Assembly: GCA_039932175.1 (NCBI GenBank)
Contig: JBDTQM010000002.1
Span: 136 to 64,135 of the forward strand
Direction: 5' to 3'
DNA: 64,000 nucleotides
Source: Specibacter sp.
GTDB taxonomy: Bacteria > Actinomycetota > Actinomycetes > Actinomycetales > Micrococcaceae
Within the stretch, counting starts at the first letter, position 1, and the number at the start of each line of letters is the position of its first letter. Under the pieces are notes generated by a model that worked only from the letters and a program-made list of their open reading frames with translations, was not told the origin of the DNA and ran no database searches. Positions 1 to 64,000 of the stretch are shown here, in pieces. A program made the translations under genes and the position numbers.

Positions 1-990
1 ACCCTATCTGAAGAAGTAGTTTCCGAAAACCGTTCACGGTTCGTTATCGAACCGTTGGAGCCTGGCTTCGGTTACACCCTGGGAAATTCCCTGCGTCGGA
101 CCTTGCTGTCCTCCATTCCTGGCGCTGCTGTCACCAGCATCCGCCTCGATGGTGTTCTGCATGAGTTCACCACGGTTCCCGGTGTTAAGGAAGATGTCAC
201 TGAGATCATCCTGAACATCAAGGGATTGTCCGTGTCTTCGGAGCATGACGAGCCCGTCGTCGCCTACCTGCGCAAGCAGGGCCCTGGCGTTGTTACGGCT
301 GCAGACATTGCCCCGCCGGCCGGTGTGGAATTCCACAACCCTGACATGCACATTGCCACGCTGAACTCGAAGGGCAAGTTCGAACTCGAGCTGACCATCG
401 AGCGCGGTCGCGGCTACGTTTCAGCAGCCCAGAACAAGAACGTCGATGCAGAGATTGGCCGTATCCCGGTTGACTCCATCTACTCACCTGTTCTGAAGGT
501 GACCTTCCGCGTGGAAGCAACCCGTGTTGAACAGCGCACTGACTTTGACAAGCTGATTGTTGATGTAGAGACCAAGCAGGCCATCTCCCCGCGGGATGCC
601 ATTGCCTCTGCCGGCACCACGCTGGTTGAACTGTTCGGATTGGCCCGCGAGCTGAACACCGCGGCTGAGGGTATTGAGATTGGTCCGTCCCCGACGGATG
701 CAGCTCTTGCCGCAGACATGGCCCTGCCGATCGAGGACCTGGACCTGACGGTTCGTTCCTACAACTGCCTCAAGCGTGAGGGCATCCACTCCGTGGGTGA
801 ACTCGTTGCTCGCTCCGAGGCTGACCTGATGGACATTCGCAACTTTGGTGCGAAGTCCATCGACGAGGTAAAGGCAAAGCTGGTTGAGCTCGGTCTGTCC
901 CTGAAGGATTCCCCTCCAGGATTTGATCTGGCCGCCCGTGCCGCAGCCCTTGACGAGAACGACGACGCTTACAGCGACGACGAACTCTAA
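1..990 (+). CDS. rpoA: RNA polymerase alpha subunit (5' truncated by window edge)
   Basis: Frame open from base 1 ([41 protein letters not shown]); alpha-CTD motif [14 protein letters not shown]...RNFGAKS. Confidence 0.98.
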
Positions 991-1021
991 AGACGAACAA
1001 CAATATTTTTTTAGTCGGCCG

Positions 1022-1046
1022 GGCGGATGCAAATGATGCATCCGCC
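1022..1046 (+). other. Perfect 10-bp stem hairpin in rpoA-rplQ spacer
   Basis: GGCGGATGCA-aatga-TGCATCCGCC with no U-tract; lies 32 nt before the rplQ start. Confidence 0.45.
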
Positions 1047-1078
1047 TGTGGGCCGGCTGATACTTGAGGAGAAACACC

Positions 1079-1573
1079 ATGCCTACACCCGCTAAGGGTC
1101 CCCGCCTCGGAGGCGGAGCGGCTCACGAGCGCTTGATGCTCGCGAACCTGTCCGCCGCTCTGTTCGAGCACAAGCGGATCACCACCACCTTGACCAAGGC
1201 AAAGCGCCTGAGCCCCTACGCAGAGCGACTGGTAACGTTCGCAAAGCGTGGCGACTTGGCATCACGGCGCCGCGTTCTCGGCCTGATCAGCAACAAGGGC
1301 ATTGTCCACGAGCTGTTCACCGACATCGCCACGGCTGTGGAGAACCGCGAGGGCGGCTACACCCGCATCACCAAGATCGGCAACCGTAAGGGCGACAACG
1401 CTCCCATGGCTGTCATCGAGCTCGTTCTGGAGCCGGTCAGCGCCAAGCAGGCCGTTGTGAAGGAAGCTACAGCTGCTGCAGTCAAGGCTGCTCCGGTTGA
1501 AGAAGCACCGAGCGAAGAAGTTGTGGAAACCGAAGTTGTAGCTGACGAAGCTGCTGCTGAAGAGACCAAGTAA
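1079..1573 (+). CDS. rplQ: 50S ribosomal protein L17 with Ala/Glu-rich C-terminal tail
   Basis: [12 protein letters not shown]...[23 protein letters not shown]...[24 protein letters not shown]; GAGGAG RBS before ATG 1079. Confidence 0.97.
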
Positions 1574-1603
1574 GGCTTAAGCGAAAGCTTTAGTTCTACA
1601 GTC

Positions 1604-1640
1604 AAAGAACCCGCCGCCCGTCATGGGTGGCGGGTTCTTT
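1604..1640 (+). terminator. Intrinsic (probably bidirectional) terminator after rplQ
   Basis: AAAGAACCCGCCGCCC-gtcat-GGGTGGCGGGTTCTTT, a 16-bp stem with A/T-rich flanks. Confidence 0.75.
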
Positions 1641-1680
1641 GCGTTCCGGGCCAGGTGGCGCCGCCGGTAGAATTGGGGCC

Positions 1681-2601
1681 ATGCACAACCCCAAACTTTC
1701 CCCCGAAGCACGAGGCCTGATGAGGGCCCGGTTGGACATTGCGTACGACGGCAGCCCGTTCAACGGCTGGGGCATCCAGCCGGGTGTCCGCACTGTCCAG
1801 GGCGTCATTGAGGAAGCCCTGTTCATGATCCTGCGCAGGCCTGTACGCCTCACTGTTGCCGGCCGCACCGACGCCGGCGTGCACGCCCGCGGCCAGGTGG
1901 CCCACCTGGACTTCACCCCGGCGGAATGGGACGGGCTGCGGCGCGGACATGACGAGGTGTCCGAACTTTCCCTCCAACGCCGCCTCAACGGCGCCCTGGG
2001 GCGGGTGCTGGGCGAACTCCACGGCTCCGTGGAGATTGTGCGCGCCTCTGTGGCGCCCATGGGCTTTGACGCCCGCTTCTCGGCCCTGTGGCGGCGCTAC
2101 AGCTACCGCATTGCCGATGGCGTCACCCGCAGGGACCCGCTGCAGCGGGCCCTGACCCTGTGGCACCCCCGCGAGCTGGACGTGGTCCTCATGAACCAGG
2201 CCGTGGCACCGCTGCTGGGACTGCATGACTTTGCGGCATTTGCCAAGCCCCGGGAGGGCTCAACCACCGTGCGGACCCTCCAGCGCCTTGACTTTGATCA
2301 GGGCGACGATGGTGTCATTAATCTCAATGTCCAGGCGGACGCCTTCTGCCACAATATGGTCCGTGCGCTGACAGGTGCTGCCCTGATGGTGGGGGAGGGG
2401 CGCGAAAGCCCTGACTGGATGCACCAGCGCCTGGTGGCGGGAATCCGTGACGCCAAGTCTGTTCTGGCCGCTCCGCACCCGCTGATTCTCGAGGAAGTCC
2501 ACTACCCGCACGAGCTTGACATGCATGAGCGGGCCGTCCTGACCAGGACCCGGCGCGGGCCCACGGACACCATAAAGGCTCCGCTGGCGGCCGGAATCTG
2601 A
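1681..2601 (+). CDS. truA: tRNA pseudouridine(38-40) synthase
   Basis: LDIAYDGSPFNGW...AGRTDAGVHARGQV...FDARFSALWRRYSY...AFCHNMVR; TAGAAT lies 7 nt before ATG 1681 (leaderless-type). Confidence 0.95.
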   Translation: MHNPKLSPEARGLMRARLDIAYDGSPFNGWGIQPGVRTVQGVIEEALFMILRRPVRLTVAGRTDAGVHARGQVAHLDFTPAEWDGLRRGHDEVSELSLQRRLNGALGRVLGELHGSVEIVRASVAPMGFDARFSALWRRYSYRIADGVTRRDPLQRALTLWHPRELDVVLMNQAVAPLLGLHDFAAFAKPREGSTTVRTLQRLDFDQGDDGVINLNVQADAFCHNMVRALTGAALMVGEGRESPDWMHQRLVAGIRDAKSVLAAPHPLILEEVHYPHELDMHERAVLTRTRRGPTDTIKAPLAAGI

Positions 2602-2619
2602 GCCAACATTTCATTCGCT

Positions 2620-2649
2620 TTGACCGGAGGGCAGTATTAACGCTATCGT
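2620..2649 (+). promoter_or_regulatory. Candidate sigma-A promoter of rplM-rpsI
   Basis: TTGACC-N18-TATCGT about 200 nt upstream of the rplM GTG. Confidence 0.45.
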
Positions 2650-2849
2650 TGGTAGTCGTTGTGCGTGTCCTATCTCGATATTACGCGCCCGTTGCAGGTC
2701 CGGTTGCAGGACTACCACTGAACGGGTGTTATCGGGAAGTGTAAGGATGACTGGTGTTAGAGCCCTCACCTCTGTTCCGGTAAGCGCATAGATAGCAGGT
2801 GTCAACCATCTGTGACACCACCTAAGAACAAGAAACGAAGGCAAAAACC

Positions 2850-3293
2850 GTGCGTACGTACACCCCGAAGCCCGGCGATATCAACCGTCAGTGGCACATC
2901 ATTGATGCCAACGACGTTGTCTTGGGCCGTCTTGCCAGCCAGGCTGCACCTCTGCTGCGTGGAAAGCACAAGCCGACCTTCGCTCCCCATATGGATATGG
3001 GCGATTTCGTCATCATCATCAACGCCGAGAAGGTTGCCCTGACCGGCGCCAAGCTCGAACAGAAGCGCGCATACCGCCACTCCGGTCACCCGGGCGGTCT
3101 GTCCAGCGTGAACTATGCCGAACTGTTGGAGAAAAACCCGGTTCGCGCAGTGGAGAAGGCCATCGCTGGCATGCTCCCGAAGACCAAGCTGGGCGCAGCC
3201 CAGATCGGCAAGCTGAAGGTTTACCGCGGTGCTGAGCACCCGCACGCCGCTCAGCAGCCCAAGACGTTTGAAATCACCCAGGTCGCCCAGTAG
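2850..3293 (+). CDS. rplM: 50S ribosomal protein L13
   Basis: MRTYTPK...[16 protein letters not shown]...[24 protein letters not shown]...HPHAAQQP. Confidence 0.98.
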
Positions 3294-3329
3294 TCCTGGC
3301 CACCAACCCAATATTTATCAAGGAGAATC

Positions 3330-3845
3330 GTGGCTCAGAATACTGAAGAGCTGAACGCCGAGGCCGTCGTGGCCGAGGAAGAAGTTTTGACTAGCTACAC
3401 GAGCGAAAGCTCAGCTGCAGCTGATGCAGCACCCAAGAAGGAACGCCCGGCCTTGACCGTGTCAGGCGCTGCTGTTGGTCGTCGCAAGCAGGCAATTGCC
3501 CGCGTTCGCGTTGTACCCGGCACCGGCAAGTGGATCGTCAACGGCCGCGAGCTGTCCAACTACTTCCCGAACAAGCTGCACCAGCAGGAAGTAAACGACC
3601 CGTTCCGCCTCCTCGACTTGGATGGCGCGTACGACGTTTGGGCCCGCATCCACGGTGGTGGCCCCTCAGGCCAGGCCGGCGCATTGCGTCTGGGTGTTGC
3701 TCGTTCCTTGAACGAGATCGACACTGAGAACAACCGCGCAATCCTGAAGAAGGCAGGCTTCCTGACTCGTGACGCTCGCGTCATCGAGCGTAAGAAGGCT
3801 GGTCTTAAGAAGGCACGTAAGGCTTCGCAGTACTCCAAGCGCTAA
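3330..3845 (+). CDS. rpsI: 30S ribosomal protein S9 with acidic N-terminal extension
   Basis: [11 protein letters not shown]...[14 protein letters not shown]...[27 protein letters not shown]. Confidence 0.98.
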
Positions 3846-3902
3846 TCCAAGCCTTCCCGACCCTCGTGCCTCGGCACGGGGTCCTCGGCTGGTCTTAGCC
3901 CT

Positions 3903-4087
3903 TGGCTCCACAAGCGCTAACTTCGCTTACAAAAATCCCCGGTCGCGTCTGCGGCCGGGGATTTTTTTGGGCTCCGGCCCTGAATCTGGCGCGTGGCTCC
4001 ACAAGCGCTCATATCGCTTTTTGTGCCCGGGGGCCGTTGCGGACACTCGCCCCCGGCCCACCAGGGGCGGATGTCCACAACGGCCCC
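3903..4087. repeat. Composite intergenic repeats (direct repeat plus long imperfect palindrome)
   Basis: TGGCTCCACAAGCGCT identical at 3903 and 3994 (similarity extends to ~26 bp); imperfect inverted repeat of ~24-bp arms at 4030-4087. Confidence 0.6.
3931..3968 (+). terminator. Intrinsic terminator after rpsI
   Basis: AAAAATCCCCGGTCGC-gtct-GCGGCCGGGGATTTTTTT: GC stem followed by a T7 tract. Confidence 0.8.
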
Positions 4088-4201
4088 TGCGGCCTCAGCG
4101 GGGGCCGAAACCGGGCCAAACCTCCGGTCCTGACGCCTTGTGGGCAACTACATGGCTGTACGAAAGCTGAATTCACGGCTCCATGATTTAGACTGAACGG
4201 G

Positions 4202-5548
4202 ATGTCAAGATTATTTGGAACAGACGGTGTCCGCGGTTTGGCCAATGGCCTGCTGACGGCTGAACTAGCATTATCACTCGCCCAAGCCGCTGCTGTGGTG
4301 TTGGGCCACGAGCAAATGAGCGAGGGGAAACGGCCCCGGGCTGTCATTGCCCGCGACCCGCGTGCCAGTGGTGAGTTCATCGGCGCAGCCGTGGAAGCGG
4401 GACTGGCCAGTGCCGGCGTCGACGTGTATGACGCGGGTGTGCTGCCCACGCCGGCAGCAGCTTTCCTGATTGCAGATCTGGGGGCTGATTTCGGTGTGAT
4501 GATCTCCGCGTCGCACAACCCTGCACCTGACAACGGCATCAAATTCTTTGCCCGGGGTGGCACCAAGCTCCCTGACGAGGTGGAAGAGGCCATTGAAGCC
4601 CAGCTCCAGCACGACGCCTACCGACCGGTAGGCATTGACGTGGGCCGGATTCAGCGCTTCTCGGACGCCGAGGACAGGTACGTTGTGCACCTGCTGGGCA
4701 CCCTGCCGCACCGCCTGGACGGTCTGAAGATTGTGCTGGACTGTGCCCACGGTGCCGCGAGCGGCTGTTCACCCCAGGTCTTCACCGATGCCGGCGCCCA
4801 GGTCACTGTCATCGGAGCCGAACCCAACGGGCTGAACATCAACGACGGCGTTGGTTCCACCCACCTCGAACTGCTCCAAGAGACAGTGCTGGCAACGGGT
4901 GCTGACTTGGGCATAGCCCACGACGGCGACGCCGACCGCTGCCTGGCCGTGGACCATGAGGGCAATGTCATTGATGGCGACCAGATCATGGCCATACTGG
5001 CCCTGGCGTTGAAAGCGTCCGGCGAACTCAAGGACGATGTCCTGGTGGCCACCGTCATGAGCAACCTCGGCTTGAAGATTGCCCTCCGCGACGCCGGGAT
5101 CACCATCCGTGAAACAGGCGTCGGTGACAGGTACGTGCTCGAGGAAATGCGCCGGGGCGACTACACACTCGGCGGGGAACAGTCGGGGCACGTCATTTTC
5201 TCCAAGTACGCCACCACGGGCGACGGCGTGCTGACAGGCCTCCAGCTGGCTGCCCAGGTGGCTTTGACTGGCAAGTCGCTGAAGGAACTTGCCAGCGCCA
5301 TGACCAAGCTGCCCCAGGTGATGATCAACGTCAAGAACGTGGACAAGTCCCGCGCGTCGTCCGTCCCGGCCATCAACGCAGCCATTGCCAAGGCCGAGGC
5401 CGAGCTTGGAGACGCCGGCCGGGTGCTCCTGCGACCTTCGGGGACCGAGGCACTGGTCCGGGTCATGGTGGAAGCCGCCGACACGCAGACCGCTGAACGA
5501 ATCTGCAACGACCTGGTCAGCGTGGTCAGGGCCGAGCTGTCGCTTTAG
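4202..5548 (+). CDS. glmM: Phosphoglucosamine mutase
   Basis: [10 protein letters not shown], active-site ISASHNP, metal loop DGDADR, GGEQSGH, RPSGTE. Confidence 0.97.
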
Positions 5549-5561
5549 GCCGCATTCAGCG

Positions 5562-5634
5562 CAGCCCACACTAGATGCAAGGAAGGCGGCAACCCGGGTG
5601 AGGTTGCCGCCTTCCTTGCATCTAGTGTGGGCTG
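5562..5634. repeat. 33-bp perfect inverted repeat between convergent glmM and mscL (bidirectional terminator or REP-like element)
   Basis: CAGCCCACACTAGATGCAAGGAAGGCGGCAACC (5562-5594), 7-nt loop, then its exact reverse complement (5602-5634). Confidence 0.85.
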
Positions 5635-6042
5635 TTAGTGCGCTCCGCCGCTGGGGCGGGCAGTGAGTGCATCACGGATTTCGGTGAGCAGCTCAAGCTG
5701 CGGGTCCACGGGAGGTGCTTCTTCCTTGATGCCCAGCTTCGCGTTGCGCCGGGCAATCATGTGGTTCATGGGCATGACGACCACGAAGTAGATGGCAGCG
5801 GCAACAAGAATAAAGTTCACCAGGACAGTGAGGAACACGCCAAACTTAATGTCCACGCCATTGATGGTCAGAACGGCGAAAGCGTCGAAATCTGCGGAAC
5901 CCACCAGGGCTGCGATGAGTGGCATCAGAATATTTTCCACCAGGGAGTTAACAACCGCCCCGAAGGCTGCACCGATGACCACTGCGACGGCAAGGTCTAC
6001 GACGTTGCCTTTCATGATGAAATCTCTGAATCCCTTTAACAT
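5635..6042 (-). CDS. mscL: Large-conductance mechanosensitive channel
   Basis: MLKGFRDFIMKGNVVDLAVAVVIGAAFGAVV...LLTEIRDAL; TATTTT lies 6 nt before ATG 6042. Confidence 0.96.
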   Translation of the reverse strand: MLKGFRDFIMKGNVVDLAVAVVIGAAFGAVVNSLVENILMPLIAALVGSADFDAFAVLTINGVDIKFGVFLTVLVNFILVAAAIYFVVVMPMNHMIARRNAKLGIKEEAPPVDPQLELLTEIRDALTARPSGGAH

Positions 6043-6105
6043 GTCCCTAAAATACCGCACCTGGGGCCGCTATGACAGCTTTGTGTTCATACATTTTTGT
6101 GTCTC

Positions 6106-7131
6106 TTAGCCATAGTCCGGAGCGCCGGGGATCCCCAGATACTCCTCGTAACTTTGGATTCCCCGCACCGTCATGTCCTGGGCAACGGCAATCCCCAGGT
6201 AGCGCAGGTGCCACGGTTCGGCCAGATACCCGGTGGTGGACTCCCGGCCCACGGGATACCGCACCACAAAGCCGTAGTCGGCACCGTGGGCCGCCACCCA
6301 TTTCCCCGCAGCGGTGTCAGCCACGCAAAACGTGAAATCGCAGTCTGCGCCGGAATTGGCGTCACCAATGTCCAGGGCGAACCCCGTTTGGTGCTCGGAG
6401 AATCCCGGCCGGGCCGAGGAAGCATCGGCCGACGCCACCCCCTTGCTGGCCACATAGCCGTTGTACAGGCCCACCTGGGTGCCGAAGGAGCGGTAGCTGC
6501 TCTTGATGCTGATGCGCACGCCGTCGGCGGCGGCCGCAGCGAACATGCGTTCCACGGCAGTTGCCGCTTCGGCGCGGAGCTGGACCGGTTCGGCAGAGCC
6601 TTTGCTTACAGCCGGGGTGACCAAATCGGCGGGGACGTAGTCTGCGGGCGCCAAAGGGTGGGTCTTGTTGACCAGGACCAGGGAGCTGGCGGGATTGGTT
6701 GTGTTACGCAGGGATTTCTCCGTCGGTGCCGCCGTGCCCGTGGCGAAGAGCTTTTGAATGGGGGCGCCGGCGCCTGCGCCTGTGATCAGGGGAGCCGGTG
6801 CGGGGCTTGTTGGGCCGGCCGGTGTGCTGGGGATGTTCGACGCCGGAGCCCGGGTGGGCGGGCGTGTTCCCGCCGGGGCGGACGGTTGCCCGGCGGCAGG
6901 GGAGGTGGGCAGCAGGCGCAGGCTCGGCGTCGTACCGGCAAGCTCGGAACCCGCAGCGGCCGGGGATTGCGGGGAAGCCGTTTCCAGCGCCAGCGCACCG
7001 CAAAAAACCAGGGCTGCGCCGATGACCGTGACGGCGATGCCTCCCGGCTGCGGCCAAGCCAGTCCGCGTCGCAGGCGGGCCGCCTTGCCCTGCCGGGCGC
7101 GCCGGGGCCTGCGGAGGCCGTCAACGCTCAC
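6106..7131 (-). CDS. M15B (VanY-like) D,D-carboxypeptidase with N-terminal TM helix and Pro-rich linker
   Basis: SSYRSF...SARPGFSEHQTG...EPWHLRYLG zinc-peptidase motifs; likely GTG start at 7131 overlapping the coaA stop (TAGTG). Confidence 0.85.
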   Translation of the reverse strand: MSVDGLRRPRRARQGKAARLRRGLAWPQPGGIAVTVIGAALVFCGALALETASPQSPAAAGSELAGTTPSLRLLPTSPAAGQPSAPAGTRPPTRAPASNIPSTPAGPTSPAPAPLITGAGAGAPIQKLFATGTAAPTEKSLRNTTNPASSLVLVNKTHPLAPADYVPADLVTPAVSKGSAEPVQLRAEAATAVERMFAAAAADGVRISIKSSYRSFGTQVGLYNGYVASKGVASADASSARPGFSEHQTGFALDIGDANSGADCDFTFCVADTAAGKWVAAHGADYGFVVRYPVGRESTTGYLAEPWHLRYLGIAVAQDMTVRGIQSYEEYLGIPGAPDYG

Positions 7132-8099
7132 TAGACCTTCCTGAGCAACATGCGACGAATGGAATGGTCGGAGTCCTTGGTCAGCACCAGCTGGGCGCGG
7201 CCGCGGGTGGGCAGCACGTTCTGCAGCAGGTTGGGCTCGTTGATGCTCTTCCAAATGCGGGACGCCGTGGCTGTGGCCTCGCTGTCGGAGAGCCCGGCGT
7301 AGCGGCGGAAGTAGGAATCAGGATCGGCAAAGGCGCTGGTGCGCAGGGAGCGGAAGCGTTCCACGTACCACTGCTCGATGTAGCTGGTCTTAGCGTCAAC
7401 ATAGATGGAGAAGTCGAAGAAATCACTGACGGCCAGGCCTGAGCGGCCGTCGGCGCGGGGGCGGGCGGCCGCCAGCACATTCAAGCCCTCAACAATGAGC
7501 ACGTCCGGGCGCCGGACAACAACTTCCTTGTCCGGCAGAATGTCGTAGCTGAGGTGGGAGTACATGGGGGCGCGGACTTCCTCGGCGCCGCTCTTGACGG
7601 CACTGACAAAACGCAGCAGCGCGCGGCGGTCATAGGACTCGGGGAAGCCCTTGCGGCCCATGAGCCCGCGGCGTTCCAGCTCGGCGTTGGGGTACAGGAA
7701 GCCGTCGGTGGTGACAAGTTCAACATTGGGGGTGTCCGGCCAGCGCCGCAGCATTTCCCGCAGGACGCGGGCCGTTGTGGATTTGCCCACAGCCACCGAG
7801 CCGGCAACACCAATCACAAAGGGTGTGCGGGAACCCCTCTCGCCCAAGAAAGTGGTGGTTGCGCTGTGCAGATGGCCGGCAGCTCCCACATAGAGGTTAA
7901 GGAGGCGCGAGAGCGGCAAATAGACATCATGAATCTCGCGAATGTCCAGTTGATCGCCCAGGCCGCGGAGCCGTTGAACGTCTTCCTCGTTCAGCGGCTG
8001 CTCAATCTTGTTGGCAAGGCGGGACCACGTTTGCCGGTCCAGCTCCACAAAAGGGGAGGCACTGACGCTGTTGGCGGACTCAGTTCTTTGCGCTGTCAC
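7131..8099 (-). CDS. coaA: Type I pantothenate kinase
   Basis: P-loop [50 protein letters not shown]-like tail. Confidence 0.96.
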
Positions 8100-8251
8100 A
8101 CTTTCAATTCTGCCTTGTTTGGGATGGGGTGGGAAACGGGAGGTTCCTGCGGCAGTAATGTCAGTGACTGTTTTTCACGACAACTCCCTCCGTGTTTCCC
8201 TGCATAAGGTAGAACGTCCTCCCTTCGCTGCGGGGTTTATGATTGATTTTC

Positions 8252-10156
8252 ATGTGTGGAATTGTGGGATACGCCGGTACCGCCCCGGCTCAAGGATCAA
8301 CGTCGTCAGCCGCTCACGGTGCTTTGGAAGTCCTGGTAGAGGGCCTGCGCCGCCTGGAATACAGGGGCTACGACTCCGCCGGGGTCGCCTTGGTCACGGC
8401 GAACGGCATTGAAATGCGCAAGAAAAGCGGCAAGCTTGCCCAGCTCCTGCACGAACTTGAGGCAAACCCCCTCCCCGCCTCTGTGACGGGGATTGGTCAC
8501 ACACGCTGGGCCACCCATGGCGGACCAACGGATGCCAACGCGCACCCGCACGTGGTGGCTGGCGGCAAGCTTGCCGTCATCCACAACGGAATCATTGAAA
8601 ACTACGCCCCGCTCAAGGCCGGGCTGGTGGCGAACGGACACAGCTTCCTGTCCCAGACGGACACTGAAGTTGCCGCAACACTGCTGGGCGAGATCTACCA
8701 GGAACTGGAAGCCGCCGGCACTGTTGAGGGAAGCCTGCTCTCCACAGCCATGCAGCTGGTGGCGCAGCGGCTCGAAGGTGCCTTCACCCTGGTGGCCACG
8801 CACGCCAACGAACCCGGCGTGGTTGTTGCCGCCAGGCGGAATTCACCCCTCGTCGTAGGTTTGGGCGACGGCGAGAACTTCCTGGGCTCAGACGTTTCCG
8901 GCTTCATCGACTACACCCGCCGTGCCGTGGAACTGGGCCAGAACCAGGTTGTCACCATCACCGCTGACAACGTCACCATCACCGATTTCCACGGCGTGCC
9001 TGCCGAGGGCCGCGAATACCTGGTGGATTGGGATGCTGCCGCCGCCGAGAAGGACGGCTACCCGTCCTTCATGGAAAAAGAAATCAACGACCAGCCGGAC
9101 GCCGTGGCGCAAACCTTGCTGGGACGCTCTGACATTGACGGCAACCTGACCCTGGATGAGATCAGGGTGGACCCGGAAGTCCTCAAATCCATCAACCGAA
9201 TCATCGTGCTGGCCTGCGGCACCTCGGCCTACGCCGGTCAGGTTGCCCGCTACGCCATCGAGCACTGGTGCCGCATTCCCACCGAGGTGGAACTCTCCCA
9301 TGAGTTCCGGTACCGGGACCCCATTGTTGATGAGAACACGCTCATCGTTTCCATCTCGCAGTCCGGGGAAACCATGGACACCTTGATGGCTGTCCGTTAC
9401 GCCCGCGAACAGGGCGCCAAGACTGTGGCCATCTGCAACACCAACGGTTCCACCATTCCGCGTGAATCCGATGCAGTCCTGTACACCCATGCCGGTCCGG
9501 AGATTGCAGTGGCCTCCACCAAGGCGTTCCTGGCCCAGATCACGGCCGCATACCTGCTGGGACTGTATTTGGCACAGCTGCGCGGCAACCTCTTCCAGGG
9601 TCAGATCAAGGACATTCTGGCTGAACTGGCCAAGACGCCGGCCAAGATCGCCACGGTGCTGGCCAATGCCGAGCAGATCAAGGAACTTGCCCGCAGCATG
9701 GCTGACACGCGGACAGTGTTGTTCCTGGGCCGCCACGTGGGCTATCCAGTAGCCATGGAAGGGGCCCTGAAGCTCAAGGAGCTGGCCTACATCCATGCCG
9801 AAGGCTTTGCCGCCGGTGAGCTCAAGCACGGACCCATCGCCTTGATTGAAGAAGGCCAGCCGGTCATTGTTGTGGTGCCCTCACCGCGTGGCCGTGATTC
9901 CCTGCACGCCAAAGTGGTCTCAAACATCCAAGAGGTGCGGGCCCGCGGAGCCAAGACCATTGTGATCGCCGAGGAAGGCGACGAATCGGTGCGCGAGCAT
10001 GCCGAGCATGTCTTCTACATCCCCGAAACCAGCACGCTGCTGGCACCGCTGCTGACCACTGTGCCGCTGCAGATCTTCGCGTGCGAACTGGCCACGGCCA
10101 AGGGCTACGACGTGGACCAGCCGCGCAACCTGGCCAAGTCCGTCACCGTCGAATAG
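8252..10156 (+). CDS. glmS: Glutamine-fructose-6-phosphate transaminase
   Basis: N-terminal MCGIVG (catalytic Cys), LEYRGYDSAG, GHTRWATHG, SQSGETMDT, PRNLAKSVTVE. Confidence 0.98.
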   Translation: MCGIVGYAGTAPAQGSTSSAAHGALEVLVEGLRRLEYRGYDSAGVALVTANGIEMRKKSGKLAQLLHELEANPLPASVTGIGHTRWATHGGPTDANAHPHVVAGGKLAVIHNGIIENYAPLKAGLVANGHSFLSQTDTEVAATLLGEIYQELEAAGTVEGSLLSTAMQLVAQRLEGAFTLVATHANEPGVVVAARRNSPLVVGLGDGENFLGSDVSGFIDYTRRAVELGQNQVVTITADNVTITDFHGVPAEGREYLVDWDAAAAEKDGYPSFMEKEINDQPDAVAQTLLGRSDIDGNLTLDEIRVDPEVLKSINRIIVLACGTSAYAGQVARYAIEHWCRIPTEVELSHEFRYRDPIVDENTLIVSISQSGETMDTLMAVRYAREQGAKTVAICNTNGSTIPRESDAVLYTHAGPEIAVASTKAFLAQITAAYLLGLYLAQLRGNLFQGQIKDILAELAKTPAKIATVLANAEQIKELARSMADTRTVLFLGRHVGYPVAMEGALKLKELAYIHAEGFAAGELKHGPIALIEEGQPVIVVVPSPRGRDSLHAKVVSNIQEVRARGAKTIVIAEEGDESVREHAEHVFYIPETSTLLAPLLTTVPLQIFACELATAKGYDVDQPRNLAKSVTVE

Positions 10157-10181
10157 CGGAAACGGCACGCTGCTCCACTTA

Positions 10182-10241
10182 GGACGGCGCTTGCGTTTAA
10201 AGCCGGTGCTCCACCGCCGGCTTTAAACGCAAGCGCCGTCC
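10182..10241. terminator. 25-bp perfect inverted repeat after glmS (terminator or REP-like)
   Basis: GGACGGCGCTTGCGTTTAAAGCCGG, 10-nt loop, exact reverse complement, followed by CTTTT. Confidence 0.75.
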
Positions 10242-10255
10242 CTTTTGGTGAGGTG

Positions 10256-10338
10256 GCTTGCGAGCCGGGGGAGCGACTGGGTGGGGCCACGGTCGCGAGG
10301 GTCCCGCGGTGAGCTTGCGAGCCGGGGGAGCGACTGGG
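10256..10338. repeat. 26-bp perfect direct repeat (member of a dispersed REP-like family)
   Basis: GCTTGCGAGCCGGGGGAGCGACTGGG at 10256 and 10313; related to elements at 34281-34320 and 56791-56828. Confidence 0.75.
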
Positions 10339-10353
10339 GAATAGGCTGGGGTC

Positions 10354-10701
10354 ATGATCATTGGGATTGGTGTAGACGTTGTTGATATTGAGCGCTTTGG
10401 GCGTCAGCTCGAGCGAACCCCGGGGTTGCTTGACAGGCTGTTTGTGCCGGCCGAACGCGGCCTGAACACGCAGTCGCTCGCGGCCCGGTTCGCCGCCAAG
10501 GAATCCGTGGCCAAGGCCCTGGGCGCTCCCGCCGGGATGAACTGGCAGGACTGCTGGATTGGCTTGGATGAGAACGGGCCCACCATCAACGTCACGGGCA
10601 CCGTGGCGGCCGTGGCCAAGTCCAAGGGCATCAAGCACTGGCACTTGTCCATGAGCCATGACGGCGGCATTTCCACGGCCATGGTGATAGCCGAAAGCTG
10701 A
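10354..10701 (+). CDS. acpS: Holo-ACP synthase
   Basis: [15 protein letters not shown]...[16 protein letters not shown]...HLSMSHDGG; TAGGCT lies 6 nt before the ATG. Confidence 0.95.
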
Positions 10702-10702
10702 C

Positions 10703-12208
10703 ATGCTCCACGCCTACTCAGCCGACGCCGTCCGTGCCGCCGAACAACCGCTCCTGGCGGCCGGGCGCGGGCCCGAACTCATGCGCACGGCAGCCCACGG
10801 CCTTGCCCTGGGCGTGGTCTCGGTGCTGCGCTCGCGCGGCAGGGGAGCCTACGGCGCCAAGGTGGTGCTGCTGGTCGGATCCGGCAACAACGGAGGCGAC
10901 GCCCTCTATGCAGGAGCCTTTCTGGCCGCCCGCGGCGCCCGGACGATGGCGCTGCTCGCCAGCGTGCGGACCCACCCCGAGGCGTTGCTGGCGTTTGAGC
11001 AGGCCGGCGGGCGTTGTGTTCCGCTGGGTGAAAGTGGCGCCCCGGCGGGCTTTCTGCGCGAAGCCCGGCAGGCCGACGTCGTCCTGGATGGCTTGCTGGG
11101 CACCGGCGGCAGCGGCGGCCTGCGGGAACCTGCGGCAACCGTGGTGGCGCAACTGGCCAAGCTCGCAGGCCCAAACAGGCCCGCAGTGGTGGCCTGCGAC
11201 CTCCCCAGCGGGGTGGATGCCACCACCGGAGAAGTACACGGCCCTGTGCTGCGCGCTGACCTGACGGTCACTTTTGGCGCCCACAAAACGGGCCTGCTGA
11301 GCGCTCCGGGAGAGCAGTTTGCCGGCACCACGGCCTTGGTGGACCTTGGCCTTGGCCGGCACCTGGGGCCGCCGGAATCGTTCCGGCTCGAAGCAGGCGA
11401 CATTGCTGCGCTCCTGCCGCAGCCAGCCCCCGCGGACCACAAGTACACCCGCGGCGTGGCAGGGGTGATCGCGGGCTCGGCGCAGTATCCGGGCGCCGCA
11501 CTGCTGGCCGTGGCCGCGGCGTCGGCCTGCGGGCCGGGGATGGTGCGCTATCTTGGCCCGGAGCCGGTAACTGCGGCCATCCATGTGCGAAACCCCGAAG
11601 TGGTGTGTTCGCACAGCTCGCCCCATGAGGTGCGGGTGCAGGCGTGGCTCGCCGGGCCCGGCATTGACGGGGATCAGGCGCAACTGGACCGTGCCGCCGC
11701 GGCGATTGCCTCGAGGCTGCCAACGGTGGTGGACGCTGCGGCCTTGGCGCTCGTGAAGCCAGGCAACAGTGGCGGGAATGAAAGCCTGGTCCTGACCCCG
11801 CACGCCGGGGAACTCTCGGCACTGCTGGCCCGCTGCGGCGTTTCCCTGGGCCGGGCCCGCATTGAGGCTTCCCCCTTGGCCGCAGCCCGCCAGGCCGCGG
11901 CGCTGCTCGGTGCTGTGGTGCTCCTGAAGGGGCCCACAACCATTGTGGCGGGACCCGACGGGCGCGTCTTCACCCAGGCAAACGGCACGCCCCGTCTGGC
12001 CGCTGCCGGGAGCGGGGACACCCTGGCCGGGATGCTGGTGGCCCTGCTGTCCATGACTGCCGAACCGCTTGACCTGGCCAGGACGGCTGCGCTGGCAGCG
12101 GCCCTCCACGGCCAGTTGGCGCAAACCGACGCCGACCAGCCTTTGAATGCCGCGATGCTGGCAGCACGCATCCCGCCCGTCTGGGCAGAACTCGGCCGGC
12201 AACACTGA
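10703..12208 (+). CDS. nnr: Bifunctional NAD(P)H-hydrate epimerase/dehydratase (YjeF family)
   Basis: GSGNNGGDA, DGLLGTG, DLPSGVDA, HKYTRG, VVDAAAL, LTPHAGEL, LLKGPTT, AAAGSGDTLAG. Confidence 0.92.
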   Translation: MLHAYSADAVRAAEQPLLAAGRGPELMRTAAHGLALGVVSVLRSRGRGAYGAKVVLLVGSGNNGGDALYAGAFLAARGARTMALLASVRTHPEALLAFEQAGGRCVPLGESGAPAGFLREARQADVVLDGLLGTGGSGGLREPAATVVAQLAKLAGPNRPAVVACDLPSGVDATTGEVHGPVLRADLTVTFGAHKTGLLSAPGEQFAGTTALVDLGLGRHLGPPESFRLEAGDIAALLPQPAPADHKYTRGVAGVIAGSAQYPGAALLAVAAASACGPGMVRYLGPEPVTAAIHVRNPEVVCSHSSPHEVRVQAWLAGPGIDGDQAQLDRAAAAIASRLPTVVDAAALALVKPGNSGGNESLVLTPHAGELSALLARCGVSLGRARIEASPLAAARQAAALLGAVVLLKGPTTIVAGPDGRVFTQANGTPRLAAAGSGDTLAGMLVALLSMTAEPLDLARTAALAAALHGQLAQTDADQPLNAAMLAARIPPVWAELGRQH

Positions 12209-12221
12209 CGCGAGGGGAATC

Positions 12222-14106
12222 GTGGAAATTTGGCCGGGCAAGGATCACCCGCTGGGCGCCCACGCAGATGCGGAAGGCACCAATTTTGCCTTGTTCAGCG
12301 ACGGGGCCCAGACGGTGCATTTGTGCCTTTTTGACGACGCCGGGGCAGAGACCCGCCTGCCGCTCACGGAAGTGGACGGCTACGTCTGGCACGGCTATGT
12401 TCCCGGGGTCGGGGCCGGCCCCTGTACGCCTACGACTTTGCCCATCCGCTGGCCCGCAATGATGAGGACTCGGCCGCCCACACATACCGTTCGGTGGTGG
12501 TGGCGGACAGCTTCGACTGGACGGACGCCAAGGGCCGCGACGACGCCCGACCGGGTGTTCGGTACCACCGGAGCGTCATTTACGAGGCCCATGTGAAGGG
12601 GCTGACGGCGCTGCACCCGGACGTCCCGGACCACCAGCGCGGCACCTATGCCGGCGTTGCCCACCCCGCTGTGGTGGCCCACCTGAAAAACTTGGGTGTG
12701 ACCGCCGTCGAACTCATGCCGGTGCACCAGTTTGTCCAGGACAACGCGCTGGCGGCCAAGGGGCTGCGCAACTACTGGGGCTACAACACCATTGGCTTCT
12801 TCGCCCCGCACAATGAGTACGCCGCCAGCAGTGACCCCTGCGGGCAGGTGCGCGAATTCAAGGAAATGGTCAAGGAACTGCACGCCAACGGCCTGGAGGT
12901 CATCCTGGATGTGGTGTACAACCACACGGCCGAAGGCAACCATTTGGGCCCCACCTTGTCCTTTGGGGGGATCGACAATGACGCCTACTACCGGCTGGTG
13001 GACGGGGACAAGGCGCACTATCTGGACTACACCGGGACAGGGAACTCCACGCGCTGCACCTCATCATGGACTCACTGCGGTACTGGGTGACCGAGATGCA
13101 CGTGAACGGCTTTCGCTTTGATTTGGCGGCGACGTTGGCCCGGGAATTTTATGATGTGGACAAGCTGTCGACGTTCTTTGAAATGGTGCAGCAGGATCCC
13201 GTTGTCTCCTTGGCCAAATTGATTGCGGAGCCGTGGGATCTGGGTCTCCGCGGCTATCAGGTGGGCAACTTCCCGCCGCAGTGGACCGAGTGGAACGGCA
13301 AATTCCGGGACACAGTGAGGGACTTTTGGCGCGGCGAACCGGCCACCCTGGGCGAATTCGCCACCCGGCTCACGGGCTCCTCGGACTTGTACGGGCACTC
13401 GGGGCGCCGGCCCGTGGCGTCCACCAACTTTGTCACCGCCCACGACGGCTTCACCCTGGCCGTCCTCGTCAGCTACAACAACAAGCACAATGAGGCCAAC
13501 GGGGAGGAGAACCGGGACGGGGAATCCCACAACCGCTCCTGGAACTTTGGGGTGGAGGGCCCCACCGACGACGCCGAAATCCTGGCGTTGCGGGCCCGCC
13601 AGCAACGCAACTTCCCCACCACCTTGCTGCTGTCCCAGGGCGTCCCCATGATCCTGCACGGGGACGAACTGGGCAGGACCCAACACGGGAACAACAACGC
13701 CTAAACCCAGGATTCGCCGCTGGCCTGGATCAACTGGGAAGCTGCGGACACGGAGTTGGAGGGTTTTGTCTCCCGGCTGGGACGGTTGCGGGCAGCGCAC
13801 CCCGTATACCGCCGTCGCCGGTTCTTCAGCGGGCGGCCCGTGGATCGCGGGGACGACGCCGAACTGCCGGACATTGTGTGGCTGCGTCCCGACTCGGCCG
13901 CCAGGACAGGGACCGATTGGGACAATGCCTTTGGCCGCTGCATTGGCGTTTACCTCAATGGGGACGGCAGCCCCGACTGTGACGACCGGCGCTGGGAGGT
14001 GGAGATCCACACCGGCGTCCCCATGGCCAGCCACTTCGGTGCAGGGGAGGTGGTCTCCGTGGCAGCGCGGTCGACAGTTGTATTGCGGGCCGCAGACAGG
14101 ATCTGA
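12222..14106 (+). pseudogene. glgX: Glycogen debranching enzyme GlgX, disrupted
   Basis: GlgX motifs ([50 protein letters not shown]) split over three frames with breaks at ~12420 and ~13049, an in-frame TAA at 13702 in the NNA[Y]xQD motif, and a shortened C-terminus. Confidence 0.92.
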
Positions 14107-14217
14107 TGCTGGCGTGGCACGGGCGCCGGCTCCCCGGCTGCGGGCCCGTCAGGGTGTGTCTGGCAGGACCACCCAAATGGCAGGTGGCGGGGTGCCGGTG
14201 ATGGCAAGATAACAGGT

Positions 14218-15255
14218 ATGACTTTTCATGCAGCGGAAAACCGTTACGAGACCATGCCCTACCGCCGTGTTGGACGCAGCGGGCTGAAATTGCCAGCCAT
14301 TTCGCTGGGCCTGTGGCACAACTTTGGTGACGATAAATCCTTTGGTGTGCAGCGGGACATCCTGCGCCGCGCCTTCGACCTGGGTGTCACCCATTTCGAC
14401 CTGGCCAACAATTACGGGCCGCAGGCCGGCAGCGCGGAAACCAACTTTGGCCGCCACTTCAAGGATGACTTTGCCGCGCACCGCAACGAACTGGTCATCT
14501 CCACCAAGGCCGGCTATTTGATGTGGCCAGGCCCGTACGGCGAGTGGGGCTCCCGCAAGAGCCTGCTCTCCAGCCTGGACGAGTCGCTGACCCGCATGGG
14601 CCTGGACTATGTTGACATCTTCTACAGCCACCGCCCCGACCCGGAAACGCCCATGGAGGAAACCATGGGCGCGCTGGATTACGCGGTGCGCTCCGGAAAG
14701 GCCCTGTACGCGGGCATTTCCTCCTACACGCCGGCCCAAACACTGGAGGCTGCCCGCATCCTGAAGGAAATGGGCACTCCGCTGCTCATCCACCAGCCGT
14801 CCTACTCCATGCTGAACCGCTGGACGGAAAACGGCGAACCCAATCTATATGAAGCGCTCGACGCCGTCGGCGCCGGTTCCATCGCCTTCTCGCCGTTGGC
14901 ACAGGGCGTGCTCACCGACCGTTACCTGAAGGGAATCCCGTCCGATTCCCGTGCGGCCAAGGAGCACTTCCTGAGCGAAAACGACCTCACCGCGGAAAAG
15001 ATGGACCGCGTGCGCGGGCTCAATGACATTGCCGCCAGCCGCGAACAGTCGCTGGCACAGATGGCCATCGCCTGGATTCTGCGTGACCAGCCCAAGGGCA
15101 CCCCCGTCACCTCGGCCCTGGTGGGTGCCTCGAGCGTGGCGCAGCTGGAAAACAACATTGCGGCCATCAACAACCTGGAATTTAGCGCAGCCGAGCTGCA
15201 AGCCATTGATGAGTTCGCCGTCGAGTCCGACATCAACAGGTGGGCGCAAAAGTAG
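14218..15255 (+). CDS. Aldo/keto reductase (YghZ/MgrA, L-glyceraldehyde-3-phosphate reductase-like)
   Basis: SLGLWHNFG, THFDLANNYGP, ISTKAGY, YVDIFYSHRPD, LIHQPSYSMLNR. Confidence 0.9.
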   Translation: MTFHAAENRYETMPYRRVGRSGLKLPAISLGLWHNFGDDKSFGVQRDILRRAFDLGVTHFDLANNYGPQAGSAETNFGRHFKDDFAAHRNELVISTKAGYLMWPGPYGEWGSRKSLLSSLDESLTRMGLDYVDIFYSHRPDPETPMEETMGALDYAVRSGKALYAGISSYTPAQTLEAARILKEMGTPLLIHQPSYSMLNRWTENGEPNLYEALDAVGAGSIAFSPLAQGVLTDRYLKGIPSDSRAAKEHFLSENDLTAEKMDRVRGLNDIAASREQSLAQMAIAWILRDQPKGTPVTSALVGASSVAQLENNIAAINNLEFSAAELQAIDEFAVESDINRWAQK

Positions 15256-15292
15256 CGCTCCCGGTGGCCATGTGACAAAACTTTCAGCAACG

Positions 15293-15327
15293 CTGCTGCC
15301 CCGGGGGGAACAAATTCGGGGCAGCAG
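15293..15327. terminator. 11-bp stem hairpin between the AKR gene and the ino1 promoter
   Basis: CTGCTGCCCCG-N13-CGGGGCAGCAG. Confidence 0.45.
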
Positions 15328-15478
15328 AAGTTGTCTAGAATGGTTAAGGGCGCCGTTGGGGCGTCAGGTCCGGTCGAAATAGCCGTGCGTCGTGTCTTTA
15401 TGTCAACCGTGAAGGCGTGCGTCGACCTATCACCACAAGTGTGAGAGCCGGACCCTGTGAGTTTTATGAAGGAGTTCC

Positions 15479-16558
15479 GTGTCCAATCATCCTATTCGGG
15501 TTGCCATCGTAGGCGTAGGAAACTGTGCCGCATCGTTGGTACAGGGTGTCCAGTACTACCAGAACGCTGACCCCAGCGCGAAGGTTCCGGGCTTGATGCA
15601 TGTTGAGTTCGGCAAGTACCACGTCAATGACGTGCAGTTTGTGGCAGCATTCGACGTTGACAGCAAAAAGGTGGGCCTGGATCTTTCCGAGGCCATCGGT
15701 GCCAGCGAGAACAACACCATCAAGATTGCGGACGTTCCCAACTTGAACGTGCCAGTTCTGCGTGGAACCACGCTGGACGGCTTGGGCAAGTACTACCGCG
15801 AGACCATCGTGGAATCCGATGCAACCCCCGTGGACGTTGTGGCAACCCTGAAGGCAGCCAACGTTGACGTCATGGTCTGCTACCTGCCCGTTGGCTCGGA
15901 AGCCGCTGCGAAGTTCTACGCCCAGTGCGCCATCGACGCAGGCGTTGGCTTTGTCAACGCCCTGCCCGTCTTCATTGCCGGCACCAAGGAATGGGCCGAC
16001 AAGTTCACCGCCGCCGGCGTGCCGATCGTTGGTGATGACATCAAGAGCCAGATCGGTGCCACCATCACGCACCGCGTCATGGCGAAACTCTTCGAAGACC
16101 GCGGCGTCGTTTTGGACCGCACCTACCAGCTCAACGTTGGTGGCAACATGGACTTCAAGAACATGCTCGAGCGAGAGCGCCTGGAATCCAAGAAGATCTC
16201 CAAGACCCAGGCCGTCACCTCCAACACCTCAGCCGTGTTGGGCGAGGACGACGTCCACATTGGTCCGTCGGACTACGTGGCCTGGCTTGATGATAGGAAG
16301 TGGGCCTTCGTCCGCTTGGAAGGCCGCAACTTCGGTGACGCCCCCGTGTCCCTGGAGTACAAGCTTGAAGTATGGGATTCACCCAACTCGGCAGGTGTCA
16401 TCATCGACGCCATCCGTGCGGCGAAGATCGCCCTGGACCGCGGAATCGGCGGACCCATCCTGTCAGCATCCAGCTACTTCATGAAGTCCCCGCCGGAGCA
16501 GTACGCGGACGACGTGGCCCACGAAAAGGTCGAAGCCTTCATCCGGGGCGAAATCTAA
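15479..16558 (+). CDS. ino1: myo-Inositol-1-phosphate synthase
   Basis: [64 protein letters not shown]; AAGGAG RBS. Confidence 0.96.
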
Positions 16559-16570
16559 CACCATCTTTCA

Positions 16571-16667
16571 ACGCTATCGCAGCAATGGTGTGTTTTTCCC
16601 TGACGCTATCGCAGCAATGGCTGAATATTGCAGAACGCTCTCTCACTCTTGTGGGGGAGCGTTCTGC
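16571..16667 (+). repeat. Left repeat array (18-bp unit, 32-bp period)
   Basis: ACGCTATCGCAGCAATGG at 16571 and 16603, variant ACGCTCTCTCAC at 16635, and an inverted variant ending at 16662 forming a hairpin (16630-16667). Confidence 0.9.
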
Positions 16668-16715
16668 TGTCCGGGAGTTTGCGCACGGGTTCGTGCCGGA
16701 CGGCGGCGGCGTGGC

Positions 16716-17666
16716 TCAGCTGCCGGACGCAAAGCCGGAGGAAATGGCGGGGTCCACCCAGGCCTGCCGCAGGGAGCTTTTGATGCGGCGCACTGCATCG
16801 CGGAAACCGTCCGCCAAATCGTCGTCGGTGAAGACCAGCACGGTCCAGCCGGCAGCCCTGAAAGCTTTGTCTCTTCGCAAGTCGCTGTGCCGCTGAAGCT
16901 CGTCAAGGTGATGGGCGCCGTCGTATTGCAGGGCGATCCGCCGGGAGCGGTAGCCGGCGTCAGCCGATGGGCTGCCGGGCCGGTTCCATAGGGTGAGCTG
17001 CAAGTCGGGCTCCGGCAGGCCGGCGTCGAGCATGGCGAGCCGCAGGAGGGTTTCCGGGCTGGAATCGGCGCCCACGCGCATGCGGTCCAGGGCTTCGCGG
17101 GCCCGGACAATTCCTTGCATGTTTCCATGCCGCCCCACCGTTGCCCGCAGTGAATCGAGGGTGGCGTAAGGCGACCGGCGCCCTTCGAATTCGGGCCGCG
17201 GGATGCGGATGAGCTGGTCGCCCATGCACACAAGATCCTTGAGTGGCAGTATGCGGGCCAGATCAAGCCAGGTGCGGGCCCGGGTGCTGATGGGCAACCC
17301 GTCGTCGAGCTCAATCTCGTCGGGGAAGAAAAGCGTTTTGTGGGCGGTGATTCCGTGGCGCCGGACTTCAGGTGTTTTTCTGGGCTTGCTCAGATGCAGC
17401 GCGTTGGAATCGCCCAGCCACGGGGGAAGCACCAATTGGTGCAGCCTTGCCGCCGTGGAATGCGAAATCCACGCCCCGGGCGACACTGCGCAAAGGGCCC
17501 TTGCCGCCTCCCGCAGCTCGAAGTCCCAGCCGACTGGACGATACAGCCCGTAGCTGACGCCCGCTACGCCCTTGCCACGCAGCCGGTGGCGTGCCAGCCC
17601 CAGCGACTGGGCCTCTGCCCGCGTGAAAGGGCCGGTTGGGATGCTGAATGCGCCGCTGGAATCCAT
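16716..17666 (-). CDS. AbiEi-like N-terminal domain plus DUF559/Vsr-like PD-(D/E)XK nuclease-fold protein
   Basis: AWISHSTAARLH and STRARTWLDLAR (AbiEi-type region), then SSPETLLRL...PEPDLQ...ADAGY...IALQYDGAHH...RRDKAFRAAGWTVLVF; ATG at 17666. Confidence 0.75.
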   Translation of the reverse strand: MDSSGAFSIPTGPFTRAEAQSLGLARHRLRGKGVAGVSYGLYRPVGWDFELREAARALCAVSPGAWISHSTAARLHQLVLPPWLGDSNALHLSKPRKTPEVRRHGITAHKTLFFPDEIELDDGLPISTRARTWLDLARILPLKDLVCMGDQLIRIPRPEFEGRRSPYATLDSLRATVGRHGNMQGIVRAREALDRMRVGADSSPETLLRLAMLDAGLPEPDLQLTLWNRPGSPSADAGYRSRRIALQYDGAHHLDELQRHSDLRRDKAFRAAGWTVLVFTDDDLADGFRDAVRRIKSSLRQAWVDPAISSGFASGS

Positions 17667-17705
17667 GAACACATTCTGGCGCAAGTGGGCCGCCGGCGTG
17701 CAAAG

Positions 17706-17714
17706 TTATCCACA
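17706..17714 (+). promoter_or_regulatory. Perfect DnaA-box consensus upstream of the DUF559 gene
   Basis: TTATCCACA lies 40 nt upstream of ATG 17666; CAGAAT sits 6 nt before that ATG on the minus strand. Confidence 0.4.
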
Positions 17715-17760
17715 GCCAAGCAGTGACCGCTGCCCGCGGCTGTTTGAGCGGCGGACAGCG

Positions 17761-17836
17761 GTGCGAAAGCATCGCGAAAAATCCAGCCATTGCTGCGATA
17801 GCGTCAGGGAAAAACACACCATTGCTGCGATAGCGT
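17761..17836 (-). repeat. Right repeat array (inverted, 32-bp period)
   Basis: CCATTGCTGCGATAGCGT ending at 17804 and 17836; degenerate GTGCGAAAGCAT ending at 17772. Confidence 0.9.
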
Positions 17837-17846
17837 CACGGAGAGG

Positions 17847-18725
17847 CTATTTGATGGATCCTCTCATGACGCCGGAGATGACCCAGCGCTGGGCGAATAG
17901 GTAGATCAGGAGCAGCGGAGCCATGGCCATGAGGTAGGAGGCGAAGGCGGTTGTGTAGTCGGTGTTGAACTGGCCTTGGAAGATGTACTGCACCAGGGGC
18001 AGCGTGCGTGTGGTGGGATCGGAGAGGATCACCAGTGGCAGCAGGAAGTCATTCCACGCCCACAGGCAGGTCAGGATGCCCACGGTGGCATTGATGGGGG
18101 TCAGGATCGGGAAGATCACCTTGCGGAAAGTGGTCCAGACGCTGGCCCCGTCCATGATGGCGGCCTCTTCCAGCTCGGCCGGGATGGACTTGATGAAGGC
18201 CGTGTAGACAAAGATGTTGAAGCTCAGGCCATAGACCGTATACAGCAGGAACAAGCCCACCGGATTGTCCAGGCCCAGGACAGCCATTTCCTTGGTCACT
18301 GGCAGCATGATGATGGGGAATGGCACAAACAACGCGGCGATGAAGAAGTAGTACAGCGCCTTGAAGAACGGGCGGTGCATGTTCCGGGCAATGGCGTAGG
18401 CCACGAGGGAGTTTGTCAGGATGGTCAAGATGACCGCCGCCACCGTCACTATGCCGGAGATCAGCAGCGCATTGGGGAAATTGGTCAGTTTCCACGCGTT
18501 GGAGAAGTTCTCCAGGTGAATGCTGGTGGGCAGTGCCAGGCCATTGCCGCCGAGTTGGTCTGACGATTTCAAGGCCGTGACGATGGTGAAGTACAGCGGA
18601 ATCAACACCGTCAGGGACAGTACCGCAACCAGGATGGTCAAGGGCACGTTGACTGAGGAACGACGCCGGGCCTTGGCCGGGGTGCCGGTTGTCGCCTCTG
18701 TTGTGCTTGGGGTGAGTGTGCTCAT
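17847..18725 (-). CDS. Carbohydrate ABC transporter permease (MsmG-like)
   Basis: EAA loop IPAELEEAAIMDGAS; six hydrophobic segments; WAWNDFLLP. Confidence 0.92.
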   Translation of the reverse strand: MSTLTPSTTEATTGTPAKARRRSSVNVPLTILVAVLSLTVLIPLYFTIVTALKSSDQLGGNGLALPTSIHLENFSNAWKLTNFPNALLISGIVTVAAVILTILTNSLVAYAIARNMHRPFFKALYYFFIAALFVPFPIIMLPVTKEMAVLGLDNPVGLFLLYTVYGLSFNIFVYTAFIKSIPAELEEAAIMDGASVWTTFRKVIFPILTPINATVGILTCLWAWNDFLLPLVILSDPTTRTLPLVQYIFQGQFNTDYTTAFASYLMAMAPLLLIYLFAQRWVISGVMRGSIK

Positions 18726-19651
18726 GAGAAATCAGCCTCCTTGCGCGAAAGGACGCGCAGCTGCAGTAGGGAAAGCACCACAATGACCACCAGATACACC
18801 ACGGAGTTGGCCATTTGGTAGCCGTATTCCCCGCCTTGGAAGCCGCCACGGTAGATGACCATGGCCACGGATTCGGTGGAGGTGCCGGGGCCACCGTTGG
18901 TCAGGGCCACAATCTGGTCGAACGCCTGCAGCAGGCCCTTGAGCGCCAGCACCATGTTGATGGTGAAGAAGCCGGAGATCAGCGGGAAAGTGATGGAGGC
19001 GAACTGGCGCCACGGTGAGGCCCCGTCCAGGCTTGCGGCTTCGTACAGTTCTCCGGGGACCGTTTGCAGCCCGGCCAGGTAGATGATGACGCTGAAGGCG
19101 ATGGACTGCCACGCCGTCACGCCAACAATTCCCAGCCAGGCCAGGTCGGGGTTGGCCAGGATGGAGGTCGAGAGCCACTTGATGCCCAGCGCCTGGCCAA
19201 TCAGGGGCAGGTTGTTGGAGATCAGGTAGTTGAAGACGTAGCCAACAATGAGCACCGAGAGGATGTTGGGGATGAAGAAGATCCCGCGGAACGTTGTCTG
19301 GAACTTGATCTTGGAGTTGAGCAGGATCGCTATGAATAACGCGCCAACGTTCACCACAATGGTGGTGGTGACGGCAAACAGGAACGTGAAGCCGTAGGAG
19401 GCCATGATCCTGTCATCCTTGAACAGGTTCAGGTAGTTGGACAGTCCCACAAAGTCCCACTCGCCGTAGCCGGCGTAGTTGGTGAAGCTATAGAACATGC
19501 CTGTCAGAGTGGGGAGGGTGTGCAAGATGACGAACAGGACCAGTGCCGGCACCACCATCCAGTAAAACGTCTTGTTGGCCCGGGAGGGGCGCCGGCGTTG
19601 CAGTCCGGCTGTGCTGCGGGGCTTCATTGCCTTGGCCGTTGTTGTGGTCAT
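18722..19651 (-). CDS. Carbohydrate ABC transporter permease (MsmF-like)
   Basis: YSFTNYAG..DFVGLSNY; LQTVPGELYEAASLDGAS; TNGGPG. Confidence 0.92.
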   Translation of the reverse strand: MTTTTAKAMKPRSTAGLQRRRPSRANKTFYWMVVPALVLFVILHTLPTLTGMFYSFTNYAGYGEWDFVGLSNYLNLFKDDRIMASYGFTFLFAVTTTIVVNVGALFIAILLNSKIKFQTTFRGIFFIPNILSVLIVGYVFNYLISNNLPLIGQALGIKWLSTSILANPDLAWLGIVGVTAWQSIAFSVIIYLAGLQTVPGELYEAASLDGASPWRQFASITFPLISGFFTINMVLALKGLLQAFDQIVALTNGGPGTSTESVAMVIYRGGFQGGEYGYQMANSVVYLVVIVVLSLLQLRVLSRKEADFS

Positions 19652-19654
19652 GAG

Positions 19655-20965
19655 CTAGTCCCCTTTCTTGGTTATGGTGCGGGCGGCGACCTTCTCAAAT
19701 TCATGATCCATGCGGCTCAGGAAATCTGATTGCTTGCCATCGAGGACAAATTGCTGCAGGAGCGGTGCCAGGGGGATGCTTGGCGGCACGTGGTGGTCGA
19801 AGTAGCCGATCACCCGTCCGTCCTTGAAGAAGCCCTGCATGCCGGCCAATGCCGGATCGGTGCTGGCTGCGGCATCCTTGACAGGAGTCAGTGACGACTG
19901 CGCGGCAGCGTAGTAGTCCAGGACAGCGGGGGACATGAGGTACTCAACGAACTTCTTGGCTTCGGCGGGGTGTTTGGTGTCCTTGCCGATGGCCAGCGCC
20001 ACATCGACCCCGGAGACCAGGGTGTTCTTGGCCGGATCGTTGGTGGTGGGGTAGGGGAAGGACTTGATCTTCGCATCCGGGTTACCCGCGCGGATGGCCG
20101 GGATGGCGAAGCTGCCCTGCAGGTACATGGCGGACTTGCCGGCCCCAAACGCCGCGTTGCCGTCGTTGTAGCCGGCGCTCTCGGCGCCGGTCTGGACGTA
20201 GCTGAACAGCTTTTGCAGTTTCGTGGCAGCTTCGCCGCCGCTCTTTTCAAAACTGTACCGCCCCGAATCTGCGGTCCAGCCGGCCGAACGAACATCGTCA
20301 AAGAAGTCCGCCGGCATCAGGCTGCCGGCAAGATTTACATACGAGGGCAGCACCGTCCAAGCGTCCTTCAAAGTCATGTAGAACGGGTTGACGCCGTTGG
20401 CCTTAAACTTATCCGCCGCGGCGATCAGTTCATCCCAGGTCTGCGGCACATCCACGCCATACTTGGCGAAGATCTCCGGGTTGTACAGGACACCGCTGGC
20501 GTTGTTGGCAAACGGCAGGCCGTTTGTCTCGTTGCCGTGACAGGTGCCCAAACCGTTCAGGATGTCCTGCACGGAGGGAATGACCCGCGCAGCTGACGGC
20601 ATCTGCGACAGATCCGCAAACACGCAAGCCTTTGCCAGGTCACCAAAGTTGCCGTTGCCGTTCAAGGTCATGACATCGGGTGTCTTGTCCTTGACCAGCA
20701 GGGTTCGGATGGCTGTGTCCGGGTCCGGGACATTGTTGATGACAACGTCGATGTTCGGGTTTGCCGCCTCAAAATCGGCAACGATCTTGGTGAACTGGGC
20801 CACGGCTTCGGGCTTGAACTGGAAGAAATCGAGCTTGACGCGGCCGTCGTTGGCGGGGCCGCAGCCGCTCAGGCTCATGGCGAGGGCCAGGACGACGGCG
20901 GCACTTGCCACAGCCTTCCCCGGCCGCTTGCGCAGCGCCTGGCTTGAGCGTTGGGTGGTTTTCAT
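19655..20965 (-). CDS. Sugar ABC substrate-binding lipoprotein (MsmE-like)
   Basis: Lipobox LSGC; DFEAANPNIDV; YNPEIFAKYGVDVPQTWDEL; FGAGKSAMYLQG. Confidence 0.9.
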   Translation of the reverse strand: MKTTQRSSQALRKRPGKAVASAAVVLALAMSLSGCGPANDGRVKLDFFQFKPEAVAQFTKIVADFEAANPNIDVVINNVPDPDTAIRTLLVKDKTPDVMTLNGNGNFGDLAKACVFADLSQMPSAARVIPSVQDILNGLGTCHGNETNGLPFANNASGVLYNPEIFAKYGVDVPQTWDELIAAADKFKANGVNPFYMTLKDAWTVLPSYVNLAGSLMPADFFDDVRSAGWTADSGRYSFEKSGGEAATKLQKLFSYVQTGAESAGYNDGNAAFGAGKSAMYLQGSFAIPAIRAGNPDAKIKSFPYPTTNDPAKNTLVSGVDVALAIGKDTKHPAEAKKFVEYLMSPAVLDYYAAAQSSLTPVKDAAASTDPALAGMQGFFKDGRVIGYFDHHVPPSIPLAPLLQQFVLDGKQSDFLSRMDHEFEKVAARTITKKGD

Positions 20966-20974
20966 GCAAACTCC

Positions 20975-23128
20975 TTAGCTGGCCCGGGCAGGATCGACGT
21001 CGACCCTGGTGAGCATGATGAGCACTGATTGTTCGGGGAAGAGGACGGGGGCGGCAATGCCCACGTTCTCCAAGACACGGCCGGACAGCACGCAGTCGCT
21101 CAGCGGCCACGCCAGGGGTGACTGGCCGTTGCCCACTTCCTCATCGAGGGGATGGGAAAGCGTGAGCTGGTAGCGGCCCTCCGGTGACAGGCCGGGAATC
21201 GTGACCCGTCCGGAGGGGTAGGTGATGGAGGCTTCGCGTTGGGTGAGGGCAAAGACTGCGCGCTCGCCGTTGCCGGCCACCACACCGCGCAGGTCCAAGG
21301 CCGTATCGGCAAGATCGGCGTGCACCGAGGAGCCTGAGTGGAACAGTTCCCGGTTGTCCTTGTGGAAGGCCACCCAGCCGGCCAGTTCGGCGGTTTGTTC
21401 GGCACTGATGTGCGCAATGTTCCATTCGATGCCGAAGTGGCCAAAGATGGCTGTCCGGGCCATGAAGCCGAGGCTGTGCTGGCGGCGGGTGGAGTGCGAC
21501 TGGGGGCCGCCAATGTGGGCGCCCATCAACTCGTAGGGGACCAGCAGGGAAGTGTTTTCCTGGTTGTCGAGCCTTTCGATGGGATCGATGCAGTCGCTGG
21601 TCCAGATCCTGTCCGTGAACTCCAAGATGCCAAGATCCACGCGGGCACCGCCGGAGGCGCAGCTTTCAATTTCCAGGCCGGGGTGGCGGGCCTTCAGCTC
21701 CGCCAGCAACCGGTACAGGGCCAGTGTGGTTGCCCGGACGGAGGCACGGCCGGTGCGGGGATCGGAGGCATCGAGCAGGTCCCTGTTGTGGTCCCACTTG
21801 ATGTAGCTGATGGGGTATTCGGCCAAGATGGCATCAATGCGCCCCAGGAGGTAGTCGAAGCACTCGGGGTGCGCCAGGTTGAGCACCTGCTGCTGCCGAG
21901 CACTGACGGGCCAGCGGCCGTCCGTGTGCAGGATCCACTCCGGATGGTTGCGGGCCAGGTCGCTGTCGGGGTTGACCATTTCGGGTTCAAACCACAGGCC
22001 GAACTCCATGCCAAGGTTGGTGACGTGGTTGATGATGGGCCCCAGGCCGTCGGCCCACACTGCCGGGTCAACAAACCAGTCACCCAAGCCTGCGGTGTCG
22101 TCGCGGCGGCCCAGGAACCAGCCGTCGTCGAGCACAAAGCGTTCAACACCAATCGCGGCAGCCTTGTTGGCCAGTACCTGAAGTGTGCTCAGGTCGTGGT
22201 CAAAGTAGACGGCCTCCCAAGTGTTCAAGGTGACAGGGCGGGGGCGTGTGGGGTGTGCCGCGCGTTCGCGCAGATCCGCGTGGAAGCGGGCGGAGAGCTC
22301 ATCCAAACCGTGACCCCAGGAGCCGAGCGCCCACGGGGTGGAGTAGCTTTCGCCGGGCCCCAGCGTCACTTCCCCGGGCAGCAGCAGCTCGGCGGCGGTG
22401 AGGAAGTTCTCGCTGGTGATGGTGCGTTCGGCGCTGAGCCTGTGGTTCCCGCTCCAGGCCAGGTGCACGCCGTGGACCAGGCCGCTGCGGTGGCCAAAGC
22501 CTGCCGAACCGGCCAGCATCAGCAGTGTGGAATCGGCGCCCGGGCGTCCGCGGCGGCTCTCCCTGACGTGCGCACCGACGGTGAGGGGGCGCTGCTGGGA
22601 GGAGCGTTCCTTCAAGTGCCGGCCTGTGGTGTCCTGGATGGTCGCTGCCGTGGCGGGGAGCGGGAAAACGGTGCCCAGCTGGTGCAGCTGGTAGTCGCCG
22701 GCACCAACATTGCTCAGGGTGTGGCGCTGGTGCAGGACGCCGTGGGTGCTCAGGGCCAGTTCCGTGACCAGCTCAAGCCCGGCCGCAGAATCCTGGGCCG
22801 TGATGGTCAGGGCGTGGTCCCCAAGCGCCACTTGGGACGTGGCCAGGGCGCTGGACCAGGCCGTGCCTGAGCGCTGACCGAGCAGCGCGGGGGAGCCCTG
22901 CCAGCCAAAGACTTCCTGGGGCAGCAGGGTCAGTCGGGCCGGGATGTCGATGCCGCCGGAGACGCGTTGGGACGCTGCCGCCGTGGCTGTGGCTGCCAGC
23001 TCGGATTCTGTCAGGATGCCGGTGGCCGGCCCCCAATGGATGATGGTGGGGATGCCTGCCGTGCCCAAGTCAACGATGACAGAGGTGCCGCCGCGATGCA
23101 GCTGGGTGTAAGAAGATTCAAAACTCAT
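20975..23128 (-). CDS. GH36 alpha-galactosidase
   Basis: LNTWEAVYFD, FVLDDGWF, GLWFEPEMVN, YIKWDHNRD, ESCASGGAR, WTSDCIDP. Confidence 0.93.
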   Translation of the reverse strand: MSFESSYTQLHRGGTSVIVDLGTAGIPTIIHWGPATGILTESELAATATAAASQRVSGGIDIPARLTLLPQEVFGWQGSPALLGQRSGTAWSSALATSQVALGDHALTITAQDSAAGLELVTELALSTHGVLHQRHTLSNVGAGDYQLHQLGTVFPLPATAATIQDTTGRHLKERSSQQRPLTVGAHVRESRRGRPGADSTLLMLAGSAGFGHRSGLVHGVHLAWSGNHRLSAERTITSENFLTAAELLLPGEVTLGPGESYSTPWALGSWGHGLDELSARFHADLRERAAHPTRPRPVTLNTWEAVYFDHDLSTLQVLANKAAAIGVERFVLDDGWFLGRRDDTAGLGDWFVDPAVWADGLGPIINHVTNLGMEFGLWFEPEMVNPDSDLARNHPEWILHTDGRWPVSARQQQVLNLAHPECFDYLLGRIDAILAEYPISYIKWDHNRDLLDASDPRTGRASVRATTLALYRLLAELKARHPGLEIESCASGGARVDLGILEFTDRIWTSDCIDPIERLDNQENTSLLVPYELMGAHIGGPQSHSTRRQHSLGFMARTAIFGHFGIEWNIAHISAEQTAELAGWVAFHKDNRELFHSGSSVHADLADTALDLRGVVAGNGERAVFALTQREASITYPSGRVTIPGLSPEGRYQLTLSHPLDEEVGNGQSPLAWPLSDCVLSGRVLENVGIAAPVLFPEQSVLIMLTRVDVDPARAS

Positions 23129-23131
23129 GTA

Positions 23132-23164
23132 TTAGTTTTACCGCGAAAGTAATTGCAGTGTCAA
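23132..23164 (-). promoter_or_regulatory. Alpha-galactosidase promoter overlapped by a ROK-type palindromic operator
   Basis: TTGACA (23164-23159, minus) with TAAAAC 18 nt later, 6 nt before ATG 23128; palindrome TTAGTTT-N7-AAAGTAA at 23132-23152. Confidence 0.5.
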
Positions 23165-23234
23165 GAGTCACTTTGTTGTCGCAAAAGTGGCCGTGGCTGC
23201 CTCGATTAGATGCAAACTGCAATAAACTAGGTCC

Positions 23235-24407
23235 ATGAACTCCGTCTTTCCGCTGTCAGCCCGCCCGCAGCAGCCCAAAAACATTGCCGCGCTCGCAGAC
23301 TCGGCCCTTGAGCTGGCGCGGCTGGTGCTGGTGCGGGGCCCCATTTCCCGCGGCGAGCTGGCGCAGGAGCTCAAACTCAGCGTGGCGAGCCTGACCCGGC
23401 TCAGCAAGCCGTTGCTCGATGCCGGCCTCCTTGTTGAGGGGGAATTGGTGGCCGACGGCACCGTGGGGCGGCCCGTGAGGCTGCTGGATGTGCGTGGGGA
23501 CAGCGCCCATTTTGTGGGTGTCAAGGTCACCGGCGACCTCCTGCAGGCAGTGCTGACGGACATGCGGGCCACCATCGCAGCCGTTGCAACCCTGCCACTG
23601 GCTGAAACGTCGCCCGAGGCCGTAGTGGCGGGGATTGTGGAATTGGTGGAGCGCCTGAGTGAGCAGGAAGGCGTGATACTGACCGGCGTCGGGGTCTCGC
23701 TGGGCGGGCAGGTCCGTCCCGACGGCGTGGTGCACAGGGCGCCGTTCCTTGGCTGGAAGGATGTGCCGCTGGCCCAAATGCTGGCACAGCAGATGGGCCT
23801 GCCGGTGGTGGCTGACAACGACGTGAGCGCACTGGCGGCCGCCGAGCAGTGGTTTGGCGCCGGCAGGGAAACCGCCGATTTCGCCGTCATCACCATTGGT
23901 GCCGGTGTTGGCTACGGCCTGGTGATTCGCGACCACGTCAGGCGCACGGTGGACACCGGGCTGGGCCTGGGCGGGCACTTCCCGCTGGACCCCAACGGCC
24001 CCTTGTGCATGGACGGGCACCGGGGCTGCTCCACCGCCATGCTGTCCATTCCCAGTATTTGCGCACAGATTTCAACGGCGTTGGGGCGCCCTGTCACCTA
24101 CGGCCAGGCGCTGGAACTCGCTGCCGGCGGCAACCGCGTGGCGGAAGCCGTTATTGCGGCTGCAGCCAGGGGGCTGGGCAAATTGATAGCCGCAACAGCC
24201 AACCTGACCATGGTCAACACGGTGGTGCTGGGCGGGGAGGGGATAGCCCTGTTCGCGGCCACGGAGTCCACGGTGCGCGCGGCCCTTGCCGCGGACAGGG
24301 ACCCGGAAGCGGAGGCTGTGACCCTGCAGGTGGCCTCGGCGGACTTCACCGAATGGGCCCGGGGTGCGGCAGCTGTGGCCATCCAGGCCCAGGCGTTCAT
24401 CGTCTAG
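23235..24407 (+). CDS. ROK family transcriptional repressor
   Basis: N-terminal HTH (GPISRGELAQELKLSVASLTRL), NDVSALA, TIGAGVGYG, Zn motif GHFPLDPNGPLCMDGHRGC; divergent from the sugar operon. Confidence 0.92.
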   Translation: MNSVFPLSARPQQPKNIAALADSALELARLVLVRGPISRGELAQELKLSVASLTRLSKPLLDAGLLVEGELVADGTVGRPVRLLDVRGDSAHFVGVKVTGDLLQAVLTDMRATIAAVATLPLAETSPEAVVAGIVELVERLSEQEGVILTGVGVSLGGQVRPDGVVHRAPFLGWKDVPLAQMLAQQMGLPVVADNDVSALAAAEQWFGAGRETADFAVITIGAGVGYGLVIRDHVRRTVDTGLGLGGHFPLDPNGPLCMDGHRGCSTAMLSIPSICAQISTALGRPVTYGQALELAAGGNRVAEAVIAAAARGLGKLIAATANLTMVNTVVLGGEGIALFAATESTVRAALAADRDPEAEAVTLQVASADFTEWARGAAAVAIQAQAFIV

Positions 24408-24479
24408 TACGGCAAAAACTTTTCCCGCGCAGGAACGGGCCATGGGCTAGCATGGCAGAAACGCGAGGAGGCGGCCGCC

Positions 24480-25016
24480 GTGCCCAGAATGTTCGGCCTG
24501 AGACGATCCATGCACGCCGTTGGCTCGAAGCTTGCCCTGACGGCTCTTCTGCTCTCCGTTGTGGCGGTGGTTGCCGGGTGCGCACAGCAGCAGCCCGGCG
24601 CAGATGCCACCGGCACCCCAACATCGCCGGTCAGTGTCCGGTCCGGAACCGCAACGCCGCCGGCCGCGGACATCGAGCTGACCATCACGTTGACCGAATC
24701 GCCGGGGGCAGCACCGCGCACGTTCCGGCTCGTGGCCGACGGGTCAACACCGGCGCCGGAATCCACCCTGCCCGACTCCGCCGCGGCACTGGCCGCCGTG
24801 GAACTGCACGGCGAAAAGATCTTCTTCGCCCTGCCGGATCCAAACCGTGTTTGCACCCAGCAATACGGCGGGCCGCAGCTCTCGGTGGTCACCGGCTGGT
24901 TCCATGGCAGGGAAGTCAACGCCGCCTTCAGCCGCACCGACGGCTGCGAAATTGCACGGTGGCAGGCACTGGCACCGTTGTTCGGCGCGCTGGCAGGCGG
25001 CACTGGCGCCATCTAG
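24480..25016 (+). CDS. Lipoprotein with a subtilisin-inhibitor (SSI)-like domain
   Basis: Lipobox VVAGC; C-terminal RVCTQQYGGPQLSVVTGWFHGREVNAAFSRTDGCEIARW matches the SSI reactive-loop/second-disulfide region. Start could be 24510. Confidence 0.7.
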   Translation: MPRMFGLRRSMHAVGSKLALTALLLSVVAVVAGCAQQQPGADATGTPTSPVSVRSGTATPPAADIELTITLTESPGAAPRTFRLVADGSTPAPESTLPDSAAALAAVELHGEKIFFALPDPNRVCTQQYGGPQLSVVTGWFHGREVNAAFSRTDGCEIARWQALAPLFGALAGGTGAI

Positions 25017-25035
25017 AATCCTCCCAACCCATCCA

Positions 25036-25082
25036 CGTACGACGGCGGCCATCCAGACTTGCGAGATGGCCGCCGTCGTACG
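25036..25082. terminator. 18-bp inverted repeat between the convergent inhibitor and protease genes
   Basis: CGTACGACGGCGGCCATC-N11-GATGGCCGCCGTCGTACG. Confidence 0.7.
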
Positions 25083-25117
25083 GTGAAAGTGTCTGCAGGG
25101 CTCAGCCGCCCTGGACC

Positions 25118-28100
25118 TTACAACAACAGGTCCGTGGGCGCCTGGCTGGTGGGGAACTCCTGCTTCTTGCCCTTCATCGGCTTGTCCTTGTGCTTGCCGG
25201 TGCCCTCCGGCTCCGGAACCACTGCTGTGCCGCCCGGCGTTACGATCACGGAGACAAACGTTGCCGTGCCGGCGCCGCCAAAGGCAACCCGGCCCAGGTA
25301 GTTGCCCGGGGCCAGCCCGTGCCAGTTCAGTGTCACGTTGCCGGAGTTGCCGTTGGCCAGCTTCAGCGGGTTCGGAGCCACCGTGGCATTGCCGGCGTTG
25401 GCACCGAGAATCGCGGCGTCAACAGTGGCCTTCACGGCGCCCCCGCCGGGGCTGGAGTACAGGTTGGCGAGCACCGTGTAGGTGCCGGGGGGCGGGTTGA
25501 CCAGCGACAGTGTTTCGCTGGAGGACGCCGTCCGGACATCGCTGTATTGGCCCTGCGGGTTGAAGACGATCATGTCGTAATCGGCGTCGTCGTTGGAGGA
25601 GATGACCTGGAACTTGGCCAGTTCAGTTCCTTTCGGAACCACCACCTCCTTGAGGTAGTTGGCGGCGTTGGTGGCCACGGCGAGCGGGCCGGGCACCAGC
25701 TCAACCGCGCTGGAATCCGCCTTGGAGAGGCCGTTGAGGGTCAGTGCCACGGGCGCGTTGGTGCCGGAAACCACCGGAATTTTGCCGCTGCCGGTGCCCT
25801 TGGCCGTGCTGAAGGTGATCTCCGGCGCCACCAGGGCCGCCAGCGGACGGACGGCCACCGGTGACGTCACCATGGTGCCCGCCCCCTGCCAGCTCAGGCT
25901 GCCCATGGCGAAGGCGCCCAGGGCGGCGCCGGCGTTTTCAAAGGTGACCTTGAAGGTGCGCTGCTGGCCGGCCTGAGGGAAGTTCAGCACCGAGGGGGTG
26001 ACTTTGACGTTGACGCCGGGGACGTTGGTCGTGGCCCGGTAGGTGCCGGCCGTCAGGGCCGTGACTGTGCGGGTGACAGTGACCTTGCCTGCCAAACTGC
26101 CCACGGCGAAGGACGCCACGTTCATGTCCCGCGTGGCGGTGCTGCCTAGCCCCGGCATGCCCAGGTCGATTCCGGTGCCCTGAATGAACTTCAGGTATTC
26201 GGTGTCGCCGGCGTCGTACACCAGCCCGGGGGTGAGGGCCTTGACCACGGCGGTCTGGCCGGCGCCGGTGGCAAAGACGTCGGTGTTCTTGCTGCCGTCC
26301 CCGTTCACCACGTTGGTGGCCGTTGTCATCATGGCCGATTTCACGGCGGCCGGTGACCACGTGGGGTTCTTGGCCATCAGGAGTGCGCCAAAGCCGGCAA
26401 CATGCGGTGCTGCCATGGACGTTCCGGACATCATGCCGAACTGGTCGCCGCCGGTGGCAATGGGTGAAACGCCTGCCAGCACGGCAACGCCGGGCGCGGC
26501 GACGTCGGGCTTGAGCAGGTCCGAATTTGTGGCTCCGAGCGGGCCGCGCGAGGAGAATCCTGCCACCTGCGGCTGCGGGGCAACCGGCAGCCCGGTGGTG
26601 TCGCTGTCAACCAGGGACACCAAAATGTCCGGGTTGGCCGCGACCTTGTCCTTGATGAGCTGCGTTGCCGGCGGGTTCACATGAACTGTGGGCACCGCGT
26701 GCAGGTCCACGTCCTCGGAGGATGCGCTGACGTTGGTGAGGATCATGCCCACCCCGCCTGCCCGCTTGACCTCGGCGCTCTTGGCGGTGCGGTCGATCAC
26801 GCCGCGATCACACACCACAACCTTGCCAGCCACTTTCGCGGCATCCAAGGTGTTGGGGCCGCACAGTTCGGGGTTGGCTGCACCGGCAGCGGCAGCCGTG
26901 GCCGCCAGGGTTACGTGGCTTGCCGGAACCTTCTGGTCCATCATGCTGGCGCCGCGGAACTTGGTGCCGTCGGAGAACTCCGCCGTGCCCTGGAGCTCGG
27001 AGGAGAAGGACGTGGCAGCCACCGTGGTCAGCCACGGGGCGCCGTGGTTGACGGTGCCTGCCGTGGGGCCGGAGTTGCCGGCCGATGCCGCCACGAAAAT
27101 TCCGGCCGAGGTGGCCGAGAGGAACGCGAGGGAAACGGGGTCCGTGGTGGAGGAGGTACTGCCCGAGATGGAGTAGTTCAGCACGTCCACGCCGTCAAGG
27201 ATGGCCTGGTTGATGGCCGCGACGGCGGCGGAGGAATAGCAGCCGCCCGTGGCCGGGTCGGTGTCCTCCCAACAAATTTTGTATACGGAGAGCTTCGCGG
27301 CAGGGGCCACGCCGCTGGTGATGCCCATGCTGCGGTCACCAATTTTTGCCGCCACATTGGCGTTGCCGGCGGCCGTGCTGCCGGTGTGGGTGCCATGGCT
27401 GGCAACGTCCACGGGGGACAGGACCTCGTTCGGGGCGCGGTCCCCGGCCGGCACGGAAGTCAGGAAGTCATCGGCGAAGTAGTGGGCGCTGAGCACCTTG
27501 GAATTGCAGGCGGTGCCGTCAAAATCGGCTCCCGAGTCGACGCCTTTTTGGCACTCTCCGGTGAACGTGTCGCCGTTGGCCTTGAGCATGGAAATCGTGC
27601 CGTCGTCGTTCCGGTACGGGACGCCAACCTTCGGGTTGCCTTTCAGCGGCAGGACTTTCTCGCCGGCGAAGAACGGGCTCGACGGCGTGTAGCCGGTGTC
27701 GATGATGCCAACCACTACGCCTTTGCCGGCCTTGTTCTGCCCGCCGAAGCTGGTGTTCCAGCTGCCTTTCTTGCCGCTGAGGCCAAGGAAATCGGTGCTG
27801 GAATAGTCGGGTGCATTTTCGGTGTCGGGGGCCACGGCCAGGACACCGGGGTCCTTGGCCAGGGCCAGCGCCTGATCGGCCGAAAGGTTTGCGGAGAAGC
27901 CGTTCAACGCGGCCGTGAACGTGCGCTTGACCTTGACGTTTTCGGTCTTGGCAACGGCGGCCTGCCTTTTCTCCAGATGGGCCTTGTACTTCTTGACCTC
28001 GGACCGTGTGGCGTCCAGCTTTTGCCCGGCCTGCGGTTTGGTGGGGGCAAGGCCGGCCGTGCCGCCACTGTACATGGCGATGGGCTGCTCGGCGAGGATT

Positions 28101-28294
28101 ACAATGTAGCGTCCGGGCTGGTAGTTGAGCGGACCGGAATCCGTTTGGGAGGTGCCGGGCAGGGCGTGCTGGCTCGGGTTGGCCGACGCCGGCGGTGCCC
28201 CCACCGTGCCAAGAAGCAACGGCAGGGCCGCGCAAAGGGCGATGGCCTTTCGTGTTCCCGGGCTTCGAAAGAGAGTTCTTCCCGTTCGTTTCAT
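25118..28294 (-). CDS. Secreted S8 subtilase (I9 prodomain, PA insert, Fn3-like and C-terminal accessory domains)
   Basis: Signal peptide; catalytic triad GIIDTG / SHGTHTGSTAAG / GTSMAAPHVAG; PA motif GKVVVCDRG; ATG 28294. Confidence 0.93.
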   Translation of the reverse strand: MKRTGRTLFRSPGTRKAIALCAALPLLLGTVGAPPASANPSQHALPGTSQTDSGPLNYQPGRYIVILAEQPIAMYSGGTAGLAPTKPQAGQKLDATRSEVKKYKAHLEKRQAAVAKTENVKVKRTFTAALNGFSANLSADQALALAKDPGVLAVAPDTENAPDYSSTDFLGLSGKKGSWNTSFGGQNKAGKGVVVGIIDTGYTPSSPFFAGEKVLPLKGNPKVGVPYRNDDGTISMLKANGDTFTGECQKGVDSGADFDGTACNSKVLSAHYFADDFLTSVPAGDRAPNEVLSPVDVASHGTHTGSTAAGNANVAAKIGDRSMGITSGVAPAAKLSVYKICWEDTDPATGGCYSSAAVAAINQAILDGVDVLNYSISGSTSSTTDPVSLAFLSATSAGIFVAASAGNSGPTAGTVNHGAPWLTTVAATSFSSELQGTAEFSDGTKFRGASMMDQKVPASHVTLAATAAAAGAANPELCGPNTLDAAKVAGKVVVCDRGVIDRTAKSAEVKRAGGVGMILTNVSASSEDVDLHAVPTVHVNPPATQLIKDKVAANPDILVSLVDSDTTGLPVAPQPQVAGFSSRGPLGATNSDLLKPDVAAPGVAVLAGVSPIATGGDQFGMMSGTSMAAPHVAGFGALLMAKNPTWSPAAVKSAMMTTATNVVNGDGSKNTDVFATGAGQTAVVKALTPGLVYDAGDTEYLKFIQGTGIDLGMPGLGSTATRDMNVASFAVGSLAGKVTVTRTVTALTAGTYRATTNVPGVNVKVTPSVLNFPQAGQQRTFKVTFENAGAALGAFAMGSLSWQGAGTMVTSPVAVRPLAALVAPEITFSTAKGTGSGKIPVVSGTNAPVALTLNGLSKADSSAVELVPGPLAVATNAANYLKEVVVPKGTELAKFQVISSNDDADYDMIVFNPQGQYSDVRTASSSETLSLVNPPPGTYTVLANLYSSPGGGAVKATVDAAILGANAGNATVAPNPLKLANGNSGNVTLNWHGLAPGNYLGRVAFGGAGTATFVSVIVTPGGTAVVPEPEGTGKHKDKPMKGKKQEFPTSQAPTDLLL

Positions 28295-28589
28295 GGTGCT
28301 GTGACCTTTCAACAGGATCTCCGCCAGGCGTCTTGCCGGGCGGGTGCAACATGGCGGGCCGGCAGGCATCCCAAAGTGATGAGAGGCGCAGTGAGCCGTC
28401 GCAGCCAACGAAGAAAGGCTACCGAGCAGTAGGGTGCGTGTGGGCTGGAACACAGTGGAAAGGCCGCGGATTGGCCAAAGAGGCAGGGGCTTGCTTGCGC
28501 GGGCCTAACCCAACGTACGACGGCGGCAGGCCGCCATGTCCGCACGGCTCAACTGCGGGCCGGCGAACGAACGGGACTGAAACACGCCG

Positions 28590-29840
28590 CTAGCAGCCCG
28601 GCGGGGCCTCGTACTGGTATTTCAAGGCCAGGTCGTAGCTGAGAATTGTCTGCGCAGCTGTATTTTCCCAGCCAAACGACTCGGCAAAAACCGAGGCGGC
28701 CCGGCCCATGTCTGCCCGGGTTTCACCAAAGTCGTGCAGTGAGGCGATGGCGTTGGCCCACAGGACAGGAGACCGGCCGTCCACCAAAAGGCCCGTGCGG
28801 CCGTCGCTGACAGCCCGTGGCAGGCCGCCCACGTTGGTGGCAACCACGGGTGTGCCACAGGCCTGGGCCTCCAGCGCCACCAGGCCAAAGGATTCGCTGG
28901 AGGACGGCACCGCCACAACGTCGGCGCTCCTGTACCAATGGGCCAGCTCCTCCGGCCCCACGGGCGGGTGGATGGCGGCAATGCCGGACAGCCCGGCGTC
29001 GTCAATCAGGCGGGCCAGGTCATACTTGTCGTTGCCGCTGCGGGCGCCCAGAAAAGTCAGTTGCAGGTCAATGTCGGGCCGTTCCGCCCGCAGCAGGGCG
29101 GCCGCCTTGACCAGCACATGGGGGCCCTTGAGCCGTTGCAAACGGCCGGCAAAAAGCACATGGAAACGCCTAGGGGCGATGCCCAGGTCCTGCCGCGACC
29201 TGTCCCGGAATGCCGGTTTGAAGACTTTCAGGTCAACACCGGGGGAGACGATGTCGATGCGCTGCTCGCAGCCGTCGTAGTGCCCTTCAAGTTCGGCCGC
29301 CTCGGCGGTGGTGTTGGCAATCAGGCGCGTGGCGGCGGCCACAATGTGCTGCTCGCCGTCCACGCGGATGCCGGGTTCAGCGGTTTGGCCAGCCGGCAGG
29401 TTGTGGTTCTTGACCCGCGCCATGGTGTGCATGGTGTGCACCAGCGGCAGGTCAAGGCGTTTGGCCACCAAAATCCCGGCCATCCCGGACACCCAATAGT
29501 GGGAATGAATCACTTTGACGGGAACTCCGGGGAGGGATTCCACCTGGGCGGCAACGGCGTCGGCCATTTCGTGGATGAGCTCCGGCAGCGCCTCCTTGGA
29601 GATCTTGGCGAACGGGCCGGCAGTGATGTGGTGGACGGTGACGGCAGGGGCCAGCGCCACCGTGTCCGGCTGGGCGGGCGCCGTGCGGCGGGTGTAAATA
29701 TCAACAGCCACGCCGGTGGCAGCCAATTCAAGGGCCAAATGGAGGACGTAGACGTTCATGCCGCCGGCGTCGCCGCCGCCTGGCTGCTCCAAAGGGGAAG
29801 TGTGCAAGGAGAGCATGGCGACGCGTCGAATCTGATGCAT
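28590..29840 (-). CDS. mshA: D-inositol-3-phosphate glycosyltransferase
   Basis: SLHTSPLEQPGGGDAGGMNVYV, HSHYWVSG, VHTMHTMARVKN, GRLQRLKGP, ESFGLVALEAQACGTPV. Confidence 0.93.
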   Translation of the reverse strand: MHQIRRVAMLSLHTSPLEQPGGGDAGGMNVYVLHLALELAATGVAVDIYTRRTAPAQPDTVALAPAVTVHHITAGPFAKISKEALPELIHEMADAVAAQVESLPGVPVKVIHSHYWVSGMAGILVAKRLDLPLVHTMHTMARVKNHNLPAGQTAEPGIRVDGEQHIVAAATRLIANTTAEAAELEGHYDGCEQRIDIVSPGVDLKVFKPAFRDRSRQDLGIAPRRFHVLFAGRLQRLKGPHVLVKAAALLRAERPDIDLQLTFLGARSGNDKYDLARLIDDAGLSGIAAIHPPVGPEELAHWYRSADVVAVPSSSESFGLVALEAQACGTPVVATNVGGLPRAVSDGRTGLLVDGRSPVLWANAIASLHDFGETRADMGRAASVFAESFGWENTAAQTILSYDLALKYQYEAPPGC

Positions 29841-30058
29841 GGCTTCCCTCCTAACGGGTGCTTGGGCCAGGCTCCGGGCGCGGGGCGCGGGCCTCGCAGG
29901 GTGAACTGCAAAAGACGTGTCACTACATATCTTGTCACTGCCTGCGGGCACCACCTAGCGCCGGAAGCAGCCGGATTTCGGCCGGGAAACCTGACGCCGC
30001 CAGATGTGAGGCGTGCCACCGCCGGGCAGGCGTGCACAAAAAGGCCTAAAATGGGCTG

Positions 30059-31249
30059 GTGACCTCCTTCGTTGCGTCGGTTCAAGAGCCCACACCGGGC
30101 CTTGACCGGCAAGCCATCATTGACCTGTCCGCCATCGCCAACAACATCCGCCACCTGCGTTCCCTGGTGGAACCTGCCAAATTCATGGCAGTGGTCAAGG
30201 CCGACGCCTACGGGCACGGAGCGGTCCCCGTGGCCCGCGCAGCCGTCGCCGCCGGTGCCAACTGGTTGGGCGCCGCCCACATTGGCGAAGCCCTTGCGCT
30301 GCGGGCGGCCGGCCTTGAGGTGCCCGTCTTGGCATGGCTGCACACCCCCGCCAGCGATTTCACGGCAGCCGTGGCCAATAACATCGACCTGGGCTGCTCC
30401 GGCTGGGAGCTGGAACACATTGCTGCCGCGGCCAGGGCCCTGCAGCATCCCGCACGCATCCACCTGAAGGTCGACACCGGCCTGGGCCGCAACGGCTGCA
30501 CCCCCGCCCAATGGCCTGCCCTGGTTGCCGCGGCCCTGGCCCACCAGGCCCAAGGCCTGCTGCGGGTTGTGGGAGTGTTCAGCCATCTGGCCGTGGCCGA
30601 TGAGCCCCACAGGCCCGAAACTGATGAGCAGCTGACACGCTTCCGCGAGGCTGTGGCGGTTGCCGAGAACGCCGGGGCCGAGCTGGAAGTGCGCCACATC
30701 GCCAACACCCCGGCCACCCTAACCCGACCCGATTCACACTTTGACATGGTGCGGGTTGGCCTGGGCATCTACGGACTTTCCCCGTTTGCGGACACCACCT
30801 CCGGGCACTTGGGGCTGGTGCCGGCCATGACGCTGCAAACCCACATTGCCCACTGCAAGGACGTGCCGGCCGGCCAGGGCGTCTCCTACGGACTGAACTA
30901 CGCCACGACGGCCAACACCACCCTGGGGCTTGTCCCGCTGGGCTACGCCGACGGCATCCCGCGCATTGCCGCCGGCGGGCCCGTGCGGGTCAACGGCACC
31001 ACCTATCCCGTGGTGGGCCGGATCGCCATGGACCAGATGGTCATCGACCTGGGCCCTGCGGCACACGAGGGCTTTGCCCAGGCAGCCGTACCGGGCTCGG
31101 CGTTGGGCTGCACTGCCGTCTTGTTTGGCAACGGGGCCGACGGCGGACCCCTGGTGGAGGAGTGGGCGGCGGCCGCCGGGACCATCAACTATGAAGTGGT
31201 GACACGCATCAGCCAACGCGTCCCGCGCAGCTACGTTGGCGGCGCCTGA
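30059..31249 (+). CDS. alr: Alanine racemase
   Basis: PLP lysine motif AVVKADAYGHG, HLKVDTGLGRNG, VRVGLGIYG, GYADG, GRIAMDQ; TAAAAT 6 nt upstream. Confidence 0.96.
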   Translation: MTSFVASVQEPTPGLDRQAIIDLSAIANNIRHLRSLVEPAKFMAVVKADAYGHGAVPVARAAVAAGANWLGAAHIGEALALRAAGLEVPVLAWLHTPASDFTAAVANNIDLGCSGWELEHIAAAARALQHPARIHLKVDTGLGRNGCTPAQWPALVAAALAHQAQGLLRVVGVFSHLAVADEPHRPETDEQLTRFREAVAVAENAGAELEVRHIANTPATLTRPDSHFDMVRVGLGIYGLSPFADTTSGHLGLVPAMTLQTHIAHCKDVPAGQGVSYGLNYATTANTTLGLVPLGYADGIPRIAAGGPVRVNGTTYPVVGRIAMDQMVIDLGPAAHEGFAQAAVPGSALGCTAVLFGNGADGGPLVEEWAAAAGTINYEVVTRISQRVPRSYVGGA

Positions 31250-31839
31250 TGGCGTGGGAGTTTGCCACCGCCACGGCGGAGGAAACCCAGTTGCTGGCGC
31301 ACCGTCTGGCCGGCCTGCTCAAGGCAGGGGACTTGATCATTCTCAGCGGTGAGCTGGGTGCGGGCAAGACCACCTTCACACAGGGTTTGGGCAGCAGCCT
31401 GGGTGTGCGGCCCGGCATCATTTCCCCCACCTTTGTGCTGGTGCGCATTCACCCGAACCTGCCCGACGGCCCCAATCCGGGCGGCCCGGACCTGGTCCAT
31501 GTGGACGCCTACAGGCTGTCCTCGCCCGGCGAAATTGATGACATCGACCTGGAAAACACCCTTGATTCGGCCGTGACGGTGGTGGAGTGGGGTGTGGACA
31601 GGGTGGAGCACCTGTCCGCGAACCGCCTGGATATTGAGTTGGTGCGGGCTGTTGGCGGGGCCGCCGCGCCGCCGCTGGCCGTAACGGACCCCGATGCCGG
31701 CACCTTTGATTTTGCCGACGAGGACGACGACGAACCCCGCCTTTTGCGCGTCCAGGCCATTGGGCCGCGCTGGGAAGGCATCGACTTTTCAGTCCTTGGC
31801 CAGCCGCTTTCAACAGAACAGATGAAAAAACAATCGTGA
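31249..31839 (+). CDS. tsaE: tRNA t6A biosynthesis ATPase
   Basis: LSGELGAGKTTFTQGLG, SPTFVL, HVDAYRL, VVEWG; acidic insertion FADEDDDE. Confidence 0.93.
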   Translation: MAWEFATATAEETQLLAHRLAGLLKAGDLIILSGELGAGKTTFTQGLGSSLGVRPGIISPTFVLVRIHPNLPDGPNPGGPDLVHVDAYRLSSPGEIDDIDLENTLDSAVTVVEWGVDRVEHLSANRLDIELVRAVGGAAAPPLAVTDPDAGTFDFADEDDDEPRLLRVQAIGPRWEGIDFSVLGQPLSTEQMKKQS

Positions 31840-32570
31840 GAATCTTGACCATCGATACCTCAGCCGTGGCCAGTGCGGCAGTGCTGGACTTTGACCCCCT
31901 GGATCATGCCCGGACGGTGCGGGTTGTGGCGAATTTTGCCACCGCGGACACCCGCAGCCATGCCGAGGTGCTGGCTCCCGGGGTGAAGTCGCTGTTCACC
32001 GACCCCGTCAGCGAAGGACCGGAGCTGGACGCCATCATTGTGGGCACGGGACCTGGCCCGTTCACGGGACTGCGCTCAGGGATCACCGTGGCCCGCACCT
32101 TGGCGTTCACCTGGGGTGTGAAACTGTACGGCATGATGAGCCTTGACGCCTTGGCCCAGCAGGTTTTTGACACACCCCGCTACGTGGACGGACGGGCGGT
32201 TGCGCCCGTGGCCATGGCCGACTTTGTTGTCGCCACGGATGCCCGCCGCCAAGAGGTGTACTGGGCCAAATACAGTGCGGGGGCCGTCCTGCTCGACGGC
32301 CCGCATGTAGGCCCGGCCGCACAAATTTCAGGTCTGCAGGTCTTTGGCGCCGGTGCTGGCATCTACGCCCGGGCGCTCACCGCCAACGGCTGTGCGGTGG
32401 AGGCCGGCTTCTCCGAACAGCAGCCCACGGCCCTGCAGCTGGGCCGGGCGGCAATTCGCAAGATTGCTGCTGCCGGATCTCTGGAGAACGCCGGCTTTTC
32501 AGATTCCACCCCGTTATACATGCGTGAATCCGACGCCAAGGTTCCCGGTCCCCGGAAGCGGGCACTGTGA
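31836..32570 (+). CDS. tsaB: tRNA t6A biosynthesis protein
   Basis: ILTIDTS, HAEVLAP, VGTGPGPFTGLRSG, DARRQEVY, PLYMRESDA. Confidence 0.93.
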   Translation: MRILTIDTSAVASAAVLDFDPLDHARTVRVVANFATADTRSHAEVLAPGVKSLFTDPVSEGPELDAIIVGTGPGPFTGLRSGITVARTLAFTWGVKLYGMMSLDALAQQVFDTPRYVDGRAVAPVAMADFVVATDARRQEVYWAKYSAGAVLLDGPHVGPAAQISGLQVFGAGAGIYARALTANGCAVEAGFSEQQPTALQLGRAAIRKIAAAGSLENAGFSDSTPLYMRESDAKVPGPRKRAL

Positions 32571-33136
32571 CAACCGCCGCCGAACCAAGCCAGCCCCGCA
32601 CGGGCCAGCCCTTGCAGGGCCCAACTTTGCAGGGCCCAACTGTGTCGGGACCTGCGGTGTTGCGCACCATGGTTCCGGCCGACATTGACTTCATCACCGC
32701 CCTGGACGCCCAGCTTTTTGGGGTGGACTGCTGGCCCCGGTACATGTTTGAGGACGAGTTGGCCCGGCCCGAAACACGGCGGTACATCATCGCGGAGGTG
32801 CCCGACGGCGTCGGAGATCTTCAAATAGCAGGCTACGCCGGGCTCATGTGCATGGCACCTGTGGGGGACATTCAAACCATTGGGGTGCTGCCGGAATTTG
32901 AGGGCCGCGGCATTGCCCGCGCCATGATGGCGGACCTCATTGCCGAGGCGGTCCTGCGCGGTGCCCAGGAGATGATGCTCGAGGTCAGCTCCGCAAACCC
33001 CCGCGCCCAGGACCTGTACAGGCGCTACGGTTTTGAGCACATCCACACGCGGCGCAAGTATTACAGGGACGGCTCGGACGGGCTGATCATGCGCCTGACA
33101 CTTCCCGCAGCCACAGATGAGAAGGACCCCTCATGA
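32567..33136 (+). CDS. rimI: Ribosomal protein S18 N-acetyltransferase (GNAT)
   Basis: [50 protein letters not shown]; located between tsaB and tsaD. Confidence 0.88.
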
Positions 33137-34245
33137 ACCAGAGCAACCCCCTGATCCTGGGCATTGAGTCCTCCTGCGATGAAACGGGTGTGGGACTGGT
33201 GCGCGGCACAACGCTGCTGACCAACACGGTTTCCTCGTCCATGGAGGAACACGTCCGCTTTGGCGGCGTGATTCCGGAGATTGCCTCCCGGGCCCACCTG
33301 GACGCTTTTGTCCCCACCCTGCAGCAGGCGCTTTCCGATGCCGGGGTCACGCTGGCGGATGTGGACGCCATTGCCGTCACCAGCGGGCCGGGACTGGCTG
33401 GTGCCCTCATGGTGGGTGTCAGTGCAGCCAAGGCCCTGGCACTGGCCACGGGCAAGCCGCTGTATGCCATCAACCACCTGGTGGCGCACGTGGGTGTGGG
33501 GCTGCTGGATGAATCGCTTGCTGCCGCGTACGACGGCGGGGCGCTGCCTGAGAATCTCGGCGCACTGTTGGTCTCCGGCGGGCACACGGAGATTCTGCGC
33601 GTGCGCAGCATCGCCTCCGATGTTCAGTTGCTCGGTGCCACGATTGACGACGCCGCGGGGGAGGCCTTTGACAAGGTGGCCCGGCTGCTGGGGCTGAACT
33701 ATCCCGGCGGGCCCGCCATTGACAGGCTGGCCCGCGAGGGCAATGCCAAGGCCATCAGGTTCCCGCGCGGGCTGACCATGCCCAAATACATGGGCACCGC
33801 CGAAGCTCCCGGCCCGCACCGCTACGACTTCTCCTTCTCCGGCCTGAAAACGGCCGTTGCCCGCTGCGTTGAGGGGTACGAGGCACGCGGCGAGGCCGTC
33901 CCGGTGGCCGACGTTGCGGCGTCGTTCCAGGAAGCCGTGCTGGATGTCATCACCGCCAAGGCTGTGCTGGCGTGCAAGGAGCAGGGCATCACCACCTTGC
34001 TGCTGGGCGGCGGCGTGGCGGCAAACTCCCGGCTGCGGGAGCTGGCGCAACAGCGCTGCCTGGCCGCCGGAGTCACCCTGCTGGTGCCCAAGCTGTCGCT
34101 GTGCACCGACAACGGTGCCATGGTGGCGGCCCTGGGCGCGCAGCTGGTCATGAACGGCGTGGCCCCCAGCGACCTGGCGTTCGCCCCGGACTCCTCCATG
34201 CCGGTGACAAGCATCAGCCTCCAAGGAAAAGCTGACCCGCAGTAG
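33133..34245 (+). CDS. tsaD: tRNA t6A carbamoyltransferase
   Basis: [54 protein letters not shown]. Confidence 0.97.
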
Positions 34246-34280
34246 TGGTCGAAAAACACCGCGAAATCGCGTTTTTTCGA

Positions 34281-34366
34281 GGGGCCCACGCCGAGGTACG
34301 AGGTTGGGGAGCGGGTGGGGACTACTGCGGGCCAGTTGCCTGTGCACCTGGGCCTGTGCACCTGGG
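34281..34366. repeat. REP-like 40-bp element plus a 14-bp tandem duplication
   Basis: GGGGCCCACGCCGAGGTACGAGGTTGGGGAGCGGGTGGGG (34281-34320) closely matches the reverse complement of 56791-56828; CCTGTGCACCTGGG occurs twice at 34339-34366. Confidence 0.7.
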
Positions 34367-34400
34367 CCCGTGTGCCCGAGGGCGGGCAAGTTGGGCGGTG

Positions 34401-34730
34401 CTACATGCCCATGGCGAGGAGTTCGAACACTTCCAGGTTGAAGCGGCCCCGGCCTTCCCTCAGGAACGGGTGGCCATCGGCCAGTGACTTGGCTGCGTCC
34501 AGACTGTCCGCCTCCACAATGCTGTACCCCTGCAACTCACTGGGTGTGGCGGTGGATCCGTCGTCGGACACCGCAGCACGGGCACCGAAGGGGGATCCGG
34601 CGTCGAGCAGTGCCGAACCGAGCGTGCCCATCCAGGCACCCCATGCGGCCATCTCCTTCTCGGACTGCTCCGGCGTGAACTGGTCCATGGGGGTGGCCGG
34701 ACCGTTGTAGATGTAGATGAACTTGCTCAT
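34401..34730 (-). CDS. YciI/DGPF-like small protein
   Basis: MAAWGAWM...GSPFG...GYSIVEADSLDAAKSLADGHP...LEVFEL. Confidence 0.75.
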   Translation of the reverse strand: MSKFIYIYNGPATPMDQFTPEQSEKEMAAWGAWMGTLGSALLDAGSPFGARAAVSDDGSTATPSELQGYSIVEADSLDAAKSLADGHPFLREGRGRFNLEVFELLAMGM

Positions 34731-34804
34731 GATATTTCCTTTCCTTACTTTGGCGGCGACCTGACCCAGGATTGCCCTGAGCCTGGCCAGATCCTTGCGC
34801 TTGG

Positions 34805-35782
34805 TCAGGCGGTGGCGGTTTGGCGGCCGGTAAACGCCACCAGCCGGTCCAGGCTCCCGGTGGATTCTTCAACGAGGGTCTCCTCGGCGAAGCTCTTGCC
34901 GCGCATGCCGGGGGCGATGGTTTTCCGGGCCAGCGCCGAAACGTAGTCGGACAGGACTGGCGACACGCCCAGCTCCCGTCCCGTGGCGGCGGAGAAGTCC
35001 CAGGCATGGACCAGGAATTCAATGTTCAAAATGTTGGCCACAGTGGTGGCAGGCAATACGGCGAACCCCATGTCCAGGGTGCCGTCCAAGCCGCGCTTGT
35101 TGAATGCCTCAAGGGTTGGGGCGGCAATAGTGGCCACGCGCACTTCCGGTGACGCTTCGGGGCGGTCGGTGATGTCAACGCCCAAGGCCTTGCCGATTCC
35201 TGCAATGGAGCCCACCAAATGGTCCACCAAGGCCGCCACTGTGAAGTCCTCGCAGGGGGTTTGCCGTCCCATGTCCTGTGCGGTCAGTGCGTGCAGGACA
35301 CGCTGGACAATGGCCAGGGCTGCCTCGGCGCTGATGAGTTCATTGATGGGGTCGGGCGCTGCCGCCCAGGGGTCCGCACCTGCGTCGCCCGCGGTGGTCA
35401 ATGCCACCAGACGGCCCAGGAAATGCGTCCACCCTTCGGTGTGGCCGGGCACCTGGTTCTCCGGCAGGCCCGCATGGACCAGCCTGACTGTGGTCCCGCC
35501 GTCGGCCGGGGTCAAGGTGATGGTGACGGTGGAGGAATCCCCGCCCGCGGGGTCGGCGCCCTCCCAGCCCCAGGTGAACATGACACGCCGTCCCGGCTCA
35601 ACCACGGTGAAGGTGCCTGTTGCATGGTGTCCGGGCGTGATGGTCCAGCGGTATCCGCCGCCCACCCTCAGGTCCACGCGGGCCGCGACCGCTTTCCAAC
35701 GGCGAAGGCGTTCAGGGTCGGTGATCAAGACAAACGCCGCGTCCGGGTCGACGGGGATGAAAACGGACTGATCAATGGTCAT
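34805..35782 (-). CDS. SRPBCC (AHSA1) domain fused to an MDMPI-like/DinB-fold metal-binding domain (TIGR03086-like)
   Basis: N-terminal TDPERLRRW...VDLRVGGGYR...FTWGWEG...GWTHFLGRL; C-terminal TPCEDFTVAALVDHL and EFLVHAWDF. Confidence 0.8.
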   Translation of the reverse strand: MTIDQSVFIPVDPDAAFVLITDPERLRRWKAVAARVDLRVGGGYRWTITPGHHATGTFTVVEPGRRVMFTWGWEGADPAGGDSSTVTITLTPADGGTTVRLVHAGLPENQVPGHTEGWTHFLGRLVALTTAGDAGADPWAAAPDPINELISAEAALAIVQRVLHALTAQDMGRQTPCEDFTVAALVDHLVGSIAGIGKALGVDITDRPEASPEVRVATIAAPTLEAFNKRGLDGTLDMGFAVLPATTVANILNIEFLVHAWDFSAATGRELGVSPVLSDYVSALARKTIAPGMRGKSFAEETLVEESTGSLDRLVAFTGRQTATA

Positions 35783-36116
35783 CGGAGATCTCCTTGGGGT
35801 GGTGCTGCGGTGGGGGCGAGGCTGCCAAGGCGGAGGCGTCCGCAGCCAATTGGTTCAACTCCGTGGTCCAAAACATGGCCAGTGAGTCCCGCAGCCGGGA
35901 CATGCCCTGCGGGTTCAGGCTGTAGTAGCGGCGCCTGCCATCCTTTCTGGCATGAACCAGTCCGACGTCGGCCAGCAACAGCAGGTGCTGGGAGATCGCG
36001 GACCTGCTGACGGGGAAGTTCTCCGCCAGTTCCGTAACGCTCCGTTCGCCGCCGCCAAGCATCTGCAACAGGCGCCGCCTGTTCGGTTCGGCTGCGGTTT
36101 CGAGAAGGTCGGGCAC
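35772..36116 (-). CDS. ArsR family transcriptional regulator
   Basis: AEPNRRRLLQML...SVTELA..FPVSRSAISQHLLLLADVGLVHARKDGRRRYYSL; likely GTG at 36116. Confidence 0.9.
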   Translation of the reverse strand: MPDLLETAAEPNRRRLLQMLGGGERSVTELAENFPVSRSAISQHLLLLADVGLVHARKDGRRRYYSLNPQGMSRLRDSLAMFWTTELNQLAADASALAASPPPQHHPKEISDDH

Positions 36117-36119
36117 ATA

Positions 36120-36149
36120 AAATACGTTAGTCTTCACTAACGCATTTTA
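36120..36149. promoter_or_regulatory. Palindromic operator, probably for the ArsR autoregulator
   Basis: AAAATACGTTAGT-cttc-ACTAACGCATTTT (12 of 13 bp symmetric) directly upstream of the ArsR start. Confidence 0.65.
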
Positions 36150-36216
36150 CAAGAGGTGTGCAGGGTTCCCCGTATTTCTCCCTGGTGGCTGTTACGCGGA
36201 CGGCACCCCGACGGCG

Positions 36217-37188
36217 CTACTGCGCCGTTGGGAGGGTCAGCTCCATGACAGTGCCGCCGGGCCCTGTGGAGTTGATGTCGATCCGACCACCGGCGGCGGT
36301 GGCGATCTCCCGCACCAGCGCCAACCCCAAACCGTAGCTGCGCCGCCCGCCGGCCAGCGGCTCGCTGGTGCGGGCGAACCGCTCGAAAACCCTCGCTTGG
36401 TCGATGCCCGAAATCCCGGAGCCAGTGTCACTGACTCTTATGCGAACATCCCCGCCGTGGACATCCGTCTGGATGGTGACCCGCCCGCCGGCAGGGGTAT
36501 GGTTCAGGGCGTTGTCCACCAGCCCCAGGACAGCACGGCGCAAACTGTTGGCCTGAATGAGAACCCGGGGTTCGCCGTCGTGCGTGGCCTCCAAGTGCAC
36601 GCCCCGGGAATGGGCCAGATCCGCCCAATCTGCCGCGACACCAGCAACCACGGCGTTCACCTTCACCGGGTCAACTGGTGAATCAGTGTCTCCCACGGCC
36701 GCCAGCAACAGCTCCTGGACGGTGGCTGTGAGCGCGGCAGAGTCCGCGCGAACCTGGGTCAGCAACCGCGCGGCCTCACTCCCGGCTGGGACCTTCTGTT
36801 CGGCCAACTGCACGCGGGCGTCAAGAATGGTCAAAGGGGTCCGCAATTCATGGCTGGCGTCCTGAATGAAGCGCCGCTGCAACGCCAAAGCCCGCCCCAA
36901 CGGCCTGATGGCGCTGCGGGCACTAAGCCAGCCGATGGCTCCCGCGGCGAGAATTCCACCCAGGCCCGCCAGCGCCATGGACTTGAGCATGTCATTGGAT
37001 TCCACATAGACGCGGGCCGACGACGGATCCGTCGTATCCGGATGCCCGGACAAGTAGAGCATGTAGAGGGCTGCGGCAATGATGACAACCACCACCATGA
37101 CGGCGCAAGCCACGGCAATGCGCATGCCCACCGTCAGCGCTGCCCGCCGCAACTGGCTCGCATCCATTGCGCTGACGTCCTTACTCAT
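36217..37188 (-). CDS. Sensor histidine kinase
   Basis: Two TM helices, H-box FIQDASHELRTPL, N-box LVDNALNH, VSDTGSGI, F-box VFERFAR, GLGLALV. Confidence 0.92.
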   Translation of the reverse strand: MSKDVSAMDASQLRRAALTVGMRIAVACAVMVVVVIIAAALYMLYLSGHPDTTDPSSARVYVESNDMLKSMALAGLGGILAAGAIGWLSARSAIRPLGRALALQRRFIQDASHELRTPLTILDARVQLAEQKVPAGSEAARLLTQVRADSAALTATVQELLLAAVGDTDSPVDPVKVNAVVAGVAADWADLAHSRGVHLEATHDGEPRVLIQANSLRRAVLGLVDNALNHTPAGGRVTIQTDVHGGDVRIRVSDTGSGISGIDQARVFERFARTSEPLAGGRRSYGLGLALVREIATAAGGRIDINSTGPGGTVMELTLPTAQ

Positions 37189-37849
37189 GAGGATCCCCAA
37201 TCTGGTAGCCCAAGCCGTGTACTGTCCTGATCACCGTCTTGGAAACTTTCTTGCGCAAGTAGTGCACATAGGTGTCGATGACAGTCTGAGAGTCTTCCGG
37301 GTGGAACAAGGCTCCCATCATCTCCGGACGCGTAAAGACCCGCTCCGGTTCCCCGGCCAGCAGGCCCAACAGCTCCGACTCCTTGGCCGTGAGTGAAACA
37401 TGGGCGCCGTTGTAAGAGCGCAAGGTCCTGGTGCCAGGATCGAGTTCCCAATCGCCAAAGGTAAATACCGTGGGGGCGGGGAGATAGCTGCGGGAGATTG
37501 CGCGCAGGCGGGCACGCAGCTCTCCGGCATCAAACGGCTTGGTCATGTAGTCGTTCGCTCCGGCGTCGAGCCCCTCGATTTTCTCAACAGTGGCCCCCAA
37601 CGCCGTGAGGATCAGTGCCGGCGTGGCAATGCCCTTGCGCCGCAGCGCCTTGACCAATTCCACGCCGTCCATCACTGGCAGGCCTCGATCGATAACCATC
37701 ACATCCCATGCGCCGGTCAAGGCAAGGTGCAGGCCAGTCTGCCCGTCCGGGGCCAGTGTCACCTGGTAGTCGGCAGCCAGCAGCTCGGCGATAAGCGGTC
37801 CCAGTACTGGATCGTCTTCCACCAGCAGAAGCTGTTCATAGGTGTGCAT
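37181..37849 (-). CDS. OmpR-family response regulator
   Basis: LLVEDD, VIDRGLPVMDG, GANDYMTKPF, winged helix VHYLRKK...IRTVHGLGY; ATG 37849. Confidence 0.92.
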   Translation of the reverse strand: MHTYEQLLLVEDDPVLGPLIAELLAADYQVTLAPDGQTGLHLALTGAWDVMVIDRGLPVMDGVELVKALRRKGIATPALILTALGATVEKIEGLDAGANDYMTKPFDAGELRARLRAISRSYLPAPTVFTFGDWELDPGTRTLRSYNGAHVSLTAKESELLGLLAGEPERVFTRPEMMGALFHPEDSQTVIDTYVHYLRKKVSKTVIRTVHGLGYQIGDPHE

Positions 37850-38555
37850 GGTCCTTATTCTCCCGCGATGTACCCCGAGATGGGTGCTGTGCCGCAACCC
37901 GGTTCCTGCGCCGCGAGCGTAGAACGCCGATCCCGCCTGGCAGAACTGACACCAACACCATGATGATGGCGATGACGTCGATGTTCTTGGCAACGAACTC
38001 ATAGTGACCCAGCCACGTGCCCAACAGGATCACCGACGCGGCCCAACCCAGCGCCCCTGCAATGTTCCAGAGGGTGAATTTCTTGTGGTTGTACTGCGCA
38101 ATGCCGGCCACCAGCGGGGCGAACGTGCGCACCACCGGCACAAAACGGGCCAGCACTATGGCCTTGCCTCCCTGCTTGGCAAAGAACTCCTCTGTCCGCA
38201 CCAGATAGGCAGTTTTCAGGACTCGTGCGTCGTCTTTGAACCATCGGCGCCCAAATTTGCGGCCCAACATGTAGCCCACCTGGTCTCCGGCGATGGCGGC
38301 CAAGGCCACCACGCCGATCAGCATGGGCAGGGCCAGGTTCAGCTGCTGGTGCAGCAGACCGGCGGTGAACAACAGCGAGTCCCCTGGCAGGAACGGGAAC
38401 AGGAGCCCGGATTCAATGAAGACAATCAACGCCACCACGCCCAGTGTGGCCGGCCCCAACCCCTGCAAGAGGGCGGCCGGGTCAAGGACAGTGGACAGTC
38501 CTGAAGGCAGGAAACCCGCAAGGCTGGCAGGGAGTGTGCTGGCAAGCAGATGCAT
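37836..38555 (-). CDS. DedA family (VTT) membrane protein
   Basis: FIESGLLFPFLPGDSLLF, AIAGDQVGY..G, ARFVPVVRTFAP..AG. Confidence 0.9.
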   Translation of the reverse strand: MHLLASTLPASLAGFLPSGLSTVLDPAALLQGLGPATLGVVALIVFIESGLLFPFLPGDSLLFTAGLLHQQLNLALPMLIGVVALAAIAGDQVGYMLGRKFGRRWFKDDARVLKTAYLVRTEEFFAKQGGKAIVLARFVPVVRTFAPLVAGIAQYNHKKFTLWNIAGALGWAASVILLGTWLGHYEFVAKNIDVIAIIMVLVSVLPGGIGVLRSRRRNRVAAQHPSRGTSRENKDHAHL

Positions 38556-39352
38556 CAGTTGGTCCTATCGCGAGTTGCTGCTGGCGCCACTGGGCCAAAA
38601 CGCCCCAGGCGGGAGACGCGCGGCACAATGCGTTCCTGATAACGGTTCCACAAGCCTGCAAAGAGAATCACGGCTGCGCTCGCTGCCAGAAAAGACGCCA
38701 AAACGTCACTGGGAAAGTGCACACCAACATAGATGCGCGACCACGCCACCACTACAGATACGGCGATACCTGCCACGGCCGTCCACTTGGCCCAGCGGCT
38801 GCTCCGCGCCAGGAAATAAAACGCCCAGGCCAGGCCCACGGCAAGGGCAACATGGCCGCTGGGGAAACTGTTGGAACCGGTTTCCGGGGCCAATGGGTCA
38901 AAGAGCAACGCCGGGTTGGGACGCTGGCGCGCCACGAGCAGCTTGAAGAGTTGGCTTGACAGCCACCCCGCCGCAGCCACCCCGCCGAATGCCAGCGCGT
39001 TGACAGGCGACTTGCACACCAGCAGCAGGAAAAGGGCCACGGTTGCGATGATCAGGAATCCGCCCAGCGGGGAAAACACATAATTCAACGTCATGGCCAC
39101 GGCTGTCAATGCGATGTTGTGGTGCCGGCTCAGCTCCTGATCCACGGAAAATTCTCTCATGCCAAGTCCTGGCAGATCCTTGGCAATGAGACCCAGCGCC
39201 AGAACAGCAGCAGAAAGGAGCATCGCCCAAAGGAACCAGAAGCGGGGCTGCGGCAAAACCGCCAAACGGGTGGCAAAGCCCCCTTGATCGGTGTCGGGAG
39301 GCAGTGGATTTGCCGGCTCGAAGGCACGGCGGCTCTGGCGGGGATGCGACAC
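38555..39352 (-). CDS. PAP2 family phosphatase (undecaprenyl-pyrophosphate phosphatase-like)
   Basis: KLLVARQRP, SFPSGH, SRIYVGVHFPSDV; stop overlaps the DedA start (TGATG). Confidence 0.9.
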   Translation of the reverse strand: MSHPRQSRRAFEPANPLPPDTDQGGFATRLAVLPQPRFWFLWAMLLSAAVLALGLIAKDLPGLGMREFSVDQELSRHHNIALTAVAMTLNYVFSPLGGFLIIATVALFLLLVCKSPVNALAFGGVAAAGWLSSQLFKLLVARQRPNPALLFDPLAPETGSNSFPSGHVALAVGLAWAFYFLARSSRWAKWTAVAGIAVSVVVAWSRIYVGVHFPSDVLASFLAASAAVILFAGLWNRYQERIVPRVSRLGRFGPVAPAATRDRTN

Positions 39353-39424
39353 TTGATGCTCCGAATCGTGGCGGACAGTGGAAAGGGGACCCGAAGGCCT
39401 TCATTCCACTTTCCCGCACACCAA

Positions 39425-40430
39425 CTAAGAACTTACTAAGATTTGCCGCAACCCCACCAAGGTTCCGCACGCTCGCCAGCTGGGGGGAAGTGGGCGAGCG
39501 TTATGGGGCTGGCCGGCGGAGATGCGCAGCACCAGGGTCCTGGCCTCCGGGCGCAGGGCAAATTCCGGCCACACACCGGGGCCGCAGGCCCTGGAGCCGA
39601 GGCCGTTCTGCGCCGCATCCACGGACAAGTAGCTGTGGCTTGGTGCCGGGAGCTCGTGCGGGTGCCCGGCGGTCGTGATCTCCTGGGCGGTGTGGCGTAC
39701 CAGCGTGAACCCGGGCCGGCGACCGGCGGCATCGGGCCCGGCGTCGATCCGCAACCACGAAGCGCCGTCACGGGCCAGTTCCAGCCAGCGCACATCGCTG
39801 CGGTGCCCGGTTTCCTGCGGCCGGGCGTACTGAACGTTCAGCTCATCGATCGAGCCGGCATGCCGCCCCACCAGGGCCGAGCGCCTGCTGTCAGGGTAGG
39901 ACGCGCGTGGTCCGGCGCCGAACCAGTCCGCCCCGTCCACGTCCGCTGGCAGGTCAAACCGCACCCCGATGCGTGGCCACACCACGTCCCATCCCGAACT
40001 GGGCCTGATGTCAGCGCGCAGCCACAGTTCGCCACCGGCCAGATGCCAGTTTTCTTCCACCGCCACGGAGTGGGTGCTGTCGGCGGCCGCATAGCGGGTG
40101 CGCAGCCACAGTCCGTCCGGCAGCGCAGCCACGTCCTCCACGCGCCGGGTCAGCCGGTCCAGTCCTGCCTGCTTCCAGAGGGTTTCGGACGACGGCGCAG
40201 GCACGCCCCGGCCGTTGTTGAGCCACGGATCGTCCGGGCCGTAGGCGCCAAACCCGGCGCCCCTGTCATTGTCGGTGGGTGCCCGCCACAGCTCGAGCCG
40301 GGGACCGGACACAGGCAGGCCTGCCAACGAAACCAGGGTGCCGGCGTCGAACGTGGCAGGGCCCAGCGTGGCGGGAAGCCCGCCCGCGACGGTCGCGGCC
40401 AGCCGGGGCGCCCGTGCCGGCATGCAGACC
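39425..40430 (-). pseudogene. C-terminal remnant of a GH2 beta-galactosidase (small-chain domain only)
   Basis: LELWRAPTDND, WPRIGVRF, WFGAGP..SYPD, YARPQETGHRSDVRW, VDAAQNGLGSRACGP; the TIM-barrel catalytic and N-terminal domains are absent upstream. Confidence 0.8.
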
Positions 40431-40568
40431 CAATGGCTAATGGCGCCCAAATGCGTCAATATGGCCGGGGCACTGCGCGACTACCTGGACCTGGTGATCC
40501 TGCCGGAATAGGGTCAGCCCGTCGTTGGGAGCCTGTCCGGCCTCCTGATGGCAGCCGTCGCGGCAGAT

Positions 40569-41255
40569 CTACTGGTCGCTGTCGGCCGGGAGCACCCCGG
40601 ACAGTTCGGCCAGCGATGGCTCGCGCCCAAGCTCGATGTGGGCGTAGGCCAACGCGGCGGCCAGATCCGGCTTGCCGGCATGGATCGCCTCGCACAAGGT
40701 GATGTGTTCCCGGTATTGGGCTTGCGGGTCGCGTTCGCTCGTGAGGGCGAACAAGCGGCGAAGCCGGCCCAGGACCGGACGCATGGTTGTCTCCAGCAGG
40801 CTGTTGCCGCTCATGGCGATGATCTCGGCATGGATGGCGGAGTTGAAGGTGGTGATGGCGGGGAAGTCGCTGGCGGCCGTGGCGTTTTCCGCCGCCGTCA
40901 TGAGTTCCGCGAGCCGCGTGGATGTGCCGCCGTTGGCCACATGTTCGGCGGCCTTGCGCGCGGCAAAGACCTCAAGGTTCAGCCTGACGTCAAATAGTTC
41001 ACCCACGTCTTTGAGCGTGAAGGCACGCACCACGGCCCCGCGGCGGGGGAAGATGGCGATGAAGCCGTCCGCCTCCAGCTGGGGCAGCGCCTCCCTGATG
41101 GGGATGCGGGAGACGGCCAGGTCCTCGGAGATTTCCCGTTCCCGCAGGCGGTGCCCCGGCGGATAGTGCCCGTCGATGATCTTCTCGCTGATCCGCGCGT
41201 AGGTCTGCTCCGCCATTGACAGCCTGGCGTCGGTCCCCGGTGCTAGCTGGTCCAT
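40569..41255 (-). CDS. GntR/FadR (FCD) transcriptional regulator
   Basis: PGHRLREREISEDLAVSRIPIREAL..LEADGF....PRRGAVV; FCD motif FNSAIHAEII..SGN; ATG 41255. Confidence 0.9.
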   Translation of the reverse strand: MDQLAPGTDARLSMAEQTYARISEKIIDGHYPPGHRLREREISEDLAVSRIPIREALPQLEADGFIAIFPRRGAVVRAFTLKDVGELFDVRLNLEVFAARKAAEHVANGGTSTRLAELMTAAENATAASDFPAITTFNSAIHAEIIAMSGNSLLETTMRPVLGRLRRLFALTSERDPQAQYREHITLCEAIHAGKPDLAAALAYAHIELGREPSLAELSGVLPADSDQ

Positions 41256-41315
41256 GCATTCGTCCTTCGCTGCCCTCGCATGCCGGCCCTCCCGACAGCC
41301 CAAGTGTAGGCCAGT

Positions 41316-42779
41316 TCAGTCCGCACCCGGGTAGCTGGGCGGAAACAGCTCGGACGCGGGGCGGCCTTTCCAATCGCGTTCGCCGTAGGCATCGCGCATC
41401 TTGGCAAAGATCTCCGCGGCTTCCCGCCCCAAGGCCTCCAGGTCGACGCCGGGAATGACGCCGTCGGCCATGATGGTGCGTCCGGCCACCACGGAGTGGA
41501 AGGCGTTGCGGGCTGTGCCGTTGAGCAACAGCGTGCGCACCGGGTCCGCAGTGATCCCGTCGCGGAAGTCACCCAAGCTGAAGGCCACCATGTCGGCCTG
41601 CGCCCCCGGCTCCAGGCGCCCCAGGTCCGGGCGTTTGAGCGCCGAGGCCCCGCCCAGCGTGGCGGCATCGAGGTAGTCCGACGCCGGTGCGGCGTCGGCC
41701 CGGCCGTCGGCCAGCTTGGCCAAGTGAACCCCGGCGTCCATGCCCCGGACCAGGTCCGGCGGGAAGGAATCCGTGCCCAGTGCCAGGTTGATACCGGCCC
41801 GCTTGTAGCTGCTGAAGGAATCAATGACCTGCCCGTAGCGGAACGAGGTCTGGGGGCAGTGGATGATGCTGACGCCTGCCCCGGCCAGCGTGGCCAGGTC
41901 GCCGCGGTCCTCGCCGTGTACGGCGTCATGCCGGTCGGTGAGGATGCCGTGGGGGATGAGCAGTCTGTCATTGAGCAGACCGGCCGCGGCCATCATCTCC
42001 AGCGGGGTGGAGTCGTGGCGTTCTGCCAGGAAGTTGCGCTCGAACAGGCCCTGGAGGCTGTGCAGGCGTACCAAAACGTCCCGCTCCCGGGAAGCCTTGG
42101 CGGTGTCTGCCAACAATTCCGGTGTCAGCGTCTCGATCCGGCAGGGGAGCAACACTCCGTTCACGAGCGGGTCGTCCAGGGCATCCACCCAGTCGAGGAA
42201 GGCCAGCGCGTCCCCCAGTCCGGTCTCGCCCAGTGCAGCGTCAAACAGGACGGTCCGCTCGCCGTCGTCCGTGACCACGTTGACGCCGGAGCGGTAGGCC
42301 GGCCCCAGGTATCCGCGCAGGCCGAGCTCCCTCGACGTCCGGGCCATGCCCGTGAGCTCGGCGGAGTCCTCGGCCCAGGCACTGTGCACCTCCGAGGCTA
42401 TGGGCATGTAGGTGGTGATGCCGTGCAGCGCCAGCTGCACCAGGGCGTAACGGCGGATGGTTTGTCGTTCCCCAGCCGTAAAGACGTTGCGGCGCCCATG
42501 GGAAAAGTAGTCGGCGGACCATGTCAGGGCCTTGGCGTCCTCGGCGTCGTGCCATGAGTCCAGGATGAGGTGGTCGATGTCCGTCAGCGCGTCCAGGTCG
42601 ATGAGCCCGGGGGTGAGGAGTGCCTTGCCCAGGTCCATATGCCGGTCCACGGGGCCTTCATAGCCGTGCCCCACATGGACAATCACATCATCCTCATAGA
42701 CCACGGCGGCGTCGCGGAACAGGACATGGCCGCCATCCCGGTGGCCCAGGACATGGCTTGCGGCGAGTTGGGTGCGCAT
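41316..42779 (-). CDS. Amidohydrolase superfamily protein (chlorohydrolase/SsnA-like) with an atypical first metal motif
   Basis: GITTY, RLHSLQG, LIPHGI, IIHCPQTS, LALGTDS, GRLEPGAQAD; PGLIDLDALTD replaces the usual DxHxH. Confidence 0.8.
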   Translation of the reverse strand: MRTQLAASHVLGHRDGGHVLFRDAAVVYEDDVIVHVGHGYEGPVDRHMDLGKALLTPGLIDLDALTDIDHLILDSWHDAEDAKALTWSADYFSHGRRNVFTAGERQTIRRYALVQLALHGITTYMPIASEVHSAWAEDSAELTGMARTSRELGLRGYLGPAYRSGVNVVTDDGERTVLFDAALGETGLGDALAFLDWVDALDDPLVNGVLLPCRIETLTPELLADTAKASRERDVLVRLHSLQGLFERNFLAERHDSTPLEMMAAAGLLNDRLLIPHGILTDRHDAVHGEDRGDLATLAGAGVSIIHCPQTSFRYGQVIDSFSSYKRAGINLALGTDSFPPDLVRGMDAGVHLAKLADGRADAAPASDYLDAATLGGASALKRPDLGRLEPGAQADMVAFSLGDFRDGITADPVRTLLLNGTARNAFHSVVAGRTIMADGVIPGVDLEALGREAAEIFAKMRDAYGERDWKGRPASELFPPSYPGAD

Positions 42780-42798
42780 GAGGGGAATCTCCTTGAAT

Positions 42799-44025
42799 CT
42801 AGACGAGTTGCAAGTTCTCGGCCACGACGCGGCCTGCGTGGATGACGGTGCGGTCCGTGCGCCTGTCCATGACAGCGGCGCTGACGGAATCGCCGGACAC
42901 GATCACAAAGTCGGCCGTGTCTCCCACAGCCGTGCCGGGGCGGTCCAGCATGGAAGCCAGGCGGGGGATGGACCGGTCCAGGATGGATGCCCCGCCAATG
43001 GTGGCCACCGCCAGCGCGTGCTCAATGTGCTCGTCGAAGCGGAAGCCATTGGCGAAGGCGAGCTGCCAGGTGCGGTCCAGCATGTCGGCGTTGCCGTAAG
43101 GGGACCAGTAGTCGCGTTGGCCGTCCTGGCCCAGGCCTACCCGGACGCCCGCCTCCGCCAGCTGGGCCAGGGGCAATTGGAACCGGCCGGCCGGGGCGAC
43201 CGTCGCGGTGGAGATGTCCAGCTCCGCCCACGTCTCGATGAGCTGGCGGGTGTGCGCCTCGCTGACGCCCCACAGCGGGTAGCCGTGGGAGATGGTGACG
43301 TTGCCCTGCATGCCCAGCGCGCGGGTCCGCTCGGCAATCAACGCGGCACTGAAATGGCCCAGCTCACCGGGTTCGTGCAAGTGGATGTCGATCGGCACCT
43401 GGTACTTCTCGGCCAGGCCAAAGACGATGTCCAGGTGGCGGACGGGATCCTTGTCCAAGGAGCAGGGGTCGATGCCGCCCATGACATCGGCGCCGTTCTT
43501 CAGGGCCTCCTCCATGAGGGCTGCGCTGCCGTCCTCCAACAACAGGCCGGCCTGCGGAAACGCGATGATCTTTATTTCGGCGCGATCCTTGTAGGTCTCG
43601 CGGGCGGCGGCGACGGCCTCGAACTTCTCCAGCCCGCAGTCGACGTCGACCTGGGCGAAGCTGCGCACGCGCGTGGTGCCGCGCTCAATCATCATCCGCA
43701 GCGCCGTGTCGGTGCGCTCGCCGATGCTCGTCTCGGCCAGGCGCCAGTTGTTGCGGTCATTCATCATCATGCCCCAGACGCCGGGAGCACCGGTGTGCTC
43801 CCGGAACGGCAGGCCAAGGCGGTTGGAGTCCAGGTGCACGTGGACATCGGAGAAGGACGGCAACAGCAGCCGGCCCCCGCCTTCGACGACGGCGCCGGCG
43901 CCGTCCCCGGTCCCGGCGGCAGCGGGCTTGTGCGGCGTGATCGAGCTGATGCGCCCGTCGGCAACGGCAATGTCGCTGAGTTCCCCGCCCCACGGGCGGA
44001 CCTGGCGAATAAAGGATGAAGTCAA
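42799..44025 (-). CDS. Cytosine/creatinine deaminase-like amidohydrolase
   Basis: PSFSDVHVHLD, GTTRVRS, AFPQAG, IDIHLHE, VTISHG, GLGQDG..DYWSPYGNAD; TTG 44025 preceded by GGAAGG. Confidence 0.85.
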   Translation of the reverse strand: MTSSFIRQVRPWGGELSDIAVADGRISSITPHKPAAAGTGDGAGAVVEGGGRLLLPSFSDVHVHLDSNRLGLPFREHTGAPGVWGMMMNDRNNWRLAETSIGERTDTALRMMIERGTTRVRSFAQVDVDCGLEKFEAVAAARETYKDRAEIKIIAFPQAGLLLEDGSAALMEEALKNGADVMGGIDPCSLDKDPVRHLDIVFGLAEKYQVPIDIHLHEPGELGHFSAALIAERTRALGMQGNVTISHGYPLWGVSEAHTRQLIETWAELDISTATVAPAGRFQLPLAQLAEAGVRVGLGQDGQRDYWSPYGNADMLDRTWQLAFANGFRFDEHIEHALAVATIGGASILDRSIPRLASMLDRPGTAVGDTADFVIVSGDSVSAAVMDRRTDRTVIHAGRVVAENLQLV

Positions 44026-44053
44026 GGAGGAACCTTCCGAAACGTTGGATAGT

Positions 44054-44129
44054 TTTGTATGCCAAATTTGGACAATTTGGGGGAGATGTTCAATTGATGG
44101 GCTTGGCTCGTCATTTTGGTATACCAAAA
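44054..44129. promoter_or_regulatory. GntR/FadR-type operators upstream of the amidohydrolase operon
   Basis: Perfect 16-bp palindrome TTTTGGTATACCAAAA (44114-44129) and variant TTTGTATGCCAA (44054-44065). Confidence 0.65.
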
Positions 44130-44208
44130 CTCTAGCGAGTTCACTCACTTTTGTCAGCACGCCGGCACCCTGGTGGTGGCATGCCCGATTCAATCAGGGC
44201 AAGGCGCA

Positions 44209-45195
44209 TCAAGCGCTCAGATCCACTGCCAAACCCATGCCGCGTTCCAGCGCCAGATCGTAGAGCAGGCGGCCTATGGCCAAATCCAGCATTCCGATGC
44301 CCACGGAGTTGAACAAAGTGATGTCCTCCGCGTTGCGGCGTCCGGGACGCTGGCCGGCCACCACCTGGCCCAATTCGGCCACCACATCCTCCATGGACAA
44401 TGCGCCCTCCTGGATCGGGATGAGCAGGTCGCCGGATTTCTCCACGGCCGTGGCCAGGCTGTCGACGATGATCCGGGCGCGGACCATTCCGGTTGAGTCA
44501 ATCTCGCGGTGATCCGGGCGGGGGCGGGAGCCGACTGCGTTGATGTGCTGGCCGGGACGGAACCAGCGCCCCTCAACCACAGGCTCCACGGCAGGAGTCA
44601 GGGTGCACACCACATCCGCGGTGGCAAAGACGTCTGCCACGGCGGCGGCCACCGTCACAGGCAGCCCGTGATGGCTCACCTGCGCGCGAAACGCATCGGT
44701 GGTCTGCGTTGATCGGGACCACACCACGATTTCCTCGATGGGCAGCACGGCCAGGATCGCGTTGACGTGCTCGACGGCGAGGGCGCCCCCTCCCACCAGG
44801 CCCAGCACCGAGCTGTCCGGACGAGCCAGGTGTTTGGTGGCCACGGCGCTGGCGGCAGCGGTGCGAACGCGGGTAGGTACGCGCCCGTCCAGGATGGCAA
44901 GGGTCTCGCCCGTCACTTGCGACGCGAGCATGATGGTCGAGCGCTGGGTGGGCAGGCCGGCGTCGAGGTTGGCCGGAATGTCGGAGAGCAACTTCACTGC
45001 GGCCAGCTGCTGGGTGTCGGCGAGCGCCGTCATGGGCAGGAATCGTGCGTCCGAGCCCGGCAGGTGCAGCGAGGTCGGCGCCGGCTGGTGGGCCGTGCCG
45101 CGGGCAATGTCACCGAAGGCGAGTTCGACGGCGGCAATCGTCGTTTTCATGTCTGCCAGGGTGGCGAGATCGGAGTGGGAGAGGATCAAGGTCAT
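44209..45195 (-). CDS. Ornithine cyclodeaminase/mu-crystallin family protein
   Basis: VKLLS..PAN...GLPT, RTAAASAVAT..LAR, LVGGGALA, HINAVGS, TLFNSVGIGMLD. Confidence 0.9.
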   Translation of the reverse strand: MTLILSHSDLATLADMKTTIAAVELAFGDIARGTAHQPAPTSLHLPGSDARFLPMTALADTQQLAAVKLLSDIPANLDAGLPTQRSTIMLASQVTGETLAILDGRVPTRVRTAAASAVATKHLARPDSSVLGLVGGGALAVEHVNAILAVLPIEEIVVWSRSTQTTDAFRAQVSHHGLPVTVAAAVADVFATADVVCTLTPAVEPVVEGRWFRPGQHINAVGSRPRPDHREIDSTGMVRARIIVDSLATAVEKSGDLLIPIQEGALSMEDVVAELGQVVAGQRPGRRNAEDITLFNSVGIGMLDLAIGRLLYDLALERGMGLAVDLSA

Positions 45196-45269
45196 GCGGC
45201 GCTCCTTGGGTTGACTCTGTGGCGATGGGTATGAAGACGGCGGGCGGCGCAGTGTCCGGCTGCTGACCC

Positions 45270-45453
45270 TTGGTACGACAATACTGCCATTTGGTATTCC
45301 AAAATGCTAGTCAATGTCGAGGGGGCCGATGGGCGATGGTCCATGGAGTCGCCAAAGAATCAGTAAATTCAACGAATAATCAATCTTTTTTCAATATTCC
45401 CCAAGTGATTTACATCTCAGCCCCAGGTGTGTATCTTGATTCTGGTATACAAA
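45270..45453. promoter_or_regulatory. Three further TTGGTATACCAA-like boxes in the divergent OCD/transporter promoter region
   Basis: TTGGTACGACAA (45270), TTGGTATTCCAA (45291), CTGGTATACAAA (45442). Confidence 0.6.
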
Positions 45454-45474
45454 ATTGACAGGAAGGTGAGTCTG

Positions 45475-46839
45475 ATGAACAACACAACCCGCACTTCAAT
45501 ACGCAGCCGCGCTGCAACCCCGATCACTGGCCGGCACTGGGCGGTCGTCATTGCCCTTTCGGTGGCGCTCTCCATCGTCGCGGTGCTCATTGGCACCGTT
45601 AAGTTCCAGCTTGGCCCGGCCGCCGTAGTGCTGCTGCCCATCATTTGGGCTGTCGTCATCGGCGGTGTCCTGGGGACCCAGCGCTGGCGGCCCGTCACGC
45701 CCGCCTCCCGCGGCGTGGCCACACTTCTACTGGAGATTGGCATCATCGTTTTCCTGGCCCGGCTTGGAACTCAGATCGGCCCCACCCTTGTCCAGCTGGG
45801 TGCCGTCGGCCCGGCAGTCGCCCTGCAAGAGGTTGGCCACATCTTTGGGACAGTGATCATCGCACTGCCTGTCGCCGTCGCCCTGGGACTTGGACGCGTC
45901 TCCATCGGAGCCGCCTGGTCCATTGACCGCGAGTCATTCCTGGCCTACGCCATCCAACGCTTCGGCGTCCGTTCCCCGGAGTACCGCGGCGTGTTCTCGG
46001 TATGGCTGCTCGGGAGCTTGTTTGGCGCCGTGTTCATCTCCCTGCTGGCTGGATTCCTGGGCGGCCTGTCCATCTTCGACCCACGGGCACTGGCCTTGGG
46101 TCTGGGCCTTGGCTCCGCTTCGATGATGCTCGGCGGCGCCGGCGCCCTGGCCCTGCTGTACCCGGCCCAAGCCCAAGAAATCATGGCCTTGGCCGCTCTC
46201 TCCAACCTGGTCACCAACATCGTGGGCTTCTACGCCGGGGTGTTCCTCTCGCTGCCTGTGTGCCGCAAGCTGTTCGTCTTCTGGAGCCGGCTGTTCGGCA
46301 GGGACGACGACGGCCGCAGGGTTGGGCGTGCCGCCCGCCGCAGCGTCGCGGTGCCGAGTGCTGGATCCGAGGCGGATGTTCCCGATATCGCGCCCGATCC
46401 CAAGGTGTCCCTGACGCCCCGGTATGCTTTCCTGGCCTACGGTGTGGTGGGCGTGAGCGGCCTGCTCATGAATATCCTGGGTACCAAAACATTCGCCGTC
46501 ACCGACGTATTGGGCATGGTGATGCTGCTGCTCACGGCGTTCTCCTTCAAGCTCTCCCGCTGGGTTCCATCCGTGCCCTCCAGCGTTTGGGTGCTGGGCC
46601 TTGCCACGATCCTCTCCGCACCCTTCTTGCCGACGTCGGCGCTGTTGGCGTCCTGGACAGGCAACCTGAACGTGATTCTGCTGGGCGTGCCAACGCTGGG
46701 CCTCATCGGACTCACCATAGGGCGCGACATCCCGGCGTTGAAGTCGCTGAGCTGGAAAGTGGTGGTGGTCGCCCTCATCACCTACAGCGCCTCATTTATC
46801 GCCGCGGCCGCCCTGGGCCAGTCCGTGCTGCACCTCTAG
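45475..46839 (+). CDS. DUF3100-like membrane protein with an extra C-terminal ~150-aa membrane module (putative transporter)
   Basis: GPAVALQEVGHIFGT..IALPVA..LG...GAAWSIDRE...SPEYRGV...LGLGSASMM; after a polar linker, further TM helices ending LSWKVVVVALITYSASFIAAAALGQ. Confidence 0.7.
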   Translation: MNNTTRTSIRSRAATPITGRHWAVVIALSVALSIVAVLIGTVKFQLGPAAVVLLPIIWAVVIGGVLGTQRWRPVTPASRGVATLLLEIGIIVFLARLGTQIGPTLVQLGAVGPAVALQEVGHIFGTVIIALPVAVALGLGRVSIGAAWSIDRESFLAYAIQRFGVRSPEYRGVFSVWLLGSLFGAVFISLLAGFLGGLSIFDPRALALGLGLGSASMMLGGAGALALLYPAQAQEIMALAALSNLVTNIVGFYAGVFLSLPVCRKLFVFWSRLFGRDDDGRRVGRAARRSVAVPSAGSEADVPDIAPDPKVSLTPRYAFLAYGVVGVSGLLMNILGTKTFAVTDVLGMVMLLLTAFSFKLSRWVPSVPSSVWVLGLATILSAPFLPTSALLASWTGNLNVILLGVPTLGLIGLTIGRDIPALKSLSWKVVVVALITYSASFIAAAALGQSVLHL

Positions 46840-46850
46840 CAGTTTGGGGC

Positions 46851-47993
46851 CTAGTTGGTGGCCATCTCCGCGACAAGTTCGCGCACGACGGCGCGCAGGT
46901 CACCGTCGGTGCTGGCCGCCACGGCGCGCTGGCGCTGGTAGCCGGCACCCTTGGTGATGATGGCCTCCACACCGGCCAGTTCATCCGCGCACCCCAAACG
47001 GGCGGCAACCGGCTCAAGCTTGTTCAACAGCTCCACAGTGTGCTCGGTGACGAGCTTTTCGTTGCCGGCGGCATCCAAAATAATGATGGCGTCCATGCCG
47101 TAGCGCGCCGCCCGCCACTTGTTTTCCTGGATGTGCCACGGCGGCATGGTGGGGATGGTGCCGCCGTCGTCCAAGGTATTGGAAAAGTCTTCCACCAGGC
47201 ACTGGGTGAGGGCCGCAATGGCGCCGATTTCCTCCAGTGTGGACATGCCGTCGCAGATGCGCATTTCAATGGTGCCAAGACCGGCCACGGGGCGAATGTC
47301 CCAACGGATTTCATTCGTGGCGTCGATGACCCCCGTGGTGAACATGTCCTGCACGTAGGACTCGTACGCCGCCCAGTCCGGGAACTGGAAGGGCAGTCCG
47401 GCCGTGGGGAGCTGCTGGAACATCAAGGCCCGCTGTGAGGCGTAGCCGGTGTCCTCGCCGTTCCAATACGGGGAGGAGGCGGACAGGGCCTGGAAATGCG
47501 GGAAGTAGTTGACCAGCCCGTCCAGGACGGGCATGGCCTTGGAAACGTGGTCCAGACCCACATGGACGTGAACGCCGTAGATGAGCATCTGGCTGCCCCA
47601 CCACTGGGTCCTGTCCACAAGCTTGGCGTAGCGTTCCTTGTCCGTGACCGCCTGGGTGCGCGGATTGCTGAACGGGTGGGTTCCGGCGCTGAGCAGGTCC
47701 AGGCCCAGGGGAGTGGCGGCGTCCCGAAGAATGTTCAGGTTGCGGCGCAGGTCTTCCTTGCCCTCGGCCACGGTATGGCAGATTCCTGTGACCAACTCCA
47801 CTGTGTTCTGCAGCATTTCCCCCTTGATGTGGGGGTGCTCGCCGTCAGCCATCACCTCGGGGTGGGCGGCGGTAATGTTGGCGAAAACGTCATTGGCGCG
47901 GGCGTCCAATTCACCGGTTTGGTGGTCAACCAAAGCGATTTCCCATTCCAGCCCCAGCGTGGACTGTTCAGATTTGGCGAAATCAATCTTCAC
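46851..47993 (-). CDS. Glutamate-cysteine ligase family 2 (YbdK-like carboxylate-amine ligase)
   Basis: TLGLEWEIALVD, EMLQNTVEL, SAGTHPF, IYGVHVHVG, ALSASSP, WDIRP...GTIEMRICD, QENKWRAARYG. Confidence 0.9.
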   Translation of the reverse strand: MKIDFAKSEQSTLGLEWEIALVDHQTGELDARANDVFANITAAHPEVMADGEHPHIKGEMLQNTVELVTGICHTVAEGKEDLRRNLNILRDAATPLGLDLLSAGTHPFSNPRTQAVTDKERYAKLVDRTQWWGSQMLIYGVHVHVGLDHVSKAMPVLDGLVNYFPHFQALSASSPYWNGEDTGYASQRALMFQQLPTAGLPFQFPDWAAYESYVQDMFTTGVIDATNEIRWDIRPVAGLGTIEMRICDGMSTLEEIGAIAALTQCLVEDFSNTLDDGGTIPTMPPWHIQENKWRAARYGMDAIIILDAAGNEKLVTEHTVELLNKLEPVAARLGCADELAGVEAIITKGAGYQRQRAVAASTDGDLRAVVRELVAEMATN

Positions 47994-48092
47994 TGGGGCG
48001 CCCCCTTGGCGGTAGCGGAATCATGGGTGCGACGCGGCAAAGGCGCCGGGTGCATTCTGATTGTAGTTCAGGTTTTGGGGCACAATGGAGCG

Positions 48093-48905
48093 GTGCCCAT
48101 TTTGAACAAAGACATGACATTGTGTATTTCCCTCGCCGCACGGCCCAGCAATATTGGTACGCGGTTCCACAATTACCTGTACGACGCATTAAACCTGAAC
48201 TACGTGTACAAGGCGTTTGCCCCGAAAGACTTGGCGCAGGCAGTGGCCGGAATTCGCGGCCTGGGCATTCGCGGGGCTGCCGTTTCCATGCCCTACAAGG
48301 AGGATGTCATCGCCATGGTCGACATCATGGATGCCTCCGCCTCGGCCATCGATTCGGTGAACACAATTGTTAACAATGACGGCGTGCTGACCGCCTACAA
48401 CACCGACTATCTGGCCATTGCCGAGCTGCTGGCGGCCCATGAGGTCCCTGTCAATTTCACCGTTCTGTTGCGCGGTTCCGGCGGCATGGCCAAGGCTGTT
48501 GCTGCCGCATTGCGCGACGCCGGAATGACCCGCGTTTCAATTGTGGCCCGCAACGAGAAGGCGGGGCAGGCCCTGGCCGGCCTCTACGGCTTTGGCTGGC
48601 TGGCAGAGGTTGGCGGGTCAACAGCGGACCTGCTCATCAACGTCACACCCCTGGGGATGGCCGGCTCCGAGGAATCAACCCAATCCTTCACCGACGCCAC
48701 AGTGGCTGCGGCGCAGGTGGTCTTCGACGTCGTGGCGCTCCCCTCCGAGACTCCCCTCATCCGGGCTGCCCGTGCCGCGGGCAAGCCCGTCATCACAGGC
48801 GCGGAGGTCATTGCCATTCAGGCGGCAGAACAGTTTGTGCTGTACACGGGTGTGCGCCCCAGTCCCGAGCTGGTCCGCGAAGCCTCGCAGTTCTCCCGCT
48901 CCTAG
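48093..48905 (+). CDS. Shikimate dehydrogenase-like protein (SdhL class)
   Basis: MPILNKDMTLCISLAARPSNIGTRFHN, AVSMPYKE, VNTIVN, AYNTDY, LRGSGGMAKA; CACAAT lies 6 nt before GTG 48093. Confidence 0.85.
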   Translation: MPILNKDMTLCISLAARPSNIGTRFHNYLYDALNLNYVYKAFAPKDLAQAVAGIRGLGIRGAAVSMPYKEDVIAMVDIMDASASAIDSVNTIVNNDGVLTAYNTDYLAIAELLAAHEVPVNFTVLLRGSGGMAKAVAAALRDAGMTRVSIVARNEKAGQALAGLYGFGWLAEVGGSTADLLINVTPLGMAGSEESTQSFTDATVAAAQVVFDVVALPSETPLIRAARAAGKPVITGAEVIAIQAAEQFVLYTGVRPSPELVREASQFSRS

Positions 48906-48907
48906 AA

Positions 48908-48999
48908 ACGCTCTCGCAGCAGTGGTTGCTTTTTCCCGAACGCTCTCGCACTGTACTGCGATAGCGTTCCGATGAAACTGACCATTGCTGCGATAGCGT
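48908..48999. mobile_element. Gene-less 92-bp palindromic copy of the 16571/17836 repeat family (REPIN/MITE-like)
   Basis: Forward units start at 48908 and 48940, inverted units end at 48967 and 48999 (32-bp period); the last unit CCATTGCTGCGATAGCGT is identical to 17819-17836; lies between convergent stops. Confidence 0.7.
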
Positions 49000-49014
49000 T
49001 CGGGTGGCGGTGGA

Positions 49015-50250
49015 CTAGGGTGCGTGCGGCGCGTCCGTGGACCCATGCGGCGCAACCACGACGGCGACCCTGTCCTCGCCGATGCGGGTCAGGATCAGCG
49101 TTGCCTTGTTGGGTCCCTTGCCGGAGCCTGTGAGCAGTTGGCGGCGCAACTCTTCGGGTGTGGTTGAGACGCCGCGCTTCTTGATGTCCAGCACGCCTAT
49201 CCTGTTGGCCTTGACCCAGCTCTTAAGTGCCTTGACGTTGAACGGCTTGACCTCCAGGACCTTGTAGCCGCGGGCGAACGGTGTGTCCACCGGAGTGTCC
49301 GTGCAGATGTACGCGATGTGCTCGTCAACCAGGTGCGCTCCCATGGTGCGGGCCAGGTCAGCCACCAACCCTGCCCGGATCACAGCGCCGTCGGGCTCGT
49401 AGAGGTACCCGGCAATGGGGCCCACCGCAACGTCCTGGGCCCCCGGATCGTAGGCCACGGCGCTGGTGAGCTCATGCATCCCGCGCGCCGCCACCACCAG
49501 GGCTGCGCGGCGGATGCCCGGGCGGGCCAGTGCATTGAAATACAACCCAGCCTCCACCACATCGCCGTTGACGGAAATCCATTGGGCTTCAGCAGTTGCC
49601 GGCACGGCGTCGTGCGGAATGCCGGGGCCCATTTTGACGCCCACCGCCTTGCCGGAATCGGCCAGCTTTTCCACGAAGGAAAGCGGCGGTGAGAAAGCCT
49701 CGGGGTCAAAGAGCCGGGTGGTGCCGGAGGTGTTGGTGGTGCGCCGGGCCGGATCCAGCCATACGCCGTCAATGCCGCTCAGGTCTGTTTCCTCGGCGCG
49801 CCCGCAAATGACCGTCGCGTCGGGGAAGGGCATCAGGTTCACAGTGGTGCAGGCTGCCGTGATTTCATCCATCTCCACGGCCGTGACGGCAATGTCCAAG
49901 CTGGCCATGGCGAGCGAGTCGGCGCCCAAGCCGCAGCCCAGATCGGCCACCCGGGTGATGCCGGCCGCCGTGAACCGCCGCGCATGGAGGGCCGCAATGC
50001 TCAGCCTGGTGGCCTGCTCCAACCCGGCCTGGGTGAACAGCATTTGGTGCGCGAATTCGCCAAACTTTGCCTCGGCCTTGGCCCGAAGCCGGGATTGGGT
50101 GAGGGCGGCTGCCACCAGTTCGGGGGAGTGGCCGGCCTTGCGCAGGGTTTCGTTGAGCTTGAGGGAATCGGATTCCGAATAGGGGCCCAGGGAGGACAGA
50201 AGTTCCCATCCAGCAACGGTGAGAAGGGGGGAAATCGCATCAGTGGACAT
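49015..50250 (-). CDS. Class I SAM-dependent methyltransferase with a THUMP-like C-terminal domain
   Basis: GLEQAT, VADLGCGLGADS, WLDPARR, YLYEPDGAVIRAGLV, LDIKKRG; TACGAT lies 6 nt before ATG 50250. Confidence 0.85.
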   Translation of the reverse strand: MSTDAISPLLTVAGWELLSSLGPYSESDSLKLNETLRKAGHSPELVAAALTQSRLRAKAEAKFGEFAHQMLFTQAGLEQATRLSIAALHARRFTAAGITRVADLGCGLGADSLAMASLDIAVTAVEMDEITAACTTVNLMPFPDATVICGRAEETDLSGIDGVWLDPARRTTNTSGTTRLFDPEAFSPPLSFVEKLADSGKAVGVKMGPGIPHDAVPATAEAQWISVNGDVVEAGLYFNALARPGIRRAALVVAARGMHELTSAVAYDPGAQDVAVGPIAGYLYEPDGAVIRAGLVADLARTMGAHLVDEHIAYICTDTPVDTPFARGYKVLEVKPFNVKALKSWVKANRIGVLDIKKRGVSTTPEELRRQLLTGSGKGPNKATLILTRIGEDRVAVVVAPHGSTDAPHAP

Positions 50251-50355
50251 AGTTAAATCGTAACCGCCAGCCACCGCGTGACGAGCGTCACGGCAAATAG
50301 CGCACTAATAATTTGCGCAATTATTCCGCTGGTAATAGGTTCTTAGGAACGCTTA

Positions 50356-50374
50356 TAAGGATTGCCTAAGCTAA
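50356..50374 (+). promoter_or_regulatory. IdeR/DtxR iron box
   Basis: TAAGGATTGCCTAAGCTAA matches 16 of 19 positions of TWAGGTWAGSCTWACCTWA, just upstream of the siderophore-binding protein. Confidence 0.75.
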
Positions 50375-50392
50375 TCTAACTTCTGGAGAAAA

Positions 50393-51376
50393 TTGATGTT
50401 GAAGAAGCACCTGTTGACCTTCGCTGCCACCGCAGCCGTTCTGGCCCTGACGGCCTGTGGCGCGCCAACGGAGACGGGTTCGGAGGGTGGCAGTACAGCT
50501 GCAGGATCCGTCACTGTTGAAGATAACAACGGTTCGCACACCATCACCACGCCGCTGAAGTCGGTCGTCGCAACTGACAACCGCACCTTTGAGACCCTTG
50601 CCTCGTGGGGTGTGAAGCTCAGCGCAGGCGCCGTGGCCCTCATGCCCTCCACCAGTCCCTACAAGACCGACGCCTCCATCGTTGACTTGGGCACCCATAA
50701 CGAGCCTGACCTCGAAGCCATTGTTGCCGTGGAACCGGACGTCATTGTCAACGGGCAGCGATTCACCCAGTATCAGAAGGACTTCACCAAGCTGGCCCCC
50801 AATGCCACCGTGCTGGCCCTGGACCCGCGCGAAGGCCAGCCATTGGATGCCGAACTGAAGCGCCAGACCACTGTCCTGGGCGAGGTGTTCGGCAAGCAGG
50901 CCGAAGCCAAGAAGCTCAACTCAGACTTTGACGCGGCCATCGCACGGGTCAAGGCGGCGTACAACAAGGACCAGAAGGTCATGGGCCTGATTGCCTCCGG
51001 CGGGAAGATCAACTACGCGGCACCCGTCACCGGCCGCACACTCGGCCCGCTGTTTGACTTCCTGGATTTGACCCCGGCACTTGAGGTGGAGAAGTCCAGC
51101 ACCGACCACAAGGGCGATGACATTTCCGTCGAGGCCATTGCCAAGTCCAACCCCGACTGGATGCTGGTCATGGACCGTGACGCAGCCGTTTCCGCCGACG
51201 ACGCCAGCTACAAGCCAGCCAACGAAGTGCTGGAAAAGTCCGCTGCCTTGAAGAATGTCACGGCGACCAAGTCCGGCAACATCGTGTACATGCCCGCTGA
51301 CACCTACACTAACGAGGGCATTCAGACGTACACCGAGTTCCTCAACAGCTTCGCGGACGCCCTCGAAGGCAAGTAG
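50393..51376 (+). CDS. Siderophore ABC substrate-binding lipoprotein (FatB/CeuA/YclQ-like)
   Basis: Lipobox LTAC; EPDLEAI....PD.I..GQR; ISVEAIAKSNPDWMLVMDRDAAV. Confidence 0.9.
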   Translation: MMLKKHLLTFAATAAVLALTACGAPTETGSEGGSTAAGSVTVEDNNGSHTITTPLKSVVATDNRTFETLASWGVKLSAGAVALMPSTSPYKTDASIVDLGTHNEPDLEAIVAVEPDVIVNGQRFTQYQKDFTKLAPNATVLALDPREGQPLDAELKRQTTVLGEVFGKQAEAKKLNSDFDAAIARVKAAYNKDQKVMGLIASGGKINYAAPVTGRTLGPLFDFLDLTPALEVEKSSTDHKGDDISVEAIAKSNPDWMLVMDRDAAVSADDASYKPANEVLEKSAALKNVTATKSGNIVYMPADTYTNEGIQTYTEFLNSFADALEGK

Positions 51377-51391
51377 AAATTCTGCACTCCA

Positions 51392-51432
51392 CTCAGTGGC
51401 AGGTCTGCCCTCCGGCCGGGCCTGCCACTGAG
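51392..51432 (+). other. 12-bp stem hairpin after the binding-protein gene (mRNA stabiliser or partial terminator)
   Basis: CTCAGTGGCAGG-N17-CCTGCCACTGAG. Confidence 0.5.
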
Positions 51433-51468
51433 CTGCGTCCAGGCACGTTCTGAAAGGACTGCTGCACC

Positions 51469-52443
51469 ATGACCACCACGGCCGTTGCCGCCAAGGGCAA
51501 ACTCTTTGAACCCAGCCTGCTCATAGGCGTCGCCATTGTGGCTGCCTTGCTGGCGATTTCCCTGTTCACGGGCGTCTACGACATCTTTGGCGGCAAGGAC
51601 GGCGGTGAGATGTTTGCGGTCACCCGCATTCCGCGCACCATTGCCCTGGTCCTGGCCGGCGCGGCCATGGCCATGTCCGGGCTGGTCATGCAGCTGCTGA
51701 CGCAGAACCGCTTCGTTGAACCAACCACCACGGGCACCACCGAGTGGGCGGGGCTGGGCCTGCTGGCCGTCATGATCATCAACCCCGGCGCCAGCACCCT
51801 GGTGAAGATGTCCGGAGCCGTCATCGCCGCCTTCATCGGCACCATGATCTTCTTTTTCTTCCTGCGCCGGGTATCCCTGAAGGCATCACTGACGGTGCCG
51901 ATTGTGGGCATCATGCTTGGCGCCGTGGTGGGCGCCATCTCCACGTTCATTGCGCTGCAAACCAACATGCTGCAAAGCCTGGGCATCTGGTTCGCTGGCA
52001 GCTTCACTTCGGTTCTCCGCGGCCAGTACGAGGTCCTGTGGATCGTGGCGTTTGTTGGCCTCGCCGTGTTCTTTGTTGCCGACAGGTTCACAGTGGCCGG
52101 CCTGGGCGAGGAAGTCGCCACCAACGTGGGGCTGAACTACAACCAGGTCATGCTGCTGGGGACGGGGCTCATCGCCATCGCCACAGGCGTTGTCACAGTG
52201 GTTGTGGGCAACCTGCCCTTTCTGGGGTTGATCGTGCCGAACATTGTCTCCATGTTCCGCGGCGATGACCTGCGGGGCAATCTGCCGTGGGTGTGCCTGC
52301 TGGGCGTCGCCATCGTGACCGTCTGCGACCTGGTGGGGCGCACCATCATCATGCCCTTCGAGGTTCCCGTCTCGCTGATCCTTGGCGTTGTTGGCGCCGT
52401 GGTCTTCATTGCCATCCTGCTGAAGCAGCGCCGGCATGGCTGA
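51469..52443 (+). CDS. Iron-siderophore ABC permease (FecCD family)
   Basis: RIPRTIALVLAGAAMAMSG..MQ.LTQNRFVEP; AGLGEEVATNVGLNY; PFLGLIVPN. Confidence 0.92.
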   Translation: MTTTAVAAKGKLFEPSLLIGVAIVAALLAISLFTGVYDIFGGKDGGEMFAVTRIPRTIALVLAGAAMAMSGLVMQLLTQNRFVEPTTTGTTEWAGLGLLAVMIINPGASTLVKMSGAVIAAFIGTMIFFFFLRRVSLKASLTVPIVGIMLGAVVGAISTFIALQTNMLQSLGIWFAGSFTSVLRGQYEVLWIVAFVGLAVFFVADRFTVAGLGEEVATNVGLNYNQVMLLGTGLIAIATGVVTVVVGNLPFLGLIVPNIVSMFRGDDLRGNLPWVCLLGVAIVTVCDLVGRTIIMPFEVPVSLILGVVGAVVFIAILLKQRRHG

Positions 52444-53494
52444 GCAAACTACTTTCCCGCGCACCTCCCCACCTGCCGGCAAACACCACCCGGGCCGGCA
52501 ATCCGGCCCGCTGCCCACCGCCGGTGTCAGCAAGCGCTACTGGATAGTGCTGGGCATCCTGATAGTTCTGGCCGCCGGCTTTGGCTTCGGCCTGCTCGCC
52601 TGGGACAACCCCATGCCCGTGGGCACGGCGGGCTTCTGGCGGATCGCCGAACTTCGGGCCACCAGCATCGTGGTGATGGCGGTCGTGGCCATTTGCCAGG
52701 CCATGGCCACAGTCAGCTTCCAGACGGCCACCAACAACCGCATCATCACGCCGTCGATCATGGGGTTTGAATCCTTGTTCGTCGCCGTGCAAACGGGCGC
52801 CATGTTCTTCTTCGGGGCGGCCGGCGTGGTGATGATGGCTGGCGTCCCGCAGTTCATTGTGCAGATTGTCATCATGGTGGGGCTGTCCATGGCGCTGTAC
52901 GGCTGGCTGCTTTCCGGCAAGTACGGCAACCTCCAGGTCATGCTGCTGGTGGGCATCATCATTGGCGGCGGGCTGGGATCGATCTCGGTCTTCATGCAGC
53001 GTTTGCTGAGCCCCAGTGACTTTGACATCCTGGCCGCCCGGCTCTTTGGGTCCGTGTCCAACGCCGATGCCAGTTATTTGCCCATCGCCATCCCGCTGTG
53101 CCTGGGTGCCGGCATTTTGCTCCTGCTCAACGCCAAACGGCTCAACGTCATCGCCCTGGGCAGCGACACCACCACCAGCCTTGGGCTGAACCACCGCTTT
53201 GAAGTCATGCGGGTCCTGTTTCTTGTCTCGATTCTCATGGCCACGTCGACGGCGCTCGTGGGGCCCATGACGTTCCTGGGCTTCCTGGTGGCCACCTTGG
53301 CCTACCAGCTGGCCGACACCTACGACCACAAATACGTTTTCCCCGTTGCCGTGCTGGTTGGCTTTGTTGTGCTCTCGGGCGCGTACTTCGTCATGAAAAA
53401 CGTGTTCTACGCCCAGGGCGTGGTTTCCATCATCATCGAGGCCGTGGGCGGAACGGTGTTCTTGTTCTTCATTCTCCGAAAGGGACGCCTGTGA
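52436..53494 (+). CDS. Iron-siderophore ABC permease (second subunit)
   Basis: FQTATNNRIITPSIMGF; LNVIALG....SLGLN; ALVGPMTFLG. Confidence 0.92.
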   Translation: MAEQTTFPRTSPPAGKHHPGRQSGPLPTAGVSKRYWIVLGILIVLAAGFGFGLLAWDNPMPVGTAGFWRIAELRATSIVVMAVVAICQAMATVSFQTATNNRIITPSIMGFESLFVAVQTGAMFFFGAAGVVMMAGVPQFIVQIVIMVGLSMALYGWLLSGKYGNLQVMLLVGIIIGGGLGSISVFMQRLLSPSDFDILAARLFGSVSNADASYLPIAIPLCLGAGILLLLNAKRLNVIALGSDTTTSLGLNHRFEVMRVLFLVSILMATSTALVGPMTFLGFLVATLAYQLADTYDHKYVFPVAVLVGFVVLSGAYFVMKNVFYAQGVVSIIIEAVGGTVFLFFILRKGRL

Positions 53495-54246
53495 TCACGC
53501 TGACCGAGGTTTCAAAAAGCTACAGCAGCGAGGTTGCCATTGGTCCGGTGACCCTGGCGATTCCCTCCGGTGGCGTCACCGCCCTGGTTGGGCCCAACGG
53601 TGCCGGTAAATCCACCCTGTTGACCATGATCGGGCGCCTGCTGGGGCTCGACGCCGGCGTCATCGAGATCGCCGGGTACGACGTTGCCAGCACCGCATCG
53701 AAGGATTTGGCCAAGATCGTGGCCATCCTGCGGCAGGAAAACCACTTTGTGGCGCGGCTGACAGTGCGCCAGCTGGTGGGCTTTGGCCGTTTCCCGCACT
53801 CCAGGGGCCGCCTGAGCAAGGTGGACGAGGAAGTCATCAGCCGCTCCATCGACTTCCTCAACCTCAACGAGCTGGAAAACCGCTACCTGGACCAGCTCTC
53901 CGGCGGCCAGCGCCAGCGCGCCTACGTGGCCATGGTGTTGGCCCAGGAAACCGACTACGTCCTGCTGGATGAACCGTTGAACAACCTGGACATGAAACAT
54001 TCGGCGCAGATGATGCAGCTGTTGCACAGGGCGGCCCATGAACTGGGCCGCACCATTGTCATAGTGCTCCATGACATTAACTTTGCCGGACACTATGCGG
54101 ACCACATCTGCGCCGTGAAGGATGGCAAGGTCATCGAGTTCGGCGCGCCTGCGGAGATTATGACCAACGAGGTGCTCACCCGCGTCTTTGATACTCCGGT
54201 GCAGGTCATTGACGGCCCGCGCGGACCCCTGGCGGTTTACTACTAA
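53491..54246 (+). CDS. Iron-siderophore ABC ATPase
   Basis: GPNGAGKST, LSGGQRQR, LLDEPLNNLD, VLHDINFA. Confidence 0.94.
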   Translation: MITLTEVSKSYSSEVAIGPVTLAIPSGGVTALVGPNGAGKSTLLTMIGRLLGLDAGVIEIAGYDVASTASKDLAKIVAILRQENHFVARLTVRQLVGFGRFPHSRGRLSKVDEEVISRSIDFLNLNELENRYLDQLSGGQRQRAYVAMVLAQETDYVLLDEPLNNLDMKHSAQMMQLLHRAAHELGRTIVIVLHDINFAGHYADHICAVKDGKVIEFGAPAEIMTNEVLTRVFDTPVQVIDGPRGPLAVYY

Positions 54247-54264
54247 CACCCCGTTGGTGCTTGA

Positions 54265-55077
54265 CTAGGTGTCCTTGCGGATCCACCGAAACGTCAGCTT
54301 GCACAGGATGAGCCCCACAACGAGCCACACGCCCATGACCAGGGCAACCAGCGCCAGATTCCAGGCCCCGCCGGGTTCGGCAGATTCAAAATCCGCCGGC
54401 AGAAACACGGCACGCATGCCCTGTGCCATCCATTTCAACGGAAAGATGCTGGCAATGTTTTGCAGCCAGCCGGGCAGCTGGGTAAAGCTCAGGTACACGC
54501 CCGAGATGAACTGCAGCAGCAGGACGATCGGGATCACCACGGCAGTGGCACTCTTGCCGGTCCGCGGCAGGGCTGACAGGGCAATGCCCAAAACACAGCT
54601 GGTCATGACGCCAAGAAGGAACACCCAGGCAAAGGTCAGCCATTTGGACGCGTCAGTTGGCAGCTCAACGTTGAAGGCGAAGCGGGCCACCAACAGCAGC
54701 AGGATCACCTGCATCACGGAGCTGAGCAGCACCATGCCGATCTTGCCCATGAAGTAGGAAAAAACGGGCAGGGGAGTGCCGCCCAGCCGCTTGAGCGTGC
54801 CGTCGCCCTTCTCTCCGGCAATGTCCACACCCAGGTTCTGCACACCGCTGAGCAGCATGCCCGCAGCCACCATGCCCGGCAGGTAGTACGCGGCAAAGGA
54901 GATGCCGCCGCTGCCGTCCGGGGCTGCCCCGAGATTGCCGCTGGTGCTGAAGGCCACGGCAAAGATCGACAGCATCACGATGGGGAACAAGAATGTGAAG
55001 AACACCGAGTCGCCCTGGCGGAAATACAGTCTCAGTTCGTAGCCGATGCGGGAGGTGCCCAAGGCAAAAGTTTTCAT
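54265..55077 (-). CDS. ABC-2 type exporter permease
   Basis: FFTFLFP, YYLPGMVA, EKGDGTLKRLGGTP, FPLKW; six TM segments. Confidence 0.88.
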   Translation of the reverse strand: MKTFALGTSRIGYELRLYFRQGDSVFFTFLFPIVMLSIFAVAFSTSGNLGAAPDGSGGISFAAYYLPGMVAAGMLLSGVQNLGVDIAGEKGDGTLKRLGGTPLPVFSYFMGKIGMVLLSSVMQVILLLLVARFAFNVELPTDASKWLTFAWVFLLGVMTSCVLGIALSALPRTGKSATAVVIPIVLLLQFISGVYLSFTQLPGWLQNIASIFPLKWMAQGMRAVFLPADFESAEPGGAWNLALVALVMGVWLVVGLILCKLTFRWIRKDT

Positions 55078-55080
55078 GGC

Positions 55081-55947
55081 TTACTCCCCGTCCGCAGCGA
55101 CATGGTTGCCCACCAGCTCCAAATAAATGTCTTCCAGGCTGGGCCGGGTGATCTCCAGCCCGTCGACTTCCCCGCCAACCTCCGCGAACAGCCGTGCGGC
55201 CAGCGCCGTGGGCTGAAGGGTGCGCTCGGTGCGCACGACGCCGTCCTGCCGCCACCGCACAAGCGGCACCCTGGCGCTTTCCCCGCCCAGGGCGTCGATG
55301 GTGCCGATGTCCACGAGTTTTCCGCCGACAATGACTCCGGCCCGTTCCGCCAAGGTGGCCGCCTCATCCAGATAGTGGGTGGTCAGCAAGATGGTGGTGC
55401 CCTCCGTCTTCAACTGGTTGATCAACTCCCAAAACTGGCGCCGCGCCTCCGGATCGAAACCCGTGGTGGGTTCGTCCAGGAACAACAACCGGGGCCTGCC
55501 AATGATGCCCAAGGCCACGTCCACCCGGCGTCGTTGGCCGCCTGAGAGCTTGCTGATGCGCGTCGTTGCCTTCGCATCCAAGCCAACGGCAGTGATCACA
55601 TCCGCGACGCTGCGCGGGTTGGGGTAGTAGTTGGCGAAATGGGTCAGCTGTTCCAAAACCGTCACATTACCGCTCTCCCCGGAGGACTGGAGGACGATTC
55701 CCAGCTGTGCCTTCCAGTCGAAGCCGCCCTTTTGTGGATCGGTGTCCAGGACGCTGACTTCCCCGCCGCTCCTGTCCCGGTAGCCCTCGAGGATTTCGAT
55801 GGTGGTGCTTTTCCCGGCACCGTTGGGGCCCAGCAGGGCAAACGTTTCACCTTCATGGATGTCAAAACTGATGCCGTCCACAGCATGGGTGCCGCCGTAG
55901 GACTTGCGCAGGTCCCGCACGTGCACCAAAGCAGTTGAACTCGTCAT
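55081..55947 (-). CDS. ABC exporter ATPase
   Basis: GPNGAGKST, LSGGQRRR, LFLDEPTTGFD, TTHYLDEA; ATG 55947. Confidence 0.92.
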   Translation of the reverse strand: MTSSTALVHVRDLRKSYGGTHAVDGISFDIHEGETFALLGPNGAGKSTTIEILEGYRDRSGGEVSVLDTDPQKGGFDWKAQLGIVLQSSGESGNVTVLEQLTHFANYYPNPRSVADVITAVGLDAKATTRISKLSGGQRRRVDVALGIIGRPRLLFLDEPTTGFDPEARRQFWELINQLKTEGTTILLTTHYLDEAATLAERAGVIVGGKLVDIGTIDALGGESARVPLVRWRQDGVVRTERTLQPTALAARLFAEVGGEVDGLEITRPSLEDIYLELVGNHVAADGE

Positions 55948-56004
55948 GGGTTCATCGTTGCACCATTGAAGCTTCGCCAACACCCCCGCCCAGAGGGGGA
56001 AGTT

Positions 56005-56778
56005 ATGCTGGCGGACATGTTGCACCAATTCTCCGGACGCCCGCGGGGGCGCAGGTTGGCGGCCGCGGCCCTGGCCGGGACACTTGTCCTGGCCGGCTGT
56101 GATGCCCCCGATGCGCCCGTCCCGGCACCGCCCGCAACTGCCGCTTCGGCCAGCCCGGCCCCACTGACACCGCAGGAGCAAGCAACCGTGAACACGCAAC
56201 TTATCAAGGCCGCCGTGAGCAACGACGCCAAGGCCGTGACCCGCCTGCTGGCTGACGGCGCCGCGCTCGAGTTCAAGGGACCTGAAGGGCGCACGCCCCT
56301 TGTGGCGGCCACCAAGGCCGGTGCTGCGGCGGCTGCAAAAACACTGATGGAGGCGGGCGCCAACGTCAACGCCCAGGACGACGTGCAGGATTCAGCATTC
56401 CTTTATGCGGGTGCCGAGGGACTCGATGAGATTCTCACACTGACGCTTGCCCACGGAGCCGACATCAAAAGCACCAACCGCTATGGCGGCACAGCCCTGA
56501 TCCCGGCCTGCGAACATGCTCACGTCAGCACGGTCAAGATCCTGCTGGCCGCAGGGGTGCCCGTGGATCACGTCAACAACCTCGGCTGGACCGGTCTGTT
56601 GGAGGCGGTGATCCTGGGGACAGGCGGGGAAGCCCACCAGGAAGTGGTCCGTCTGCTGATCGAGGCGGGTGCGGAGGTGAATCTGGCCGACACCAACGGT
56701 GTCACAGCGCTGGCCCACGCCAGGTCAGCGGGGCAGGGCGCCGTCGCGCAGCTGCTGGTCGCCGCCGGAGCACGCTAA
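56005..56778 (+). CDS. Ankyrin-repeat lipoprotein
   Basis: Lipobox LVLAGC; Pro/Ala linker; ankyrin-like repeats GRTPLVAA, SAFLYAG, GGTALIPA, GWTGLLEA, GVTALAHA. Confidence 0.85.
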   Translation: MLADMLHQFSGRPRGRRLAAAALAGTLVLAGCDAPDAPVPAPPATAASASPAPLTPQEQATVNTQLIKAAVSNDAKAVTRLLADGAALEFKGPEGRTPLVAATKAGAAAAAKTLMEAGANVNAQDDVQDSAFLYAGAEGLDEILTLTLAHGADIKSTNRYGGTALIPACEHAHVSTVKILLAAGVPVDHVNNLGWTGLLEAVILGTGGEAHQEVVRLLIEAGAEVNLADTNGVTALAHARSAGQGAVAQLLVAAGAR

Positions 56779-56790
56779 TCCCTGCGCCCT

Positions 56791-56828
56791 CCCACCGCTC
56801 CCCAACCTCGCGCCTCGGCCGTGGCCCC
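56791..56828 (-). repeat. REP-like element (same family as 34281-34320)
   Basis: Reverse complement reads GGGGCCACGGCCGAGGCGCGAGGTTGGGGAGCGGTGGG. Confidence 0.7.
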
Positions 56829-56959
56829 CACTACTCCCCGTTCGCGAGGCAAGGGCGGTGAGGACTGGGAAGGCGGGGTGGGAACGCCCACTTGGGCGGC
56901 GCCCAAGGTGCGCCGTGAGCGAAACCAGGCCCGCCGGCGTCGTACTTTTGAGTCGAAAG

Positions 56960-56986
56960 CTGGCACTCGCCTTGACCGAGTGCTAA
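56960..56986 (+). promoter_or_regulatory. CIRCE element 1 (HrcA operator) overlapping the -35 box
   Basis: CTGGCACTC-N9-GAGTGCTAA; TTGACC at 56972 and TAGAGT at 56996. Confidence 0.9.
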
Positions 56987-57006
56987 TCAATTCCATAGAG
57001 TCAGAG

Positions 57007-57033
57007 TTAGCACTCTCACCCCGAGGGTGCTAA
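57007..57033 (+). promoter_or_regulatory. CIRCE element 2
   Basis: TTAGCACTC-N9-GGGTGCTAA. Confidence 0.9.
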
Positions 57034-57155
57034 CTTGCTTATCTTTTTGGCCATGGGGGCACCGCCGGCACCGCGACGACGGTTGGGGCTCTGTAAAACA
57101 TGGCGGGGAAGACTGCCAGCCATCCAAAGAATTTACGTGTGAAGGAGAGGTCCGA

Positions 57156-57452
57156 GTGTCGGTCTCTATTAAGCCTCTTGAGGATCGTATTGTTGTTCGC
57201 CAGCTCGAAGCAGAGCTGACCACCGCTTCCGGTCTGGTAATCCCGGACACTGCCAAGGAAAAGCCCCAGGAGGGCGTAGTTGTGGCAGTTGGACCCGGCC
57301 GCGTTGATGACAACGGCAACCGTGTCCCGATCGATGTTGCCGTTGGCGACGTCGTCATCTACTCCAAGTACGGTGGAACCGAAGTGAAGACCGGTGGCGA
57401 AGAGCTCCTGGTTCTCTCGGCCCGCGACGTACTGGCCATCGTCGTTAAGTAA
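57156..57452 (+). CDS. groES: Co-chaperonin GroES
   Basis: [10 protein letters not shown]...[25 protein letters not shown]...[10 protein letters not shown]. Confidence 0.98.
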
Positions 57453-57469
57453 CGACTTTCGTCACCTAA

Positions 57470-59176
<1,707 letters not shown>

Positions 59177-59257
59177 CGGCCACGCTTCTCCCACCGTGCG
59201 GCCGCTGGCGCGTCTGTACGGTGGGGCCCTCGGAATTATGGGCCCAGCCACTTTGGG

Positions 59258-59323
59258 AAATGCCGCCGTTCGCGCATTTTGCCACCGATATACCGGTGGC
59301 ATTTTGCAAAAACGGCGGCATTT
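59258..59323. repeat. Nested palindrome between convergent groEL and DUF389 genes
   Basis: Outer arms AAATGCCGCCGTT / AACGGCGGCATTT; inner arms TGCCACCG / CGGTGGCA. Confidence 0.65.
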
Positions 59324-59327
59324 TTGC

Positions 59328-60320
59328 TTAACGCCGGAAGGTGCTGCGACCTCCCAGCCCGGGCAGCGCAAGTTTCGCCTGGGCCGCGGAGTACTGCGAA
59401 ACGGCCGGACGGCGTCGTTGGCCCAGGCGGTAGATGAGCAGGACAGCCGCGGAGGAGACAATGATGCCGGAAACGTTGAGCAGCAGCTGCAGGGCGGATC
59501 CGGCTGCACGGTCGGGCAGGCCCAGCACCAACGCCACGGCAACATAGCCTGCGGCCGGAACCGTTGTCACGGAAATGAACACGCCCACCAGCACCGCTGA
59601 TTTGCGCCCAATCATCGACAACATGCCGGCGGCACCGGCCAGCACCGCCACAATGAAGGAATACCAGCCGGGGTGGTAGATGAACTCGGTTGAACTGGAG
59701 CCGCTGAGCACTGTGGCGGGGTCAAAGAGCCCCATGGCGACGAAGGCGGCGGCGGCCACAGTTGCGACGAGCATGGCGAGAGGGAACCCGACCACCAGGG
59801 CCAGGGCCGCGCGTCGGGCAAGTTTCCAACGCCTGTCCACGAGCGCCAGGGCAAGACCGGCCAAGGCCCCGAACTCCGGGCCCACCACCATGGCTCCCAC
59901 AATGGCGATGGTGGAATCGGTGACAATGCCCGCCAACTGGACTGCGATGATCATGAAGGCCAAGTAGCTCCAGGTCAGTTTGGACTCCTCGCTGGTGTTT
60001 TTCTCCACCTCAGCCCAAATGATGGCGTCCGCCTCGTCCCCGGGAACGGCTTTGTCCGCCAGCTCAAGGCGTTGCGAGATCACCAGCTCGGGGGTGGCGA
60101 TGGTGACCGAACCAACGCTGGCGATGTGAAGCTTGTGGAGTTTCTCCAACAGTCCTTCAACGGATTCCCGCACGGCCTGCACGGTGATGACGTCGCCGGC
60201 CGGAACTATTGAGGCGCCCCGGACACGGGAAACCTCCGAAACGCCGGCATGGTAGGAGGCAAGGTCCACCACCTGATCCGAAAGATCGGCCGGAACAACA
60301 ATACGAATGTGCAGTGCCAT
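59328..60320 (-). CDS. DUF389 family membrane protein
   Basis: DSTIAIVGAMVVGPEFG, AVLAGAAG, LVGVFISVTTVPAA, LLLNVSGI; ATG 60320. Confidence 0.85.
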   Translation of the reverse strand: MALHIRIVVPADLSDQVVDLASYHAGVSEVSRVRGASIVPAGDVITVQAVRESVEGLLEKLHKLHIASVGSVTIATPELVISQRLELADKAVPGDEADAIIWAEVEKNTSEESKLTWSYLAFMIIAVQLAGIVTDSTIAIVGAMVVGPEFGALAGLALALVDRRWKLARRAALALVVGFPLAMLVATVAAAAFVAMGLFDPATVLSGSSSTEFIYHPGWYSFIVAVLAGAAGMLSMIGRKSAVLVGVFISVTTVPAAGYVAVALVLGLPDRAAGSALQLLLNVSGIIVSSAAVLLIYRLGQRRRPAVSQYSAAQAKLALPGLGGRSTFRR

Positions 60321-60487
60321 CTGCTGCTCCCTGTGGGGCCGATGTTGATCGGAACACAACTACAGGGCCCGCACGCGGCTTGTGACCTGATTCACCAAAG
60401 GTGAGTCCTGGTTCCGCTGCCCGTAAGGTCTTAAATGAAACTCGATCCGCTGGGGGCGGTGCAACTGACTCACTGAGGTGCCACTGA

Positions 60488-64000
<3,513 letters not shown>

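What the first reader, a model, noticed from the sequence alone, without database searches (positions are those of the whole stretch)
16571..17836. Nuclease-fold (AbiEi-like/DUF559) gene enclosed by periodic terminal inverted repeats: candidate new REP/REPIN-type mobile system without a RAYT or DDE transposase
Seen: the two ends are exact 53-bp inverted copies. Each end carries three units on a strict 32-bp period (left starts 16571/16603/16635; right ends 17836/17804/17772), with unit ACGCTATCGCAGCAATGG and 14-bp spacers. The cassette fills the gap between two convergent stop codons and holds one gene, encoding an AbiEi-like region plus a Vsr/DUF559 PD-(D/E)XK fold. Known: REP/BIME arrays flank RAYT (HUH) transposase genes and spread as gene-less copies, whereas DUF559 proteins are mostly annotated only as hypothetical or antitoxin-like. 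Inference: this protein may bind and cut or mobilise its own repeat family, acting as a functional analogue of RAYT with a different nuclease chemistry. The 32-bp period (about three helical turns) fits phased binding on one DNA face.
Basis: partly seen in the sequence, partly recalled or inferred. Interest (0 to 1): 0.85.

Follow-up and report, generated by a model that had tools for sequence, protein, structure and literature searches.

The report
Nuclease gene enclosed by its own repeats
A gene for a DNA-binding nuclease sits between inverted arrays of a 32-base repeat that is also scattered at about 45 gene ends in this Arthrobacter genome, and across the genus the gene and the repeats occur, vary and disappear together, so this looks like an undescribed counterpart of the REP/RAYT repeat systems that uses an unrelated enzyme.

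Summary
Window 16571-16623 and 17784-17836 are exact 53-bp inverted copies. Each carries two full ACGCTATCGCAGCAATGG units on a 32-bp period. The "third unit" is only a degenerate half unit.

They enclose one gene, an AbiEi-fold DNA-binding domain fused to a Vsr/DUF559 nuclease domain.

- **Dispersed family:** the unit occurs 108 times at about 45 loci in this genome, mostly as gene-less 90-300-bp palindromic arrays placed just after stop codons. The genome has no RAYT gene.
- **Orthologues:** they exist in 23 of 24 genus relatives, usually next to ino1. Nearly all are enclosed by 32-bp-period inverted arrays whose unit differs by species and usually matches that genome's dispersed family. G006 is an exception.
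- **Natural knock-outs:** the two genomes without the gene have empty ino1 sites and chance-level array counts.
- **Other clades:** other DUF559 clades are flanked by their own, different palindromes. In Pseudarthrobacter, gene and palindromes are swapped together at one fixed site.

I read this as a REPtron-like pair of nuclease and cognate repeat. Binding and cutting are untested, and this clade has Gln where the family has a catalytic Glu. I found no paper describing it.

The parts
16571..16623 (+). Left arm: two full 18-bp units (16571-16588, 16603-16620) with 14-bp T-rich spacers on a 32-bp period. It is an exact inverted copy of the right arm and starts 12 nt after the ino1 stop codon.
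16630..16667 (.). Strong 17-bp-stem hairpin (GCAGAACGCTCTCTCAC / GTGGGGGAGCGTTCTGC) between the left array and the DUF559 stop codon. A hairpin of the form GAACGCTCCCTCAC-N4-GTGAGGGAGCGTTC is conserved at this position in most orthologous loci. It is probably a shared terminator for ino1 and the nuclease gene.
16716..17684 (-). The only gene of the cassette: a 322-aa ORF, with a likely real start at the conserved ATG at 17666 (316 aa). Residues 17-220 have the AbiEi-type winged-helix fold. Residues about 225-310 form a Vsr/DUF559 nuclease domain with D242, Q253, D255, H259, D268 and R271.
17703..17715 (-). Conserved upstream motif CTGTGGATAACTT (gene strand), which contains a DnaA-box-like TTATCCACA on the other strand. 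It lies 30-48 nt upstream of the ATG in about 40 of 51 DUF559 paralogues of all clades. It is a candidate promoter or operator.
17726..17762 (.). Imperfect hairpin (CCGCTG...CAGCGG) between the promoter region and the right array. Orthologues have a hairpin here that includes the innermost unit.
17784..17836 (-). Right arm: two full units (17787-17804, 17819-17836) in inverted orientation, plus a degenerate partial unit at 17762-17772. It ends 10 nt before the stop codon of the convergent ABC permease gene.
48908..48999 (.). Gene-less compact member of the same repeat family: unit, spacer, central hairpin, spacer, inverted unit. It sits between two convergent genes and folds as one long hairpin (-30.8 kcal/mol, z -9.0). 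In genomes G007 and G020 the orthologous site holds a full cassette with a DUF559 gene. In 9 genomes the site is empty.

Best explanation
The cassette is the 'home' copy of a repeat-plus-enzyme system, analogous to a REPtron (a RAYT gene flanked by its REPs) but built from unrelated parts.

The single protein joins an AbiEi-type winged-helix DNA-binding module to a Vsr/DUF559 PD-(D/E)XK nuclease module. I infer that the winged-helix part reads the 18-bp unit, whose core ACGC-N5-CA is shared across the genus. Because units recur every 32 bp, about three helical turns, several protomers would sit on one face of the DNA.

I further infer that the nuclease domain nicks or cuts at or near bound units. 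Host recombinational repair, meaning gene conversion between copies and unequal exchange within arrays, would then keep the family homogeneous within a genome. The same repair would change unit number in steps of 32 bp, re-type arrays in place, and occasionally seed new arrays in the neutral space just after stop codons.

Shown here:
- the anatomy of the cassette;
- the dispersed family;
- co-occurrence, dosage and co-variation of gene and repeats across 25 genomes;
- the same design in other DUF559 clades.

Inferred only: binding, cleavage, and the repair-based spreading.
For: 1. Dispersed family. There are 26 exact units and 108 units at up to 3 mismatches, at about 45 loci. Most are gene-less palindromic arrays of 90-300 bp. 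At 33 of 45 loci the array abuts a stop codon, with the unit's ACGC end towards it.
2. No HUH transposase is present: PF01797 is absent.
3. Enclosure recurs. About 28 of 30 clade members (65-76% identical), found in 23 of 24 genus genomes and at five or more different chromosomal sites, have 32-bp-period arrays on both flanks. None of 23 more distant paralogues does.
4. Presence and absence agree. A generic tandem-unit pattern gives 16-148 hits in most genomes with the gene (G004 has 7; G016 has 3, see evidence against). The two gene-less genus genomes, G018 and G022, give 2 and 1, and other families give 0-1. Their ino1 sites hold only a terminator hairpin.
5. Dosage. Gene number correlates with array hits (Spearman rho 0.75, p 1.4e-5, not corrected for phylogeny).
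6. Co-variation. Unit type follows the protein subclade. The genome-wide dominant unit matches the cassette's unit in G000, G002, G005, G010, G017, G024, G007, G020, G023, G001 and G012.
7. Turnover. The orthologous 'site X' is empty in 9 genomes, holds a compact array of the local unit type in 9, and holds a full cassette in 2. Between G020 and G007 one array differs by exactly one 32-bp unit, and another site has switched unit type.
8. Independent replicates. The C70 paralogue of this genome is flanked by a 56-bp palindrome present at about 14 loci. About 22 of 27 members of that clade are flanked by species-specific palindromes. In Pseudarthrobacter, gene and palindromes are replaced together at one fixed locus.
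9. Protein. The AbiEi fold plus a Vsr-like fold is modelled with pLDDT 88. D242, Y254, G256, H259, D268 and R271 are invariant in 40 paralogues.
Against: - No biochemical evidence exists.
- All 28 clade members have Gln253 where 3HRL and many paralogues have the catalytic Glu. The domain may be a nickase, or a binding-only module.
- G006 is the sister of G007 and G020 at this locus. It carries 39 units of the G000 type and only 4 of the type that flanks its sole clade gene. Pairing between protein and variable unit positions is therefore not strict.
- Genomes with one cassette also hold minor unit types without a cassette (G017 listing).
- G016 has the gene but gives only 3 hits to the generic tandem-unit pattern. 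Its unit has a differently spaced core, so the presence/absence test does not cover it.
- No target-site duplication was seen.
- A PD-(D/E)XK nuclease alone cannot carry out strand transfer, so how arrays reach new sites is unexplained.
- Spacers of the two arms of compact elements do not co-vary (permutation p 0.22).
- The co-occurrence statistics are not corrected for shared ancestry.
Confidence: 0.55

Rival explanations
1. The gene is a selfish, homing-type cassette that depends on the arrays, not the other way round. The arrays would be an independent repeat family, host-useful 3'-end elements or elements mobilised by something else. The Vsr-like nuclease (the fold of homing endonuclease I-Bth0305I) would cut the centre of gene-less arrays, and the cassette would be copied in by repair, using the arrays as portable homology arms.
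For: - The cassette has the layout of a compact element with a gene in its middle.
- Site X is a compact element in G000 but a full cassette in G007 and G020.
- Cassettes at the ino1 site are not monophyletic; the site X and site Z copies nest among them.
- Cassettes are swapped as modules at a fixed locus in Pseudarthrobacter.
- The closest structural match of the nuclease domain is a homing endonuclease.
- G006 has many arrays of a type without a matching cassette.
Against: - The gene-less genomes G018 and G022 have almost no arrays, although G018 keeps one clear relic. This is easier to explain by arrays decaying after gene loss than by arrays vanishing first.
- The ino1 copy is stably syntenic in 16 or more genomes, and its DNA divergence tracks that of its flanks in the one close comparison made. 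That does not look like recent invasion.
- Array abundance rises with gene number.
- Nothing else in the genome is an obvious mobiliser; there is no RAYT.
Confidence: 0.2
2. The protein is mainly a sequence-specific DNA-binding protein, a regulator or nucleoid-organising factor with a disabled or vestigial nuclease domain. The arrays would be its genome-wide binding sites at gene ends, for example acting as transcription insulators, terminators or roadblocks. The copies around its own gene would serve for autoregulation, as AbiEi antitoxins autoregulate through repeats in their promoters.
For: - The N-terminus has the AbiEi fold.
- Gln is invariant at the catalytic Glu position.
- The 32-bp phasing and the placement at stop codons between convergent genes fit a binding-site role.
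- Compact elements fold as strong hairpins that could terminate transcription.
- A separate conserved motif lies upstream of all paralogues.
Against: - The other Vsr-type active-site residues (D242, D255, H259, D268, R271) are invariant over 40 divergent paralogues. This argues for retained chemistry. Vsr itself has no Glu at that position (my recollection of the E. coli Vsr sequence; not checked with a tool here).
- A regulon of binding sites would not be expected to change sequence family wholesale between sister species, switch type in place, or vary by whole units.
- Sister clades with the canonical Glu show the same gene-inside-repeats layout.
Confidence: 0.17
3. Coincidence of position. 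The arrays colonise any gap after a stop codon, and a dispensable gene lying between two convergent genes simply acquired one array from each neighbour.
For: - One-sided arrays follow single gene ends.
- Unrelated genes can lie between two arrays: an alcohol dehydrogenase gene on C133 and an NmrA-like pseudogene on C56.
Against: - Only about 1% of gene ends carry an array. Yet about 28 of 30 clade members, in 22 genomes and at several different sites, have arrays on both sides, and 0 of 23 control paralogues do.
- The arrays disappear genome-wide where the gene is absent.
- The arms of this cassette are identical over 53 bp including a spacer, whereas arms of compact elements share only about 6 of 14 spacer bases.
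Confidence: 0.03

Closest known systems
REPtron: RAYT (TnpA-REP, HUH Y1 transposase) gene flanked by REP/REPIN/BIME sequences (Nunvar 2010, PMC2817692; Bertels & Rainey 2011, PMC3116915; Ton-Hoang 2012, PMC3333891)
   Same: - A single-copy, largely vertically inherited gene is bracketed by inverted copies of a short repeat.
- The same repeat is scattered in dozens of gene-less copies in extragenic space after genes.
- Repeat families are lineage-specific and go with their own gene copy.
- The repeats are missing where the gene is missing.
- Genomes with several gene copies hold several repeat types.
   Different: - The enzyme is unrelated: an AbiEi winged helix plus a Vsr/DUF559 PD-(D/E)XK domain, not an HUH tyrosine transposase. 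No PF01797 is present in the genome.
- The repeat unit is not itself a hairpin and carries no GTAG tag.
- Units form direct tandem arrays on a strict 32-bp period. Only the two arrays together form a palindrome.
Homing endonuclease I-Bth0305I (EDxHD family, Vsr-like fold; PDB 3R3P)
   Same: It is the best structural match of the C-terminal domain. It shows that a Vsr-like nuclease can drive the spread of its own gene by cleavage followed by repair. Cassette-versus-empty site polymorphism is seen here too.
   Different: The gene is not in an intron or intein. It is flanked by repeat arrays that also exist in many gene-less copies. It has an N-terminal AbiEi-type DNA-binding module, and Gln replaces the first acidic residue of the motif.
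AbiEi antitoxin of the type IV toxin-antitoxin / abortive-infection system AbiE (PDB 6Y8Q)
   Same: The N-terminal roughly 200 residues share the fold and match PADLOC AbiEi models. AbiEi binds inverted repeats in its own promoter (from my knowledge of the AbiE literature).
   Different: There is no AbiEii nucleotidyltransferase toxin gene next to it, since the cassette holds one gene. The C-terminal domain is a nuclease instead.
CGTC-tagged REPs, for which no dedicated transposase is known (Di Nocera 2013, PMC3733652)
   Same: These are extragenic repeats after coding regions whose enzyme partner is unknown. In many genus members the units start GACGC, which reads GCGTC on the other strand and so contains CGTC.
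   Different: That survey did not cover Actinobacteria or Arthrobacter. Those REPs are individual hairpins. The resemblance in the tag is only a lead and was not tested.
Transposon ends with multiple phased transposase-binding sites and their MITE derivatives (e.g. Tn7 ends; TnsA is a PD-(D/E)XK nuclease)
   Same: Each end carries several direct copies of a binding-site-sized unit, inverted between the two ends. Short gene-less derivatives consist of the two ends only.
   Different: There is no DDE or other strand-transfer enzyme, and no target-site duplication was seen. The element sits stably beside ino1 across a genus. TnsA was only a weak fold match (E about 0.4).

Membership tests
REP/RAYT system (REPtron) | The gene encodes an HUH Y1 transposase (Pfam Y1_Tnp, PF01797) | tested here: not met
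   There is no PF01797 match anywhere in the genome, while the control genomes matched. The enclosed protein is AbiEi plus DUF559.
REP/RAYT system (REPtron) | The gene is flanked by inverted copies of a repeat that is also dispersed in many extragenic copies | tested here: met
   The arms are 53 bp and exact. There are 108 units at about 45 loci.
REP/RAYT system (REPtron) | Each repeat unit is itself a short imperfect palindrome (hairpin) with a conserved GTAG-type tag | tested here: not met
   The unit ACGCTATCGCAGCAATGG is not self-complementary, and the arrays alone fold weakly. There is no GTAG tag.
REP/RAYT system (REPtron) | The repeat family co-occurs and co-varies with its gene across genomes | tested here: met
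   with the exception of G006.
DUF559 / Vsr-like PD-(D/E)XK nucleases (PF04480) | Match to the family profile above Pfam's gathering score | tested here: met
   23.3 bits against a cut-off of 20.6, residues 247-305. A profile of 40 paralogues matches 3HRL at E 5.5e-4.
DUF559 / Vsr-like PD-(D/E)XK nucleases (PF04480) | Vsr-like fold of the domain | tested here: met
   Foldseek: 3r3p_B (TM 0.72 on the target) and 3hrl (TM 0.65). The model has pLDDT 88.
DUF559 / Vsr-like PD-(D/E)XK nucleases (PF04480) | Full set of catalytic residues (D ... E-x-D-G-x-x-H ... D) | tested here: inconclusive
   D242, D255, H259 and D268 are conserved. The Glu is Gln253 in all 28 clade members, whereas other paralogue clades keep Glu.
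AbiE type IV toxin-antitoxin system | AbiEi-type N-terminal winged-helix domain | tested here: met
   PADLOC AbiEi at 1.8e-15. Foldseek 6y8q_D at E 5e-4.
AbiE type IV toxin-antitoxin system | Adjacent AbiEii nucleotidyltransferase toxin gene in an operon | tested here: not met
   There is only one gene between the two convergent neighbours ino1 and the ABC permease gene. The same holds in orthologous loci.
TIR transposon with MITE derivatives | Terminal inverted repeats and short gene-less derivatives made of the two ends | tested here: met
TIR transposon with MITE derivatives | Encoded strand-transfer transposase (DDE, serine, tyrosine or HUH) and target-site duplications | tested here: not met
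   The only protein is a wHTH-nuclease fusion. No direct duplication was seen at the ends of 36 elements inspected.
Homing endonuclease gene (EDxHD / I-Bth0305I type) | Lies within a self-splicing intron or intein, or as a free-standing gene at a cleavable cognate empty site | tested here: inconclusive
   It is not in an intron or intein. However, the same site can be empty, a compact array or a full cassette, and cassettes are swapped at a fixed site in Pseudarthrobacter. Cleavage of the empty site is untested.

The most novel reading that the evidence does not exclude
AbiEi-Vsr (DUF559) fusion proteins are a widespread class of repeat-associated nucleases in Actinomycetota, unrecognised so far.

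Each clade would create, homogenise and spread its own family of extragenic repeats. Here these are phased 32-bp arrays; in sister clades they are 55-60-bp hairpins. The mechanism would be site-specific nicking or cleavage followed by recombinational repair.

This would make them a non-HUH, non-transposase route to REP-like genome-wide repeats. It would also give the first enzyme partner for such repeats outside the RAYT world.
Probability: 0.4. Interest if true: 0.9.

Novelty: new variant of a known kind. Interest (0 to 1): 0.8.

Why it matters
How short extragenic repeats arise and persist in bacterial genomes is understood for only one enzyme family, the RAYT/HUH transposases. Several repeat classes still lack a partner enzyme; Di Nocera 2013 says so for CGTC REPs.

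Here a different protein shows the full REPtron signature: a sequence-reading winged helix fused to a Vsr-type nuclease, annotated only as DUF559 or "AbiEi antitoxin domain".

The genus offers good material for testing:
- natural knock-outs (G018, G022);
- dosage variants with one to three cassettes;
- an array-rich genome whose arrays do not match its only cassette (G006);
- species-specific unit variants.

The idea is therefore directly testable by EMSA, cleavage assays, ChIP-seq and deletion. If it holds, thousands of DUF559 "hypothetical" genes gain a role. It would also yield programmable 18-bp-reading nuclease modules and a second, mechanistically distinct model for intragenomic repeat populations.

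Tried and rejected
- **Rfam:** a scan of the window found no known RNA family at the arrays or anywhere else.
- **Promoter and terminator scans:** sigma-70 and intrinsic-terminator consensus scans of 16400-18000 found nothing.
- **NCBIfam:** no model matches the protein.
- **CRISPR-like reading:** rejected. The unit is 18 bp with 14-bp spacers that share a T-rich consensus, and the arrays are palindromic pairs at gene ends.
- **Toxin-antitoxin reading:** rejected, because there is no AbiEii partner.
- **Arms correcting each other:** I tested whether the two arms of compact elements share element-specific spacers, which would suggest fold-back copying. The result was not significant (6.3 against 6.0 of 14 bases, p 0.22).
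- **Palindromes as a by-product of convergent genes:** rejected. Many palindromic elements abut only one gene end.
- **Simple inversion switch:** I looked for one between the inverted arms. All ino1-site orthologues have the same convergent orientation. The opposite orientations seen in Pseudarthrobacter are replacements by a 67%-identical cassette, not inversions.
- **Horizontal replacement in G006:** I tested whether its mismatch is due to recent horizontal replacement of the cassette. The gene is no more similar to G007's than the flanks are, so that is not supported.
- **Faulty null:** my first null model for inverted-repeat scores in distant loci was invalid because the loci are syntenic in opposite orientations. 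That failure led to the swap finding instead.
Full report
**1. The observation**

The sequence is as described. Window 16571-16623 and 17784-17836 are exact inverted copies over 53 bp, and weaker similarity continues to 76 nt at 88%. Each arm holds two perfect ACGCTATCGCAGCAATGG units 32 bp apart. The window has 6 matches at up to 3 mismatches, where 0.07 are expected.

The "third unit" on each side is only a degenerate partial unit. The left one is the 5' half of a separate strong hairpin at 16630-16667 (-17.4 kcal/mol, z -8.6).

The left arm starts 12 nt after the ino1 stop codon. The right arm ends 10 nt before the stop codon of a convergent ABC permease gene. Only one gene lies between them, on the minus strand at 16716-17684. 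Alignment with relatives points to the conserved ATG at 17666 as its start.

**2. The protein**

- Pfam gives DUF559 just above threshold for residues 247-305.
- PADLOC gives AbiEi for residues 17-145 (E 1.8e-15). NCBIfam gives nothing.
- An AlphaFold model built on 40 paralogues has mean pLDDT 88.
- Its N-terminal two thirds match the AbiEi antitoxin structure 6Y8Q. Its C-terminal 100 residues match the Vsr-like catalytic domain of homing endonuclease I-Bth0305I (3R3P) and the DUF559 structure 3HRL.
- D242, Y254, G256, H259, D268, R271 and G279-W280 are invariant in all 40 paralogues.
- All 28 members of the window's own clade have Gln253 where 3HRL and several sister clades have Glu. Catalysis is therefore plausible but uncertain.
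- There is no AbiEii partner gene, so this is not an AbiE toxin-antitoxin pair.

**3. The repeat is a genome-wide family**

The assembly (449 contigs, 4.36 Mb, 63% G+C) holds 26 exact units and 108 units at up to 3 mismatches, grouped into about 45 loci.

Most loci are compact gene-less elements of 90-300 bp. They are built as (unit-spacer)n, a central hairpin ACGCTNTCGCA/TGCGANAGCGT, then (spacer-inverted unit)m. Some loci are one-sided arrays. A second copy lies in the window at 48908-48999 and folds as one long hairpin (-30.8 kcal/mol, z -9.0).

The spacers share a T-rich consensus. At 33 of 45 loci the outer ACGC end of an array lies within about 20 nt of a stop codon.

No RAYT/Y1 transposase gene exists in the genome. 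Rfam has no family for the repeat.

**4. Orthologous loci**

The protein has 65-76% identical relatives in 23 of 24 other genomes of the genus. This is the psychrophilic Arthrobacter group that includes A. livingstonensis, A. glacialis and A. psychrolactophilus.

In at least 16 loci the gene lies convergent to ino1, which is 90-97% identical at the protein level.

Nearly every orthologous locus again has inverted arrays with a 32-bp period on both flanks, but the unit differs by species. Examples are ACGCCGTATCACCTTTGG, GACGCTCCCTCACTTTTGG, GACGCGGCATCACTTTCCGG and GACGCTCCTGCACTTTCGGG. All except the G009/G016 type share the core ACGC-N5-CA.

A simple periodicity score finds 32-bp arrays on both sides in about 28 of 30 clade loci, including copies at four other chromosomal sites. 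It finds none in 23 more distant paralogues used as controls.

**5. Presence, absence and dosage**

A generic pattern for two tandem units (ACGC-N5-CA, 21 nt, ACGC-N5-CA) gives:
- 16-148 hits in most genus genomes that have the gene;
- 7 in G004, whose ino1 copy is a decayed pseudogene;
- 3 in G016, whose unit has a differently spaced core;
- 2 and 1 in G018 and G022, the two genus genomes without the gene;
- 0-1 in sixteen other families of the order.

In G018 and G022 the ino1 downstream region holds only a terminator hairpin, with no gene and no array. The G018 hairpin looks like a relic unit pair.

The number of clade genes per genome (0-3) correlates with array hits (Spearman 0.75, p 1.4e-5). 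This is not corrected for phylogeny.

**6. Co-variation, and its limit**

Protein subclades coincide with unit types.

| Unit pattern (up to 1 mismatch) | Counts per genome |
|---|---|
| Window's unit, ACGCTATCGCAGCAATGG (15 genus genomes searched) | G000 69, G002 52, G006 39, G005 20, others 0-2 |
| ACGCSGYATCACY type (all 25 genus genomes) | G010 56, G017 41, G024 41, G007 30, G020 28, G023 22, G001 19, G012 8, G000 0, all others at most 6 |

In all of these except G006, the dominant type is the one that flanks the cassette.

G006 is the exception. At this locus it is the sister of G007 and G020 (ino1 89%, gene 90%, right flank 91% DNA identity). Its only clade gene is flanked by the ACGCGGCATCAC type, of which it has 4 copies. 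Yet it carries 39 units of the window's type.

Either the protein reads mainly the shared core, or a cognate cassette was lost or missed. Strict one-to-one pairing is not established.

**7. Turnover**

The site orthologous to window 48908-48999 is empty in 9 genomes. It holds a compact array of the local unit type in 9, and a complete cassette with a clade gene in G007 and G020.

Between G020 and G007, which are about 90% identical in DNA, most arrays are conserved in place. One differs by exactly one 32-bp unit. One intergenic site holds arrays of different unit types in the two genomes.

Arrays are therefore gained, lost, resized in unit steps and re-typed in place.

**8. The layout is general for the gene family**

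In this genome the paralogue on contig C70 is flanked on both sides by a 56-bp palindrome (TGACTGGACAGATAATGCCGCT-N12-inverse) that recurs at about 14 loci. The C122 paralogue has another flanking repeat, and two further paralogues have none.

Across the genus, about 22 of 27 members of the C70 clade are flanked by hairpin palindromes of common design but species-specific sequence. Several other control paralogues are also flanked by their own palindromes.

In Arthrobacter and Pseudarthrobacter one conserved locus holds a DUF559 cassette in either orientation. In strains Y6 and S6 the flanks are 90-94% identical. The 1.1-kb middle is only 67% identical, is inverted, and carries different flanking palindromes. 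Gene and repeat are thus exchanged together as a module.

**9. Interpretation**

The best reading is a REPtron-like pair: a sequence-reading nuclease whose gene sits inside its cognate repeats, with gene-less copies spread at gene ends.

I propose three steps, all inferred:
1. The winged-helix domain binds each 18-bp unit.
2. The 32-bp phasing places protomers on one face of the DNA.
3. Nicking or cleavage followed by host recombinational repair homogenises arrays, resizes them and seeds new ones.

Two rivals remain substantial. The cassette could be a homing-type selfish gene that needs pre-existing arrays. Or the protein could be a binding-only factor, with the arrays as its sites. Chance juxtaposition is essentially excluded.

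**10. Literature and earlier scan notes**

Full-text searches found no paper that links DUF559 or AbiEi-Vsr proteins to REP-like repeats, and none that describes these Arthrobacter arrays.

The nearest items in print are these:
- the RAYT/REPIN literature;
- the remark that CGTC REPs lack a dedicated transposase (PMC3733652);
- a table row listing DUF559 proteins as enriched among predicted inversion targets (PMC9881135).

Earlier notes of this scan report the same gene-inside-repeats layout for DUF559 genes in many other genomes. I treated them as leads.

This locus adds four things: a densely sampled genus with natural gene losses, a dosage series, unit co-variation, and one clear exception.

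Noticed in passing
window 17703-17715; also genome contigs C5:24176, C42:6013, C58:997, C59:13138, C122:2993, C35 (three copies): The motif CTGTGGATAAC(T/C)T contains a DnaA-box-like TTATCCACA. Clade B has TTGTCCACA in the opposite orientation. It lies 30-48 nt upstream of the start codon of about 40 of 51 DUF559 paralogues of all clades, although their flanking repeats differ. GTTATCCACAG occurs 17 times in the genome against about 1 expected. It may be a promoter, an operator or a true DnaA site; this is undecided.
   Followed up: partly
L106 (Pseudarthrobacter sp. Y6) 1355-2469 versus L139 (Pseudarthrobacter sp. S6) 1386-2533; also L112/L128 and L105/L117: At one conserved chromosomal locus (flanks 85-95% identical) related strains carry DUF559 cassettes in opposite orientation. 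The cassettes are only about 67% identical and have different flanking palindromes. Only the outermost GCGAAC/GTTCGC is shared. This is an idiomorph-like module swap.
   Followed up: partly
genome contig C70:5437-5492 and 6611-6666, flanking the paralogue at C70:5511-6500: A second repeat-enzyme pair exists in the same genome. A 56-bp palindrome (TGACTGGACAGATAATGCCGCT-N12-inverse) sits on both sides of another DUF559 gene and at about 14 further loci.
   Followed up: partly
genome contigs C133:818-2051 and C56:13341-14828: Unrelated genes can also lie between two arrays. An alcohol dehydrogenase gene lies between two arrays in direct orientation. A frameshifted NmrA-like gene lies between a one-sided array and a full palindromic element.
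   Followed up: no
G006 (39 units, e.g. C1:938248-938322, C7:227531-227580): This genome is rich in the ACGCTATCGCAGCAATGG unit, yet its only clade gene is flanked by a different unit type. Its sister genomes G007 and G020 have none of these units at up to 1 mismatch. The arrays may be orphans left after a cassette loss, or the protein may have relaxed specificity.
   Followed up: partly
L085, L095, L098 (records JADHDY010000002, JADHDY010000004 and JADHDY010000031): A public assembly titled Sporosarcina beigongshangi REN13 carries three cassettes of this Arthrobacter-specific clade, in synteny with the window. The record is probably mislabelled or is a contaminant assembly.
   Followed up: no
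L060 (G004:C58), downstream of ino1: The ino1-adjacent copy in G004 is a decayed pseudogene with one remaining unit and the hairpin. This genome has few arrays: 7 hits in an assembly that is 92% complete.
   Followed up: no
G017:C38:30534-30745 and G020:C1:1518234-1518413: Some arrays consist of 6-7 tandem units that are identical including the spacers. This points to recent local amplification in 32-bp steps.
   Followed up: no

What the first reader, a model, noticed from the sequence alone, without database searches (positions are those of the whole stretch)
48908..48999. Solo 92-bp non-autonomous copy of the same repeat family, 31 kb away
Seen: two forward and two inverted units with the same 32-bp period and 14-bp spacers. 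The first spacer TTGCTTTTTCCCGA resembles TGTGTTTTTCCCTG of the large element. The central 28-bp palindrome (48940-48967) has the same span as the hairpin core at 16635-16662. Like the large element, it sits immediately between convergent stop codons. Inference: it is a REPIN/MITE-like derivative mobilised in trans, which is the key support that the family is mobile rather than a one-off duplication.
Basis: partly seen in the sequence, partly recalled or inferred. Interest (0 to 1): 0.75.

Follow-up and report, generated by a model that had tools for sequence, protein, structure and literature searches.

The report
Gene-less palindromic repeat with DUF559 partner
The 92-base palindrome is an old, gene-less copy of a repeat family scattered behind about 40 genes of this Arthrobacter-group genome, and the family's sequence always matches the repeats around one uncharacterised nuclease gene (DUF559), which points to a repeat-plus-enzyme partnership like REP/RAYT but built on a different enzyme.

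Summary
Window 48908-48999 is an imperfect palindrome: an 18-nt core, a 14-nt spacer and an 11-nt inner core, a 6-nt loop, then the mirror image. The period is 32 nt. It lies between the stop codons of two convergent genes.

It is not one of two loci. The genome holds 108 units at about 42 loci. They lie a median of 14 nt behind stop codons and are enriched between convergent genes (19 of 38, p = 5e-7).

The 1.27-kb "large element" is the same palindrome with a 316-aa gene at its centre. That protein has an AbiEi-like DNA-binding part and a DUF559/Vsr-like nuclease part. The genome has no RAYT.

In 11 of 11 genomes tested, the units flanking this gene are the genome's own dispersed units, and the unit sequence differs between species and between paralogs.

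At this junction, other species carry a full gene-bearing element, a gene-less element, a single-unit remnant, or nothing.

This copy is orthologous in every relative that shares the unit type. It is therefore old, not a recent insertion. Other copies differ in presence between species.

Mobilisation in trans by the DUF559 protein is inferred, not shown. No consistent target duplication was found. No paper describing this pairing was found.

The parts
48908..48925 (+). Outer forward unit, 18-nt core ACGCTCTCGCAGCAGTGG. It differs at 2 positions from the reference core ACGCTATCGCAGCAATGG, which is the large element's unit and the second commonest variant.
48926..48939 (+). Left 14-nt T-rich spacer. 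Its last 5 nt extend the inner stem.
48940..48967 (.). Central hairpin: 11-nt inner core ACGCTCTCGCA, loop CTGTAC, 11-nt inverted core TGCGATAGCGT (one mismatch).
48968..48981 (+). Right 14-nt A-rich spacer.
48982..48999 (-). Outer reverse unit, CCATTGCTGCGATAGCGT. It is an exact reverse complement of the reference core.
48027..48905 (+). Upstream flanking gene, shikimate-dehydrogenase-like. Its stop TAG is at 48903-48905, 2 nt before the element. The start coordinate comes from my own gene caller and is uncertain.
49015..50274 (-). Convergent flanking gene, THUMP-like/methyltransferase. Its stop is at 49015-49017, 15 nt after the element.
16571..16620 (+). Cognate gene-bearing element, left arm: two exact forward units at 16571-16588 and 16603-16620 on the 32-nt period.
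16634..16665 (.). Hairpin directly after the DUF559 stop codon (AGAACGCTCTCTCA...GGGGAGCGTTCT). It is conserved behind all orthologous genes and corresponds to the inner hairpin of the gene-less copies.
16716..17666 (-). 316-aa gene: AbiEi-like N-terminal part plus DUF559/Vsr-like C-terminal nuclease domain. The ATG at 17666-17664 is the start shared with orthologs.
17705..17715 (-). Conserved motif CTGTGGATAAC, 38 nt upstream of the ATG. It contains TGTGGATAA, which resembles a DnaA box (from memory).
17787..17836 (-). Cognate gene-bearing element, right arm: two exact reverse units. Their spacer is the perfect complement of the left arm's.

Best explanation
The 92-bp element is a gene-less, long-resident member of a REPIN-like population of modular palindromes. 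The population's cognate partner is the AbiEi-like/DUF559 nuclease gene at 16.7-17.7 kb.

Shown:
- The architecture: 18-nt cores on a 32-nt period, mirrored around a short hairpin.
- About 42 copies placed just after stop codons.
- The gene-bearing element is the same palindrome with the gene at its centre.
- The flanks of the gene and the dispersed copies share a unit sequence that is specific to each species and each paralog.
- Copies gain and lose modules, and are gained or lost, between species.

Inferred:
- The protein's N-terminal winged-helix part binds the 18-nt cores. A 32-bp spacing is about three helical turns, which would put bound proteins on one face of the DNA, as AbiEi proteins bind inverted repeats cooperatively.
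- The Vsr-like domain nicks or cuts at the element.
- Repair copied from another element keeps the cores alike and now and then seeds a new copy or removes one.
- Copies persist behind genes because a hairpin there is harmless, or useful as a 3'-end structure of the mRNA.
For: 1. Family size: 108 units at about 42 loci. Sixteen of the 18 core positions are at least 88% conserved, and position 6 is free.
2. Position: 19 convergent, 18 tandem and 1 divergent context. Convergent enrichment has p = 5e-7 and divergent depletion p = 0.008. The median distance from a stop codon is 14 nt.
3. The large element has exact units, perfectly complementary spacers and the DUF559 gene at its centre.
4. All 17 close orthologs (65-76% identity, plus one at 53%) carry forward units upstream and reverse units downstream. 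The unit sequence is specific to each species, and the best period is 32 nt in 11 of the 12 loci measured.
5. Relatives at 32-56% identity in other Micrococcaceae genera mostly show the same layout and the same upstream motif.
6. A chimeric query of nine species-specific flank units found 8-52 dispersed matches in each of the nine genomes. The listed matches were mostly to that genome's own unit or, for the three near-identical unit types, a sister type. The same holds in G000 and G021.
7. Three other DUF559 paralogs in this genome are flanked by their own palindromes. One type has about 10 further loci, one about 5 and one none. A fourth, partial paralog has about 3 weak matches to its downstream sequence.
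8. Protein identity and unit identity are correlated: Mantel r = 0.65, p <= 1e-4, strongest for the N-terminal third.
9. Fold: the N-terminal part resembles the AbiEi antitoxin 6y8q (E = 3.6e-4). The C-terminal part resembles the catalytic domain of homing endonuclease I-Bth0305I (3r3p, TM 0.67) and the DUF559 protein 3hrl.
10. Copies differ in presence between species that share the unit type.
Against: - No biochemical or transcript evidence exists.
- The protein is not a known transposase or recombinase, and a PD-(D/E)XK nuclease alone does not explain strand transfer.
- The family has an invariant Gln where the related 3hrl and PvuRts1I have Glu (LQYDG against vEaDG and LEIDE). The nuclease may therefore be weak or inactive.
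- Only one of the polymorphic sites shows a target-like duplication, the 10-bp CCGTGCCTGA. The others show none, and some 'empty' sites are deletion remnants.
- This copy and the gene-bearing element are both syntenic over roughly 23% nucleotide divergence, so any movement is rare.
- The protein-unit correlation is partly what shared descent alone would give.
- The gene caller used for the context statistics is my own rough one.
Confidence: 0.6

Rival explanations
1. Homing-type reading. The palindromic repeats spread or persist on their own. The DUF559 gene is a free-standing homing-endonuclease-like cassette that recognises the palindrome and inserts into its centre. The 92-bp element would then be an uninvaded target site, or one from which the gene was lost, and not a derivative mobilised by the protein.
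For: - The best structural match of the C-terminal domain is a homing-endonuclease catalytic domain.
- The gene always sits at the centre of the palindrome.
- The same junction carries a gene-bearing element in G020, G007 and G058, and a gene-less one in about 13 other genomes. This is the with-gene / without-gene pattern of homing genes.
Against: - Each unit type has one gene-bearing copy against tens of gene-less copies in a genome. An active homing gene should invade them.
- The main copy is syntenic next to the inositol-1-phosphate synthase gene across the genus, as expected of vertical descent.
- The junction-borne genes form their own clade with different units. The 92-bp copy here carries the units of the other, synthase-linked gene.
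Confidence: 0.2
2. No mobility at all. The units are binding sites of an AbiEi-like DNA-binding protein (a regulator or a chromosome-structuring factor), or a shared terminator-type hairpin. Their likeness would be kept by selection and local slippage, and their distribution would reflect descent and deletion only.
For: - AbiEi proteins are autoregulators that bind inverted repeats (PMC7319586, from its abstract).
- This copy and several others are orthologous between species.
- Neighbouring modules within one locus are often identical, as slippage would give.
- The elements lie at 3' ends of genes.
- The invariant Gln at a catalytic-type position may mean the nuclease is inactive.
Against: - About 42 near-identical composite palindromes behind unrelated genes cannot arise site by site.
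- Each species and each paralog has a different unit sequence with its own dispersed copies. That requires spread of copies after the units diverged.
- Clear presence/absence differences exist between species with the same unit type, including one insertion with a 10-bp duplication.
- No T-run follows the hairpin. The only terminator-like hit is a small internal stem.
Confidence: 0.15
3. A classical MITE of an IS element, or a REP/REPIN moved by a RAYT encoded elsewhere in the genome.
For: It has terminal inverted symmetry, small size and an intergenic position.
Against: - No Y1_Tnp (PF01797) match was found in the 99.9%-complete assembly, while the control genomes gave matches.
- The only gene ever enclosed by these units is DUF559.
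- There is no consistent target-site duplication.
Confidence: 0.05

Closest known systems
REP/REPIN populations with their RAYT (TnpA-REP) gene (PMC3116915, PMC3333891, PMC5581495, PMC8266576)
   Same: - Short palindromic repeats, arranged as inverted doublets, in tens of extragenic copies.
- One vertically inherited partner gene flanked by the same repeats.
- Several gene-repeat pairs with different sequences in one genome.
- Copies that stay at the same site across species.
   Different: - The partner is an AbiEi-like plus DUF559/Vsr-like (PD-(D/E)XK) protein, not a Y1 HUH transposase. No Y1 gene is in the genome.
- The repeat is built of 18-nt cores on a strict 32-nt period, with 1-3 modules per arm.
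DUF559 genes bracketed by palindromic repeats, noted earlier in this scan in other phyla (for example E. coli ycjD with BoxC/'triplex' repeats; repeats in print in PMC4666352)
   Same: A DUF559 nuclease gene sits between inverted copies of a repeat that also occurs as gene-less copies.
   Different: - Here the protein is 316 aa, with a large AbiEi-like DNA-binding part in front of the DUF559 domain.
- The repeat is periodic and modular.
- Sequence likeness to BoxC was not tested.
- The earlier notes are unchecked AI notes, not publications.
BOX elements of Streptococcus pneumoniae and BIMEs of E. coli (from memory)
   Same: Modular intergenic repeats with a variable number of internal modules. 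They form long hairpins and often lie at 3' ends of genes.
   Different: There is no sequence relation. No partner gene is known for BOX, and BIMEs pair with RAYT.
Homing endonuclease I-Bth0305I (PDB 3r3p) and other Vsr-like nucleases
   Same: The fold of the C-terminal 100 residues matches (TM 0.67). One site occurs in with-gene and without-gene states.
   Different: - The gene here is free-standing and intergenic, not in an intron or intein.
- There is one gene copy per unit type.
- The family has an invariant Gln where 3hrl and PvuRts1I, the two relatives whose alignments were printed, have Glu.
AbiEi antitoxins (PDB 6y8q; PMC3985639, PMC7319586)
   Same: The N-terminal part has a related fold (E = 3.6e-4). 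AbiEi proteins bind inverted repeats cooperatively.
   Different: No AbiEii toxin gene is adjacent. The C-terminal domain is a nuclease fold. The presumed binding sites are dispersed through the genome.

Membership tests
REP/REPIN-RAYT system | Short palindromic repeat in many extragenic copies, typically as inverted doublets | tested here: met
   108 units at about 42 loci. Most are forward units followed by reverse units.
REP/REPIN-RAYT system | Cognate Y1 (HUH) RAYT gene flanked by the repeats | tested here: not met
   No PF01797 match in the genome, while controls gave matches. The enclosed gene is DUF559.
REP/REPIN-RAYT system | Partner gene single-copy per repeat type and vertically inherited | tested here: met
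   One gene per unit type. It is syntenic next to the inositol-1-phosphate synthase gene in most of the genus.
MITE (derivative of an IS) | Terminal inverted repeats and small size | tested here: met
   44-nt arms, 77% complementary.
MITE (derivative of an IS) | Target-site duplication of fixed length | tested here: inconclusive
   One site has a 10-bp duplication. None was seen at the other compared sites, whose flanks are too diverged.
MITE (derivative of an IS) | Parent element encoding a transposase | tested here: not met
   The gene-bearing form encodes an AbiEi-like/DUF559 protein only.
Intrinsic (Rho-independent) terminator | G+C-rich hairpin followed by a T-run | tested here: not met
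   The hairpin is strong, but no T-run follows it. The only hit is a 5-pair internal stem.
CRISPR array | Direct repeats of 23-47 nt separated by unique spacers of similar length, all in one orientation | tested here: not met
   The cores are 18 nt and the spacers are 14 nt and semi-conserved. The orientation is mirrored, with 1-3 modules per arm.
DUF559-with-palindromic-repeat pairing (earlier notes of this scan) | DUF559 gene bracketed by inverted copies of a repeat that also occurs without the gene | tested here: met
DUF559-with-palindromic-repeat pairing (earlier notes of this scan) | Protein binds or cuts its own repeat | not testable with these tools
   Needs binding and cleavage assays.
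Homing endonuclease gene | Nuclease fold of a known homing family, and alleles with and without the gene at one site | tested here: met
   Fold match to 3r3p.
Homing endonuclease gene | Resides in a self-splicing intron or intein, or spreads to all cognate sites | tested here: not met
   It is intergenic and free-standing, with one gene-bearing copy against tens of gene-less copies.

The most novel reading that the evidence does not exclude
The 316-aa AbiEi-like/DUF559 proteins of Micrococcaceae are the trans-acting partners of their own palindromic repeat populations. This would be a second, independently evolved nuclease-plus-repeat symbiosis alongside RAYT/REPIN. The winged-helix part would read the 18-nt cores arrayed every 32 bp. 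The Vsr-like domain would start copying, conversion or loss of elements. That would give a function to part of the very large DUF559 family and explain how species-specific repeat families arise in Actinomycetota.
Probability: 0.4. Interest if true: 0.85.

Novelty: new variant of a known kind. Interest (0 to 1): 0.68.

Why it matters
DUF559 is a very large protein family with no known function. Many bacterial repeat families, other than REP with RAYT, have no known partner enzyme.

This genus offers an unusually clean natural series:
- One gene family whose flanking repeats change sequence from species to species and from paralog to paralog.
- In each case the flanking repeat matches that genome's dispersed gene-less copies.
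- One junction, the one in this finding, is seen as a full element, a gene-less element, a single-unit remnant and an empty site.

The long DNA-binding part and the strict 32-bp spacing of the cores give a concrete binding model that can be tested. If it holds, it shows that repeat-plus-nuclease partnerships evolved more than once. It would also give a handle on how such repeats are kept alike over long times.

Tried and rejected
- Rfam, permissive search around the element: only chance-level matches.
- RAYT/Y1 transposase search in the whole genome: none.
- Sequence search of the protein against solved structures: nothing with the single sequence. The profile gave only weak matches to 3hrl, PvuRts1I and 3r3p.
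- NCBIfam: nothing above the cut-off.
- Target-site duplications at eight polymorphic sites: no consistent signal. The flanks are too diverged, at 70-85% identity.
- The roughly 1.1-1.2-kb inserts at the C176 junction in G002 and G006 are an ordinary dehydrogenase-like gene, not a DUF559 element. The insert at this junction in G051 is unrelated low-GC DNA.
- Strain-level presence/absence could not be tested:
  - The genus holds only 39 species genomes, and the closest is 77% identical at this locus.
  - No contig encodes an identical methyltransferase.
  - A Logan contig whose DUF559 protein is 97% identical shows the same large-element structure, but it ends in the repeat.
- Two early versions of my gene caller missed the shikimate-dehydrogenase-like gene and were replaced.
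- Literature searches for DUF559, AbiEi, Arthrobacter MITE and REPIN in Actinobacteria found no description of this pairing.

Full report
**1. The observation**

Window 48908-48999 reads as follows:
- forward unit ACGCTCTCGCAGCAGTGG
- spacer TTGCTTTTTCCCGA
- inner core ACGCTCTCGCA
- loop CTGTAC
- inverted inner core TGCGATAGCGT
- spacer TCCGATGAAACTGA
- reverse unit CCATTGCTGCGATAGCGT

Both arms have a 32-nt period, and the 44-nt arms are 77% complementary. The element starts 2 nt after the TAG of a shikimate-dehydrogenase-like gene. It ends 15 nt before the stop of a convergent THUMP-like methyltransferase gene. The unit pattern has 8 matches in the window against 0.26 expected. Seven of them lie at 16.57-16.62 kb, 17.79-17.84 kb and 48.9 kb. 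Either strand folds into one long hairpin: -68.4 and -62.0 kcal/mol, z about -7.5. No Rfam family matches.

**2. A genome-wide family**

The window is contig C2 of a 4.36-Mb, 449-contig assembly with 63% G+C. With up to 3 mismatches, the 18-nt core occurs 108 times, at about 42 loci.

The usual form is 1-3 forward modules, an 11-nt inner hairpin, and 1-3 reverse modules. Sixteen of the 18 core positions are at least 88% conserved, and position 6 is free. Neighbouring modules within a locus are often identical, which points to local duplication.

The last 5 nt of the spacer match between the two arms of one element more often than between elements (0.58-0.84 against 0.30-0.49). The first 4-5 nt do not match and form a recurrent bubble.

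With a codon-usage gene caller of my own, 19 loci lie between convergent genes, 18 between tandem genes and 1 between divergent genes. The background is 532, 2385 and 583 intergenic regions of those types. This gives p = 5e-7 for convergent enrichment and p = 0.008 for divergent depletion. The median distance from a stop codon is 14 nt.

**3. The large element**

At 16571-17836, two exact forward units and two exact reverse units, with perfectly complementary spacers, enclose one gene at 16716-17666 on the minus strand. Pfam gives only DUF559, for the last 60 residues.

An alignment of 25 relatives gives a confident model, with mean pLDDT 86. The N-terminal ~200 residues resemble the AbiEi antitoxin 6y8q. 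The C-terminal ~100 residues resemble the catalytic domain of homing endonuclease I-Bth0305I (3r3p) and the DUF559 protein 3hrl.

The family has an invariant LQYDGAHH motif. 3hrl and PvuRts1I have Glu at the position of the Gln.

The genome has no Y1/RAYT gene.

**4. The gene and the repeats go together**

The organism belongs to the cold-adapted Arthrobacter/'Specibacter' group.

All 17 orthologs examined share these features. They are 65-76% identical to the window's protein, except one at 53% whose flanks show a single palindrome instead of periodic units:
- forward units upstream and reverse units downstream
- a best period of 32 nt in 11 of the 12 loci measured
- a conserved hairpin after the stop codon
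- the motif CTGTGGATAAC upstream of the ATG, 34-38 nt in 12 of the 17 (the five shorter distances come from upstream alternative start codons that my script picked)

The unit sequence differs from species to species. Examples are ACGCCGTATCACCATTGG, ACGCTCGCTCACATCCGG and ACGCTCCCTCACTTCTGG.

A chimeric query of nine such units, searched in the nine genomes they came from, found 8-52 dispersed matches per genome. The listed matches were mostly to that genome's own unit or, for the three near-identical unit types, a sister type. The same holds for this genome and for G021.

More distant relatives (32-56% identity) in Arthrobacter, Pseudarthrobacter, Paenarthrobacter and Psychromicrobium mostly have the motif and flanking inverted repeats. 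Several of those repeats are on a 31-32-nt period.

In this genome, three other paralogs are each flanked by their own palindrome. One of those palindromes has about 10 further loci, one about 5 and one none. A fourth, partial paralog has about 3 weak matches to its downstream sequence.

Protein identity and unit identity are correlated (r = 0.65, p <= 1e-4), most strongly for the N-terminal third. Shared descent explains part of this correlation.

**5. This junction in other species**

| State at the junction | Genomes |
|---|---|
| Same unit type, various forms | G003 (forward unit plus inner hairpin), G053 (one reverse unit only), G021, G002, G006, G005 (larger forms) |
| Gene-less elements of other unit types | G001, G011, G009, G016, G052, G059 |
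| Full DUF559 element with its own units | G020, G007, G058 |
| 5-35 nt, no element | G008, G057, G014, G024, G017 |
| Unrelated hairpins | G010, G013 |

The three junction-borne genes form their own clade, apart from the synthase-linked clade that holds the window's gene.

The copy in the finding is therefore old. It was inherited since before these species split, at about 77% identity in the flanking genes. It has been trimmed or extended by whole modules.

**6. Turnover elsewhere**

Of 20 elements in G021, seven are shared with this genome and at least two lie at junctions that are empty here. One of those two insertions is flanked by a 10-bp direct repeat, CCGTGCCTGA, that is present once at the empty site.

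In the reverse test with 16 loci of this genome, contiguous flanks (no element) were found at these loci:

| Locus in this genome | Genomes with no element there |
|---|---|
| C72 | G021, G003, G006 |
| C29 | G006, G003 |
| C10a | G003 |
| C136 | G021 |
| C10b | G006 |
| C162 | G003 |
| C176 | G003 |
| C57 | G006 |

Alignments show no consistent duplication. At least one 'empty' site keeps a remnant of a unit, so it is a deletion.

**7. What it most likely is**

It is a gene-less member of a repeat population whose partner is the AbiEi-like/DUF559 protein. It works like REPIN/RAYT but is not a member of that family, because the defining Y1 enzyme is absent.

Binding of the cores by the winged-helix part, cutting by the Vsr-like domain, and spread or homogenisation by repair are inferences.

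A homing-type reading, in which the gene invades the palindrome, and a pure binding-site reading remain open. A role as a 3'-end RNA structure is plausible from position and stability. However, no T-run follows the hairpin, and no transcript data could be obtained.

**8. Novelty**

Public sources name the protein only 'DUF559 domain-containing', 'endonuclease domain-containing', 'very-short-patch-repair endonuclease' or 'hypothetical'.

The searched literature holds no description of DUF559 genes as partners of repeats. The nearest item is that DUF559 genes are enriched among predicted inversion targets, which fits genes flanked by inverted repeats (PMC9881135).

Earlier notes of this scan report the same pairing in other phyla. 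They are unchecked leads that agree with what I found independently here.

Noticed in passing
window 17705-17715 (minus strand); also L021-L079 upstream of each DUF559 gene: The motif CTGTGGATAAC lies upstream of the DUF559 start codon in nearly all relatives across several genera, 34-38 nt before the ATG in most. It contains TGTGGATAA, which resembles a DnaA box (from memory). It may be a promoter -10 region (TAACTT) or a protein site. The genome has 17 exact copies, and some on contig C35 look like a replication origin.
   Followed up: partly
G000 contigs C122:2910-4100, C70:5430-6670, C59:12060-13260, C42:6000-6760: Other DUF559/AbiEi-like paralogs (30-47% identity). Three are each flanked on both sides by their own long palindrome. 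The C70-type palindrome has about 10 further loci in the genome and the C122 type about 5.
   Followed up: partly
L021, L031, L034 (record JADHDY01, titled Sporosarcina beigongshangi REN13 = G021); protein P0087 (Bacillus sp. SRB_336): These public records carry Bacillota names, but their content is a high-GC Arthrobacter-group genome syntenic with this window. The labels are probably wrong, or the assemblies contaminated.
   Followed up: no
alignment A1, residue 247 of the window's protein: There is an invariant Gln in LQYDGAHH where the related nucleases 3hrl and PvuRts1I have Glu. This may mean altered or lost catalysis.
   Followed up: partly
G021:C78:133200-135030 (L117), orthologous to G000 C23:12509-12743: At a junction where this genome has a forward-forward/reverse-reverse-reverse gene-less element, G021 has a different DUF559 paralog (34% identity) with its own repeats. 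The 3' ends of convergent genes seem to be recurrent landing or retention sites.
   Followed up: partly
G005 junction, L007:1290-1360: A separate 32-nt tandem duplication (GGTGGCCCGGTCTCCCTCCTGCCGTTTCCGGT, two copies) lies just upstream of that genome's element at the same junction.
   Followed up: no
G000 C11:33745-34039, C23:12509-12743, C29:19959-20139: Some elements have 120-180 nt of unrelated sequence in place of the short central loop. In C11 this insert contains its own hairpin followed by a T-run.
   Followed up: no
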